Source: Asterias rubens
Taxonomy: Eukaryota
Direction of reading: 5' to 3'
Assembly: GCF_902459465.1 (NCBI RefSeq)
Contig: NC_047072.1
Coordinates: 8,060,001-8,124,000 of the forward strand
DNA: 64,000 nt
The notes below the pieces were generated by a model that worked only from the letters and a program-made list of their open reading frames with translations, ran no database searches and was not told the origin of the DNA. Shown in pieces: positions 1 to 64,000 of the stretch. The position numbers and the translations under genes are program-made. Position 1 is the first letter of the stretch; every line of letters begins with the position of its first letter.

Positions 1-99
1 TTCGGAGGCTGCCTCCTTTTTTTTGTTGAAAATACATTTAAGCAATATCAGAAAAAAAAAACCCAGCCGGTTGTCTTTAAAAATATGTCGAGTGGCCTC

Positions 100-536
100 T
101 AAAGGCAGTGGGCACTATTGGTAATTACTCAACATAATTATCAGCATAAAACCTTTCTTGATTACAAGTAATGGGGAGAGGTTGATGGTATAAAACATTG
201 TGAGAAACAGCTCCCTCTGAAGTGACTTAGTTTTTGAGAAAGAAGTCATTTTCTACGAATTTGATTTCGAGACCTCGGATTTAGAAGTTGAGGTCTCGAA
301 ATCAAGCATCTCAAAGCACACAACTTCGTGTGACAAGGGTGTTTTTTCTTTCATTATTATCTCGCAACTTCGATGACTGATTGAGCTCAAATTTTCACAT
401 GTTTGTTATATCTTGCATATGTTGAAATATAGCAAGTGTGAAGAAAGGTTTTTGACAATTACCAATAGGTAGGATTTGAAACTTTGCATGGTGGAAATTT
501 GATATAGAGGTTTGCGGTAATGCAATAGTGTCCACA
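100..536 (+). mobile_element. Family A MITE (~380 bp, TTAA-flanked, Kolobok/T2-type), interrupted near right TIR
   Basis: Left end taaaggcagtgggcactattggtaatt. Internal hairpin gatttcgagacctc...gaggtctcgaaatc. Right TIR aattaccaatag|tgtccac is split by a 54-bp insert. Same sequence recurs about 16 times in the window. TTAA flanks with AG termini match Kolobok-type elements (established). Confidence 0.9.
469..522 (-). mobile_element. 3' tail fragment of Penelope-like hammerhead element
   Basis: gtaggatttgaaactttgcatggtggaaat...tttgcggtaa matches the start of the 28734 and 43474 elements. Flanked by direct repeat caatag (463-468, 523-528). Confidence 0.8.
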
Positions 537-1032
537 TTTTTATTTATTTTTTTTCAAGAGAAAAAACCCCTCCTCCTTTTTTCAAAAAGGCAGGGCGCTA
601 GACTGTTTTTTATTTTATTTGGCCTTAAATATATTTAAAACGTGTAGTGCTGCCACTTCATACAGTACAGTCAACTGTGGTTGGTGAACAATGCCATCAT
701 TTGCGTTGGGAGAGGAAGTAATGATGTTAATGATATTAATATCAAACAAACGGTTGCGTTTTTTTCTACCAATCAGTAACAATTGTCATTATGTCTATGA
801 AATGAGGTGTGTTTGATCACGGAGGAATTCCTCCATGGTTTGATGATCGCTTGTTAGAATATAATACTAATAGTCGTTGTGTAAATAAGCGTGGCCACAT
901 TTGCTTGTCGAGGCAAATTTTGGACCGTTGGATTGTGTAAATCCTTTATAAATAATAGAATTTTGTACATGTATACTGTAAAAATTGTAAAACTACCCGT
1001 GAAAATATAATTTCAAAAGGTGGTAGAGTTTT

Positions 1033-1312
1033 GCAGAAACGGCTCCCTCTGAAGTAACATAGTTTTAGAGAAAGAAGTAATTTTCCACGAATTTGATTTC
1101 GAGACCTCAGATTTTTGAGGTCTTGAAATCAAGCATCTGAAAGCACACAACTTCGTGTGACAAGGGTGTTTTTTTCTTTCATAGTTATCTCGCGACTCTG
1201 ACAACCAATCGAGCTCAAATTTTCACAGGTTTGTTATTTTATGCATATGTTGAGACACACCAAGTGAGAAGGGGGGTCATTGACAATTACCAATAGTGTC
1301 CAGTGTCTTGAA
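1033..1312 (+). mobile_element. Family A MITE, left end truncated
   Basis: Family A body plus right TIR aattaccaatagtgtccagtgtctt. Confidence 0.88.
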
Positions 1313-2039
1313 GGGGCACCAAGGCAAAGACAGTGCAGCCTTGACTCCATCAAAACCAAGCAAGAATCTCGGCAGAAGTTTGTGAGAGTCTGATACAGGT
1401 AAATACAAATATGATAGTTGTACAAGTCGTTAGGGCCTTGAATTTATTTCTTGCCCTAACCTGTAAAAATTTCATTTTAAAGATGGTACAGTTTTGAAGA
1501 TATTGTTGAAAATCTGGAGCGGTTTTGTCCTCGCAGGAAGAATGATTCGTAATTGGAATACACAATTTGAGAAACGTTTCATGCAGCAGAAAATTGGCCC
1601 CAAATTCTTCTTACGAAGTTACATTTCTCATGATAACTAACAATGGTTTAGTCCTCGCAGAACATTAAACTAAAAGAAATCTCCCTTTTTTTCAAACAAA
1701 TTGTTACATCGGGCGAGAACAAGCCATGAGGGATTTGGTCTTTGATTCGAAACTATCATGACTGAGATCCACTACATACACACTGTGTTCATGTTCCATT
1801 AAATACCCTAGAAGAAAAACACCTCCCTCCAACACCCCCCCCCCCTCCCCATCATGACAAGTTTTATAGAGCAGCATACTTGGCGCCGAATGCGGAATTA
1901 GGAAATGATGATGTCAACTCTTATTGATCAGCCGCTGGATGAAGGCCTCATTATGATAATTTCCAAATATCTAGTTACTAGTTCATTATTAGAGATGATA
2001 AATTTGCATCGAGGATAAAGAATTAATTTTGGGTTTACC

Positions 2040-2135
2040 CTTACTCAGTACTTTCCCGAGTCCTGAGAAAAAATATCCCAGGCGTGTTACTCTGGTGGGA
2101 TTCGAACCCAGAGCAGTGTCTTACCAACTAGACTA
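2040..2135 (-). mobile_element. tRNA-derived SINE fragment (family L)
   Basis: Reverse complement ctagttggtaagacactgctctgggttcgaatcccacc contains A-box and B-box-like motifs and matches 27255-27420. Confidence 0.7.
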
Positions 2136-5100
2136 GTTCATTGTTACCAGATTTTATTACACACCCGAGCGACAATTACAGGATTATTAACAAGATGGTC
2201 ATGTTCTATCAATAGGGAGAGGCTGAGGCGGGATTCGAACCGGGGTAAAAAAGAGGTGACAGGCAGGGAAGAAATCTTTTTGATTGTTTGGCCGTGTCCG
2301 AATTGGTGGCTATGGCTTCGAAATCAGACGCGAATCCATGGAGTCTTAGACAATTGTGTCAATACGCGCGCATACATATCCGCGTTTTGTGGTTACTCGA
2401 GTGTACTGACTACTACTGTTGGTGCAGTCTGGTGCGCCGATAATGCGTTGATTGCACAAGCGCTGGGAAGTTTGTCTGACTCCCCGGTATTTTGCGCAAA
2501 AGTGACTTCATTACTGCCAAGAGCTGTTCATCCAACACCCTTTTCCCGTACATGTGTTCTACGCTAGTCTGCTTTCTTTAACAACAAGGAAAGTGAATGT
2601 TCAATGTGTTGTGGAGAGATTTGGTTTGACATAAAAAAAAAGACAAGTTCCAGTGTGTATGTTTATTGTTGCTCAATATATGTTGTTTGTAATCCACCCT
2701 GTTTTTTTATATCTCATATTGTTCCTTGTAGTCCGCTTTTCGCAATGACAGTCACAGTGAATGTTGTGTATCATTCATTCATACTCAATTGCTTGCGACA
2801 TAATAGGCCTATCTATTTGCTTTCCTAACCAGGATGGATTATTTTTGATTTGAGTCATTTGCTGAGTTTCATATAGAAGGAATTTATCCAGCCTCCCTCC
2901 CCACAAATCTATATTGCCAATGAGTTGGGTTTTTAATTGAAATGCTTCTTATTAATAGTCTGTCTGTTGTGTGAAGTCATGAGTCATTGCTTTGTGCAAT
3001 TAGCAGGAGTCTGGGTGTCCCAAAGTATACAATTCAACTGTTTCAATTTTCCTCTTATTACTGTATGTTACAAAATGTTGATGGGACATGGGGGGGGGGG
3101 ATTAGGAGGGGGGACGAGAAGATTTTTAACCACATTTATGTTAAATACGTTACATACTTTGTCTTCTGGAAATGAGGGGGATCATTTTCCACTAAGGTTG
3201 AGCATGACTCATGTATGTAAAAACAACGTAGGTGTACCGACTACTTCACATTTAGCTGTATTAGCAAGTCCAATAAGTTGTATGGAAAATGTTTAAGGTT
3301 CCTTTTTTTTCTGTTGTAGAGTCACCGAAAGTACTTATTGTATGATAATGCTCAGTCAAAGGGTTAATATTTTAAAAACTGTGACTAAAGTTTCACTGAA
3401 GAGACCTTTAGTCATTATCTTAAAACAAACTTGAATTTTTTATTCTGGTTGGTTGATCCATGGCACCGTCAGTCTGATTACCTTTTTGTCTTGTTGTGTA
3501 TATATACCATATTGTATGGTCCATTTTGCGCTCTGTGTACTGCCCTGTTTTAACTGGGCGTATTGCACTTTTTGAGCTACACGTTAAGTTTGGTTGAAGA
3601 TTAAATCGCTATCTTACACAACCTTAAAGTGGATCCAGTTTGAGTGGTCCTGCTTTTGCTTTATTATACTGTTTCTAAAGAATTTCCTTGTGGGGGAGGG
3701 GGGGGGGGAGGGTCCAGGTTGAACAGAGACTTCCCTTTTGGGGTCCATTGTGTAAAATAACCCACAAGGGCACTCCCGTAAGCCCACTCCCACTCATGGA
3801 ATACGGACAAATAAAGTACATCTGCATCATGGGAGAACAAAGAGATTTCCAAAATATGACTTCATTTCAGAGGGAAATATTTCACAGAATTGTGTTTCTA
3901 GTATGAACTTTAGAAACAGCTCCGTTTTTCAGACTAAAATTAAAGAATGATGTTTTTTATCCTGACCATTTAAATTACCAAATAAAACACAAATGAGGAC
4001 ACCATCAGAAAGCATGTTAAATTTCCTACATGATATTATGAATAACTAAGCATGCCACACAGTGATTATTTATTTAGACAACACTTTTTTGCCTCCCGCT
4101 TCATTGACTCATATTTTCATCATCCCATTAAATATACAATAACAGCCACTTCAGTTTATGTGATTACGTAGGTGTTATTTTATCACTGTAATTTGTTTAA
4201 AAATAAACATTATTGTAAACAATACTCTTGCTATTAGTGTCAGTGGTAAGTCACCCATTCCCCGCTATTACACCACCATATGGCAGTAACGCTAACAACA
4301 ATTAGTGTCGCCATTCATTGTCTCTAAATCTCTCTTGCCAATAAATGACAAACATTCGCTTTCTATTAAAACAAATACTTGTCTGCATTACCGAGACATC
4401 AATGCGTCTTGCTTTTTTTTTTTGTATCCTTCCCTTACCCGCCCGCCCGCCCGGCCGCCGCAGCCCCGCGAACAATGGCCCCTTATCATCCAGTATTGTA
4501 TTTCTGTCCAATGCCGAAGATAAATTTACCCCGATCCTAATCCAATTGGGTGAATCATCCGAAATAACCATCAAAGCATGATTGACTCAACTCGGATGGT
4601 GTAGGTTTCTCAGTTTCACCGCAACCCCCCCCCCCTCTCTCTCTTGTCTCCTCCACCAACACTGGATGAGAGCCACCCCAGACTTAGGGACCCTGTTAAT
4701 ACAGCTCCTCGTCATGTTGGACTTGCTGGACTCGGGGCGGCGTCGATCTAATAATCGAGCCTCCGTCCGTAACCGTACACACATCGGTTGGGGCTGCAAG
4801 GCTTTCGTAACAAGTGTAATGGCTAATTTCTAATGGTAATGCACCGTCCGTGTAATACATTCAATCAATATTAAACTGGTTACACAGATTGGCATTAGCG
4901 GCGCTATGTTTTCATTGGAGGGGGGCTAGAGCTCAAATTGACGTCAATTTTTTTTTCTTCTTCTTTTTTTTACCCCTTCTCCTGGTTTATCATAATTGGG
5001 CCGTGGCCTTATGCACATCTTGTCGTGGACCATTACTCTAATCACATTGGTGGGTGGTGTGTAAACCGGTCCGTAACCACAAAGAGTGCGGTTGGGCAAA

Positions 5101-5431
5101 ATGTTCGATGGAATTATTAGATTTTGATGCATGATTTCACAAGAATGCTGTTTGAGAGGGCGAGACGAGAGGACTTATAAAAAAAAAAAAAAATAACATC
5201 ACAAGTCATTGCACCCGAATCTGTGATCGAGACATTCATTTGAAAAACAAAGCATTTATTTTGGTTCAGCCATCTTAAGTTTTTTGTTTCTCGAGCAAAT
5301 CAGCAGAACCAATGTGAGGCGTTCAGGAAAAAAAATAGTCTGGCCCCCTGCTGTATTATGAACATCAGCATTTGTTGTGGAAGTCATGGAATGTGACAGA
5401 CGTGGTTGTGGCATATTGACCCAAATATCCT

Positions 5432-5695
5432 TGACCCAATTTCATGAGGCAGTTGGGCAAAAAAGACTGCTAAGTAAATTCATATATGCTAAGCAAAATG
5501 TGGGTGGGGCACTAGTCACTACAATGTCAACTTAATGGACATTTATCTGATGACCAGTTTCTGCTACGCAATTTCTTTGCTTAGCAAGTTTTTGTGCCTA
5601 CAGGCTACCAGTTACAGATTGTAGATGTGACATGGTATTTTGGCTGGTAACCTCATTCTAGCAAGCATAGTTTTGTTGTGCTTATTAAGCGGCCC
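5432..5695 (+). mobile_element. Family F MITE (diverged; Harbinger-type)
   Basis: Starts gacccaatttcatgagg and carries the tgctaagc/gcttagca and gctggtaacc motifs seen in 22696-23035. Confidence 0.6.
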
Positions 5696-6139
5696 TAAGC
5701 TCAGCGAGGGCGCTGTTTGTGATTGTGGCTGTTTTAAGGCAAAGTCTATTATTTTAAAGGGAGAACTCTGGTTTTCGCTGTCTTACTGTCATTTCTTCCA
5801 AATGGTCTATTGCATTTGAGATTTACATTCTAGAAAACAATTTGTAGTGAAGTTGACAAAATAAAAAAAACCTAATGATGTTTGTGAGGAAAAGTTTTTC
5901 AAATTCAGAAACAAAAGGTTAAATATTACATTGTACTTCGAGTCTCGTACACTGTCCAAAGATCACTGGCTAGTTTAAATGAAACTAAAAATCAGAGAGA
6001 CATCAGGTAGGAATTCCCCAAGAAATTTCAGAAAAACCCTTGAACGATTTTAAAAAGAGATCTCTTTTGTGGGGGAAAGGAAGTTTTTTTGAGGTTTTAT
6101 TTGTGAAACTGAATTGGTTTAAAAACAGCTACTGTTCAG

Positions 6140-6239
6140 GTATCTGGCCATTTGAAACTGGAAGTTGGTGCTGAAGTGAAATGTTTGTCACAGAATCGAA
6201 CGTATGTTGTGGAGCCAAATGTATGCAATGGAACCAAAT
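6140..6239 (+). CDS. Weak candidate internal exon (VSGHLKLEVGAEVKCLSQNRTYVVEPNVCNGTK)
   Basis: ttcag acceptor (weak pyrimidine tract), one open frame over 100 nt, strong AAT|GTGAGT donor. No recognisable homology. Confidence 0.2.
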
Positions 6240-6368
6240 GTGAGTAAAGTAAACAAATGCAGGTAAAGGAACCCAGGGGTTTCCTTTAACTTTATTTTTT
6301 TAGTCACCAGCCTAACGAGTCAACACAAATTTTGGGTCGCCTGAAATTTTGTTTACTTGCCCACATGT

Positions 6369-6370
<2 letters not shown>

Positions 6371-6419
<49 letters not shown>

Positions 6420-6686
6420 CTACAGCATTTATAAGGCGCACTTTACTGAAAAAGAGGAACATTCAAAGGCGCCGGTCAAGTTTTGTCAAGATGTTGGAAA
6501 GCAAGCAAGAACAAGTGTGTTTTGAGTTTCTGCTGGAAGAGAGTGATGTTGTGTATTTGTCTGAGGTATTCCGGAAGTGAGTTCCAGAGTCTAGGTGCTA
6601 TGTCGGAGTAAGCCCTGCCCCGTAACTGGCCAGGCGAGTTCGAGGAACATGGAGCGTATTGTTAATAGATCTTAGACCTGGTCTAG
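6371..6686 (-). mobile_element. L2-clade LINE 3' relic (ORF2 C-terminus, 3'UTR and (TTA)n tail)
   Basis: Minus strand reads RPGLRSINNTLHVPRTRLASYG, then a one-base frameshift, then RAYSDIAPRLWNSLPEYLRQIHNITLFQQKLKTHLF...*. This matches the L2 ORF2 C-terminal pattern RAFS.AAP.LWNSLP...LKT.LF. Trinucleotide tail at 6371-6418. Confidence 0.88.
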
Positions 6687-7664
6687 TGCACTCTACCAAC
6701 TGATATCAAGCCCTGTGTGTATCTAATCCAACTCGTTTAAGATTTACACCTGAAAGTGAAAACTTATCTTATCTTTTTGATAGTCACAAAAAACAGTACT
6801 TTGTTTTTACAGCTTGCATACCACAATGTACATTGTACACTGTATTATTTATACGCACTGTGAGTACGTCTTGAACCTGCCACCATAGTTAAAAGGTATG
6901 TATACATCTGGTAATGACTCTGAAATGTTATGTGAAGAAGCTTTTGATTGTACATTGCATTTGAGAAACATTTCACTTCAAATTACGATGGTTAGGGAAA
7001 CAAAAATTAACTTTTTATCCCCAAAATTTTAATACCAGATTGTGTATTCCTTGAGAGATTGTTCTTCCTGCTTAGACATATTCGTCCCAGAGTTTCGGCG
7101 ATATTCCAACATCGCAACCACCTTTTGAAGTAAAATTTTCACAGGTTAATTTAAATGTATGCAACTACATTCGTAGTGAAACAATCGAATGATTTCAAAA
7201 CCAAATTGGGTACACAATGCCTTTAACACACGCAGGTGTGTGCATGTATAGACAGGACCCCGTCAGGTCAGAAAATTAACCCCGGAAACAATGTGTAGAG
7301 AGAGACAGCTGGGCCAGATTTTTCCCGAGTTTGGGATGCCTAATGTGATTTGTTCGGAGGGGAACGGGACCAATTGCCCTTGAGTGCTGTGGCCTTGCGC
7401 CCGGCCCGTTCGCTTAAATTAGATTCCACCAAATACAACCTGCCTGTCAGGCAAATTTACTGCGTTTAAAAGACAATTTAAAAAGAGAACCCAGGACAGA
7501 TTTCAGCATGGGTGGTTTTAGGCAAGATGGAAATTATGCTTAGCAGAGAAAATAATTTGGTAAGCGGATGTGGACTCCTTTTACAACCCCCCCCCCCAGT
7601 TTCTTATGTGACTCACTGAGGCAATAATATGAAGTCTTAAAGATCACTAGTAATTTCTGCTGAG

Positions 7665-7712
7665 CAGGGCGCGAATTCATGCCTCTGCTTACCGCCAAAC
7701 TCTGCGCTTAAA
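7665..7712 (+). mobile_element. Family C MITE left-end fragment
   Basis: cagggcgcgaattcatgcctctgcttaccgccaaactctgcgctta resembles the TIR of 29210-29457. Confidence 0.65.
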
Positions 7713-9039
7713 AACAATCAAAACAAAACTACAACCAAAAATCACCAAAACCAATTGGTGCAAATTAGTCTCAGCTTGATTTGGCAAAATTGATACCTTT
7801 ATGGCAATGTCAATGATTTTTAAAATTTGTGTAATTGAAACATATGGAGGAAGAGTGATTGGTCGTTTTAACTTTAACTTTTAAAGACAGTAAGCTTTTA
7901 GATCTTTAACTTCACTTTGTAGTCAACGTTTTGGTCATCTTGTCCCTCTACCATGGTTGTGTTACCACTGCACAATTTCAACCAAGTCTTAACGTGTGCA
8001 AATCCATTTTAATAATATGTCTTGACATTCTTTGATATCAATCTGGATGAACACATCTTTTGATGACAGTTTTTTTTAAGACTTGACGGTAAATACTAGA
8101 CAGCCCCTCTTCAACCTTGTAAAGATTTTAACAAAGTTTAGATTAATGCAGTTATTAGAAGTACTTTCACAAATCCAAACATGTACTTCTTGAACCCTTT
8201 TAATTTCTATCAACACTTAAACTTGGCATCAAGTTTTCATGACGATGTACAAATACTCAGACAGTATTTTTGTTTCCGGTGACACACAGGCGAGACGAAA
8301 AAAATGCTGATTTTACAGGGGGTTGTAGAAACAGAAAATCTGCTGAGAATGAACAAGTGGAGTTTTTCCTCCTTCCCTCTCTCTTCGGAAAGTACTAATT
8401 TGGCCTTGACATCAAGCGGGCCATGAGGAGCCTGTATTTATACACGGCCTCCTCCATGGGGCCACCCCGTGCACAATCGATGACTTTATTAAATTTTCCT
8501 TACACGGTTCAGAAAATATCTCGGGGAGTCATCAGTAGAAGACCTCTCCCCCCTCCCAAAAAAAAAAAGAATAAAAAAAAAGAAGACTGGTCTACACATC
8601 CCCTTGTTGCATACCTGCGGGATGTTGTCGGGGGGAAGTGTTAAGCGTGGCGCACTGGCACAATTTGCACACCTCTGATTTGCCAGTGGAGTGAACACGG
8701 GGGATAAGACTGGAACGATACAGTGCGGTCGTGGGAAAGATCGACTTAAAAGTGTGTACCGATTGATTCGGTTATGTCTGAAGCCTAGTTTAGTTGACTG
8801 CGTTTTTTGGATAGACCTTTAAAAAAAAAAAAAAAGGTGTTTTGAGGGCTGAGAGACAGTGAGGATTTGAGGTACAATTTTTTGATAGATGATCAAGTTG
8901 AAGTTTTGTGGCTACCTATCAGGGATACAATTTATTTTGGGTTTACCCTTTCACCGATTTGTGTTAGCACTGTATACCCACTACCCTCCTGAGTTCTGTG
9001 AACGAAATCAAAGGCATTGCTCGGGTGGGGTTAAAATGC

Positions 9040-9370
9040 ACAACCATCTCAAGCAAATCTGCCAAATCAAATTGTTAACAACCCTCCTACTATATACCCA
9101 ATACCTCATTACATGCCACAAAAGTGGCATTTTGTGGCACATTCATACGATGTACGTGTAGATAGTAGAGCCATAGCCCAAAGTGCTTCAATGAAAGTGG
9201 TTAACTGGAAAAAGCATTGCTCACCATCTCTGCCAAGTCTGCCAAACCAAAACCTCCTACTCTAAGTGAGTTTCTTGAGACAACCATCCCCATACCCTGG
9301 TATGCCTCAACCGTGGCATTTTGAGGCACACATGCTGAAGTAGAGAGCAGAAGCATAGCCCAAAGTGTTG
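9040..9370. repeat. Diverged tandem duplication (~180-bp unit x2)
   Basis: ccatctc..ctgccaaa..cctcctact..gtggcattttg(t/a)ggcaca..catagcccaaagtg occurs twice. Confidence 0.7.
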
Positions 9371-9784
9371 CCGGTACAGCTCAAGCTGTATTTGGACCAC
9401 TGTTGGAAGAGAGAAAAGGTCGTTGACCTTGGTTCTTATTCTGCAGTGGCACTGTTTGAACTACAAAGACAGGAAAGTGTGGGATTGGTTACTTCACAGT
9501 GTTAGTCTTCACGGATGTTTTCGAGGCACCTTGGAATATGCACCTTTAAGGAGGGTTAAAATCTTAACACATGTTTCTGTCCGTCAAATGTTTCCCACTT
9601 AAAAGTATGTCTACAAGACATTTTTCAATAAAAATCCTTCAATGATCATGATGATCAACACAAGTTAATGCTTGTGAACTGTCGCCAACTACCTAGCACT
9701 CTAAATTACATTCGGTGAGGAGTATAGATCATCATGACAACCATCAATCTCTCACTCATGTACTAAGTGATAAAAAATTAATGT

Positions 9785-10365
9785 CCAGCCGTGTCTGTGG
9801 GAATGACAGACTGATTTTTCTTCTTCAAAAAGGTAAAAAGCAGGACAGTTCTTTTTAGAACTGAGAAGTCTTCCGAGTTTTGAAAATCTACTCCGCGGAA
9901 GAAGAATATGTTGTAAGACAAGTTCTCAAAAGAACATAATTCACCCAGGGAGTACATTCACACAGTGTGTTAAAGGCATTGGACACTATTGGTAATTACT
10001 CCAAATAATTATTAGCATAAAACCTTACTTGGTAATGAGTAATGGGAAGAGGTTGGTAGTATAAAACATTGTGAGAAATGGCTCCCTCTCAAGTGACGTA
10101 CTTTTCGAGAAAAAAGTAATTTTCCGCAAATTTGATTTTGAGACCTCAAGTTTAGAATTTGAGGTCTCGAAATCAAGCATCTGAAAGCACACAACTTCGT
10201 GTGACAAGGATGGTTTTTTTTCTTTCATTATTATCTCGCAACTTATTGACGACCTATTGAGCTCAAATTTTTACAGGTTTGTTATTTTATGCATATGTTG
10301 AGATACACCTACTGTGAAGACAATTAACAATAGTCTCCAGTGTCTTTAACGCAATCCAAATGTAT
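9785..10365 (+). mobile_element. Family H interspersed repeat, interrupted by family A MITE
   Basis: aaaaagcaggacagttctttttagaactgagaag...aaaatctactcc matches the reverse complements of 12820-12990 and 27006-27195. The host resumes after the MITE as cgcaatccaaat. Confidence 0.7.
9970..10349 (+). mobile_element. Family A MITE, full length
   Basis: ttaaaggcattggacactattggtaatt ... tagtctccagtgtctttaa, with TTAA at both ends. Confidence 0.93.
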
Positions 10366-11526
10366 AGAGACACAGTTCACATTGTCATATCAGGAGTCTT
10401 TATCCTCGAAATAAAAACTTCTCTCATAAATGGTGGACAAAATATAAAATACAAAACTTAAGTGTCTACAGTTACTGCTGTTTCTTTTTTTAATGAGATA
10501 ATTCCATATTTGAAACCGCTGGTTTTTTTTCAATGAGATAATTCCATATTTGAACAATAAAAACTTTATAAAAAGCGTAAAAGGTAGACCACGTTATCAG
10601 ATCTGTCACTACAGATTACCGCAATGGATAAATTATGGCAGACCGGGTGCCGATAATTTGGCAATTTCCATCGTATTGTGGATTCAACTGTTGGTTCTAT
10701 TCTCTTTTTCCCCCTGATCTAATTAGAGCTTCACGGACGTAATCCGAGGAGCTGAGTTTATCATTCCGAATACGACCCAACCCAAAGGGGGAAGAACAAT
10801 GCACCGGGAATGACAGAGAAACGTTTTTAATAACCAGCACCCGATAAATTCCCCCCTCGGGCAAAACTCGTAGGACCACTACTCCATTAAACGCTTGTGA
10901 AAACAAAGGTTTTGTGTTATCGTCGAATCATCCCCGTTTTTCATCGAAAGCAAAGAAAAGAATGCGAAAATGTTCTGGAAGCTTCTCTATTTAAAATGCA
11001 ATTCCATTGGAAATTACCCCTGAGGTTTAAAAAAAAAATAAAAAAATAAGGTAATTTTATTTTATTTTCTTTGCCCAAAATGCCGAAATGCGATTTTGAG
11101 GGGAGATATTTAATGTAACATTATCTGGGCAATTGTGGTATCATATTGTATTCAGAAGGCTGTCAGAAACCTGTCAATTTTAACTCAGGTCTTGAAATTG
11201 TTTCATGTCTAGTCACTTTAGCCTAGGGACATGTTCTCTACTGTTGCCTGATTAATACTTCTACTTTTTTTCGGAGAGGGCTGGTTCAATGTTTTGGGGG
11301 TTATTTGTGGAGATCTGTCGGTCAAGACGGGATTTGTGGACGGGGAAACAATGGGGGCTTGTGGAGGGCGGCATGGCTTGGGAATGATACAGCATCCCTC
11401 AGATTAAGAGATGGTAGGAGGAGCAAGCCTTTGTTTTAGGATCTAGTGGGGTGTTCGGAGATACCATGAAAGCTCTCTGAGTTGTGGTGGGTCTGAGAAG
11501 AATTAATGGTTTTGACAACTCTAGGT

Positions 11527-11695
11527 TTAAAAGGCACTGGACACCTTTGGTAATTGCCAAATACCAGTATTCTCACTTAATGTATCCCATATGCATAAAA
11601 AATAAATAAAAAAAATCTGTGAAAATTTTGACTCGCTTGGTCGTCAAAGTTTCAAGAAAATATTGAAAGAAAAAATCACCCTTCTTGTAGTCTTC
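11527..11695 (-). mobile_element. Family A MITE, partial
   Basis: ttaaaaggcactggacacctttggtaattgccaaataccagtattctcac matches one family A terminus. Confidence 0.8.
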
Positions 11696-12263
11696 TTGTA
11701 GATTTCTTTTAGCCTTTGAGAAAGACGCTGCTAGGGTGTAAACATCAGGGCCCAATTTTTGTTAATCGTGAAGCGTTTCGTGAAATCGGCTGCAGGTCAT
11801 CATGGTCATCAACTATTTTTGTATCTTGTTAGTGTTGCACCAAGGTTTTCCTCCATTGGGGAGGCCGGGCATTGTGTTCTCCTGTCCAATGTACTTATTT
11901 GGAAAGATCCTGATGTAGGGATGTGACAAGAACAAATTGTTTATTTGTTGGCTCTGTGTCTCAGTATGTGACGCCCCAGGGGTGCACAAACATACCATTC
12001 GTGTACTGTGTACTTGTTTCTGTAAACATGACTGGGATTAAATGCCTCGCCAGTATACCACATAAGACCTTGTTTTGGGTTGGGAGTGATTTTGTCCAGT
12101 AATTTTGAATCTTGTTAATTATTTAGACTGAGCTTGGTTTTGTGCACTTCGAATGTTGATAACTAAGCAGCAATTTTGTTTTATTTTTGTTTACATTTGT
12201 TATTTTGTTAGAATCCTGGCAATCAGCCCAAAACTAGATAAAATTTGTTGAAAAACTTGAATG

Positions 12264-12296
<33 letters not shown>

Positions 12297-12819
12297 ACTC
12301 TTGGAATATTGAACTATTAATTTCAGCTGCCACTTCCTGGGTTAAATCTTTTACGTACATGTTTTCCGACACCAACCACACGACCAAAACTGATGATGCT
12401 TTTTAAAAAAAAAAACTGTGTTTTTTAAACAAAAGATGGGTCCACAATTTTTTTCATCCCACCTGCCCGCAGAGATGTCGCCCTTTTGAACGTCAAAATG
12501 CAAGGTTAAGGATAATATGGAAATGCGCCCCCAGGTCGCTGGATTAGGTGGGTTGGACTTGTTTTGGCAGAGCCCATTCAGGTTGGGACCTTAATGGTTC
12601 ACTGGTCCCCTCAAGCACTGGTATCCCTGTGTGTTGACACTGCTTTGTTTTCATTGCTGGGCTAGGCAGCTGGATGTATAATGACAGACATGTTTAGGAT
12701 GTAACCACAAAGCCTGTTGTCTCTGAAAACGTCTGAATGCTGTGTTATCTAAAAATGTCAGAACGCTGTTACTGGGCATTGTCTTTGTGATAAGGTTTAG
12801 ATTGTCAATAATGCTACTA

Positions 12820-12990
12820 CCATCGTATATTTGGTTTGCGGTAACACCATGTATTTTGTTCTTTTGAGAAGTTGTCTTGCTGTACCGGGGAGCAGATTTT
12901 TCTGAATTTGGGAAACTTCACAGTTATGAAAAGAACTGTTTTGCTTTTTTATTTCTATCTGGGTGAAAGGTAGGAAATCGGCCGTGACTA
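12820..12990 (-). mobile_element. Family H interspersed repeat
   Basis: tggtttgcggtaacaccatg...aagaactg..ttgctttttt...aggtaggaaatcggc is shared with 26660-27195. Confidence 0.7.
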
Positions 12991-13261
12991 AATTACTTTC
13001 CCTTAGTGGATCGAGGGGACTTCACTACCGCGGAGTGAGTTCTTAATTGGCCTTCAGTCATCATCAAGAAACGAACGACTGTCTTTATGTTCCCTGTGTT
13101 AGGTATCAACCAAAACCATTGATAATCAGATGATACAATAAGGGTGCCAGACTATTATCCCAACCAGAGTCTGTTTGGCATGATAAAATTCAATCAGGAG
13201 AAAAAGAAGATCATTCCAAATATTAATTCCTTTAGTAGTTCATTTCTTTACTTGAGAACAG

Positions 13262-13437
13262 TCAGGCCTGATACTTCACGGAGGCAACAGAGGCAATTGC
13301 CTCCATGCCCCTGGTCACTGACTTGGTGCCCTTGAAATGCTCCTGTAGAAATTTACAATTTCCTCATAGCTTGCCCTTTACCAAGGAGAAAATGCCTTAA
13401 TGCTCTTGCCCTTTCAAAAACGAAGCACACAGGCCTG
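13262..13437 (+). mobile_element. Family E ~175-bp repeat with caggcctg termini (probable non-autonomous DNA transposon)
   Basis: Both ends are caggcctg. The body (ttggtgcccttgaaatgctcc...ttgccctttcaaaaacgaagca) recurs at 21788, 50385 and 53845. Confidence 0.75.
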
Positions 13438-14371
13438 GAACATGAAGAAGAAAAAAAAAGCCAAGTTTGCATCTCGCAATAGCTTCTCCTTCTGTTGAGA
13501 ATTAATGACATCATTACCAAAGCTCGGTAGCTTCCTCATCAAACTTTCATGTTCAACAGTCGACAGTGGTTTAACGACTCGGCACGAGAAAGCGAAAGTT
13601 TCCATGATACAGTCTTGCTGTGTGATTACCACTCTCTTTAGGCCATTCAACAAGACAATCTGACCAGCTAATTACCCCCCATTACACCCGAGAGTTGGCT
13701 CTAATCGACACCGCATACAACCAATCTATACGTTCTATCTGCAGGCCCTCTTTGCCCTTCTCCAAATCGTGAAAAAAACACAGATTTTTTTTCTCATATA
13801 TGATGAGGCACACTTGACTAACCATGCCAGAAATATAATTAGAGGGTAATTATAAGTGAATCCAATAGCCGTCTGATGAAGGGAGAAAACCCGAGGCTTG
13901 TCATTTTTTAGAAGACATTACCCCTCTTTTTTTTTTTAACCCTCTTTGAAACTTGCGGGGGAATGAGGTGTCCCAGGAGAAAAACACTCTGCAAGTTTCT
14001 TTACGTTTTCAAAGTTTAATTGAGCGGACTGAAAATTAACTGTCATTAGACGAGGAGCGTGACAGGCACCATCAGCAGTGATTAATAAGTTTGGCATAGT
14101 TATTTCTATGGAAGAAAAATTCCTTTTGGGATGAATGATAAAAAGTTGCGTTAGGCATCAGACTAGTTTGTCCAGTTGGGAATGAGATCCTGTACCCCCC
14201 CCCTCCTCCCAAAAATTGCGAACTTCTTCTGATAGAGCCCTCTTTTGAATCCTCCTCCTCAAGCCCGTGTTAATTCTCAAGGGAACATACTTCCCTGGGA
14301 CATCAGTAACCAACAACGCAAGCAAATGTTCACATTAACTTTTGTAATGTTGTGAGAAAATGTGCGTGTAG

Positions 14372-14495
14372 CAGCCCTGGAATTCCATCTTCAGAGGGCA
14401 AGGGCATTTTCATTTTGCAAAGGGCACTTCTTTTGGAAAATCTTAAAATGTCTATGGGAAACTTTTCAAAAGACACCAAGGCCAATATATGAGAC
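14372..14495 (-). mobile_element. Family E-related repeat
   Basis: cagccctggaattcc...agggcaagggcatttt...gcaaagggcactt is also present at 24925-25082. Confidence 0.65.
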
Positions 14496-14499
14496 CAGA

Positions 14500-14900
14500 G
14501 ATTGATTTCACACAAAGGACTATTCCTAGGAGATATAAAAAAACTTAAGGCTAGTCCTAAGTTAGGGAGAGGTTGATAGTATAAAACATTGTGAGAAACA
14601 ACTCACCCTGAAGTTACATATTTTTCGAAAAAGAAGTAATTTTCCACGAATTTGATTTCGAGACCTTTGAGGTCTCGAAATCAAGCATCTGAAAGCGCAC
14701 AACTTTGTGTGACCAGGGTGCGACATGGATGTTTTTTCCTTTCATTAATATCTCGCAACTTCCGAATGACCCATTGAGCTCCAACTTTCACAGGTTTTTG
14801 TTTGTTATGCATATGTTGGGATACACCAACTGTGAAGGCTAGTCTTTGACAATTACCAATAGTGTCCAGTGTCTTTAACTCTTTGTGAAAGCCAACCCAG
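14500..14900 (+). mobile_element. Family D MITE with nested family A MITE (14563-14878)
   Basis: D left part gatttcacacaaaggactattcctagg...ctagtcctaagttagg, then an A body lacking its left end and ending gtctttaa, then D right end ctctttgtgaaagccaaccc. Confidence 0.8.
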
Positions 14901-15463
14901 GTTCAACAGAGGCCATGGCCTCCCTGGCCGCTGTGTAATCCCAAACCTGGTGTAGGCTAAAAGAAAAAAATAATAGACACAAACAAAATAAGACATTCAT
15001 TTTTTGTGGCATCACAAAAACTAGGGTGTTCAATAGCAGGAAAATATTAAAATTGTAATCGACTATATTGTATAAGTATGATCACAAAACTATCAAATAG
15101 AGGTTTACAATAGTTTAAACGAGAATGTGATTTAGACAGAAAGCCAGGTCACTACTGGTCAGTAAAATATTTGTACACGTCAAACTTAACAGATTTGAGA
15201 AAAACATGAACTACAAATATGTCAAGGGATTCCTGCAGAATCTTTTGACTTTTTCCCCCATCCTACCTCAGAACTGGATGTGGACATTTTTACTAAATGT
15301 GTTGATATTGCACATGAATGAAGAGATTTAAAAAAAAGAAAACAATGTAAATGGGAAACTGTTGACACAAAAACACGTCAACAAAGTTCTGTTTTTTCAA
15401 ACAGACCGTTCACGAAAGTGCATGTAAATACTTCAATTCAAAACCAGGTGCAGAAATAAGCCG

Positions 15464-15477
15464 GTTGCCGTGGTTAC
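15464..15477 (-). promoter_or_regulatory. RFX X-box-like motif
   Basis: Reverse complement GTAACC-AC-GGCAAC fits GTNRCC(N0-3)RGYAAC. Sequence match only. Confidence 0.35.
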
Positions 15478-15947
15478 CATTTCATACATAGAGGCCTCTT
15501 TTTGCTATCAGCCGGCTGTTTCACTTGCAAACACACTCGATGTCCCGTCCCAACCCCCCCCCCCCCCCCAGACTTGGCGTGCCTTGTCTGACATCAACCC
15601 CTAAAAAGCTTTTCCAACATCACTTTGGCTTTCATTTCTGTCAATTTAGTGACTCCTTCAAAAAGTGAAATTGTCTTAATTCGAGCTGGCACAACTCTTA
15701 ACACGTACCCCCTGTGTCCCGTAAAGTGTTTTATCACTGTGGCGCCTCCTCCCATCCATGTCTTGCCTCGGAACGTTTCATGTCGGTTTGACTTTAGTTC
15801 TTGGAATAGTGAAGAGATCGATCAAGGCTTGTTTTGGGGGGACGGGGGATGGAGAGGGTGTTGGATGTTTGTTCTGGACACAACACAAGGTTGTTTTCTA
15901 GGAGAAAGCGGAGAAAGCAACATTTTGTTGTTGTACGTACATGTTGG

Positions 15948-16150
15948 GGAATAAACAAAACAACCAACTGGGCTCCAAGAAACTGAACAAAAAAAGGACG
16001 AAGACAAACAGAAGATGGAGAGATGAACTAAGTACATTATAGGGGCATTTGCTTGGCAACAGACAGTGCAGGATAGAGTGAAATGGAGAATTAGTGAAGA
16101 GGCTTTCCTCTTGCAGTGGAGTGAAACAGGCTAGAAAGAAAGTAGGAAAA
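15948..16150 (+). mobile_element. RTE-clade LINE 3' relic
   Basis: Broken frames read TTNWAPRN*TKKGRRQT/RRWRDEL/GAFAWQQTVQDRVKWRISEEAFLLQWSETG*. This matches the RTE ORF C-terminal pattern W.PR..KR.RGR..RRW.D...W...AQDR..WR...EAF.LQW. Confidence 0.82.
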
Positions 16151-16467
16151 TAAATTGTCAACTTAGAGAAGGATCTTATGGGGGACAGCGTTTTGTTCGG
16201 TTTCTCTTGTACTTGGATGCAGATTTGATTTAAAAAAAAATTGGTTCTAAATTTTACCCATTTTTCATCACTTTACATCTTTGTATATATAAATTGGTCT
16301 CCAAATTTGTTCAGTTTCATTAGAACTTTGTCTTGCTTTTATATGTATTATACAAAAAGCATGCTCAAGCATGCGGCAATGCGACAACTCGGGTCGACTG
16401 AGTAAGTGAGTGAGTGATATAAAAAGCTTTGTCATAAAAAAAATTCAGGCAGTAATTACAAATAACT

Positions 16468-16665
16468 TTAAAAGATAGTGGACACTATTGGTTATTACTC
16501 AAAATAATTATTAGCATAAAACCTTACTTGGTAACGAGTAATGGAGAGAGGTTGAAAGTGTAAAACATTGTGAGAAACAGCTCCTTCCTAAGTAACGTAG
16601 TTTTTTCGAGAAAATGATTTCGAGACCTCAGATTTAGAATTTGAGGTCTCAAAATCAAGCATCAA
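16468..16665 (+). mobile_element. Family A MITE, right part missing
   Basis: ttaaaagatagtggacactattgg... through the internal hairpin gaggtctcaaaatcaagcatc. Confidence 0.88.
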
Positions 16666-16824
16666 AAAATCTTCCCTTTTTTTACACCATCTTTTTGTTT
16701 GATACCGGATTACACAATTCTAATCATATTTTTTTCAGAGGTATTAAAGCTTCCCTTTCAAGTAGTGCTGCAATGAAACAATAACAACTCTCGGAGATTG
16801 TGTAAACATACAATCACCTGATAT

Positions 16825-16838
16825 GTTACCACGGTAAC
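16825..16838. promoter_or_regulatory. RFX X-box motif
   Basis: GTTACC-AC-GGTAAC is a perfect fit to the X-box consensus and lies outside recognised repeats. Confidence 0.4.
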
Positions 16839-17109
16839 GTGACATCACTCTTTTATCAAAACAGACTTAAATGTTTGATACCAAAGGGGAAGGAAAGCTA
16901 AAAAACAGCGCCTGGGAGCTTTGGGTATAGCCCTCATGGGGGGATTGGAGCCCTGTAACATTGGGATCGTACGCTCCATTGCTCATGGCTGAAATCAACG
17001 AAAGAAATGAACCGTGAAATGTCTCCAGAAGATTTCCTCAATGGCGTGGCTATCTTCTTGGCACGCTTGAGGTGTCTCTTAAAGGGAAGGTATACTTTTG
17101 TAATTACTC

Positions 17110-17486
17110 TTAAAGGGAAGGTTCACGTTTGGTAATTACTCAAAACAAATATTAACTTAAAAGCTGACTTGGTAACGAGCATTGGAGAGCTGTTGATAGT
17201 ATAAAATATTGTGGGAAACGACTCCCTCTGAAGTAACGTAGCTTTTGAGAAAGAGGTAATTTCTCACACAAATATTAAAAGACTTCTAGCTAGAAGTCTT
17301 TTATTCCTATCTGAAAGCACACAAATGCGTCCAACAAGGGTGTTTTTTCTTTTATCATTTTTTTTCGCAATTTTGATGACCGATTGAGCCCAAATTTTCA
17401 CAGGCTTATTGTTTATGCTTATGTTGAGATACACCAAGTGAGAAGACTGGTCTTTGACAATTACCAAATGTGTACAGTGCCTTTAA
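17110..17486 (+). mobile_element. Family A variant MITE with alternative internal palindrome
   Basis: TTAA at both ends. Body aligns to family A by eye, but the central hairpin is the 28-bp palindrome taaaagacttctagctagaagtctttta (17276-17303). Confidence 0.88.
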
Positions 17487-18523
17487 AGGAACATTACAAA
17501 ATTGGAAAGAAAACAAAATTTGTCTTGGATCAAAGTTTTGCATAAAACTTACACGATCTAGTAATGATGATTTCAAATGTTCCAAGAAGTTCTGAAAAAT
17601 AACACAGCTCAGAGGTGCAGTTATTTTTTTCTAGGGACCAGCTTTGTGCAGGGATGCCAAAGCCCAGTTGAATAATTTATGAACTTTAACTCAAATGATT
17701 CAAATAAAATATGCTAAGGTGAATTTTGAAAAGGTTGGAATCCTCGCGGGCTAGACAAATAATTACTAAATACTTAAAGAAGTATTTAAGTTTTTTTTAT
17801 AAAGAACAAAATATTTGCATTCAGCACTTAGCTTTTAAGAATAGAGAGCCAACTGTTAAAATGGGCAGACTTTATATGCATAGAGTCCTTAAGTTAGGTT
17901 TAAAACACAGTTTCGGTATCTGATTCTTTGAACCATGTCAAAATGGGGATAAACCTGAACTGAAAACTGAATAAATCCATGAAATTATCCCGCAGTTGAG
18001 TTAAACCAATTCAAACGTGTCCCCTGTCAAATACAAAGATGAATTGAAGCTTTTAGAGCAAACAAACGGGGACAAATAATGACAGGAAGTGCCTCCCATC
18101 CGTTTTTTTTTGTAACAGGTTTTTTTGTTTTGTGGTCTTCTCGTTTTCAAAGACAAATCTAACGTGGCGTGCAAATCTGTCAGTCCCCTACGCATTGTAC
18201 AGCAATACGTCCACCAATGCATTAACCCCTAATCAGTGCACCGAACTAATTTACTGGTACAACCCGCGACAAGTGTCAGCACCCATTGCTCAATTTCACA
18301 ATTTCTCGGATGCGTATCACGAGTGACAGGATTGTATTTACATCGGAGCACATTCCCCCGCCCCCCCCCCCCCCCCACCCCCTATTGACCGACTTGTATT
18401 TGCTCGCTGGTGCCTCGATCTGTCCAGCCGATAATATACCGCACGTTCAGTTTGCGTTCGCTCTGCTGCTGAGCTGTTGCATTCTGGAATAAAAAAGAGA
18501 TTACAGCAGGTGATTTTCTTACT

Positions 18524-18886
18524 TTAAAGGATTTGGGTACCTTTTCAAAATCACCATAGATTTACATTAAACTTACAGGGTTTGAAGATAATGATAGTGG
18601 AAAGCTTCCCTTCAAATATTACTTACTGAGGTGCTGTAGTTTTTGAGAAATGAGTTAAACAATGTCATGAAAATACGTTTGTAAATGATTAAAATAATTT
18701 TCGTCTCATGAGACGAAAATTATTTTCATGACATTGTTTTTACTCATTTCCCCAAAACTACAGCACCTCAGCACGCAATATTTTCAGGGAAGCTTTCTAC
18801 TATCGTTATCTTCAAACTGTGTAAGTTTTGTGTAAATCTTTGGACATTGTGTTTTTTGTCCTACAAAAGTTACATAGACCCTTTAA
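18524..18886 (+). mobile_element. Family B foldback MITE (TTAA-flanked)
   Basis: ttaaaggatttgggtac...tacatagaccctttaa. The halves are largely inverted repeats around a 36-bp perfect palindrome (18691-18726). Recurs at 35621 and 51970. Confidence 0.92.
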
Positions 18887-19061
18887 AAACCGCGGTTGGG
18901 GGAGGGGAGATGAGATGAAAATCATAATTTGTTCATATTGGCAAATGCAACTGGCAGTAGGATTTGCGTAGTGTTATGAATGTGACACTTCACATTTGTT
19001 ACGGAATGAAAAGACATAAGGTGCCCATGCTCTAGGATTGGGACGATTAACCAGTTAACCG

Positions 19062-19417
19062 TTAAAGACACTGGACACTATTGCTAATTCACTAGTCTTT
19101 TAAATTGATGTGTCTCAACATATGCATAAAATAACAAACTGAAAATTTGAGCTTGATTGGTCGTCGAAGTTGCGAGACAACTACAAAAAAACAACAACAC
19201 CCTTGTCACACGAAGTTGTGTGCTTTCAGTTGCTTGATTTTGAGGCCTCAAATTCTAAATCCGAGGTCTCAAAATCAAATTCGTGGAAAATTACTTCTTT
19301 CTCAAAAACTTTGTCACTTAAGAGGGAGCCGTTTCTCACAATGTTTTATACTACCAACCTCTCCCCATTGCTCGTTAATTATTTTGTGTAAATACCAATA
19401 GTGTCCACTGCCTTTAA
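19062..19417 (-). mobile_element. Family A MITE
   Basis: TTAA-bounded, both TIRs present, opposite orientation to 9970. Confidence 0.92.
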
Positions 19418-20265
19418 GTGTACATCTTTTCCTGTTTATCACTCATACTAGGTTTTCGTCACTTAAACTAGTACTCGTCTTCACTTGTACACATACTTGT
19501 ATTCAAATACTCAACTACAAAACATGTTCATCCACATACAATATGAGATGTACACTCTTAATGTACACTGTAGAGTTGGATGGCTGTTGTACGCATACAT
19601 TGTAGGCTACATGCACGTGCAGCCAAGTTGCTAAATTTCCAGGCAGGCAGCAACCTTCCGTAAATGTCAGTTTTTCTACAATCGCAGCTGACCATCAGTT
19701 TTCCACACCTGATCAGAATCCCGCTGCACACTTTGTGTTTGTCTTTCTCCATGTTTCAGGGTTGCCCTTGCCCTTGACCCATTACTAAAGGAAACAGCCC
19801 CGCTGTTTTCACTGCCGAGAGTTTTCCACTTTTTTTATCTGATTGTCGTCCGACCGACTGCTACTTCTGACTGCAGTCATAAAAGGCATCTTCTTTTTGC
19901 TCATTGTGTGCAGCTACTTTTTTTTGAGTCTTGGTCGATCGAAGAAGAGATGAACAAATATCAGACAACCTTGCACGTTATGTTGTGTTTGTGGAGGGGT
20001 AGGGTAGGGGGTAGAGGGGGGGGGGGGGGGGCGGGATTAAAGGGAATTTATATGCCATCCTGTATTGCCATTCAACTTATTCAGAACTTATGTTTAAAGG
20101 CATTGCCGTCAATTTCACCAAACTTTTCTTAACTTAGAATTAACGAGTCCCAGCCTTGCACTGTCTGTAACATGTAAACCTTACGATAAATCCTAAATTA
20201 GGATGAGCTACTAGTCCTATTTCAAGATGGGATTAATCCTAGCGTTTTCGTGAAAATCCGCTGCT

Positions 20266-20606
20266 GGTCCTTTGTTAATTGTCAAAGACCAGTATTCTCA
20301 CTTGGTGTATCCCAACATATGAAATAATAAAAAAAGGAACATTTTGACTCAATTCGCCATTGAAGCTGCAAGAGAATAATCAAACAATTACACCCTTGTT
20401 GCACATCTTTGTGTGTTTTCAGATGCCTCAAAATGCTTCAGTCCCTAAGTATTTTAACATTTGAGTGAGAAATTACCTTGTTCTCAAAAACCGTTTCTCA
20501 TAATTTGTTTTATCTGCAGCTCTCCACTGCTTGTTACAAAGTACATGTATCGTCTTATGATAACAATTATTTTGAGTAGTTACCAATAGTGTCCAGTGTC
20601 TCTTAG
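20266..20606 (-). mobile_element. Family A MITE, diverged
   Basis: aattgtcaaagaccagtattctcacttggtgtatc ... ttaccaatagtgtccagtgtctctta. Confidence 0.8.
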
Positions 20607-21787
20607 AAATGCTCCTTATTTGTGGGCAGGGTAAGGGACAAGGTCGGGTTAAAGGGAAATAGTCCTTGATGTTGGATATTCCCAAATTTCTCTTCAAACA
20701 CAAAACACTTTCCCCCATGACAAGTCTGGTTCTTCCTCAATGAAGTGGGACCTTCATGTTGCTATGGAGATGTGATGTCACTGACAGTCAAACCCCTCAG
20801 GGGAACGAGGAGAAGACAAGACTGAGAGTGCGAGAAACGGAAAAAGAAAACCCTCACTGTATTTTTTTACAGTAAAGTTATACATTAGAAGAAACTCAAG
20901 ACTACACCGAGTTCAAATAAGACGTGTGAACTCTTGGTGTTGGTAATCAATGACAAACGTCAGAGCTCCAAAACTTATTACAAGTGCTTTGGACTCAATG
21001 AAACACCCATCCAGTCCGGTCCCTGGATATACACTATAACCTGTAGACTATTAAGCGTTAACTACCCGCAAGCCCCACGCGCACAGGTTGTATACATCTG
21101 CAAGTCATAAAGATCGAGGAATATCTCCTGAAATATTCAGTGAGCTTATAGCAACTTCTAGAATATTACATATGGCTTGCGCTTTTTTTGTTGTATCTTC
21201 TTTTTGTCTACTACTTCTTCTTATTTTTTTCCCACTGTCTGTGGGAAACTCTGCTGTATAGTTGGATATATAATGCAAAAAGATCGGAGTGATTTTGATG
21301 ACAGTGTTGTTTGATTGATGCTGTGCAAGTTTCTGCTCGGGGGTTTTCCAAAGGCGCAGGATGATAGATAAAGATGTCAATGACTTATTGATGTCTGACT
21401 ACGGGCAGCTGGAGAATACTGTGGAACAAGAGCAACACATTTTTTGGGGCTTCAGTATACTTACTGTACCTTATCATCAGGATATTTTTCTCGCAACCTT
21501 TTTTAGTTTTGATGAATGTTGACTTTTTTGAAATACTTAAAAGTGTGTCAAAATATTAATATTAATGGTAATACTTTACATTTATATCTTGCTTAATACT
21601 ACATTTGTAAGTGTTACAGTTTTTATCCTATATTATTGTTGAATAAAAGGTTGGAACTCGAACAAATTTTTGCCAAGTCAGAGCCAAATTGCCCGATGGT
21701 AGAGGTATGTAAACTTACATTTTAAAGTACGTGTAGACTTACATTTTAAAGTATGAGACCTATTCCTTTACAAAGCACCATGTAATG

Positions 21788-21972
21788 CCAGGGCTGTATG
21801 CTTCGTTTTTGAAAGGGCAAGGGCACCAAGGCATTTTCACACATTTTCTTCTTGGTAAAGGGCAGCCTATGATGAAATTGCAAACTTGTACTGGAGCACT
21901 TCAAGGGCACCAAGGCAAGGACCAAGGGCATGGTGGCAATCGCCTTTGTTGCCTCCGTGAAGTATCAGGCCT
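21788..21972 (-). mobile_element. Family E repeat
   Basis: Reverse-orientation match to 13262-13437 with cagggctg/caggcctg ends. Confidence 0.8.
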
Positions 21973-21994
21973 GTAGGCCTAATGTTTTGGTTCA

Positions 21995-22190
21995 ATAAAA
22001 CACCAGAAGAACACCTTCTCTTTATGATAAGTGCGCTGAGCCATTTTACTTGCGTTACACATCACAAAGGACCTACAACTTAACTTCCCGTCTGAAGTGT
22101 TTTGCATAAGGACACAAGTGTCACGACCAGAACTCGAACCCACACTCTGCTGATCGGAAACATTACAGCTTGAGTCTGGTGTTCTTATTT
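21995..22190 (-). mobile_element. tRNA-derived SINE (family M)
   Basis: Reverse complement has B-box gtgggttcgagttc followed by gacacttgtgtccttatgcaaaacact, matching 57700 and 58255. Confidence 0.75.
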
Positions 22191-22695
22191 GTATAATTAA
22201 GTTTTCACTGAGCCTCAGTGATTTCTTTCCCCATAATTTTTCACAACTCTCCTTTAAGGATGATACAGGAAACAAGGGTCCCCTCGTCGTCGCACCTGGG
22301 ACTTAAGGGTGGACACTTTACTCAAGACTTCTTTTGAGATGTCGGTTGGCTTTGATGCTTTGTGCGTTGGGTGACTTAAAACCAATGGCCGCTAGGCTGC
22401 TGGTGTCTCATCTATACAAATGACAAAGTCTAACCTCCAGGACACGTGTTGTACAATGCATGTATAAATCTATACCCGTAAGTCTGGAAAGTTGAACCAT
22501 ACATTCACAGTCGTCGCATTACACACTTTATTTTTACTGTTAGCTTTTATTTTTAATGCTAGTATATATTTTGACTTTCTTTCAGTCAGCTTGTAACTCT
22601 TTCAGTGCCTGCTTTTTCTGTTTTGAACATAGATTGCCTAGCTTTTTTGAAATTGTGTATAAAACATAAGAAAAAAGTCTTTCCTCACAAAACAG

Positions 22696-23035
22696 TGCCC
22701 AGTTTCATAGAGCTGCTTAAGCAGAAAATGGTGCTTAAAAAGAAATCTGCTTAGCAAAAATAAGCAGGATACCATCCGGTCATAGCAAATGTGAGATCTT
22801 ATATTTGCTGGTAACCTTATTCTATTAAGCATAATTTTGTTGTGCTAAACCACTTGTGTGCTTTATCAGCTCTATGTAGCTGCTTAAAAGTTTTCCCCGT
22901 AGCACAAACGAGCAAGATTCCAGTCACAAATTACTCACATGACATGGTAGCTTGGCTGAGGAACATTTTCAGGTGAGCATAATTTTGTTGTGCTAAGCTA
23001 CTTGTTGCGCTTGAGCAGCTCTATGAAATTGGGCC
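22696..23035 (+). mobile_element. Family F MITE (PIF/Harbinger-type)
   Basis: TIR-like ends gcccagtttcatagagctgct / agcagctctatgaaattgggcc, with cag on both flanks (3-bp TSD). Confidence 0.85.
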
Positions 23036-23038
23036 CAG

Positions 23039-23185
23039 GGGTCGATGTCACAAAGAGTTAGGACTAGTCCTAACTTAGGACTAGTCCTAGGAGATATACA
23101 AATTGCATGGATAGTCCTAAGTTAGGACGAGTAACTGGTACCAACTCTCGATAAGACTAGTCCTAACTCTTTGTGAAATCCACCC
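23039..23185 (+). mobile_element. Family D MITE (PIF/Harbinger-type)
   Basis: TIRs gggtcgatgtcacaaagagttaggactagtc / gactagtcctaactctttgtgaaatccaccc, flanked by cag and ctg. Confidence 0.88.
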
Positions 23186-23639
23186 CTGGTCTTTGGTGGC
23201 TACCCATTTATTTGCTCTGCAAACATTGTTCAACACTGCTTTATGATTTGATAGTGTTTCAATGATATTTTGACAAAGCTTCCTCGTACGCCCCCCCCCC
23301 CCATTTCTTGCATATCATCAACATAAATGAAATATTAAAAAAAAGGAGAGCATAAGAATCATTAAGAAGATGAAACACACTTGTAGACCAGTGTAAGAAA
23401 TTCTACTACAAATTCTAGTTGGAGAGTTTTATTTTCTTCATATCAAAACAATGTTGTTTACTTTTTGTTTGTATCAATACATGTTGTTTTTAATTTGACA
23501 TAAACCCTGGCCACATTTTTGTCTTCCTGGTTGTGACTTTCAACCAAAAGTCCCAGCTCTTGTTCAGGAAGTTAAAAAGGAAAATGTTCCTGATGCATCA
23601 ACATCATAGCTACACGGTTCTCTTGACTATAATTGTCTG

Positions 23640-24271
23640 CGTATAAACCTCATACACTCACAGAGTCCCATGATCGCTGCTATTATTTATTGCCAAGTCT
23701 CCGAGCGTCAAGTCGCGTTCAACAAACACAAGAGGAATTCAGTAAGCCTAGCCTCTCACTTCCCGCTAGCAAACTTTTGTATTGGGTTTAACATGCTCGT
23801 ATTGTTTTACGGTGCGTTTTTCGCCACATTTGTGTTCACCCTGGAGCGTTGTAGGCCTGGCTGGGAAGAGCTCTAGTTCAACTTCTGGTGTGAGTTTACA
23901 ACGTACATGTAGCTCTCTGTTTTGTTCTGACTGGAAGATTCTATGCAACTTTCTTGAACTCAATTTACAAGTTTACTCCAGATGTGTTGTAAGACGATTA
24001 TTTATGGACAAGTCGATTGTGAAACAACTGAGGAGTGGAGAAGGAAATGATGTTTGATGTCTGAGTTCTTGGAATAAACTTAGCTGGTATTGTTTGACAT
24101 CTCTTCTTATCGTCGAACTGCTTCAGTCCGAGGCAGGCTTCGTTTGTACCTGAACAAAAAGACGACCTGAATTACAGAAAATAAAACTTTGTTGGACGGG
24201 TTGACTTTAATCTGCGCGAGGAGAAATTCAATGTTCTTCTGGCGTGATTGAAAATAAAAAAGGACGTCAAA
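23640..24271 (+). other. Probable long 5'UTR/leader of the gene starting at 24272
   Basis: Repeat-free stretch directly upstream of the ATG with an in-frame stop before it. The transcript start is not locatable from sequence alone. Confidence 0.35.
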
Positions 24272-24430
24272 ATGAGTAAAGATTTCAAGTCGAAGTTCTC
24301 CAGCTTGAGAAGGAGCAGCAGCCAGGTACAGGCAAATGAAGAGCGTAGAAGAAAGAGCGTATCGATTGATTTAGTTGGACCAGTGCACCCGGGGCCCTAC
24401 TTTAATTTGACCAGGATGCACAAGATACAG
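24272..24430 (+). CDS. Probable first coding exon of an unidentified gene (53 aa, MSKDFKSKFSSLRRSSSQVQANEERRRKSVSIDLVGPVHPGPYFNLTRMHKIQ)
   Basis: caaaATG start context with an upstream in-frame TGA, protein-like composition, and a canonical CAG|GTATGT phase-0 donor exactly where the ORF runs into a MITE. Confidence 0.65.
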
Positions 24431-24445
24431 GTATGTACGCCTTAC

Positions 24446-24827
24446 TTAAAGACACTGGACACTGTTGGTAATTACTCAAAATAGTTATCAGCATAAAACC
24501 TTACTTGGTAACGAGTAATGGGGAGAGGTTGATAGTATAAAACATTGTGAGAAATGGCTCCCTCTGAAGTGACTTAGTTTTCGAGAAAGAAGTAATTTTC
24601 CAAGAATTTGATTTTGAGACCTCAAGTTTAGAATTTGAGGTCTCGAAATCTGATGAAAGCACACAACTTCGTGTGACAAGGGTGTTTTTTATTTCATTCA
24701 TATCTCGCAACTTCGACGACTAATTGAGCTCAAATTTTCACAGGTTTGTTATTGTATGCATATGTTGAGATACACCAAGTGAGAAGACTGGTCTTTGACA
24801 ATTACCTATAGTGTCCACTGTCTTTAC
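24446..24827 (+). mobile_element. Family A MITE, full length
   Basis: ttaaagacactggacactgttggtaattactc ... ctatagtgtccactgtctttac. Confidence 0.93.
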
Positions 24828-24924
24828 AGGGGAAGGTAATAGGCCTATATTTGGTAACCACTTGTAAAATTACTGGCAATAAAAACTTACTTGGTCAGAA
24901 GTGCAGCAGCTCTCAATAGCAGTC

Positions 24925-25082
24925 CTGGAATTTCATTTTTGAACATGTTGAAAGGGCAACAAGGCCTTTTTCATTTTGCAAAGGGCACTTATATTGGAAA
25001 GTCAATGCATAACTTTTTTCCCCCAAGAACTGGGGGCATCGGAGGCACGGCCTTTGTGACCTGCGTCTAAATACAGACCTGG
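24925..25082 (-). mobile_element. Family E-related repeat inside a decayed family A variant
   Basis: cagtcctggaatttc...gcaaagggcactt...cagacctg matches 14372-14495. The flanks resemble the gggaaggta...tttggtaa left end of the A variant. Confidence 0.55.
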
Positions 25083-25769
25083 AAAATTGTCAAGTATTTT
25101 GAGAAACATGCCCCAAAATGTGGTTCTAAAAGTCGTTACTGTCAGATCTGAGAAGCGTTACGGTAGTACAACAACTCAACGTATTGATCAGAGAATATCA
25201 GAGAGTTAGTAGAAGACTTTTTAATGGCATGGTTTCTTTACTTTAATTCGTAATCAAAGAGTTTTTCGCTTTTTAGTTTTTCTCATGTCACAAACAATGC
25301 GAGCTAAATCTTTCAACACCAAAGTGAAACCATTTAGTCAACCGACAACTTTGGCTTTCAATACCCTCAATAACATTCCTGGGAATTTTTTATGAAGTTG
25401 GGAAATTTTGTTAGGTTTAACCCAATGGATCAAGCTATCATTTTGTAACAACAGATGAAAATATTTATAGTTTCCCTTATATTTTTCTTTCTTCATTTAA
25501 GCAGTTTTGCCAACCTATCGCTTTCCTTTGTCTTAAATGTTTAAAACATGATTGGCTTCTAGAAAAAAAGAGCTTATTACATAAAAAGGCTGTAAAAGGA
25601 CAGGTTGTGAAAGGAAGTAAAAGAACCTTAAACCTCAATCTTTCTGGTTCATAAACAAGCACCCTTGTCTATAGGATTCCTCAGACTTGCGAGCTTTACA
25701 GTGGTTACAGATAGCTTTTTGCAGCATCCTTGGTTTCACTACCAGCAATTAATAAGCCTTACCAAACTT

Positions 25770-26156
25770 TTACAGACACTGGACACTGTTGGTAATTGTC
25801 AAAGACCAGTCTTCTCACTTTGTGTATCTCAACATATGCATAAAATAATGAACCTTTGAAAACTTGAACTCAATTGGTCTTTGAAGTTGCGAGATATTAA
25901 TGAAAGAAAAAACACCCTTGTCACACGACGTTGTGTGCCTTTAGACGGTTGATTTTGAGACCTCAAGTTCTAAATCTGAGGTCTCGAAATCAAATCCGTG
26001 GAAAATTACTTCTTTCCCCAAAAATATGGCACTTAAGAGGGAGCCGTTTCTCACAATGTTTTATACTATCAACCTCTCCCCATTACTCGTCACCAAGTCA
26101 GGTTTTATGCTAATAAATATTTTTGAGTTATTACCAATAGTGTCCACTGCCTTTAA
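25770..26156 (-). mobile_element. Family A MITE, full length
   Basis: Both TIRs and the internal hairpin are present; right end gtccactgcctttaa. Confidence 0.93.
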
Positions 26157-26659
26157 CTCTGTTACAGTTAGGTTGTTACAGCTACGCCTTATTTCCAAAT
26201 TCTAGCAGAAACCGTGTGTACATTATGAAGTTCTTAGCAACATATCTAATGTCTATAAATCTAACTGGCTCCCTGCACAGCCAACCATCGCACCATAATC
26301 AGATCTGTTTATTTTGTATAACCATACCCCCTCCCCCCCATTCGTCTTAAAGTGCTGAGAAGAAAAGAAAGAAAGAGAAAGAATTGCAATCGGCAACCCT
26401 GGGGAGGGTACGATTAATCATTTATCCCCTGTGAACATTCAACGGCCTAATTGGACAAATTAGCCCTAAGTGTGCCCAGTGCCTGTACGTCAATTAGATT
26501 GGGTGAGCCAGTTTATGGACGATCCTTTGCCAGGGGGACCAGTGACTTGTCTTGGCTCTTTTTGTAGTAGTAGCTTCTAAACAGAGATTTATTATTGTTT
26601 TGTTTTGCGTGTTCTCTTTTTCATCTATGTGAACGTTGTTGATATGGGATTGTGAGGTA

Positions 26660-27195
26660 TCAATATTTGGTTTGTAGTAACACCATTTTTCATTTCATTT
26701 CATTTCATTTTATTTGCCAGCAAACATGAAAAAACACACACATGTATTACAAAATTGCACATCAAAGATTTACAAGAAAAAGCAATACAATGGTTATAAA
26801 AAGATAAAGAAAAAATATATATAATATTTAAAAACACTAGCAAAAAACTGAGAAACCTGGCCTGGCCGCGGGCAGATATAAGGATTGTGTAGGAAACACC
26901 TCCAGTTGGGGTGGAACACAAAACACTACAGACAAAACAAAAAGCAAGAACCCTGGCAGGGAAAGCCAATAGCGACAAAAAGTCACTTTCAAAGTTTTTC
27001 ACCATGTGTATATCTACATGTACTTGCCAGGTAGAGTTTTGTTTTTAGAGAACTGTCTTGCTATATACATGTATTCTGCTACCCTGGAGTAGATTTTGGG
27101 GATTTTCCGGAAGTCTTCTCAGTTCTGACAAGAACTGACTTGCTTTTTTAACTTCTACTGTACCTGGGGAGAAGGTAGAAAATCGGCTAGGACTA
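26660..27195 (-). mobile_element. Family H repeat interrupted by a LINE 3' fragment
   Basis: tggtttgtagtaacaccat | insert | caccatgtgtatatc...aagaactgacttgcttttt...aggtagaaaatcggct. Confidence 0.72.
26687..26999 (-). mobile_element. LINE-like 3'UTR fragment with (AATGA)n tail, probably L2/CR1 group
   Basis: Minus strand ends aataaaatgaaatgaaatgaaatg and the insert is flanked by duplicated caccat (26681-26686, 27000-27005). Clade assignment is inference. Confidence 0.6.
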
Positions 27196-27254
27196 CCCTT
27201 TTGGCTGTAGGTTTTGAACTAAAAAATATAGGATTGGAACTGCCAATAGCTACC

Positions 27255-27420
27255 GGGCAATCTCGGTGGTCTAGTTGGTAAGACACTGCTCTAGAATTAC
27301 AAAGGTCGTGGGTTCATATCCCACCCGAGTATTACCGGCGGTATGCCTGTGATGTTTTTTCACAGAAATCTGGAAAGTACTTTTCACAGAAATGTGTACA
27401 GTCCTACACATATCGGTGTG
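27255..27420 (+). mobile_element. tRNA-derived SINE (family L)
   Basis: A-box tggtctagttgg and B-box-like ggttcatatccc. The body matches 2040-2135. Confidence 0.75.
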
Positions 27421-28733
27421 AGAGTAGAACCAAATATGTTATTTTGATGGTTATCATATATTGTGAATTTATCGACAATTCGCACACTTCGCTTGACTCT
27501 TCGCTTTAATGGATGGCACTGATCCGTGTCATTGAGTGAAAGTGCTTGGAAATCGCTTCAGAATTTTTGTCAAAATATGGAGACACTTTTTTCCTCGCAA
27601 GTTTTCTTCTTCCCCCCCACTCGAGTCAATGTATCGAGACGATGATACGCAATGTTGTTGTAGACAATTTGAATTGCAAAATGTCGCCCACATAATTTTG
27701 ATAACGGAGTGGTTTTTGTTTAGCCAGCGCTAAGATGACCCTAGCCTAACGCTGCTTGATCATAAAGAAAACCTGGTGCAGACGGTTGGTGAAGAGGTTA
27801 TGTGTTTAAAAGCTTTCTTCGTAATTGCTCTCTGAGCTACAAATCGGAGGGAACGAACTTGTGTAAAGGTTGGGGGCCTCTCCTGAGCATATTAGGAACA
27901 GTAATGGAGAAAAATCGTCGATAAACAATGAAACAGTATCTTCCCCGTATTGGGATACCACTGTATTTAAGGGCGGGAAAGACTTGTCCCCCCTACAAAA
28001 TGTTTCAAGTAAAAACCCTATTAAGACAGAAGGGAGGCATTTCCGGTAATAGCCATTTTTTTTCTCTCCCCCTACTGCAAAGCCGATGTTGCCTTAATCT
28101 AATAGAGACGCCGAGCGTTTGTTTTTGGCAAGCGGGGGCCTGTAACATTGCACCCCTCCGCACACAATTTATGCACTTAACTGCCGGTGTAAGGTTTAGA
28201 GGAAGTTCTTTAAACCGGTGGGCAGGAACATGCTCTAGAGAAATTGTGGGTCCGCGGAAAAAAAGGGGGAAAAAATATAAAAACATCGGAGGGAAGACGC
28301 AATCTGTATGATAGTTATTCCCTTTCCACCTCACGACTATCAGATGGCATTCTTTTGTCCGAATGTGACAGGAATGGAGCTCCATCGACCCCTGGATAGA
28401 AGAAAGTGGCAGTAATTTTCTGTCATACAACTGGAAAATTGCACACTTATGTGTAATATATCTTCCCGAACAGACCACTTTATGAAGATCGAAAGGGAGA
28501 GGTTTTTTCCCCTAAAATGCCCACTTTGGGTTGGAAAACGCTTTTCTCCTCATTTGTATCTCCCGTTTCATCGTTTAGGGAGTTGACTCTACCCTCCTTC
28601 CCTCCCTCACCACAAGAGGGTGTCGTGACATGTAGGGGGTTTGGGAATTGCAATCATCAAACAAAGTGTGAAGAAAGTCCAACTTCACTTGGGGTTGAAC
28701 AAAGGAAAATTAACTAGAGCAGGATTTGAATCA

Positions 28734-28966
28734 GTAGGATTTGAAACTTTGCATGGTGGAAATAAGATATAGAAGAGTTTGCGGTAACACCATGTAGTAA
28801 CAATCTCTAAATGAGTTGGGGTGGTTCTGAAAAGAATCGTTGGATTCTCCAGAAGACGATCAGAGCATACTGATCGAAACGTCGAGTTAATCCAACGGTT
28901 CTTTTCAGAACCACCCCAACTCATTTAGAGATTGTTATTACATGGTGTTACCGCAAACTCTTCTAT
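28734..28966 (+). mobile_element. Penelope-like (pLTR-type) foldback element, 233 bp
   Basis: Arms of about 80 bp form a near-perfect inverted repeat around a hammerhead motif. 13-bp TSD aggatttgaatca at 28721-28733 and 28967-28979. The fixed end is shared with 469 and 43474. Confidence 0.8.
28839..28896 (+). ncRNA. Type I hammerhead ribozyme motif (minimal PLE-type; U4>A substitution)
   Basis: ctc-CAGAAGA-c-GATCAG-agcata-CTGATC-GAAA-C-GTC-gag. Stem II is perfect, helix III is a palindromic ACGT, and stem I is ctc/gag plus gttggatt/aatccaac. The core has CAGAAGA instead of CUGANGA. Confidence 0.7.
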
Positions 28967-29209
28967 AGGATTTGAATCAACGACCTCTGGTCTAACGTGC
29001 CGGTGCTCTACCAACTGAGCTACATTTGTATCTATCCCTATGTTGGCAGTCTGCCTATTTTGTCGATATCTTTATGTCAGGTTGCTGGTCAGAAGCCATA
29101 GAAGTGAAGACTGCTGTGGATCACACCCAAGTTTGAAATAGTGATGCTTTCCAATACTGAATTAGTCAGCCGGGCCACTTGTTGTGAATATTTAGGGGTC
29201 CACATCCTG

Positions 29210-29457
29210 GGCCCAATTTCATGGCTCTGCTTACCGCCGAATTTTGCGCTTACGATCGCGATTCCCCGCTTACGTGCAAGCGCCGAATTTCTACGCTAGC
29301 CTTGTAAGCGTAGAAGGCCTAGTAACGTGGAGTACACAAGCGCAGAAGCCCAAATTCGGCACTAACCCGTGAAATACGCTTGCCGTAAGCACAGAATATT
29401 CCGCTTCCGTAAGGGCCGATTCTGTGCTTACGGTAAGCAGAGCCATGAAATTGGGCC
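29210..29457 (+). mobile_element. Family C MITE (PIF/Harbinger-type)
   Basis: 27-bp TIR ggcccaatttcatggctctgcttaccg / cggtaagcagagccatgaaattgggcc with ctg on both flanks. Second copy at 57424. Confidence 0.92.
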
Positions 29458-29536
29458 CTGGTGTTTTGACTGGCATTTGGCCATCAGACCAGTAGAGAGA
29501 GCGGCTGACGTTTCATAAAGATGAGCTTTATCTTTA

Positions 29537-29822
29537 TTAAAGCCATTGGAAACTTTCGGTAAAGAGTATTGTCCAAGGCCCACACTTCGTGTATCACAAC
29601 TTATATAAAATAACAAACCTGTGAAAATTTAGGCTCAATTGGCCATCAGAGTTGGGAGAAAATAACGGGGAAAACCCACCCTGCATGTGTCGCCGTGTCA
29701 CGACATGTGTTTAAAATAAATCCGTTGATAATTGTTTTAATGTTTTCTCAAAAAGTAAAGCATTTCATGAAATAATATTTCAATTTTTTTTTTTCTGTTC
29801 CGAAAGTGACCAATGGCTTTAA
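29537..29822 (-). mobile_element. Family K MITE (TTAA-flanked)
   Basis: ttaaagccattggaaactttcgg ... ccgaaagtgaccaatggctttaa. Reverse copy at 36996. Confidence 0.9.
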
Positions 29823-30316
29823 TAGTGTTGGGATAGATCTGTCCAGGGACTTTCCCAAGCAATTCCATTAGTTTATTTTATTCATCTCTGTTTCATTATG
29901 AGTGTTTGATCGACTTCAACTCAGTAGTCTGTTTTCCCTTCCTGTTTGTCTTGAATCCAATTGAGATTTAATTTCCTTATTGTTAAATATCGGCATGGAA
30001 ATAAATGCAAAATTCGTCTGCTTGAAGAAAAACATGTCGAAGTCATTTCTGTTTTTCTTATAAACACTGTGAATGTTGATTTACTGTTGGTTTTTATTTT
30101 CTTCCTGTCATCTTTAATGAGGGTCAACTTCGATCAGCGCCCAACACTGCTCTCCATGGAGGGCCTCAGTACAAAATTGTAAAAAAGATAATCAAATATT
30201 ACACCATCAAAAAGAAAAAGAAAAAAAGGAAAAACACCATGGTCTCCCACTGAAATAGCAAATCAAGAAATACTCTGCTAGGGTCCAAACGCCTGACCAT
30301 TAACTATTTTCTGCAT

Positions 30317-30703
30317 TTAAAGACACTGGACACTATTGGTAATTGTCAAAGACCAGTCTTCTCACGAGGTGTATCTCAACATAGCCATAAAATAACAAAC
30401 CTGTGAAAATTTGAGCTCAATTGGTTGTCGAAGTTGCGAGATAATAGTGAAAGAAAAAAACACCCTTGTCACGCAAAGTTGTGTGCTTTCGGATGCTTGA
30501 TTTCGAGACCTCAAATTCTAAATCTGAGGTCTCAAAATCAAATTCATGGAAAATTACTTCGTTCTTGAAAACTTCGCACTTCAGAGGGAGCCGTTTCTCA
30601 CAATGTTTTATACCATCAACCTCTCCCCATTACTCGTCACAAAGAAAGGTTTTTATGCTAATAATTATTTTGAGTAATTACCAATAGTGTCCACTGCCTT
30701 TAA
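30317..30703 (-). mobile_element. Family A MITE, full length
   Basis: TTAA-bounded, both TIRs, internal hairpin. Confidence 0.93.
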
Positions 30704-31652
30704 CTATTTTTTTTCATTTAAATGGAAAATGTTTACAAAGAATTGGGAGATTAAAAGTCATATATAAAAAAAGAAATCAAAAGGAAGCAGAATATGTCAA
30801 ACAAAAGGGTTCAATTTGAGCTTGAAATGCTCTCCTTTTTATGACAATTGGAAGATCTGTTGTTCATAGCGTCTCGAAAAGATTTTTGATGTTACCAGCA
30901 GCCGAGCCTGTTCAAACAAAATCCCACGCTGTAATAATTCTGTAAAATCCATACTGTGAGCAGGGGGCTTTTAAGCTTTATTACATCTCTTTCAAACAAG
31001 ACGGGAAAAAAAAAATCAATAAAAGTCAATCTGCGAAATGGCAGCACCGAATATATTTTTGTCTCTTTATCTCTTCCGCCGTCTTGACTGTGGCATGTTT
31101 TGTCAAGGCGTACAGTTTTCTCATTTGTGCGCGCATACATACTAGACGCTAATAGGCACATTGGATATAATCACATTGCCATATTGACATTGTTACAAGG
31201 ATGAATTAGCACGCATTACCGGGATTGAACAAATCGCGTTTCCTCAACCGTATTTCATTAAGTTTAAATTGTGGACAAACAAGTGCCGTAAAGGTCTCCC
31301 AGGTATCCAAAGACGTCCTTGACTCTGTGTGCGTGTGAAACAATTTCTCAGGAAATCAGACCCCTAATTTTCGTTGTGTTGAGGAGGTTTTTTGTTCTGT
31401 CTGTGCGATATTCTTTGAAAGACGTCATTGAGGGATTAAACGTGTTTTGCGTACGTGCAGTTTGCTTGTTTTTATTGACTGGAATCTTCTATTTTGATCT
31501 TCAGGTTTTATCCAAGAGGTTGAATTCTTTGGGGAGGAAATATTAATTATACAAATATTAGATGCATTTGAGTACAATGTTGTGCAATCTCAACTGTTCC
31601 ATTTCACTGAGCGAAGCTGAGTTACTTTCTTTCAAGGCCCAAATTCTGCATT

Positions 31653-32015
31653 TCTGGACACTATTGGTAACTACTCAATAAAAACTTACTTGGTAACAAG
31701 CAATCGAGAGCTGTTGATAATATAAAACATTGTGAGAAACGGCTCCCTCTGAAGTAATGTAGTTTTTGAGAAAAAAGTAATTTCTCACTAAAATATTTTA
31801 ATTGAATTTGAGACCTAAGCTGAGGTCTCGAATTCAAGCATCTGAAAGCACACAACTTCTGCAACAAGGGTGTTTTTTCTTCCATTTTCTCTCTCGCAAC
31901 TTTGATGGTCAATTGAGCTCAAATTTTTACAGGTTTGTCATTTTATGCATATGGTGAGATGCACCAAGTGAGAAGACTGGTCTTTGAAGATTACCAAAGG
32001 TGTCCAGTGCCTTTA
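31653..32015 (+). mobile_element. Family A MITE, diverged
   Basis: ctggacactattggtaactactc ... ttaccaaaggtgtccagtgccttta. Confidence 0.88.
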
Positions 32016-32182
32016 TATGGTCTGTATACATGTATGTTTCGTTTTATGAACCCTTTCAATGTTTCACTCCTATATAAATGTAGATACATACAACAAAACT
32101 AACCCACGAAAATGAGATATTGGCGAAAATCCTAAGTGAATACGTGTATGAGGAATACACATAATCTTAGAAGCGTTACCGG

Positions 32183-32370
32183 TAAAGGCCCGATCCCATT
32201 GTAGCGATAACGAGAACGATAACGGTAACGGCGCAAAGAGAACTCATTCCATTGGTTGAAAAAGCGTGTGCGTTTTTTTTCTGCGCGGAGCAATTCAACC
32301 AATATAATGCGTTCTCTTTGCGTCGTGATCGTTATCGTTTTAGTTATCGCCGCATTGGGACCGGGCCTAA
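32183..32370. mobile_element. Family J MITE
   Basis: TIRs taaaggcccgatcccattgtagcgataac / gttatcgccgcattgggaccgggcctaa. Shorter copy at 46659. Confidence 0.85.
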
Positions 32371-32550
32371 ACACTTCTTGTATTCAAATTTTTGGGGATA
32401 TGAAGTGATATCTTTTTCCATAACCGCGCAGTACTTCAAAGTGAAATGTTTTTCATAATGCTTTATACTATCCAAAGCTACTGTACTTCTAACCACGAAA
32501 GTTTTTATTTACATTAATTTTCAGAGTCATTACCACACGTATACATATCC

Positions 32551-32939
32551 TTCAAAGACACTGGACACTATTGGTAATTGTCAAAGACAAGTCTTCTCAC
32601 TTGGTGTATCTCATAACATATGCATAACCTAACAAACCTGTGAAAATTTGAGCTCAATTGACCATCGAAGTTGCGAGATAATAATGAAAGAAAAAACACC
32701 CTTGTCACACGAAGTTGTGTGCTTTCAGATGCTTGATTTCGAGACCTCAAATTCTAAACTTGAGGTCTCGAAATCAAATTCGTGGAATATTACTTCTTTC
32801 TTGGAAACTACGTCACTTCAGAGGGAGCCGTTTCTCACAGTGTTTTATACTATCAACCTCTCCCCATTACTCGTAATCAAGTATGGTTTTATGATAGTAA
32901 TTATTTTGAGTAATTACCAATAGTGTCCACTGCCTTTAA
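32551..32939 (-). mobile_element. Family A MITE, full length
   Basis: Both TIRs and hairpin present; right end ctgcctttaa. Confidence 0.93.
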
Positions 32940-46793: not shown

Positions 46794-47029
46794 ATTGTTT
46801 TATTTTTTTTCTCTCAAATCTATAGCATTTCAGACACAAATATTAAAGGAAATTCTTTCACGTTGACCATATTTATTCCGTGTAAATAAGTTGAGGGCAA
46901 ATATGTAAACATTTGTAAGCCTTAACCAATGTTGTGCGTACACAATATATTGGAAGTTGACAATTTTAAATGTTGTTTTTGGGGTAAATCTCTATATATT
47001 CATGGTTTATAGGGAACAATCTTTTGGTG

Positions 47030-48660
47030 ATGCACCTTTAATCTAAAAGGTGAGCCTACCAACGCCATACACGTTGTGTCTACTTTAATGGTTGCGCTTT
47101 TATTTCGGTTTTATTATTAGTAAATAATTATGTGTACCAGGTTTGCTGAGTTTGCTTTTTTATTTTTTGCAAGTTCAAAATATATAAAAAAACTTATAAC
47201 TTCGCGTGACTGCTTGGTATTTATCAAGTTTGCCTTTTTGCTGTCTGTAGTCCAAAAATAACTATGAGTGACTCGTTGGTGTTTATCAAGTTTGCTTTTG
47301 TACTTTCTGTAAGGTTGTTGACAGCTTTCGTAATCAGGAAAACTTTTTGTTCTGTGGATTGTGACAATCTTGAATCAAGGAAGCTTACATTGTAGTACTT
47401 TAAAGTAACGTAGAAGTTTTACAACTCTCAAAGCTTGTGAAACTTTTTTTTTAGCGAGAGGAGAAGAGTGCACAGACCGTTTGTAACTGGATCGATTTAA
47501 ATGTGTCAAACTATCCAGTGTCTTCTTGCGCTCTTTTTTACTCTTTTTCTATCTTTCTGAAAGAGGGCTTCTGAAAGAGTGGGAGATCTAGACCCACGCA
47601 TGTTTTCTCAGGTCCAGGGGTAGCAGTTAAAATACAGAGACATCCTGGTTCTGTTTTTTAAGGTCCCTGTCAAGAAAAATCATTCACAGAGGTGACAAGG
47701 CAGTGAAAAGAACGTCTTGAGTTTGTGATAACACCTGGACAACAAAATCTGGCGTAACAAACATCGTGTGTATTACGATCCTTGCAACGAAAAAAATCAA
47801 GCGGCTGGCATTTTGCGGCATTTGCACTTTTTTTTCTTTCTTCTTCTTCTCTACCTCGGAGTCCGACTTTATTTTCCTTTTTTTTTTCACTGCTTCGTTT
47901 TCCTGGGATGCGACTCTGATCATGATCAGAAACAAACGGAACTACTGTACACCCGATATTGATCTCCTGTCATGGACTCGGCATATTTGTCGAGATATTT
48001 TGGGATCGAGATGGCATGTTGTTTCGTTTGAAAGAGTTTTTTGTGCAACTGAAGTGAAGAGCATCAGTTATTTTTTCCTTCTTGGGTGTATGTGACTTTT
48101 TTTGAGTCTCCTTGTTTTGTTGTTTTCTGGTTGGTCTGTTTAAGATGACAGCTGGCTGGTTGGCGTGTCTGTCTCTTGGCTGTTCTTCCAAGTCTTTTGG
48201 CTGGCTTGATTTCTCTAGTTAAAGTGGCTTGGGCTTGGTACCGGAGTGGCTTGGCTGGTAAACTGGCTGGTAAACTGGCTGGTAAACTAGTTGGTTAGGA
48301 GATGACAAAGTGGTTGGCCAGCTAAGCTGATGAGTAAGCTGGCCTGTTGGCTTGTAGGTTGGCTGGTTGTTAAAGTGTTTGTCTTGCTGCTTCACCGGCT
48401 GATTAGTGGTGACAAAGTGTTGGTAGTTGGTGATCAAGCTGATGAGTTGGCTTGTAGAAAGACTGGTTGGCTTGCAAAGTGCTGGCCTGTTGGCTTGTAA
48501 GTTGACTGGTTGTTTGAGTGTTTCTCTGGCCAATCCCCTGAGGACCATGTCAAACTTCTTTGCAATCCGGCTGACTAGTGTAGCCATTGAAAAGCATCCA
48601 TATTTAGTATGAAGTATGGCCACGTGAAAAAGCTGGCTGACTAGTAAAACAACAAGCTTC
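47030..48660 (-). pseudogene. Possible decayed coding sequence of unknown (TE or viral?) origin
   Basis: Strong strand asymmetry and several abutting protein-like frames broken by stops and frameshifts. No recognised motif. Confidence 0.2.
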
Positions 48661-49833
48661 GCGGTCCTGCTGGCCAGCCACTAAAAAAAGTTAAGGGCTA
48701 CCTTTGCCCTTGTTGTGCACTTCACAACCGTCCAAAAATGTAACCGCCCGGACTTAGTGAAACTAAGAACCACTGGACACGAGTCAGTGAGTGTTTAAAG
48801 ATCACCTTCAAATATGTGATGTGGAAAATCTGGCTCTGATTAGTGGACGGAACGTGTACTCCTTTGCTCCCTGCACACACCCACCTCCCCCCTTCCTTAA
48901 AAATATAGAACGACTCCAACATGCAAATAGACTGAAGTGCTGTTTGCAAACAGACAACACACCGTTGGTCAGGAAGTCAAGTCTGTTATAACAAACGAAC
49001 CCCCCTCGTCCAATCAGTATTAGATTCCAGGTGCCGTCTATAATCCGCCGCGCCACTAAACTCAAAGGGCAGGGCACTATTTAGGGGTCTGATATATGGA
49101 AACGATTTGTCGCAATTGTTTGATTCCCTCCTCGCCGGGGTCGTAAATGATGCTGTTCCTTAATTCTTCAACCTCCATCTCTCTCTTTTTTCCCTCCTCC
49201 TCCTCCTCTACCCCCCCCCCCCCCCCCGATTCCTGTCATGGTGACATCAGTAAAATGTCAGCCGTGTGGAAGGCATTCAGTGCTCCCACTGGCCTACTTG
49301 TATGTTGTATTGAGGAGCAATGAGGAGCCCAAAGGCATTTCTTTACATGTGGTTGTGCTGGTAGAGGAAAGTGCAGCTGTACTGTGTCGCTGATACTTAC
49401 AAGATGGTGATGTGGAGAAGTACACTGGACGCTCTTGTGTATTGGAAGAGACTGTGCAATTTTTTTTTACATATTTGTTTTTGTTTATTGATAACCAACA
49501 GCCGTTAACCGCCACTAACAGGTATCATCAAGTATGTAATTAAAAAAAGGAAATAAGAAAGCACTGAACTCATTTTGTTCAATAAATATGTAAATATTCA
49601 AGAAAACCAAAAGCGAAGAAGGATTTTTATTTTATTTGTTTGTTTGTTTGTCCAGTATTGGACCTAGCGAATGCTTAAATCTGGAGTGATTTGTACACTC
49701 CACTTTCCTCCGTCTCTCTTTTTTCTCTACTTGAGAAAGTCTGGCGAAATTGTAAATAAGAATCGTTTCTCTCGTTTAATTTTTGTATTTTGATCGCACC
49801 GTCAATAGAAAGGCCTTAGGCTGGTTCAATACA

Positions 49834-50203
49834 GCTGGTAAGTGTGCCGGTTTTGACAGAGCGAGGATAGCCGGTCTTGCTTACTGGAAAGGTAGTTACA
49901 GGGAAAAATGTCCTGCGTGTGCTGTTGAACTTGGTTACTTGCCTAGCAGATTTGTGCCGGTAAGCGTGCTGGTTTTGACAGAGCTTGGATAGTTGGTCCT
50001 GCTTACTGGAAAGGGGGTACAGGGAAAAATGTGCTGCGTGTGCTGTTAAACTTAGATGGTTCCTTGCTTAGCAGATTTGTGCTGGTAAGCTTGCTGGTTT
50101 TGACAGAGCTTGGATAGTCGGTCTTGCGTACTGTAAAGGGAGTTACATGGAAAAATGTGCTGCTTGTGCTGTTGAACTTGGTTACTTGCCTAGCAGATTT
50201 GTT
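49834..50203. repeat. Tandem array, ~122-125-bp unit x3
   Basis: ggttttgacagagc recurs at 49849, 49971 and 50096 with conserved intervening sequence. Confidence 0.92.
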
Positions 50204-50384
50204 AAGTAGTATTTTTCAAAGCTACATTACTGTATGTAGGAAATGACTAAACATGGTTTGTATGAAGGTGTTCAGCGAAAAAGTGCGACTAGAAAGTTTT
50301 TAGTGAATGTTTAGGCTGTAGCAAAGTTTCCTGTGTGTGCAATGCAAAGTAATTTGTATGTTTTATCAAAGACCTGGAATTACA

Positions 50385-50500
50385 TGGAGACAATGGCCTC
50401 CGTTGCCCTGGTCTTGGCCTTGGTGCCTCTTCAAACCTACATAATTTTTAATTGAAGTGCCCTTCGTCAAACTAATGGGCCTTGCCCTTTCAAATATGAA
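50385..50500 (+). mobile_element. Family E repeat, partial
   Basis: atggcctccgttgccctggtcttggccttggtgcc...ttgccctttcaaa. Confidence 0.65.
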
Positions 50501-50510
50501 AAACCCACAG

Positions 50511-50630
50511 GGGTCGATTTCACAAAGAGTTAGGAGATAATAAAAATGTATGGCTATAGTCCTAAGTTAGGACTAGTAACTCGTCCTTAGTCGAGATAAG
50601 ACTTGTCTTAACTCTTTGTGAAATCCACCC
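50511..50630 (+). mobile_element. Family D MITE
   Basis: gggtcgatttcacaaagagttagga ... taactctttgtgaaatccaccc, with cag on both flanks. Confidence 0.9.
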
Positions 50631-50639
50631 CAGATCTGT

Positions 50640-50900
50640 TATTATCCATAGCGTGTAACTTTATCTGTTTCTAATAATAAACCACAAGGGAAACTGACTG
50701 GGTACATTTTTAAATGATTTTGGATTGAACAAAGAAAAATTGACTAGAGCGGGATTTGAACCAACGACCTCTGGATTAACGTGCCGGCGCTCTACCAACT
50801 GAGCTATCTAGCCCTATGTTGGCGGTCTCCCAATTTTGTCAATATCCTTGTTCGGGGGTGCCTGTCAGAAGCCTTTAAACCCGGGTAACGATACAACCTG
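50640..50900 (-). mobile_element. tRNA-module repeat (SINE-like); tRNA-like part at 50742-50813
   Basis: Minus strand GGCTAGA-TA-GCTC-AGTTGGTA-GAGC...GGTTCAAATCCC..TCTAGTC. Acceptor and D stems pair, anticodon and T stems are broken. Homologous copies at 28690 and 56395. Confidence 0.8.
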
Positions 50901-51094
50901 TCAGATAGTTAGCTCTGTTCGAACTTATGCAGGAAGCAGCTTCACTGATTTTGGACCTAAGTGTCATGTTTTGAGGAAACAACCAGTGGTTTGGACGCTT
51001 GACAAAGAGAACAAAATCCGGGTTGAAAGAGTTACATACATGAAAACAAAAAATACCGTTGGTACACCATTCCAATATTCAATTATTTATCTTC

Positions 51095-51454
51095 TTAAAG
51101 GCAGTGGACACTATTGGTAATTACTCAAAATAATTATAAGCATAAAACCTTACTTGGTAACGAGTAATGGGGAGAGGTTGATAGTATAAAACATTGTCAG
51201 AATTGGCTCCCTCTGAAGTAATGTAGTTTTCGCGAAAGAAGTAGTTTTCCACAAATTTTATTTTGAGACCCTCAGATTTAGAATTTGAGGTCTCGAAATC
51301 AAGCATCTGAAAGCACACAACTTCGTGCGACAAGGTGTTTTTTCTATCATTATTATCTCGCAACTTTGACGACCAATTGAGCTCAAATATGTTGAGATTC
51401 ACCAATCGAGAAGACTAGTCTTTGACAAGTACCAATAGTGTCCACTGTCTTTAA
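51095..51454 (+). mobile_element. Family A MITE
   Basis: TTAA-bounded, both TIRs. Confidence 0.93.
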
Positions 51455-51969
51455 CAGTTCTTTACATACACATTGAAACCAAATACAATTTATGATATTT
51501 TTTCCATACCTAAATCAAATTTTGGTGTTTTTTTGTACCTAAAAGCGAACAAAAATAAACAAGAAAAAAAAAGAGTTATATAAAAGCTTGTCAAAATGGT
51601 ACACATAGTATTTGGGTCAATCTGTGTACTCAACACATTGTAAAACTTTATAAAAAAATAGACACCAGATTGGAATGGAAACTACAACTACAGAAATCAA
51701 AACACAGTTTAGTGTGGCATTACTGATGTGGCATTTCATCAACATAAAAAGAGAAAGTATAAATTGTCTTTTTGTTTCATTGGTGTTGTAGGAAGAGGTT
51801 TAATTTCAAATGCATACAGGAAGTACATGCCGGATAATTAGGCCACATGGTTCTGATACTGCAGTATTCATTGGTTGTGTTTTAATCAAACTCCGAGGAC
51901 ACCTTTCCTGAAGGAAGTTGTTCTAACATTGACAATCCTGTCAGTAATTCTTTTGGGAGATACACTAAG

Positions 51970-52105
51970 TTAAAGGATTTAGATACCTTTTCAAAATGTC
52001 CATAGTAAACATTAAACTTACAGGGTTTGAAGATAATGATAGTGGAAAGCTTTCCTTCAAATATTACTTGCTGAGGTGCTGTAGTTTTTGAGAAATGAGT
52101 AAAAC
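51970..52105 (+). mobile_element. Family B MITE, left part only
   Basis: ttaaaggatttagataccttttcaaaatgtcc...gaggtgctgtagtttttgagaaatgagt. Confidence 0.88.
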
Positions 52106-53498
52106 AATACGATAGGCCTACAGTTTTCTGGAATATAAATTCATTTCAGAGACAAAACATTGCACCTTAAAAAAAAGTGGTTTATTTATTTCATAATCAT
52201 CTAGCTTTCACCCTTAAATTTAAACAATAATTGTTTTTATCCTTACATTGTTTAATACCTTTAAATACTATTTTTTCTACGTATACCGTAACAAAATCAC
52301 TGCCTGACAAAATGTAATTGACATCCAGTTGGCTCGTTATCAAATCATTTTTGTGCAATAATTTCATCCAGGCCACGTGCTGGTGTCCCCCCCTCCCCCA
52401 ACTCTCCTAAACCACTCCTTCCCCTAGCCCAACCATCCACTAAGAAATCCCTACTAAAATAATTATTCTGTAAAATCTCTCTTGATGCGTTCCGCTCAAT
52501 TTAACACAGTCTCCCCCTTCCATTACCCGCACCATGACGGGTGCATTGTTAGCACCCCGCACTCCAGAACCCAAAGTAAGAAGAAAAGAAAGAGGGAAAA
52601 AAAAATCCATATTGCTCATTCCGCCAATTTCCATCAATTCTTCCACTCAATTTACTGCCCTTCCTCTCTCTTCAAGTCCAGAGCCCCTCCTACAACCAGT
52701 AGCATGCCCCAGACCCACTCTAGTATACCAACCAAGTATCACCGTTTGGAAATTGGGAAGAAAAAAAAGAAGAAAAAAAAAGAGAGAAAAAAAAACAAAA
52801 AAAAAACGTCAAGGGTTTCGATGCCCCAGACCCACTGTATACCAAGTATCGTCGTTAAGAAAAAGAGAAAAAGTCAAGGGGTTTGATTTTTTTCTCTCTC
52901 TCCCCCTCTCTCTCTCTTCCACCATTCACCCTTTTTTCTTCTCATCGTTGTTGTTGTTGGTTGTGGGTGCTTACTGGGGGTCGTTTGAAGCCACCGCTGA
53001 CCCTGTAACTTGACACCGTGGAGGGGCTTGAAAATCCGTGCGCTGAGGGCCGGAAGTTATATTTGTCGGTATAACAATGGAGTGAATGGGTCGATTGCGG
53101 CAGCGCCGGCAATGTTTTTTTTCTTTTTCTTTCTCTCTTCATTTTCCCCCCCCCTTCTTCTAACAGTTGGGTAGTTATATTGTGGTTGAGAGTTTGGGGC
53201 TGTGGTGCAAATGCTGTGTGACTGCTTACTACACGGATTTGTTATGTCAATACAAAGTGGAAAACAGAAGATTTAGTGGGGTTGCTGTTTGAAAATTAAA
53301 ATGTTTGTATATTTTGTTTACTAATGAGAGAGACTGAAGTTAGGGTCATGGATTTGTAGATATTCCCAAAATTGATAATCATAAAAAAAAACTTGCTTTG
53401 TGAGAAGCGCTGCAGTTATTGAGAGTATATACTATTTTGAGAAGGGATTCCTATTTTAAAGTATTGGAAACGATTCATGCATGAATGTTATTTTTCAG

Positions 53499-53597
53499 AT
53501 AACTGGGGGTTGGTGTCGATTCGCGAATGCTGCGGCCAGAGATGCAGTTGGTTGCCACTGTCAACTCGCTGAACGTGGATGCAAAGATACCATGATA
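53499..53597 (+). CDS. Weak candidate exon (phase 0: ITGGWCRFANAAARDAVGCHCQLAERGCKDTMI)
   Basis: Good acceptor tgttatttttcag and a GC-richer 99-nt block, but only a weak GTTTGT donor. Could be a non-coding or terminal exon (aataaa near 53687). Confidence 0.25.
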
Positions 53598-53844
53598 GTT
53601 TGTTTTGGTTTTCTTAGAAATAGACACTTGAATCGGCTGAAATGTTCCCATGTGACTCTTATTACATCTTTCTTGATAATGTTGCCAATAAATCAGCATC
53701 ACATTGACAAAAAAACAAAACAATCTATGGCCCTACCTTTAAATCAAGAACATATTTTGTTACAAATTGATCAAAGTTCTATGACTATGTTTCATGAAGA
53801 CTTCACAAAATGCACTCTTTCCGTAAAGCCAGCAATGCAGACCT

Positions 53845-54000
53845 GGTTCTTTAAGGAGGCAACAAAGGCCATTTCCTCCATGGCCCCTGGTCATTGCCTT
53901 GGTGCCCTTTAAATGCTCCAGTAGAAACTCACAATTTCCTCATAGGGTGTCCTTTACCAAGGGAAAAATGTCTTGGTGCCCTTGCCCTTTCAATACACAA
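53845..54000 (+). mobile_element. Family E repeat
   Basis: ggaggcaacaaaggccatttcctccatggcccctgg...ttggtgcccttgccctttt. Confidence 0.75.
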
Positions 54001-55394
54001 AGCAACAAACCTTCACCTATCCAGCTTACTTAAGAAAGTTCAGCTCGGATCAAAGGACTAAAAAGGCAAAGTCGACTGGCAATCCCTATCAGGAAAACGA
54101 TAATACAACAAGCCGGTAATGAAACTTGCAAGATGTTAGAACCCCCTGGAACATCAAGAAAAAGAAAAAGAAAAAAAAAGAACAAAAAAGTGTTAAGTAG
54201 CAAAGCAATCATGTGCACTGACACAAGAAGCCATTATAAGGTGATTTTGCAAATATTTACGCTGGATAAGAAACTAAAGTCATTGCAGCTGCGGTGCGAT
54301 TATTAACACAGGCTCACAGCCATTTTTTCCTTCCCTGTCAAATGCAGGGGTTGTGTATATATAGCGTCCTATTGTTTGCCGGTCGTTGACTTGCATAAGG
54401 TAGGCTTGTTCATCGTGGTGTGATTTGGGAAATCACTCCCAGTGTACTGTGGGGGTTTTTCACAGATGAGGTGTATAAGGGTCTGGCTTGCCAGCCAGCG
54501 GTCGTAGCCCCAGGATGTTTTGAGCGCGGTGTTTTAAATCGTGGATATTTTCTAAAGGGAAAGGGATGCTATGACCATTTTGGTACATGCAGTGTCGGTG
54601 TGGCGTTTGGTGTTATGCTCCAAAACAAACTTAAGAGGGATTAATGTGGACCTTTATTTTGGTTGAGAATTTTCTTTTTGCAAAAAGGAAACTGTTGGAT
54701 GCTTGCCTCATCCGGGGTCAAAAAGATGTTAACTTGATTTTGGGAAATATTTGGAAAATGATAAGAGAAAAAGTTAATTCTTTGGTGTTTTAAATTTGTT
54801 GACCCTAACCTAAGATTGTAAAAAAGGGTGGTACACAATTTTAGTCAGATCAAATTCACATAAAACCCAAAAGATAAAACCACTTTAGAATGTCCCCAGA
54901 TTGGGGTTTGTAAAACCGAAGATAAACACAACATCCCAGAGAGCTTGTTTCAATTCAGTGTCCTCCAGCCGAACTTCAAAAAATGTTGGTCCAGAATGCT
55001 TCAAATATTTTGAAAAAAGCTGGAGAGAACTCCTGTTCTCTGAGTATCATTTCAATGTTGTTCAGAGAATGTTTATGGATAATTAGCTGATGTACTTGAG
55101 GTTTTGTTGTTATGGCATAAGAAACTTAAAAACACTTTGCAAATAATTGTGCCCAAGGGATTTTCTACTTCCTGTCTATCTGCTTGTCTTTCTGAGTTTG
55201 GAAAGGGGGGGGGGTAGTCAACATGTTCAAGACAAATATACCTTACAAACAAAACAAACTTACAATACTAAATTGGATGCTAGGGTCTACAAGTGTTCTT
55301 ATTGTCAGTAAAATGCAGCTAATTCTTACGAAGTATTTAACAGGAGGGTAATCAAAAAAAATAGTATGTTCACTAAGATTTATTTGTTGTTGAA

Positions 55395-55650
55395 AGATAC
55401 ATTTTTGGGTAGAAGATACATTTTTTGGTGGTAGATATATTTTTGGAGTGGAATATATTTTTTGTATGGAAAAAATTTATATATATATTTTTGGGGTTTT
55501 GGGGTTGAAATATATTTTTTGGTGGAAGATACATTTTTTGGTGGTAGATATGTTTTTGGAGTGGAATATATTTGTTTGTATGGAAACAATTTATATATAT
55601 ATTTTTGGGGTTTTGGGGTTGAAATATATTTTTTGGTGGAAGATAAATTT
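55395..55650. repeat. Tandem repeat, ~113-bp unit x2.3 with ~20-bp subrepeats
   Basis: gaagatac/gaagataa at 55412, 55525 and 55639, with near-identical intervening sequence. Confidence 0.88.
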
Positions 55651-57423
55651 GTTGGGTGGGTTGTTACAAGTGCAATGACCGACTGTATACACTGGGAAGT
55701 GGAATAGGCTCCCCAAGGGTGGCACTTGTACTTGGGGGTTTCTATTCATCACACGTTGTAATACACATTGTTGTCGGCTCTCGCACGCCCGGAGGGTTTC
55801 AAACAACCCAGCAAGACCCCGAGACTGTCAAAGCCCTTTGTGTTGTGTCTACATTATTAAGTCAGAATTACTCTACTCTGCAGGCGTGTAGAGTATAGTA
55901 GAGAGTAGAGAGAGGGAGTCCAGTGAGATGGGTCTTTGTATCGGGGCCGACTATGGAGACAGGTTTTTTTTTCGTCAGAGAGAGGGACAGGGAAATTAAA
56001 ATAACAAAAAGTAGAGCGTGGGGAATACCTGTAGAATTGGCTTGAATCTGCTTTCCATTTTTGTGATTTTTTTCCCCATTATTCATGAGTAATATTGGTA
56101 TGACTGTCCCTGTGATTTTTTGGTTGTGCGATTTTTTGATGGAGTTGTGGTTTTGGAAGAAGTGATGATTGTAGTCACCCTTTTTTTGTCTTCCTCCTCT
56201 TTTCAGAGATTGGGCACAGGGGAGGAGAGGTTTTTTGGGTGGGAAGTGGGGTAGCTTGACAGTAAAACAGACTGAGTGATGACTGGACAGGGTTTTGAAC
56301 TGTAGCTTATTACTCAAACTATATGGTGCAAATTATAAAAGGAGTGTGAGACATTCTAGTTTGGATTTTCAGTTTAAAACACAGTACACAAAAAATGATC
56401 CAGAGGTCGTTGTTTCAAGTCCCGGTCTTGTCACTTTGTCTCTGATATTAGAACAATTATTTAAAACTAACCCAATCAGTTTCCTGTGTGGTGTATTAAT
56501 AGGCCACCTTGACATATTAAACAAAAAGTGCATCCCCTTTAAGGCAAGGTATACCAATTTGGTGTTTGAAACTGTTGGATGGTTTAAATCCTACACAAAT
56601 TATACACTTAAAATTACCTGTGAAATTTTTATTTTAAAAGGTGGTCTCGTTTTTGAGATATCGAGATATTGAGATATATTTTAGTGAAAATGTCTATGCA
56701 GGAAAAATAATCAGTAATTTGAATGCACAATCTAAGAAAAGGATGTTTTTCTATAACCATGTATACATTTTGTAACTTTGAGGTGAAATGATTCTCAAAA
56801 TGCTTTACATTATCGGAAGCCGCTGTACTTCTTGCCAAGTAAGTTTGTACTGCCATTGATTCTATTGAAAAGTGATGTCCAAAGGTATACCTTCCCTTTA
56901 ATATGATTGACTTGATTTATTTATGACATTTTCTTTAATAAGGAATGAATAAATGTTACCTGAAAATTGATCACCAATCATCCGTAACAACTGAGGGAAA
57001 GGGGAGGGGGAGGGGAGGTATGCTCCGACTCAATTTTATTAAGCACAATTAGTGAGATGATTTCGTCTGCAAAAAACCCCAAAAGTTCAAATGTGCAGCA
57101 ATTCACTTGATTTACCGGGTGACATCTATCATCAAGTAATGAAGCATTATGCAGAAAATGACGAGAATCATTAAGCCTGACTAAATAAACATTCCGCACA
57201 TTTAGCTGCGGACTTCCTCTTGTATACACATGAAGCCGATTCAATCTGTGATGGATGATGAACTGCAGATTAGTGATGATTCGGAGCGAGCCTAGATTAT
57301 ACAGCCCTTTTCACACGACGACGGCAGTTTAGCAGGGGTCCCTTGCTTAGTTTGAGAAGGGTTGAAGGACAATATTGTTTGGAAAGGACAATATTGTTTG
57401 GACTGTATCCAAACTCAATATCA

Positions 57424-57673
57424 GGGCAAAATTTCATGGCTCTGCTTACCGTAAGCAGAGAATCGGCGCTTACGGAAGCAGGAAATTCTGTGCTTAACGC
57501 AAGCTTATTTCACGGGTTAGCAGCGAATTTGGGCTTCTGATAGGCTAACGCCACGTTACTATAGGCATTCTACCCTTACAAGGCTAGCGCAGAAATTCGT
57601 CGCGTGCACGTAAGCGGGAAATGGTGATCGTAAGCGCAGAATTCGGCGGTAAGCAGAGCCAGGAAATTGGGCC
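57424..57673 (-). mobile_element. Family C MITE
   Basis: Reverse copy of 29210-29457, flanked by cag and ctg. Confidence 0.9.
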
Positions 57674-57699
57674 CTGATGGCCTTGTCACTAGAATGTAG

Positions 57700-57800
57700 T
57701 ATGAGCCCTGGCTTGGTGGGTCGCTGCACTTGTGTCCTTGAGCAAGACACTAAAAGCTGCTTCTCTTTATCCAGCAATTAATGAATACTGGGTAATACTT
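57700..57800 (+). mobile_element. SINE family M fragment
   Basis: cacttgtgtccttgagcaagacact central domain. Confidence 0.65.
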
Positions 57801-58254
57801 GTTACCTTTTTTTACTGCCAGTCCATTTTTTTTATCCAGTCAACGTGGAGGCAAACAGATCTCTATGATCACACAAGATACATTGTTTTTCTTCTGAGAC
57901 TGTATGACTTTCCTCAAAGAAAATTGTGTAAACGTTGAAACGTGAATGTTGTCTTTCTTGGAGATTGCCCGGAACGATTGGCTGTAAGGGTGGCTTGGCC
58001 TTTAGCTCGGAAATGATTCTTGTGATTAATTTTGCATGGCGCATGACTGACTTTGCAGCACAGGGGGAGCTAGGTTTTTAGGGGTTGAAATAAAACAATA
58101 ACAGAAGTAATATCGTTTATGAGCCATGATTGTTATACTTGACAAATACCAGCTTATAAGTATATCTTTACCATTTTTCAAGAGATTATTATTTAATTTT
58201 GTTTTGTTTTGCCATTTTTCTTTCCCATCTTTCTTTTAATGCATTGTAAAAATG

Positions 58255-58480
58255 TTTGTGAGGAGTGTGGGTTTGAGTCCCGTTAGTGACACTTGTATCC
58301 TTAAGCAAGACACTGAACCATTATTGCTTCGTCCTTCGGATGGGTCGTAAAGCCGTTGGTTCCGTGTGTTGTGTTTTTGATGTAAAATAACCCAGTGCAC
58401 TTATTGAAAAGAGAAGGGGTTTGCTCCAATGTGTCTGGCAGTGAATACTGAATACACTTGGGAACCCTTATTAGGTGCTA
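58255..58480 (+). mobile_element. tRNA-derived SINE (family M)
   Basis: B-box-like gtgggtttgagtccc, then gacacttgtatccttaagcaagacactgaacc...cttcggatgggtcgtaaagccg. Matches 21995-22190. Confidence 0.78.
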
Positions 58481-58606
58481 CATAAATCAGTCTCATAATT
58501 CATAAACAAAATCAAAACCTGTCTTAAAAAAAAAAAAAAAAAAAACGTTTCTCTTAGTTCAAACACCTTATTAGTGGATGGTTGATGATGCGCTATACAA
58601 GACTCA

Positions 58607-58618
58607 AATATTATTATA

Positions 58619-58683
<65 letters not shown>
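58607..58683. repeat. (TTA)n microsatellite
   Basis: Direct reading. Confidence 0.97.
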
Positions 58684-58684
<1 letters not shown>

Positions 58685-60284
58685 CAGCATGCAAAGAAAA
58701 ACTTCCCGCATGGCATTGGACTCAGTGACGCCAAAGCCGAACCATCGTGATCCACTTAGAATAATTTCACCCCCCCCCCCCCCTCCGTCTGTATGTAATG
58801 TGTATACAGAAGAACCACACCAATATGACCTGTGATTATGCATGCTTAAGCACTGTGTTTTCTCTCCTCGCCATAAGCAATTTACCAAAAATGCATTTGT
58901 AATTTAGGACGAGCATTTGGCTTCTATAGACAACAGGATTTAGCCTCAGATCATTATTGAGCTACTCCAGAATTAATAAGTTTGTGTCATATGAATAATT
59001 GCATCGGGGCAAAATGAAATATAAAAAAAAGAAGACGTCCAAGGTCATGAGTGACATTTACTTGGAAATTACAGTTACTATGGCCACTTGATGTTAAAGT
59101 TGCTTAGTACACCAGTTTTTCGTTCAAATATGTGAACGATGTCTGAAAGAGTTTAAGTGTGCGCAAACTAAAAAATTTTCTGGAGTATTTCTAGAGCTAC
59201 ATAGTCTGCGGAAGTACAAATTTGCCCAGAGAATTGTTTATGTAGTTTTATTTTATTAAAACTTCAAAACTAAGAAATGCTTATCCGCTGGCCAGTCCCC
59301 AGTTATAAATTCTGAGGACCAGTCCTGCCTGGCTATAGTTCAATCGTGGAGGAAGGAAATACAATCCTTCCTCCATGGTTCAATGCTTATAAAAGCTATG
59401 TGTGCTCAGAATGTACATGGTTTCAAACTCATGTCCTGCATAAAAAGACAGTGTTACAAGAAAACTTTTAAAAATGGACCAGTGAAGAAGCTAGTGAAAT
59501 GACAAGATGGCTAGTCCTCTGAAAAGGTTAAGGACGAAACCCTGACAACTAGAAGCTTACTTACGAGACATGTACGCAACTATCAAGGATTGGGATTAAC
59601 CTTTTACCCCCCACCCCCCTCTAAAAAATAACACAAAATAACAGCCCCCCCCCCCAAAAAAAAAAAAAAAGGGTTATGAGTACCCTCCCTTTATGATCAG
59701 GGCTAGATATAGAGTTCGTCTTAGCGAAAATTATTGCTAAACAATTGTCTGCTAAGAAAATTGTCTGCTAAGGACACCTGGTACAAACTGGACATGTGGC
59801 AGGTAAGTTTAGATGGTATCCTTACCCTGGTAAGCATAACTTTGTTGTGCTAAGCTACTTTTTGTGCTTGAGCAGTTCTATGAAACTGAGCTGAAGGGAC
59901 TACTAGACTAAACAAAGATGGCTGCACTTGTACTTTCCCATGAATAATAAAAAAAGAAAAAACCCGCAAGTCGGGATCCGCAAGTCATGTACTCAGATGA
60001 TTGAATCAAAATCAAAAATTGAAATTGTGGACGAAACCTCCGCACCTGGACAGAATCTCATTGTGGATTTGTTCCTAATCTACACCCACGCAAAAGAAGA
60101 AGAAAAAAAACCTTGGTATCCCCCCCCCCCCCAACGTTCTTGGAGTTCTTTGCGCAAGCCTCCATAGGTCAAGATGCAGTAACGGTGTAATTGTATTGAT
60201 GCTGTAATACTCGGATCTCCTCGGTGAGTGTATGATCTTTACGAGGAAAAAGTGCACCAGTCATAATGGGATCTTGTGAGTAGA

Positions 60285-60500
60285 CGATAAGCCGACTTAA
60301 AAATTAAAAGTTCTCGTCAGTTGAACTTCCCGCAAATTTGTTGAATGTTTAACAAAGATTTATTTCTTGTTGTGATTAATAACAATGAGTAAACGATAAG
60401 CCGACTTGAGAAGTTACAAATTCTCATCAGTTGAACTCCCCGGAAAACTTTTGAAGCATAAATGTTTAATAAGGAGTTATGTCTTCTTGTTGTGATGGAA
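60285..60500. repeat. Tandem duplication, ~110-bp unit x2
   Basis: acgataagccgactt...ttctc(g/a)tcagttgaact...aatgtttaa...ttcttgttgtgat occurs twice. Confidence 0.85.
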
Positions 60501-61761
60501 AACTTAAACACAGCTGCAGTGTTTCTTACCATTTCCTTTTTATATGGCCAAATCGTTTTGGAGTAAATACCAAAGGTATACATGTACCGAGCCTTCAAGC
60601 CGTGGTTTCAAGCGAATGGTTTTAATGAGGTTAAGAATGCTTTCCAGACCCCCTCAACTTTAAATCAATATTATATTATCTACAGATACACCTTTTAAAC
60701 ACAGCACTGAATGGTTAAACCTTTAAACCTTTTACAAGACCTTTCAGATCATTAATTGAATCTTTCAATAGCCACCCCCCCCCATCTCAAAGCTTTGATG
60801 TCTTTCACCCCAAGACACTACTCCCAATGAGGTACATGTGTCTTGTCAATTTTGTAAGACTGCACTACTATCACCCATTAGTGGAGCTTCAAAGACTGTC
60901 TCCCGCTTCCCCTCGGAAGAAAAAGAAGACAAAAAAAATGGAGTGCCAAATGTTTATTGATTATAAACTGTTTGAATTAGACTCTTGTATGATTGGGTGC
61001 AATTAGAGAATAAAGCTGTAGAGAGCTGCAATAAATTCCTTTGGGGTTCGGACCATGGGACAAATGATATCTATGTATAGAACTTGACAAAGTTATTATC
61101 AAAGGGCAAGGAATTTATCAGGATTTTATCCACGATATCAGGATTTTTTCAAATAATACTCTTGACAGAACAAAAGTCACTGGCTGTGTAAGAGAGTACG
61201 GCTAAGATGGCACAGAAAACGATTTTTTATGAAAATTGTGGTTTTGAGTTTTAAACCTTTATACAATTTGTTAGAGAACAGACCCCTTGCATATGACAAC
61301 AAGCTCAAAGAGCGCCCCCACTGAGGTCAAAGGAAGACCTGTCATTGGCCAAGAGTTGTGCGCAGCGGGTATGCACTCGCACATTTTCATTCATTGACCT
61401 CAATGGGTTTGGATGGATTTGTTTGCACTGTTCGTCCTGCGATGTTTTAAAAAAAAAATGACATAACTCATTTGAAGTTGACCGAACAGCATACTTTTTT
61501 TTGACTGAAATCTGTGGGAAAAAAATTGAAAGTTTGAAGAAAACCACCACTTAGAAAGTTTAATAATCCTTAGACAAATGTGAGAAATCAATGTGGTCAT
61601 ACCATCCCTTCAATAACTGCACACTGTGGTTGATTGTGTGGGACATATTCAAACACTTTACAAACCTGGCTTATGTTTTTTTTTTTGTCAGATCTTTATA
61701 TTATTGGGGAAGTGGACCGAACAAATTAGACAAATCAACCACATTCAGGAATAGCTTGCTT

Positions 61762-61794
<33 letters not shown>

Positions 61795-62849
61795 ATACAT
61801 GCCAAGAAAATATTATTATTAATGGTTTATTTATTCAACAATATTTTACACTGGCAGTAAAAAACTTAATTGCTGTCTTAAATTTACAATTAAAACAAAA
61901 TAAAAAGATAGTTAAATGTAATTCGACTACAACATAGACAAAACATTAAATTGCACAAATGACACAAGACCCCAATCTAAAGTAACAGGGCAAAAGACTC
62001 AGAATAGCAAAAAAAAAAATAAAAATCACAGAACAGTCCCTAACCAGATCTGGAAAGCGTTGCGACAACAGTTAAAAGTAAGGCCTACCTACCCCCCCAG
62101 AAAACAAAAGAGCGCGCAAACTTTCGAACAGGGGTCTCTATTTTAATTTTCTGTGAAAATTCATGATTATTACTGACTCATAACCAAAGAATATTTGTAG
62201 GGGGAAGAAAAATGAAGATTGAACATTGTGTTAAAGCAGACAAAATTACAAAAGACTGATTCATACTATATTCCCCCCCCCCCCCCCAACTACCACCTTC
62301 ATGAGCCTAGTCCCTTGGGATCCAACATTCAGACAACAACAACCTGACACTGGGTAGATAAGGTTACAGTAATCTTGCACAAAGTGATAATATTAGTACT
62401 AATTAATTAGTACACAATGCTCTACATAAAATGACAAGCGATAATTTACTCTATTTATCAACGGTGTATATACAGACCTATATCAATCTCCTGTTCGTAG
62501 TTTTTGTGAGATTGCATTAGACTTGGAAGTGAACTGTTTTTCTTATAACCTTTTGTTGGTTTTGTCTTGTCATCAGTGGCGTTACTGGACATTTTCATTT
62601 GGGATGTTGGGTTAAAGGTGCCATATTTTGTAGTATTTTTGACCATGTGAGGGCGCTCTCAAACATATTTGTATCACTGTCGGGGGGTATATTAATTCAT
62701 ACCCAAAACAGTTATTAAAGACTGGAACACATTACCACCACAAACATCATATCCACACGGACAATAAGATCTTTAAAGGAGCCGACAGAACAAAAGTGAC
62801 TGAACGGCTATGAAAACTGTGCAGGACGAATGGCTAGTTTAGATGTGGG

Positions 62850-63135
62850 CAGAAAAACCCTTAGTTTGAGGAAAAACCTGAACTTTCAGCTAGGACTAAG
62901 AAACTCAACCCACATGCAAGGCTCTTGTCTGAGGTGGGTTTCGAACTGTGTCCACAGAGGTGAAAGACAAGTGAAGAAATCTCAGTTTTAGATCTGAGAA
63001 GAAAACTCCCCAAACTAGGGACAAACCTGCACTGTGAGGTATGGACTTAAAAACTCAATTTACATTCAAGGCTTTGGTCTGAGGTAGGATTCGAACCGGG
63101 GTCCACAGAGGTGGATGGCAGGGGAAGAAACCACT
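62850..63135 (-). mobile_element. Two tandem copies of a tRNA-derived SINE-like repeat (family N; fragment also at 2215-2280)
   Basis: gtctgaggt(g/a)gg(t/a)ttcgaac...gtccacagaggtg occurs twice and contains a reverse-complement B-box. Confidence 0.7.
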
Positions 63136-63282
63136 GAATCCAATATGAATAATCAGGTCTTCCAGCGTCTTTCTTTGATCTAAGAAAATTGAATCTGAAT
63201 AGACCCATTTTGCTTTGAGTAATGCCTTAACTTGACATCAACATTTGGCCTGCAGCCAGCCACCCGCTTCAAAGCTATCTAG

Positions 63283-63344
63283 CTTAACAAGATTAAGTTG
63301 ACGAAGGAAAACATGATATTTGTCAAAGAATCACTGTCGACCGA
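63283..63344 (+). CDS. Weak candidate exon (LNKIKLTKENMIFVKESLST), or alternative start exon from ATG 63313
   Basis: Strong CCGA|GTAAGC donor. AG acceptors at 63254-63255 and 63281-63282, and aaaacATG context. No homology recognised. Confidence 0.28.
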
Positions 63345-63902
63345 GTAAGCACATTAATTGGCAGAGAGAAAGTTATTTGTCAAAGAGATTACAGAAGAGC
63401 GTTTCCAAACAAATGCCAAATTGGAAACCTGCAAAGACAAGTTTACTTTAAGACGAGTTGTTTTCATTTTGCAAACATTGTGCTTTCAGTGATTAGAATT
63501 AGATTAGAATGGTTTATAAGCCAATGGTTAAAAACAATCACCGGAGTTTGAAGTATTGGTCTCACATCAGTTTTCCATTAGGTTCCCTAAACCCCGAATA
63601 CAAACATTTTTAAACAGCATTTTGTCAAAAACATTCAATGGAACAGAACCAAAAAGATAAATGAACAGCATCAATTTTACATTTGCAGTGATGTAGTTAC
63701 CAATCAGATTAACAGCTGTGTGAAAGGCACAAACAAACACAACAAGATGTTGTTGTTGACTGGAATACTTTAATAGATCCTTCAAGAAAGACTCTGATTC
63801 AATGGTTCCTTTTGGTTGGTAAGCAGTTTGCAACAGCTAATTCTTTTTTCCCATTGACTATCCAAAGAAGTTGGCAAAGATCACACCTCTAGGTGTGTGT
63901 AC

Positions 63903-64000
63903 GTCCAACACCCCTATGTTCCAACACACCAATGTTCCAACACCCCTATGTTCCAACACACCAATGTTCCAACACCCCTATGTTCCAACACACCAATGTT
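63903..64000. repeat. 16-bp minisatellite with alternating variants (32-bp higher-order unit), runs off window end
   Basis: gttccaacacccctat and gttccaacacaccaat alternate. Confidence 0.95.

What the first reader, a model, noticed from the sequence alone, without database searches (positions are those of the whole stretch)
28734..28966. Foldback Penelope-like mini-element built around a hammerhead ribozyme
Seen: a 233-bp insert with a 13-bp TSD. Two ~80-bp inverted arms enclose ctc-CAGAAGA-c-GATCAG-agcata-CTGATC-GAAAC-GTC-gag, and the left arm carries the complete family end while the right arm is truncated. Established: Penelope-like retroelements carry minimal type I hammerheads with a palindromic, very short helix III in their pLTRs and often insert with an inverted partial pLTR. 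Inference: a non-autonomous, ORF-less ribozyme retroelement (retrozyme-like) family in this genome. Combining this copy with 43474 gives an intact consensus core CUGAAGA-C-stemII-GAAAC-GUC. This copy has U4>A and is probably inactive, and the extra C after A9 is a non-canonical feature needing a test. The class is known, but this family may be undescribed.
Basis: partly seen in the sequence, partly recalled or inferred. Interest (0 to 1): 0.8.

Follow-up and report, generated by a model that had tools for sequence, protein, structure and literature searches.

The report
Truncated Penelope-like retroelement foldback insertion
This 233-base insert is an ordinary dead-on-arrival copy of the tail end of a Penelope-like jumping gene in a starfish-like genome. 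Its self-cutting RNA motif carries a family-wide core change, and it sits beside a copy of the signal that normally ends histone messages.

Summary
The 233-bp insert, its 13-bp target duplication and its 78-79-nt inverted arms are real. It is not a self-propagating mini-element. It is one dead-on-arrival insertion of an autonomous Penelope-like element (PLE); copies with RT plus GIY-YIG lie elsewhere in this, probably Asterias, genome. It consists of two head-to-head partial copies of the PLE 3' end, one with the 35-nt PLE "tail", joined at a 3-nt microhomology. Twenty other foldbacks have their own TSDs and different junctions, so they arose independently.

The loop is a genuine PLE minimal hammerhead: an extra base after A9, G10.1-C11.1 and an ACGU helix III, with 8 of 9 helix pairs covarying across six species. 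However, A at core position 4 is the family consensus (665 A, 22 U), not a private mutation. A sister family keeps CUGAAGA. RNA reads show no molecule ends at the cleavage site.

Each arm also carries a histone-mRNA-type stem-loop (Rfam 35.6 bits). It is conserved with compensatory changes in sea-urchin and starfish PLEs. In the sister family it is followed by a U7-complementary element like that of the host's histone genes. Other agents of this scan already noted this hammerhead/histone-loop pairing elsewhere in this genome. The class is known; the variant features appear undescribed.

The parts
28721..28733 (.). Left copy of the 13-bp target-site duplication AGGATTTGAATCA
   Evidence: the repeat finder D1, 100% identical to 28967-28979. 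The target is a tRNA-like sequence (Rfam tRNA 19.3 bits, E 0.18, minus strand 28965-29022; ARAGORN finds none).
28734..28768 (-). PLE 'tail': the 35-nt 3' extension present at only one end of the insertion. Read on the minus strand it ends ...CAAATCCTAC.
   Evidence: The same 35 nt (often plus TT) ends the tailed 5'-truncated copies L031, L032, L034, L035, L037, L040 and L041, and is absent from tail-less copies L033, L036 and L039. A 30-40-bp tail at one end is a defining PLE trait (PMC8557442; PMC11167929).
28734..28846 (-). Inverted partial copy of the PLE 3' end (tail plus last 78 nt of the pLTR), 5'-truncated just upstream of the stem-loop
   Evidence: Matches the 3' ends of the longer copies at 97-98%. 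It differs from the right arm at two arm positions (97%).
28844..28846 (.). Junction microhomology ATT shared by the two partial copies
   Evidence: Read against the shared 3'-end sequence. The 21 foldbacks join at different points.
28844..28966 (+). Direct, tail-less partial copy of the PLE 3' end (123 nt: hammerhead, stem-loop, pLTR end ...CTCTTCTAT)
   Evidence: 100% identical over 123 nt to at least 11 other loci. Its 5' end lies at the family's step-like 5' boundary.
28847..28886 (+). PLE minimal type I hammerhead motif. Helix I is CTC/GAG (28847-49 / 28884-86). The core CAGAAGA is at 28850-56, with A at position 4 (28851). The unpaired C is at 28857. Helix II is 28858-63 / 28870-75 with loop 28864-69. 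GAAA is at 28876-79 and C-G-U-C17 at 28880-83. The expected cleavage site is 28883/28884.
   Evidence: Features match the published PLE min-HHR. Across six species 97.2% of cells pair and 8 of 9 pairs show compensatory change. Rfam hammerhead models hit neither this motif nor the canonical sister-family motifs.
28892..28938 (+). Histone-mRNA-type 3' stem-loop. The stem is GGTTCT/AGAACC (28897-902 / 28907-12), the loop TTTC (28903-06) and the flank ACCCC (28913-17). An HDE-like remnant AGAGAT lies at 28927-32.
   Evidence: Rfam RF00032 scores 35.6 bits against a gathering score of 34, E 1.2e-6 in the 64-kb window. Alone it folds at z = -3.3. It is conserved with 3 of 6 pairs compensated across echinoderm PLEs.
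28798..28843 (-). Mirror copy of the stem-loop in the inverted arm, with the second stem pair broken (G>A)
   Evidence: Rfam RF00032 scores 24.6 bits, E 9.3e-5.
28941..28947 (+). CATGGTG, the 5' half of the conserved terminal hairpin (its partner CACCATG lies in the tail). Both halves are present in the inverted copy (28752-58 and 28788-94).
   Evidence: CATGGTGT(T)ACCG.AAAC...CCACCATGCAAA..TTCAAA is conserved between the sea-urchin and starfish PLE 3' ends. Reverse transcription starts in a stem-loop at the tail in Anolis PAc (PMC11167929). Applying that role here is an inference.
28967..28979 (.). Right copy of the target-site duplication

Best explanation
Window 28734-28966 is a single, recent, non-functional insertion made by an autonomous Penelope-like element (PLE) of this genome.

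Shown: the insert consists of two 5'-truncated copies of the PLE's 3' end in head-to-head orientation. The minus-strand copy (28734-28846) begins at the distal 3' end and so includes the 35-nt tail. The plus-strand copy (28844-28966) begins at the proximal end without the tail. They meet at a 3-nt microhomology and are flanked by a 13-bp staggered-cut duplication.

Inferred: the GIY-YIG endonuclease nicked both strands 13 bp apart. Each 3'-OH primed reverse transcription on PLE RNA, one from each of the two known start sites. Both cDNAs stopped early and were joined. This mechanism is taken from the Anolis PAc in vitro system.

The hammerhead in the loop and the histone-type stem-loop in each arm are simply parts of the PLE 3' untranslated region that were copied along.

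In this family the hammerhead core carries a fixed U4>A change. The family has nonetheless made well over a thousand copies, many of them identical. This argues that canonical self-cleavage is not needed for its spread. That the A4 motif is inactive is itself an inference.
For: - A PLE ORF with RVT_1 (E 2.4e-10) and GIY-YIG (E 5.9e-5) ends in a 3' UTR that is 98-100% identical to the insert's loop and arm. Its closest named relative is an Asterias amurensis protein (95%), then Patiria, sea urchins and Anolis PLE-like proteins.
- Copies are 5'-truncated at varied points and share one 3' end, with or without the tail.
- The 21 foldbacks have TSDs of different sequence and length and different central junctions.
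- The tail is always on one side only.
- The literature describes exactly this: an inverted 5'-truncated copy, a 30-40-bp tail at one end, two RT start sites flanking the tail, and cleavage and extension of both strands (PMC8557442; PMC11167929).
- The right part is 100% identical over 123 nt to at least 11 loci and the TSD is perfect, so the insertion is young.
- A4 census: 665 A, 22 U, 8 C, 3 G.
- RNA reads show mostly passenger transcription (85-89% run on into unrelated flanks). No pile-up of molecule ends appears anywhere on the 3' end.
Against: - No complete pLTR-ORF-pLTR copy of this family was found in the assembly. The longest copy, L044, lacks a 5' pLTR.
- Dual-strand priming is taken from an Anolis in vitro system and was not shown here.
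- About two thirds of copies that hold the hammerhead core end within 9 nt upstream of it: exact counts fall 830, 576, 283, then only to 182 a further 18 nt on. RNA depth falls about tenfold at the same point.
- The activity of an A4 core was not measured.
Confidence: 0.85

Rival explanations
1. One reading: a non-autonomous, ORF-less, retrozyme-like ribozyme retroelement family that propagates as such, mobilised in trans by PLEs. In a softer form, the propagating unit is not the foldback but the ~123-160-nt 3' module (hammerhead + stem-loop + RT start region), made from its own short RNA.
For: - At least 21 foldbacks are of similar size.
- There is a step-like 5' boundary just upstream of helix I in DNA counts and in RNA depth.
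- In vertebrates, non-LTR retrozymes are reported to derive from PLE pLTRs (bioRxiv 10.64898/2026.07.22.740005).
Against: - The junctions of the foldbacks all differ, so the 233-bp form is not a replicating lineage.
- The similar sizes are partly a selection effect, because the search used this query.
- The unit is not tandem and its boundary is not at the hammerhead cleavage site, as a retrozyme monomer's would be.
- The core carries A4.
- RNA reads show no ends at GUC.
Confidence: 0.1
2. A TIR DNA transposon (MITE) with ~79-bp terminal inverted repeats.
For: Long near-perfect inverted repeats and a flanking duplication.
Against: - TSD length and sequence vary between copies.
- One end has 35 extra nt.
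- The arms are the 3' UTR of an RT-encoding element.
- Single-arm copies are far more common than foldbacks.
Confidence: 0.01
3. The insert has been co-opted as a hairpin-RNA / small-RNA locus: the 79-bp duplex is a Dicer substrate that silences the PLE family.
For: - The hairpin is very stable.
- Rfam long-hairpin miRNA models match weakly, at 67.6 and 48.4 bits, far below their cut-offs.
- Many RNA reads cross opposite-strand joints, so foldback copies are transcribed.
Against: No small-RNA data were examined. The Rfam hits reflect only hairpin shape. Nothing distinguishes this copy from other passenger-transcribed foldbacks.
Confidence: 0.04

Closest known systems
Canonical endonuclease-positive Penelope-like elements (Penelope/Poseidon type; e.g. 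Poseidon PAc of Anolis carolinensis, PMC11167929; structural review in PMC8557442)
   Same: - An RT plus C-terminal GIY-YIG ORF.
- Heavy 5' truncation and variable TSDs.
- An inverted 5'-truncated copy next to a direct one.
- A 30-40-nt tail at one end only.
- A hammerhead in the terminal repeat.
- A terminal hairpin at the RT start region.
   Different: The clade was not determined by a tree. No full pLTR-ORF-pLTR copy was recovered in this genome. The hammerhead lies ~250 nt after the stop codon, not at the ORF start as in PAc (L097). The terminal repeat also holds a histone-type stem-loop.
PLE minimal hammerhead ribozymes (Cervera and De la Pena 2014, PMC4209133)
   Same: Type I topology, a long helix II (6 bp), a short helix I, an unpaired nucleotide between A9 and G10.1, a G10.1-C11.1 pair, GAAA, and a palindromic A15.1-C15.2-G16.2-U16.1 with no loop 3, implying action as a dimer.
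   Different: Core position 4 is A instead of the invariant U in the whole family. It is U in 7 of the 8 aligned PLE hammerheads.
Non-LTR retrozymes of animals (PMC7229834; bioRxiv 10.64898/2026.07.22.740005)
   Same: Short ORF-less sequences carrying type I hammerheads and related to PLE terminal repeats.
   Different: Retrozymes are tandem repeats whose monomers are bounded by cleavage sites and give circular RNAs. This insert is a single inverted pair bounded by TSDs, and its boundary is not at the cleavage site.
Replication-dependent histone mRNA 3' end signal (stem-loop + ACCA + purine-rich downstream element paired by U7 snRNA; Rfam RF00032)
   Same: - A 6-bp GGYYYU/ARRRCC stem, a UUUC loop, an A/C-rich 5' flank and an ACC(A/C)C 3' flank.
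- In the sister PLE family the signal is followed, at the same spacing as in the host's H4/H3/H2A/H2B genes, by UUCAAAAGAG. This is complementary to 10 nt of the candidate U7 5' end.
   Different: It lies inside a retroelement's 3' UTR, 60-95 nt upstream of the element's 3' end, and not at a histone gene. In the window's family the downstream element is reduced to AGAGAU. No processed RNA ends were seen.
U7 snRNA repression of HERV1/LTR12 elements in human cells (PMC11417402)
   Same: A retroelement carrying sequence complementary to U7 snRNA.
   Different: By its abstract LTR12 bears U7-complementary motifs; a stem-loop is not mentioned. The effect there is host repression. I read only the listing and abstract.

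Membership tests
Penelope-like element (PLE) insertion | Same-family copies encode RT plus GIY-YIG endonuclease | tested here: met
   L043:5741-7273 (510 aa) matches RVT_1 at 40.9 bits and GIY-YIG at 23.7 bits, both above their cut-offs. Its 3' UTR matches the insert at 98%. 1705 homologues were found, the nearest named one from Asterias amurensis at 95%.
Penelope-like element (PLE) insertion | Target-primed insertion signature: variable-length TSDs and 5' truncation | tested here: met
   TSDs of different sequence and roughly 8-15 bp in 21 copies. Truncation points vary.
Penelope-like element (PLE) insertion | Inverted 5'-truncated copy adjacent to a direct copy, with a 30-40-nt tail at one end only | tested here: met
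   The window copy, L035 and L040 and 21 foldbacks. Definition in PMC8557442.
Penelope-like element (PLE) insertion | Pseudo-LTRs flanking the ORF in full-length copies | tested here: inconclusive
   Not found for this family in this genome. It is present in the related S. purpuratus element L094, which has a hammerhead and stem-loop on both sides of the ORF.
PLE minimal hammerhead ribozyme | Catalytic box CUGANGA | tested here: not met
   The motif reads CAGAAGA. A4 is in 665 of 698 otherwise exact copies.
PLE minimal hammerhead ribozyme | GAAA box, G10.1-C11.1, an unpaired base between 9 and 10.1, and palindromic 15.2-16.2 | tested here: met
   Read directly at 28857-28883. Criteria from PMC4209133.
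PLE minimal hammerhead ribozyme | Helices I and II supported by covariation | tested here: met
   Across six species: 97.2% of cells paired, 8 of 9 pairs with changes on both sides, 0 of 500 shuffles reach the score, and slid controls pair at 28-36%. Within the genome: helix II is 97.7% paired with U-A against G-U between families.
PLE minimal hammerhead ribozyme | Self-cleavage after GUC | tested here: inconclusive
   No accumulation of RNA ends at the site in four RNA-seq runs. Such reads were also not found for the active Anolis element, so this test has little power.
Non-LTR retrozyme | Tandem repeats with one hammerhead per monomer, and monomer boundaries at cleavage sites | tested here: not met
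   There is a single hammerhead between inverted arms. Copy boundaries are TSDs. The 5' boundary step lies upstream of helix I, not at GUC.
Histone 3' UTR stem-loop (RF00032) | Score at or above Rfam's gathering threshold | tested here: met
   35.6 bits against 34 at 28892-28938. Other PLE copies score 35.4-38.9. Real histone genes and a dispersed ORF score 40-44.
Histone 3' UTR stem-loop (RF00032) | Downstream element complementary to U7 snRNA at the correct spacing | tested here: inconclusive
   The window family has only AGAGAU (6 nt). The sister family has 10 nt and host H4 has 9 nt against the candidate U7. The U7 candidates score 28.6 and 27.1 bits, below the cut-off of 34.
Histone 3' UTR stem-loop (RF00032) | Lies at the 3' end of a replication-dependent histone gene and directs cleavage there | tested here: not met
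   It lies in a retroelement UTR. No RNA ends were seen after the loop. The library type may exclude non-polyadenylated RNA.
TIR DNA transposon / MITE | Fixed-length TSD and symmetric termini | tested here: not met
   (variable TSDs). (35-nt extension on one side only).

The most novel reading that the evidence does not exclude
Echinoderm Penelope-like elements carry a working histone-mRNA end signal: an SLBP-binding stem-loop, with or without a U7-pairing downstream element. It sits between their hammerhead and their reverse-transcription start site. It has been kept for hundreds of millions of years through compensatory changes, and its downstream element tracks the host's own U7/histone type (CAAAAGAGA in Asterias; CAAGAAAGA in Lytechinus). 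The retroelement would thereby borrow the replication-dependent histone pathway for 3' end formation, stability or translation without poly(A), tying its expression to S phase. The window's family, with A4 in the hammerhead and a decayed downstream element but an intact compensated stem-loop, would show which of the three RNA signals is dispensable for spread.
Probability: 0.35. Interest if true: 0.75.

Novelty: new variant of a known kind. Interest (0 to 1): 0.5.

Why it matters
The insert itself is ordinary. It is a textbook example of how PLEs leave inverted, tailed stubs, and it should be annotated as such rather than as a new ribozyme element. Two family-level facts are worth keeping.

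First, a PLE lineage whose hammerhead core is changed at an otherwise invariant position has made more than a thousand copies, many identical. Its sister lineage keeps the canonical core. This is a natural in vivo counterpart to the in vitro finding that hammerhead mutants do not impair PLE insertion (PMC11167929). It also fits the success of hammerhead-less Naiads (PMC8557442).

Second, a histone-type stem-loop is conserved with covariation in PLE 3' ends from sea urchins to starfish. In some families it is followed by a host-type U7-pairing element. I found no description of this in the searchable literature. If functional, it would be a new way for a retroelement to handle a non-polyadenylated RNA. 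It also creates thousands of decoy hits for histone stem-loop models in echinoderm genomes.

Tried and rejected
- **Rfam hammerhead models.** They gave no hit on the insert even at E<=10, none in the genome for RF00163, and none on canonical CUGAAGA sister copies. These models are blind to PLE min-HHRs, so the blank says nothing.
- **miRNA and snoRNA hits.** They are far below their cut-offs and reflect only the hairpin shape. Rejected.
- **Search for a full-length copy with a 5' pLTR.** A query from the ORF start region was swamped by an unrelated 167-bp repeat. A cleaner query found only L044 and one 77-79% relative.
- **Pfam on short broken ORF pieces of L032.** No hits.
- **Random sample of 40 copies to map 5' ends.** I replaced it with exact-pattern ladders.
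- **A reference holding both families for read-laying (L082).** Both copies there were degenerate, so L032 was used.
- **Read laying.** It found no molecule ends at the hammerhead site or after the stem-loop. This is weak evidence, because most reads are passenger transcripts and the libraries may be poly(A)-selected.
- **Other hammerhead families of this genome (L083-L088).** No stem-loop follows them, so the pairing is specific to one PLE clade.
- **Literature.** No paper links the histone stem-loop with Penelope elements. There are no usable numbers for a U4A core and no hit for the sea-urchin CAAGAAAGA element. That element's identity as the sea-urchin histone spacer motif, and the severity of U4 mutations (Ruffner et al. 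1990), rest on my own recall.
- **Target-site similarity.** The TSD shares 10 nt with the tail end. Other copies show no such similarity, so I treat it as a one-off.

Full report
**1. Observation**

A 13-nt direct repeat, AGGATTTGAATCA, lies at 28721-28733 and 28967-28979. Inverted arms at 28768-28846 and 28889-28967 are 79 nt long, 97% complementary and 42 nt apart. As RNA the 233 nt fold into one hairpin of -151.3 kcal/mol, against -51.5 for shuffles (z = -23.6). The loop is CTC-CAGAAGA-C-GATCAG-AGCATA-CTGATC-GAAAC-GTC-GAG (28847-28886). The left side has 35 extra nucleotides (28734-28768) that the right side lacks.

The insert sits in a tRNA-like sequence on the minus strand. Rfam tRNA scores 19.3 bits there (E 0.18), and ARAGORN calls no tRNA.

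**2. What the family is**

Searching the window's own assembly (417.6 Mb, 150 contigs) with the insert gave 87 matches. They were of two kinds:
- 21 full-length foldbacks;
- many loci matching only positions 111-233 (loop plus right arm), 11 of them at 100% identity, usually followed by the reverse complement of the 35-nt extension.

Printing these loci showed copies that share one 3' end (...CAAATCCTAC, often plus TT) and are truncated at different points on the 5' side. Several share more than 100 nt of further upstream sequence, and L032 runs into coding sequence.

Longer copies (L043, L044) carry ORFs of 510 and 524 aa. The 510-aa ORF matches RVT_1 (E 2.4e-10) and GIY-YIG (E 5.9e-5), both above Pfam's cut-offs. 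Its nearest named relative is an Asterias amurensis protein at 95% identity. Next come Patiria (57%), sea urchins and a crinoid (51-56%), and insect and Anolis proteins near 41%. The genome is therefore probably an Asterias starfish, and the element is a canonical endonuclease-positive PLE. Both points are inferences.

**3. Why the foldback is an insertion product, not a mini-element**

Each of the 21 foldbacks has its own target duplication, of different sequence and roughly 8-15 bp. That fits target-primed reverse transcription and excludes a TIR transposon.

When aligned, their centres differ:
- in some the tailed arm stops before the stem-loop, as here;
- in others it runs through the whole hammerhead;
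- in one the join is at the tip of helix II.

So they are independent events, not descendants of one foldback master. L035 and L040 are larger versions of the same thing.

In all of them the 35-nt extension is on one side only, and the other arm ends exactly at ...CTCTTCTAT. This is the published PLE signature:
- an inverted 5'-truncated copy beside a direct one, with a 30-40-bp tail at one end (PMC8557442);
- in vitro, the Anolis PLE protein cleaves and extends both strands and starts reverse transcription at two sites that flank the tail (PMC11167929).

In the window copy the two partial copies overlap by ATT (28844-28846). The tail-less copy is 100% identical to the youngest family members and the TSD is perfect, so the insertion is recent.

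**4. The hammerhead**

Cervera and De la Pena defined PLE minimal hammerheads by four traits: a long helix II, a short helix I, an unpaired base between A9 and G10.1, a conserved G10.1-C11.1, and palindromic 15.2-16.2 with little or no loop 3, implying dimeric action. The window motif has all of these.

Rfam's hammerhead models do not see it. They equally miss the canonical sister-family motifs, so that blank is uninformative.

Covariation is strong. I aligned PLE hammerheads from Asterias (two PLE families), S. purpuratus, Diadema, Patiria, Anneissia and Anolis, plus one unrelated Asterias hammerhead family (L083). In that alignment 97.2% of cells pair and 8 of 9 pairs have compensatory changes. 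No shuffle of 500 reaches the score, and slid controls pair at 28-36%.

The one deviation is position 4.
- CTGANGA...GAAACGTC occurs 1115 times in the genome (control 53). These are mostly a sister family with helix II GAGCAG/CTGTTC.
- CAGAAGA...GAAACGTC occurs 1229 times (control 18). Nearly all are this family.
- With the other 33 positions exact, position 4 is A in 665 copies, U in 22, C in 8 and G in 3.

The sister family shares the identical helix I flank. Older lineages, including the split copy at 43474, have U. So U is ancestral and A is fixed in this prolific lineage. From established hammerhead biochemistry (Ruffner et al. 1990, recalled, not re-read) a U4 change should cripple cleavage. 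That was not tested here.

**5. RNA evidence**

I laid four raw RNA-seq runs of a holder species on L032.
- Depth was about 1000-1700 per strand class over the last ~165 nt of the element.
- Depth dropped about tenfold just upstream of helix I, and was only 10-30 over the ORF.
- 85-89% of reads continued into unrelated sequence, and both orientations were equal. Most signal is therefore passenger transcription of truncated copies.
- Many reads crossed opposite-strand joints, so foldbacks are transcribed.
- No position showed an accumulation of molecule ends, neither at the hammerhead site nor after the stem-loop.

This is weak negative evidence, given the library types and the background.

**6. 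A step-like 5' boundary (unexplained)**

Exact-pattern counts fall in steps:

| Pattern | Count |
|---|---|
| Stem-loop 28-mer | 1249 |
| Hammerhead core 28-mer | 830 |
| Core + 5 nt upstream | 576 (249 ATTCT, 327 TTTCT) |
| Core + 9 nt upstream | 283 |
| Core + 27 nt upstream | 182 |

About two thirds of core-bearing copies thus end within 9 nt upstream of the core, where the RNA depth also steps down. The window's tail-less arm ends there too.

Possible causes are a transcription start, a boundary related to the CCAG|C acceptor-like sequence, or an RT stop.

**7. The histone-type stem-loop**

At gathering threshold, Rfam's only non-tRNA hit in the window is Histone3 (RF00032) at 28892-28938, at 35.6 bits and E 1.2e-6. 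The mirror copy scores 24.6 bits.

The sister PLE family has the canonical loop GGCTCTTTTCAGAGCC-ACCAC followed by TCCTTCAAAAGAG, and scores up to 38.9 bits. The host's own H4, H3, H2A and H2B genes end with the same loop, ACCAC, a 5-6-nt spacer and CAAAAAAGAGA.

Two candidate U7 genes lie 6 kb apart (28.6 and 27.1 bits, below the cut-off). Both begin ...GGUUUUAUCUCUUUUGAA. The longest exact complement to this is 10 nt in the sister PLE, 9 nt in H4 and 6 nt (AGAGAU) in the window family.

The loop is not a local oddity. Related PLEs fetched from public assemblies carry it between the hammerhead and a conserved terminal CATGGTG...CACCATG region:
- S. purpuratus: AGTCCT-TTTC-AGGACT, in both pLTRs;
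- L. variegatus: the same loop, then ATTCT-CAAGAAAGA;
- Diadema: GGTCCT-TTTC-AGGACC (Rfam 29.1 bits);
- Patiria: AGTTCT-TCTC-AGAACT.

Copies from a crinoid, Anolis and a beetle lack it.

Across the eight aligned loops, 3 of 6 stem pairs show compensatory changes. The second, fifth and sixth pairs and most of the loop are invariant. As I recall, the second G-C pair, the top U-A pair and the loop uridines are the SLBP contacts. One caveat: the foreign loops were found with a pattern that required pairing, so their pairing percentage is partly built in. Their shared position, and the absence of any other hit in the scanned loci, are not built in.

CAAGAAAGA is, from my recollection of the classical sea-urchin work, the histone downstream element of sea urchins. 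If so, the PLE element tracks the host's type. Other hammerhead families in this genome lack the loop.

**8. Comparison with what is known, and novelty**

The insert is a member of a known class in a textbook arrangement. Two variant features stand out: the fixed A4 core in a very successful family, and the histone-type signal in the terminal repeat. The searchable literature holds no paper linking a histone stem-loop to Penelope elements. The nearest precedent is U7 pairing to human LTR12 (PMC11417402).

Two earlier notes of this scan on other pieces of this genome already reported the hammerhead/histone-loop pairing (s1-150093, s1-172673).

**9. Verdict**

- Observation: confirmed.
- Interpretation: partly supported. 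It is PLE-derived and carries a hammerhead homologue. It is not a self-propagating mini-element, and A4 is not a private mutation.
- The best-supported mechanism is a dual-primed, abortive PLE insertion.
- The function of the stem-loop remains an inference to be tested.

Noticed in passing
window 43474-44000 (minus strand): An older PLE 3' end of a U4 lineage. Its hammerhead reads CTGAAGAC-GATCAGAGC, then a ~345-bp insert with inverted ends (CAACCTCG.../...CGAGGTTG) and a 9-bp duplication GATCAGAGC, then resumes ...ATACTAATCGAAATGTTGAG.
   Followed up: partly
window 43300-43470: Tandem ~40-bp repeats (AAAATAGTACAAAATGTTTTGT-type units) directly abut the tail end of the 43474 copy.
   Followed up: no
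window 28721-28748: The target duplication AGGATTTGAATCA shares its first 10 nt with the element's own tail end (AGGATTTGAA, 28736-28745; one search gives 85% over 13 nt). Other copies show no such similarity. It could be chance, microhomology-aided priming, or endonuclease preference for tail-like sequence (mentions tail-dependent EN recognition in Drosophila).
   Followed up: partly
window 27260-27331 (+) and 50741-50813 (-): Two tRNA-model hits (37.1 and 46 bits). The 50741 one resembles the tRNA-like sequence into which the PLE inserted at 28965-29022, suggesting a tRNA-derived repeat family.
   Followed up: no
L089:411-2270 (G000 C4:10740264-10742123) and at least 6 identical dispersed copies (L074-L078, L080): An intronless 619-aa ORF with no Pfam match. 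It ends ...HDRLIHKFKKL and is followed by a perfect histone stem-loop and CAAAAAAGAGA (44.2 bits). Identical copies sit on at least 7 contigs. It may be another mobile or multi-copy gene using a histone-type 3' end.
   Followed up: partly
L069 and L070 (G000 C17:9503699-9503755 and 9509743-9509797, minus strand): Two candidate U7 snRNA genes 6 kb apart. They have identical 5' regions and compensatory differences in the 3' hairpin. Both score below Rfam's cut-off (28.6 and 27.1 against 34 bits).
   Followed up: partly
genome-wide; equivalent to window 28841-28849: A step-like 5' boundary of the PLE family just upstream of hammerhead helix I. Exact counts run 830, 576, 283 and then 182, and RNA depth drops tenfold at the same place. 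The family also splits into ATTCTC (249) and TTTCTC (327) subfamilies there.
   Followed up: partly
L003:1261-1505 (G000 C20, just upstream of a foldback): Three tandem ~80-bp repeats of the tail plus the first part of the arm (query 1-87 at 1261-1346, 1341-1425 and 1421-1505).
   Followed up: no
L072 minus strand, about 1012-1130 (G000 C14 histone cluster): A degenerate copy of this PLE family (core CAGAAGATGATCGG..., stem-loop followed by a C-run) sits inside the histone gene cluster, between H4 and H3 3' ends.
   Followed up: no
L044:4480-4650 (G000 C4): An abundant ~167-bp repeat, often in tandem at ~260-bp spacing and 94-98% identical at dozens of loci, lies just upstream of the longest PLE copy.
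   Followed up: no
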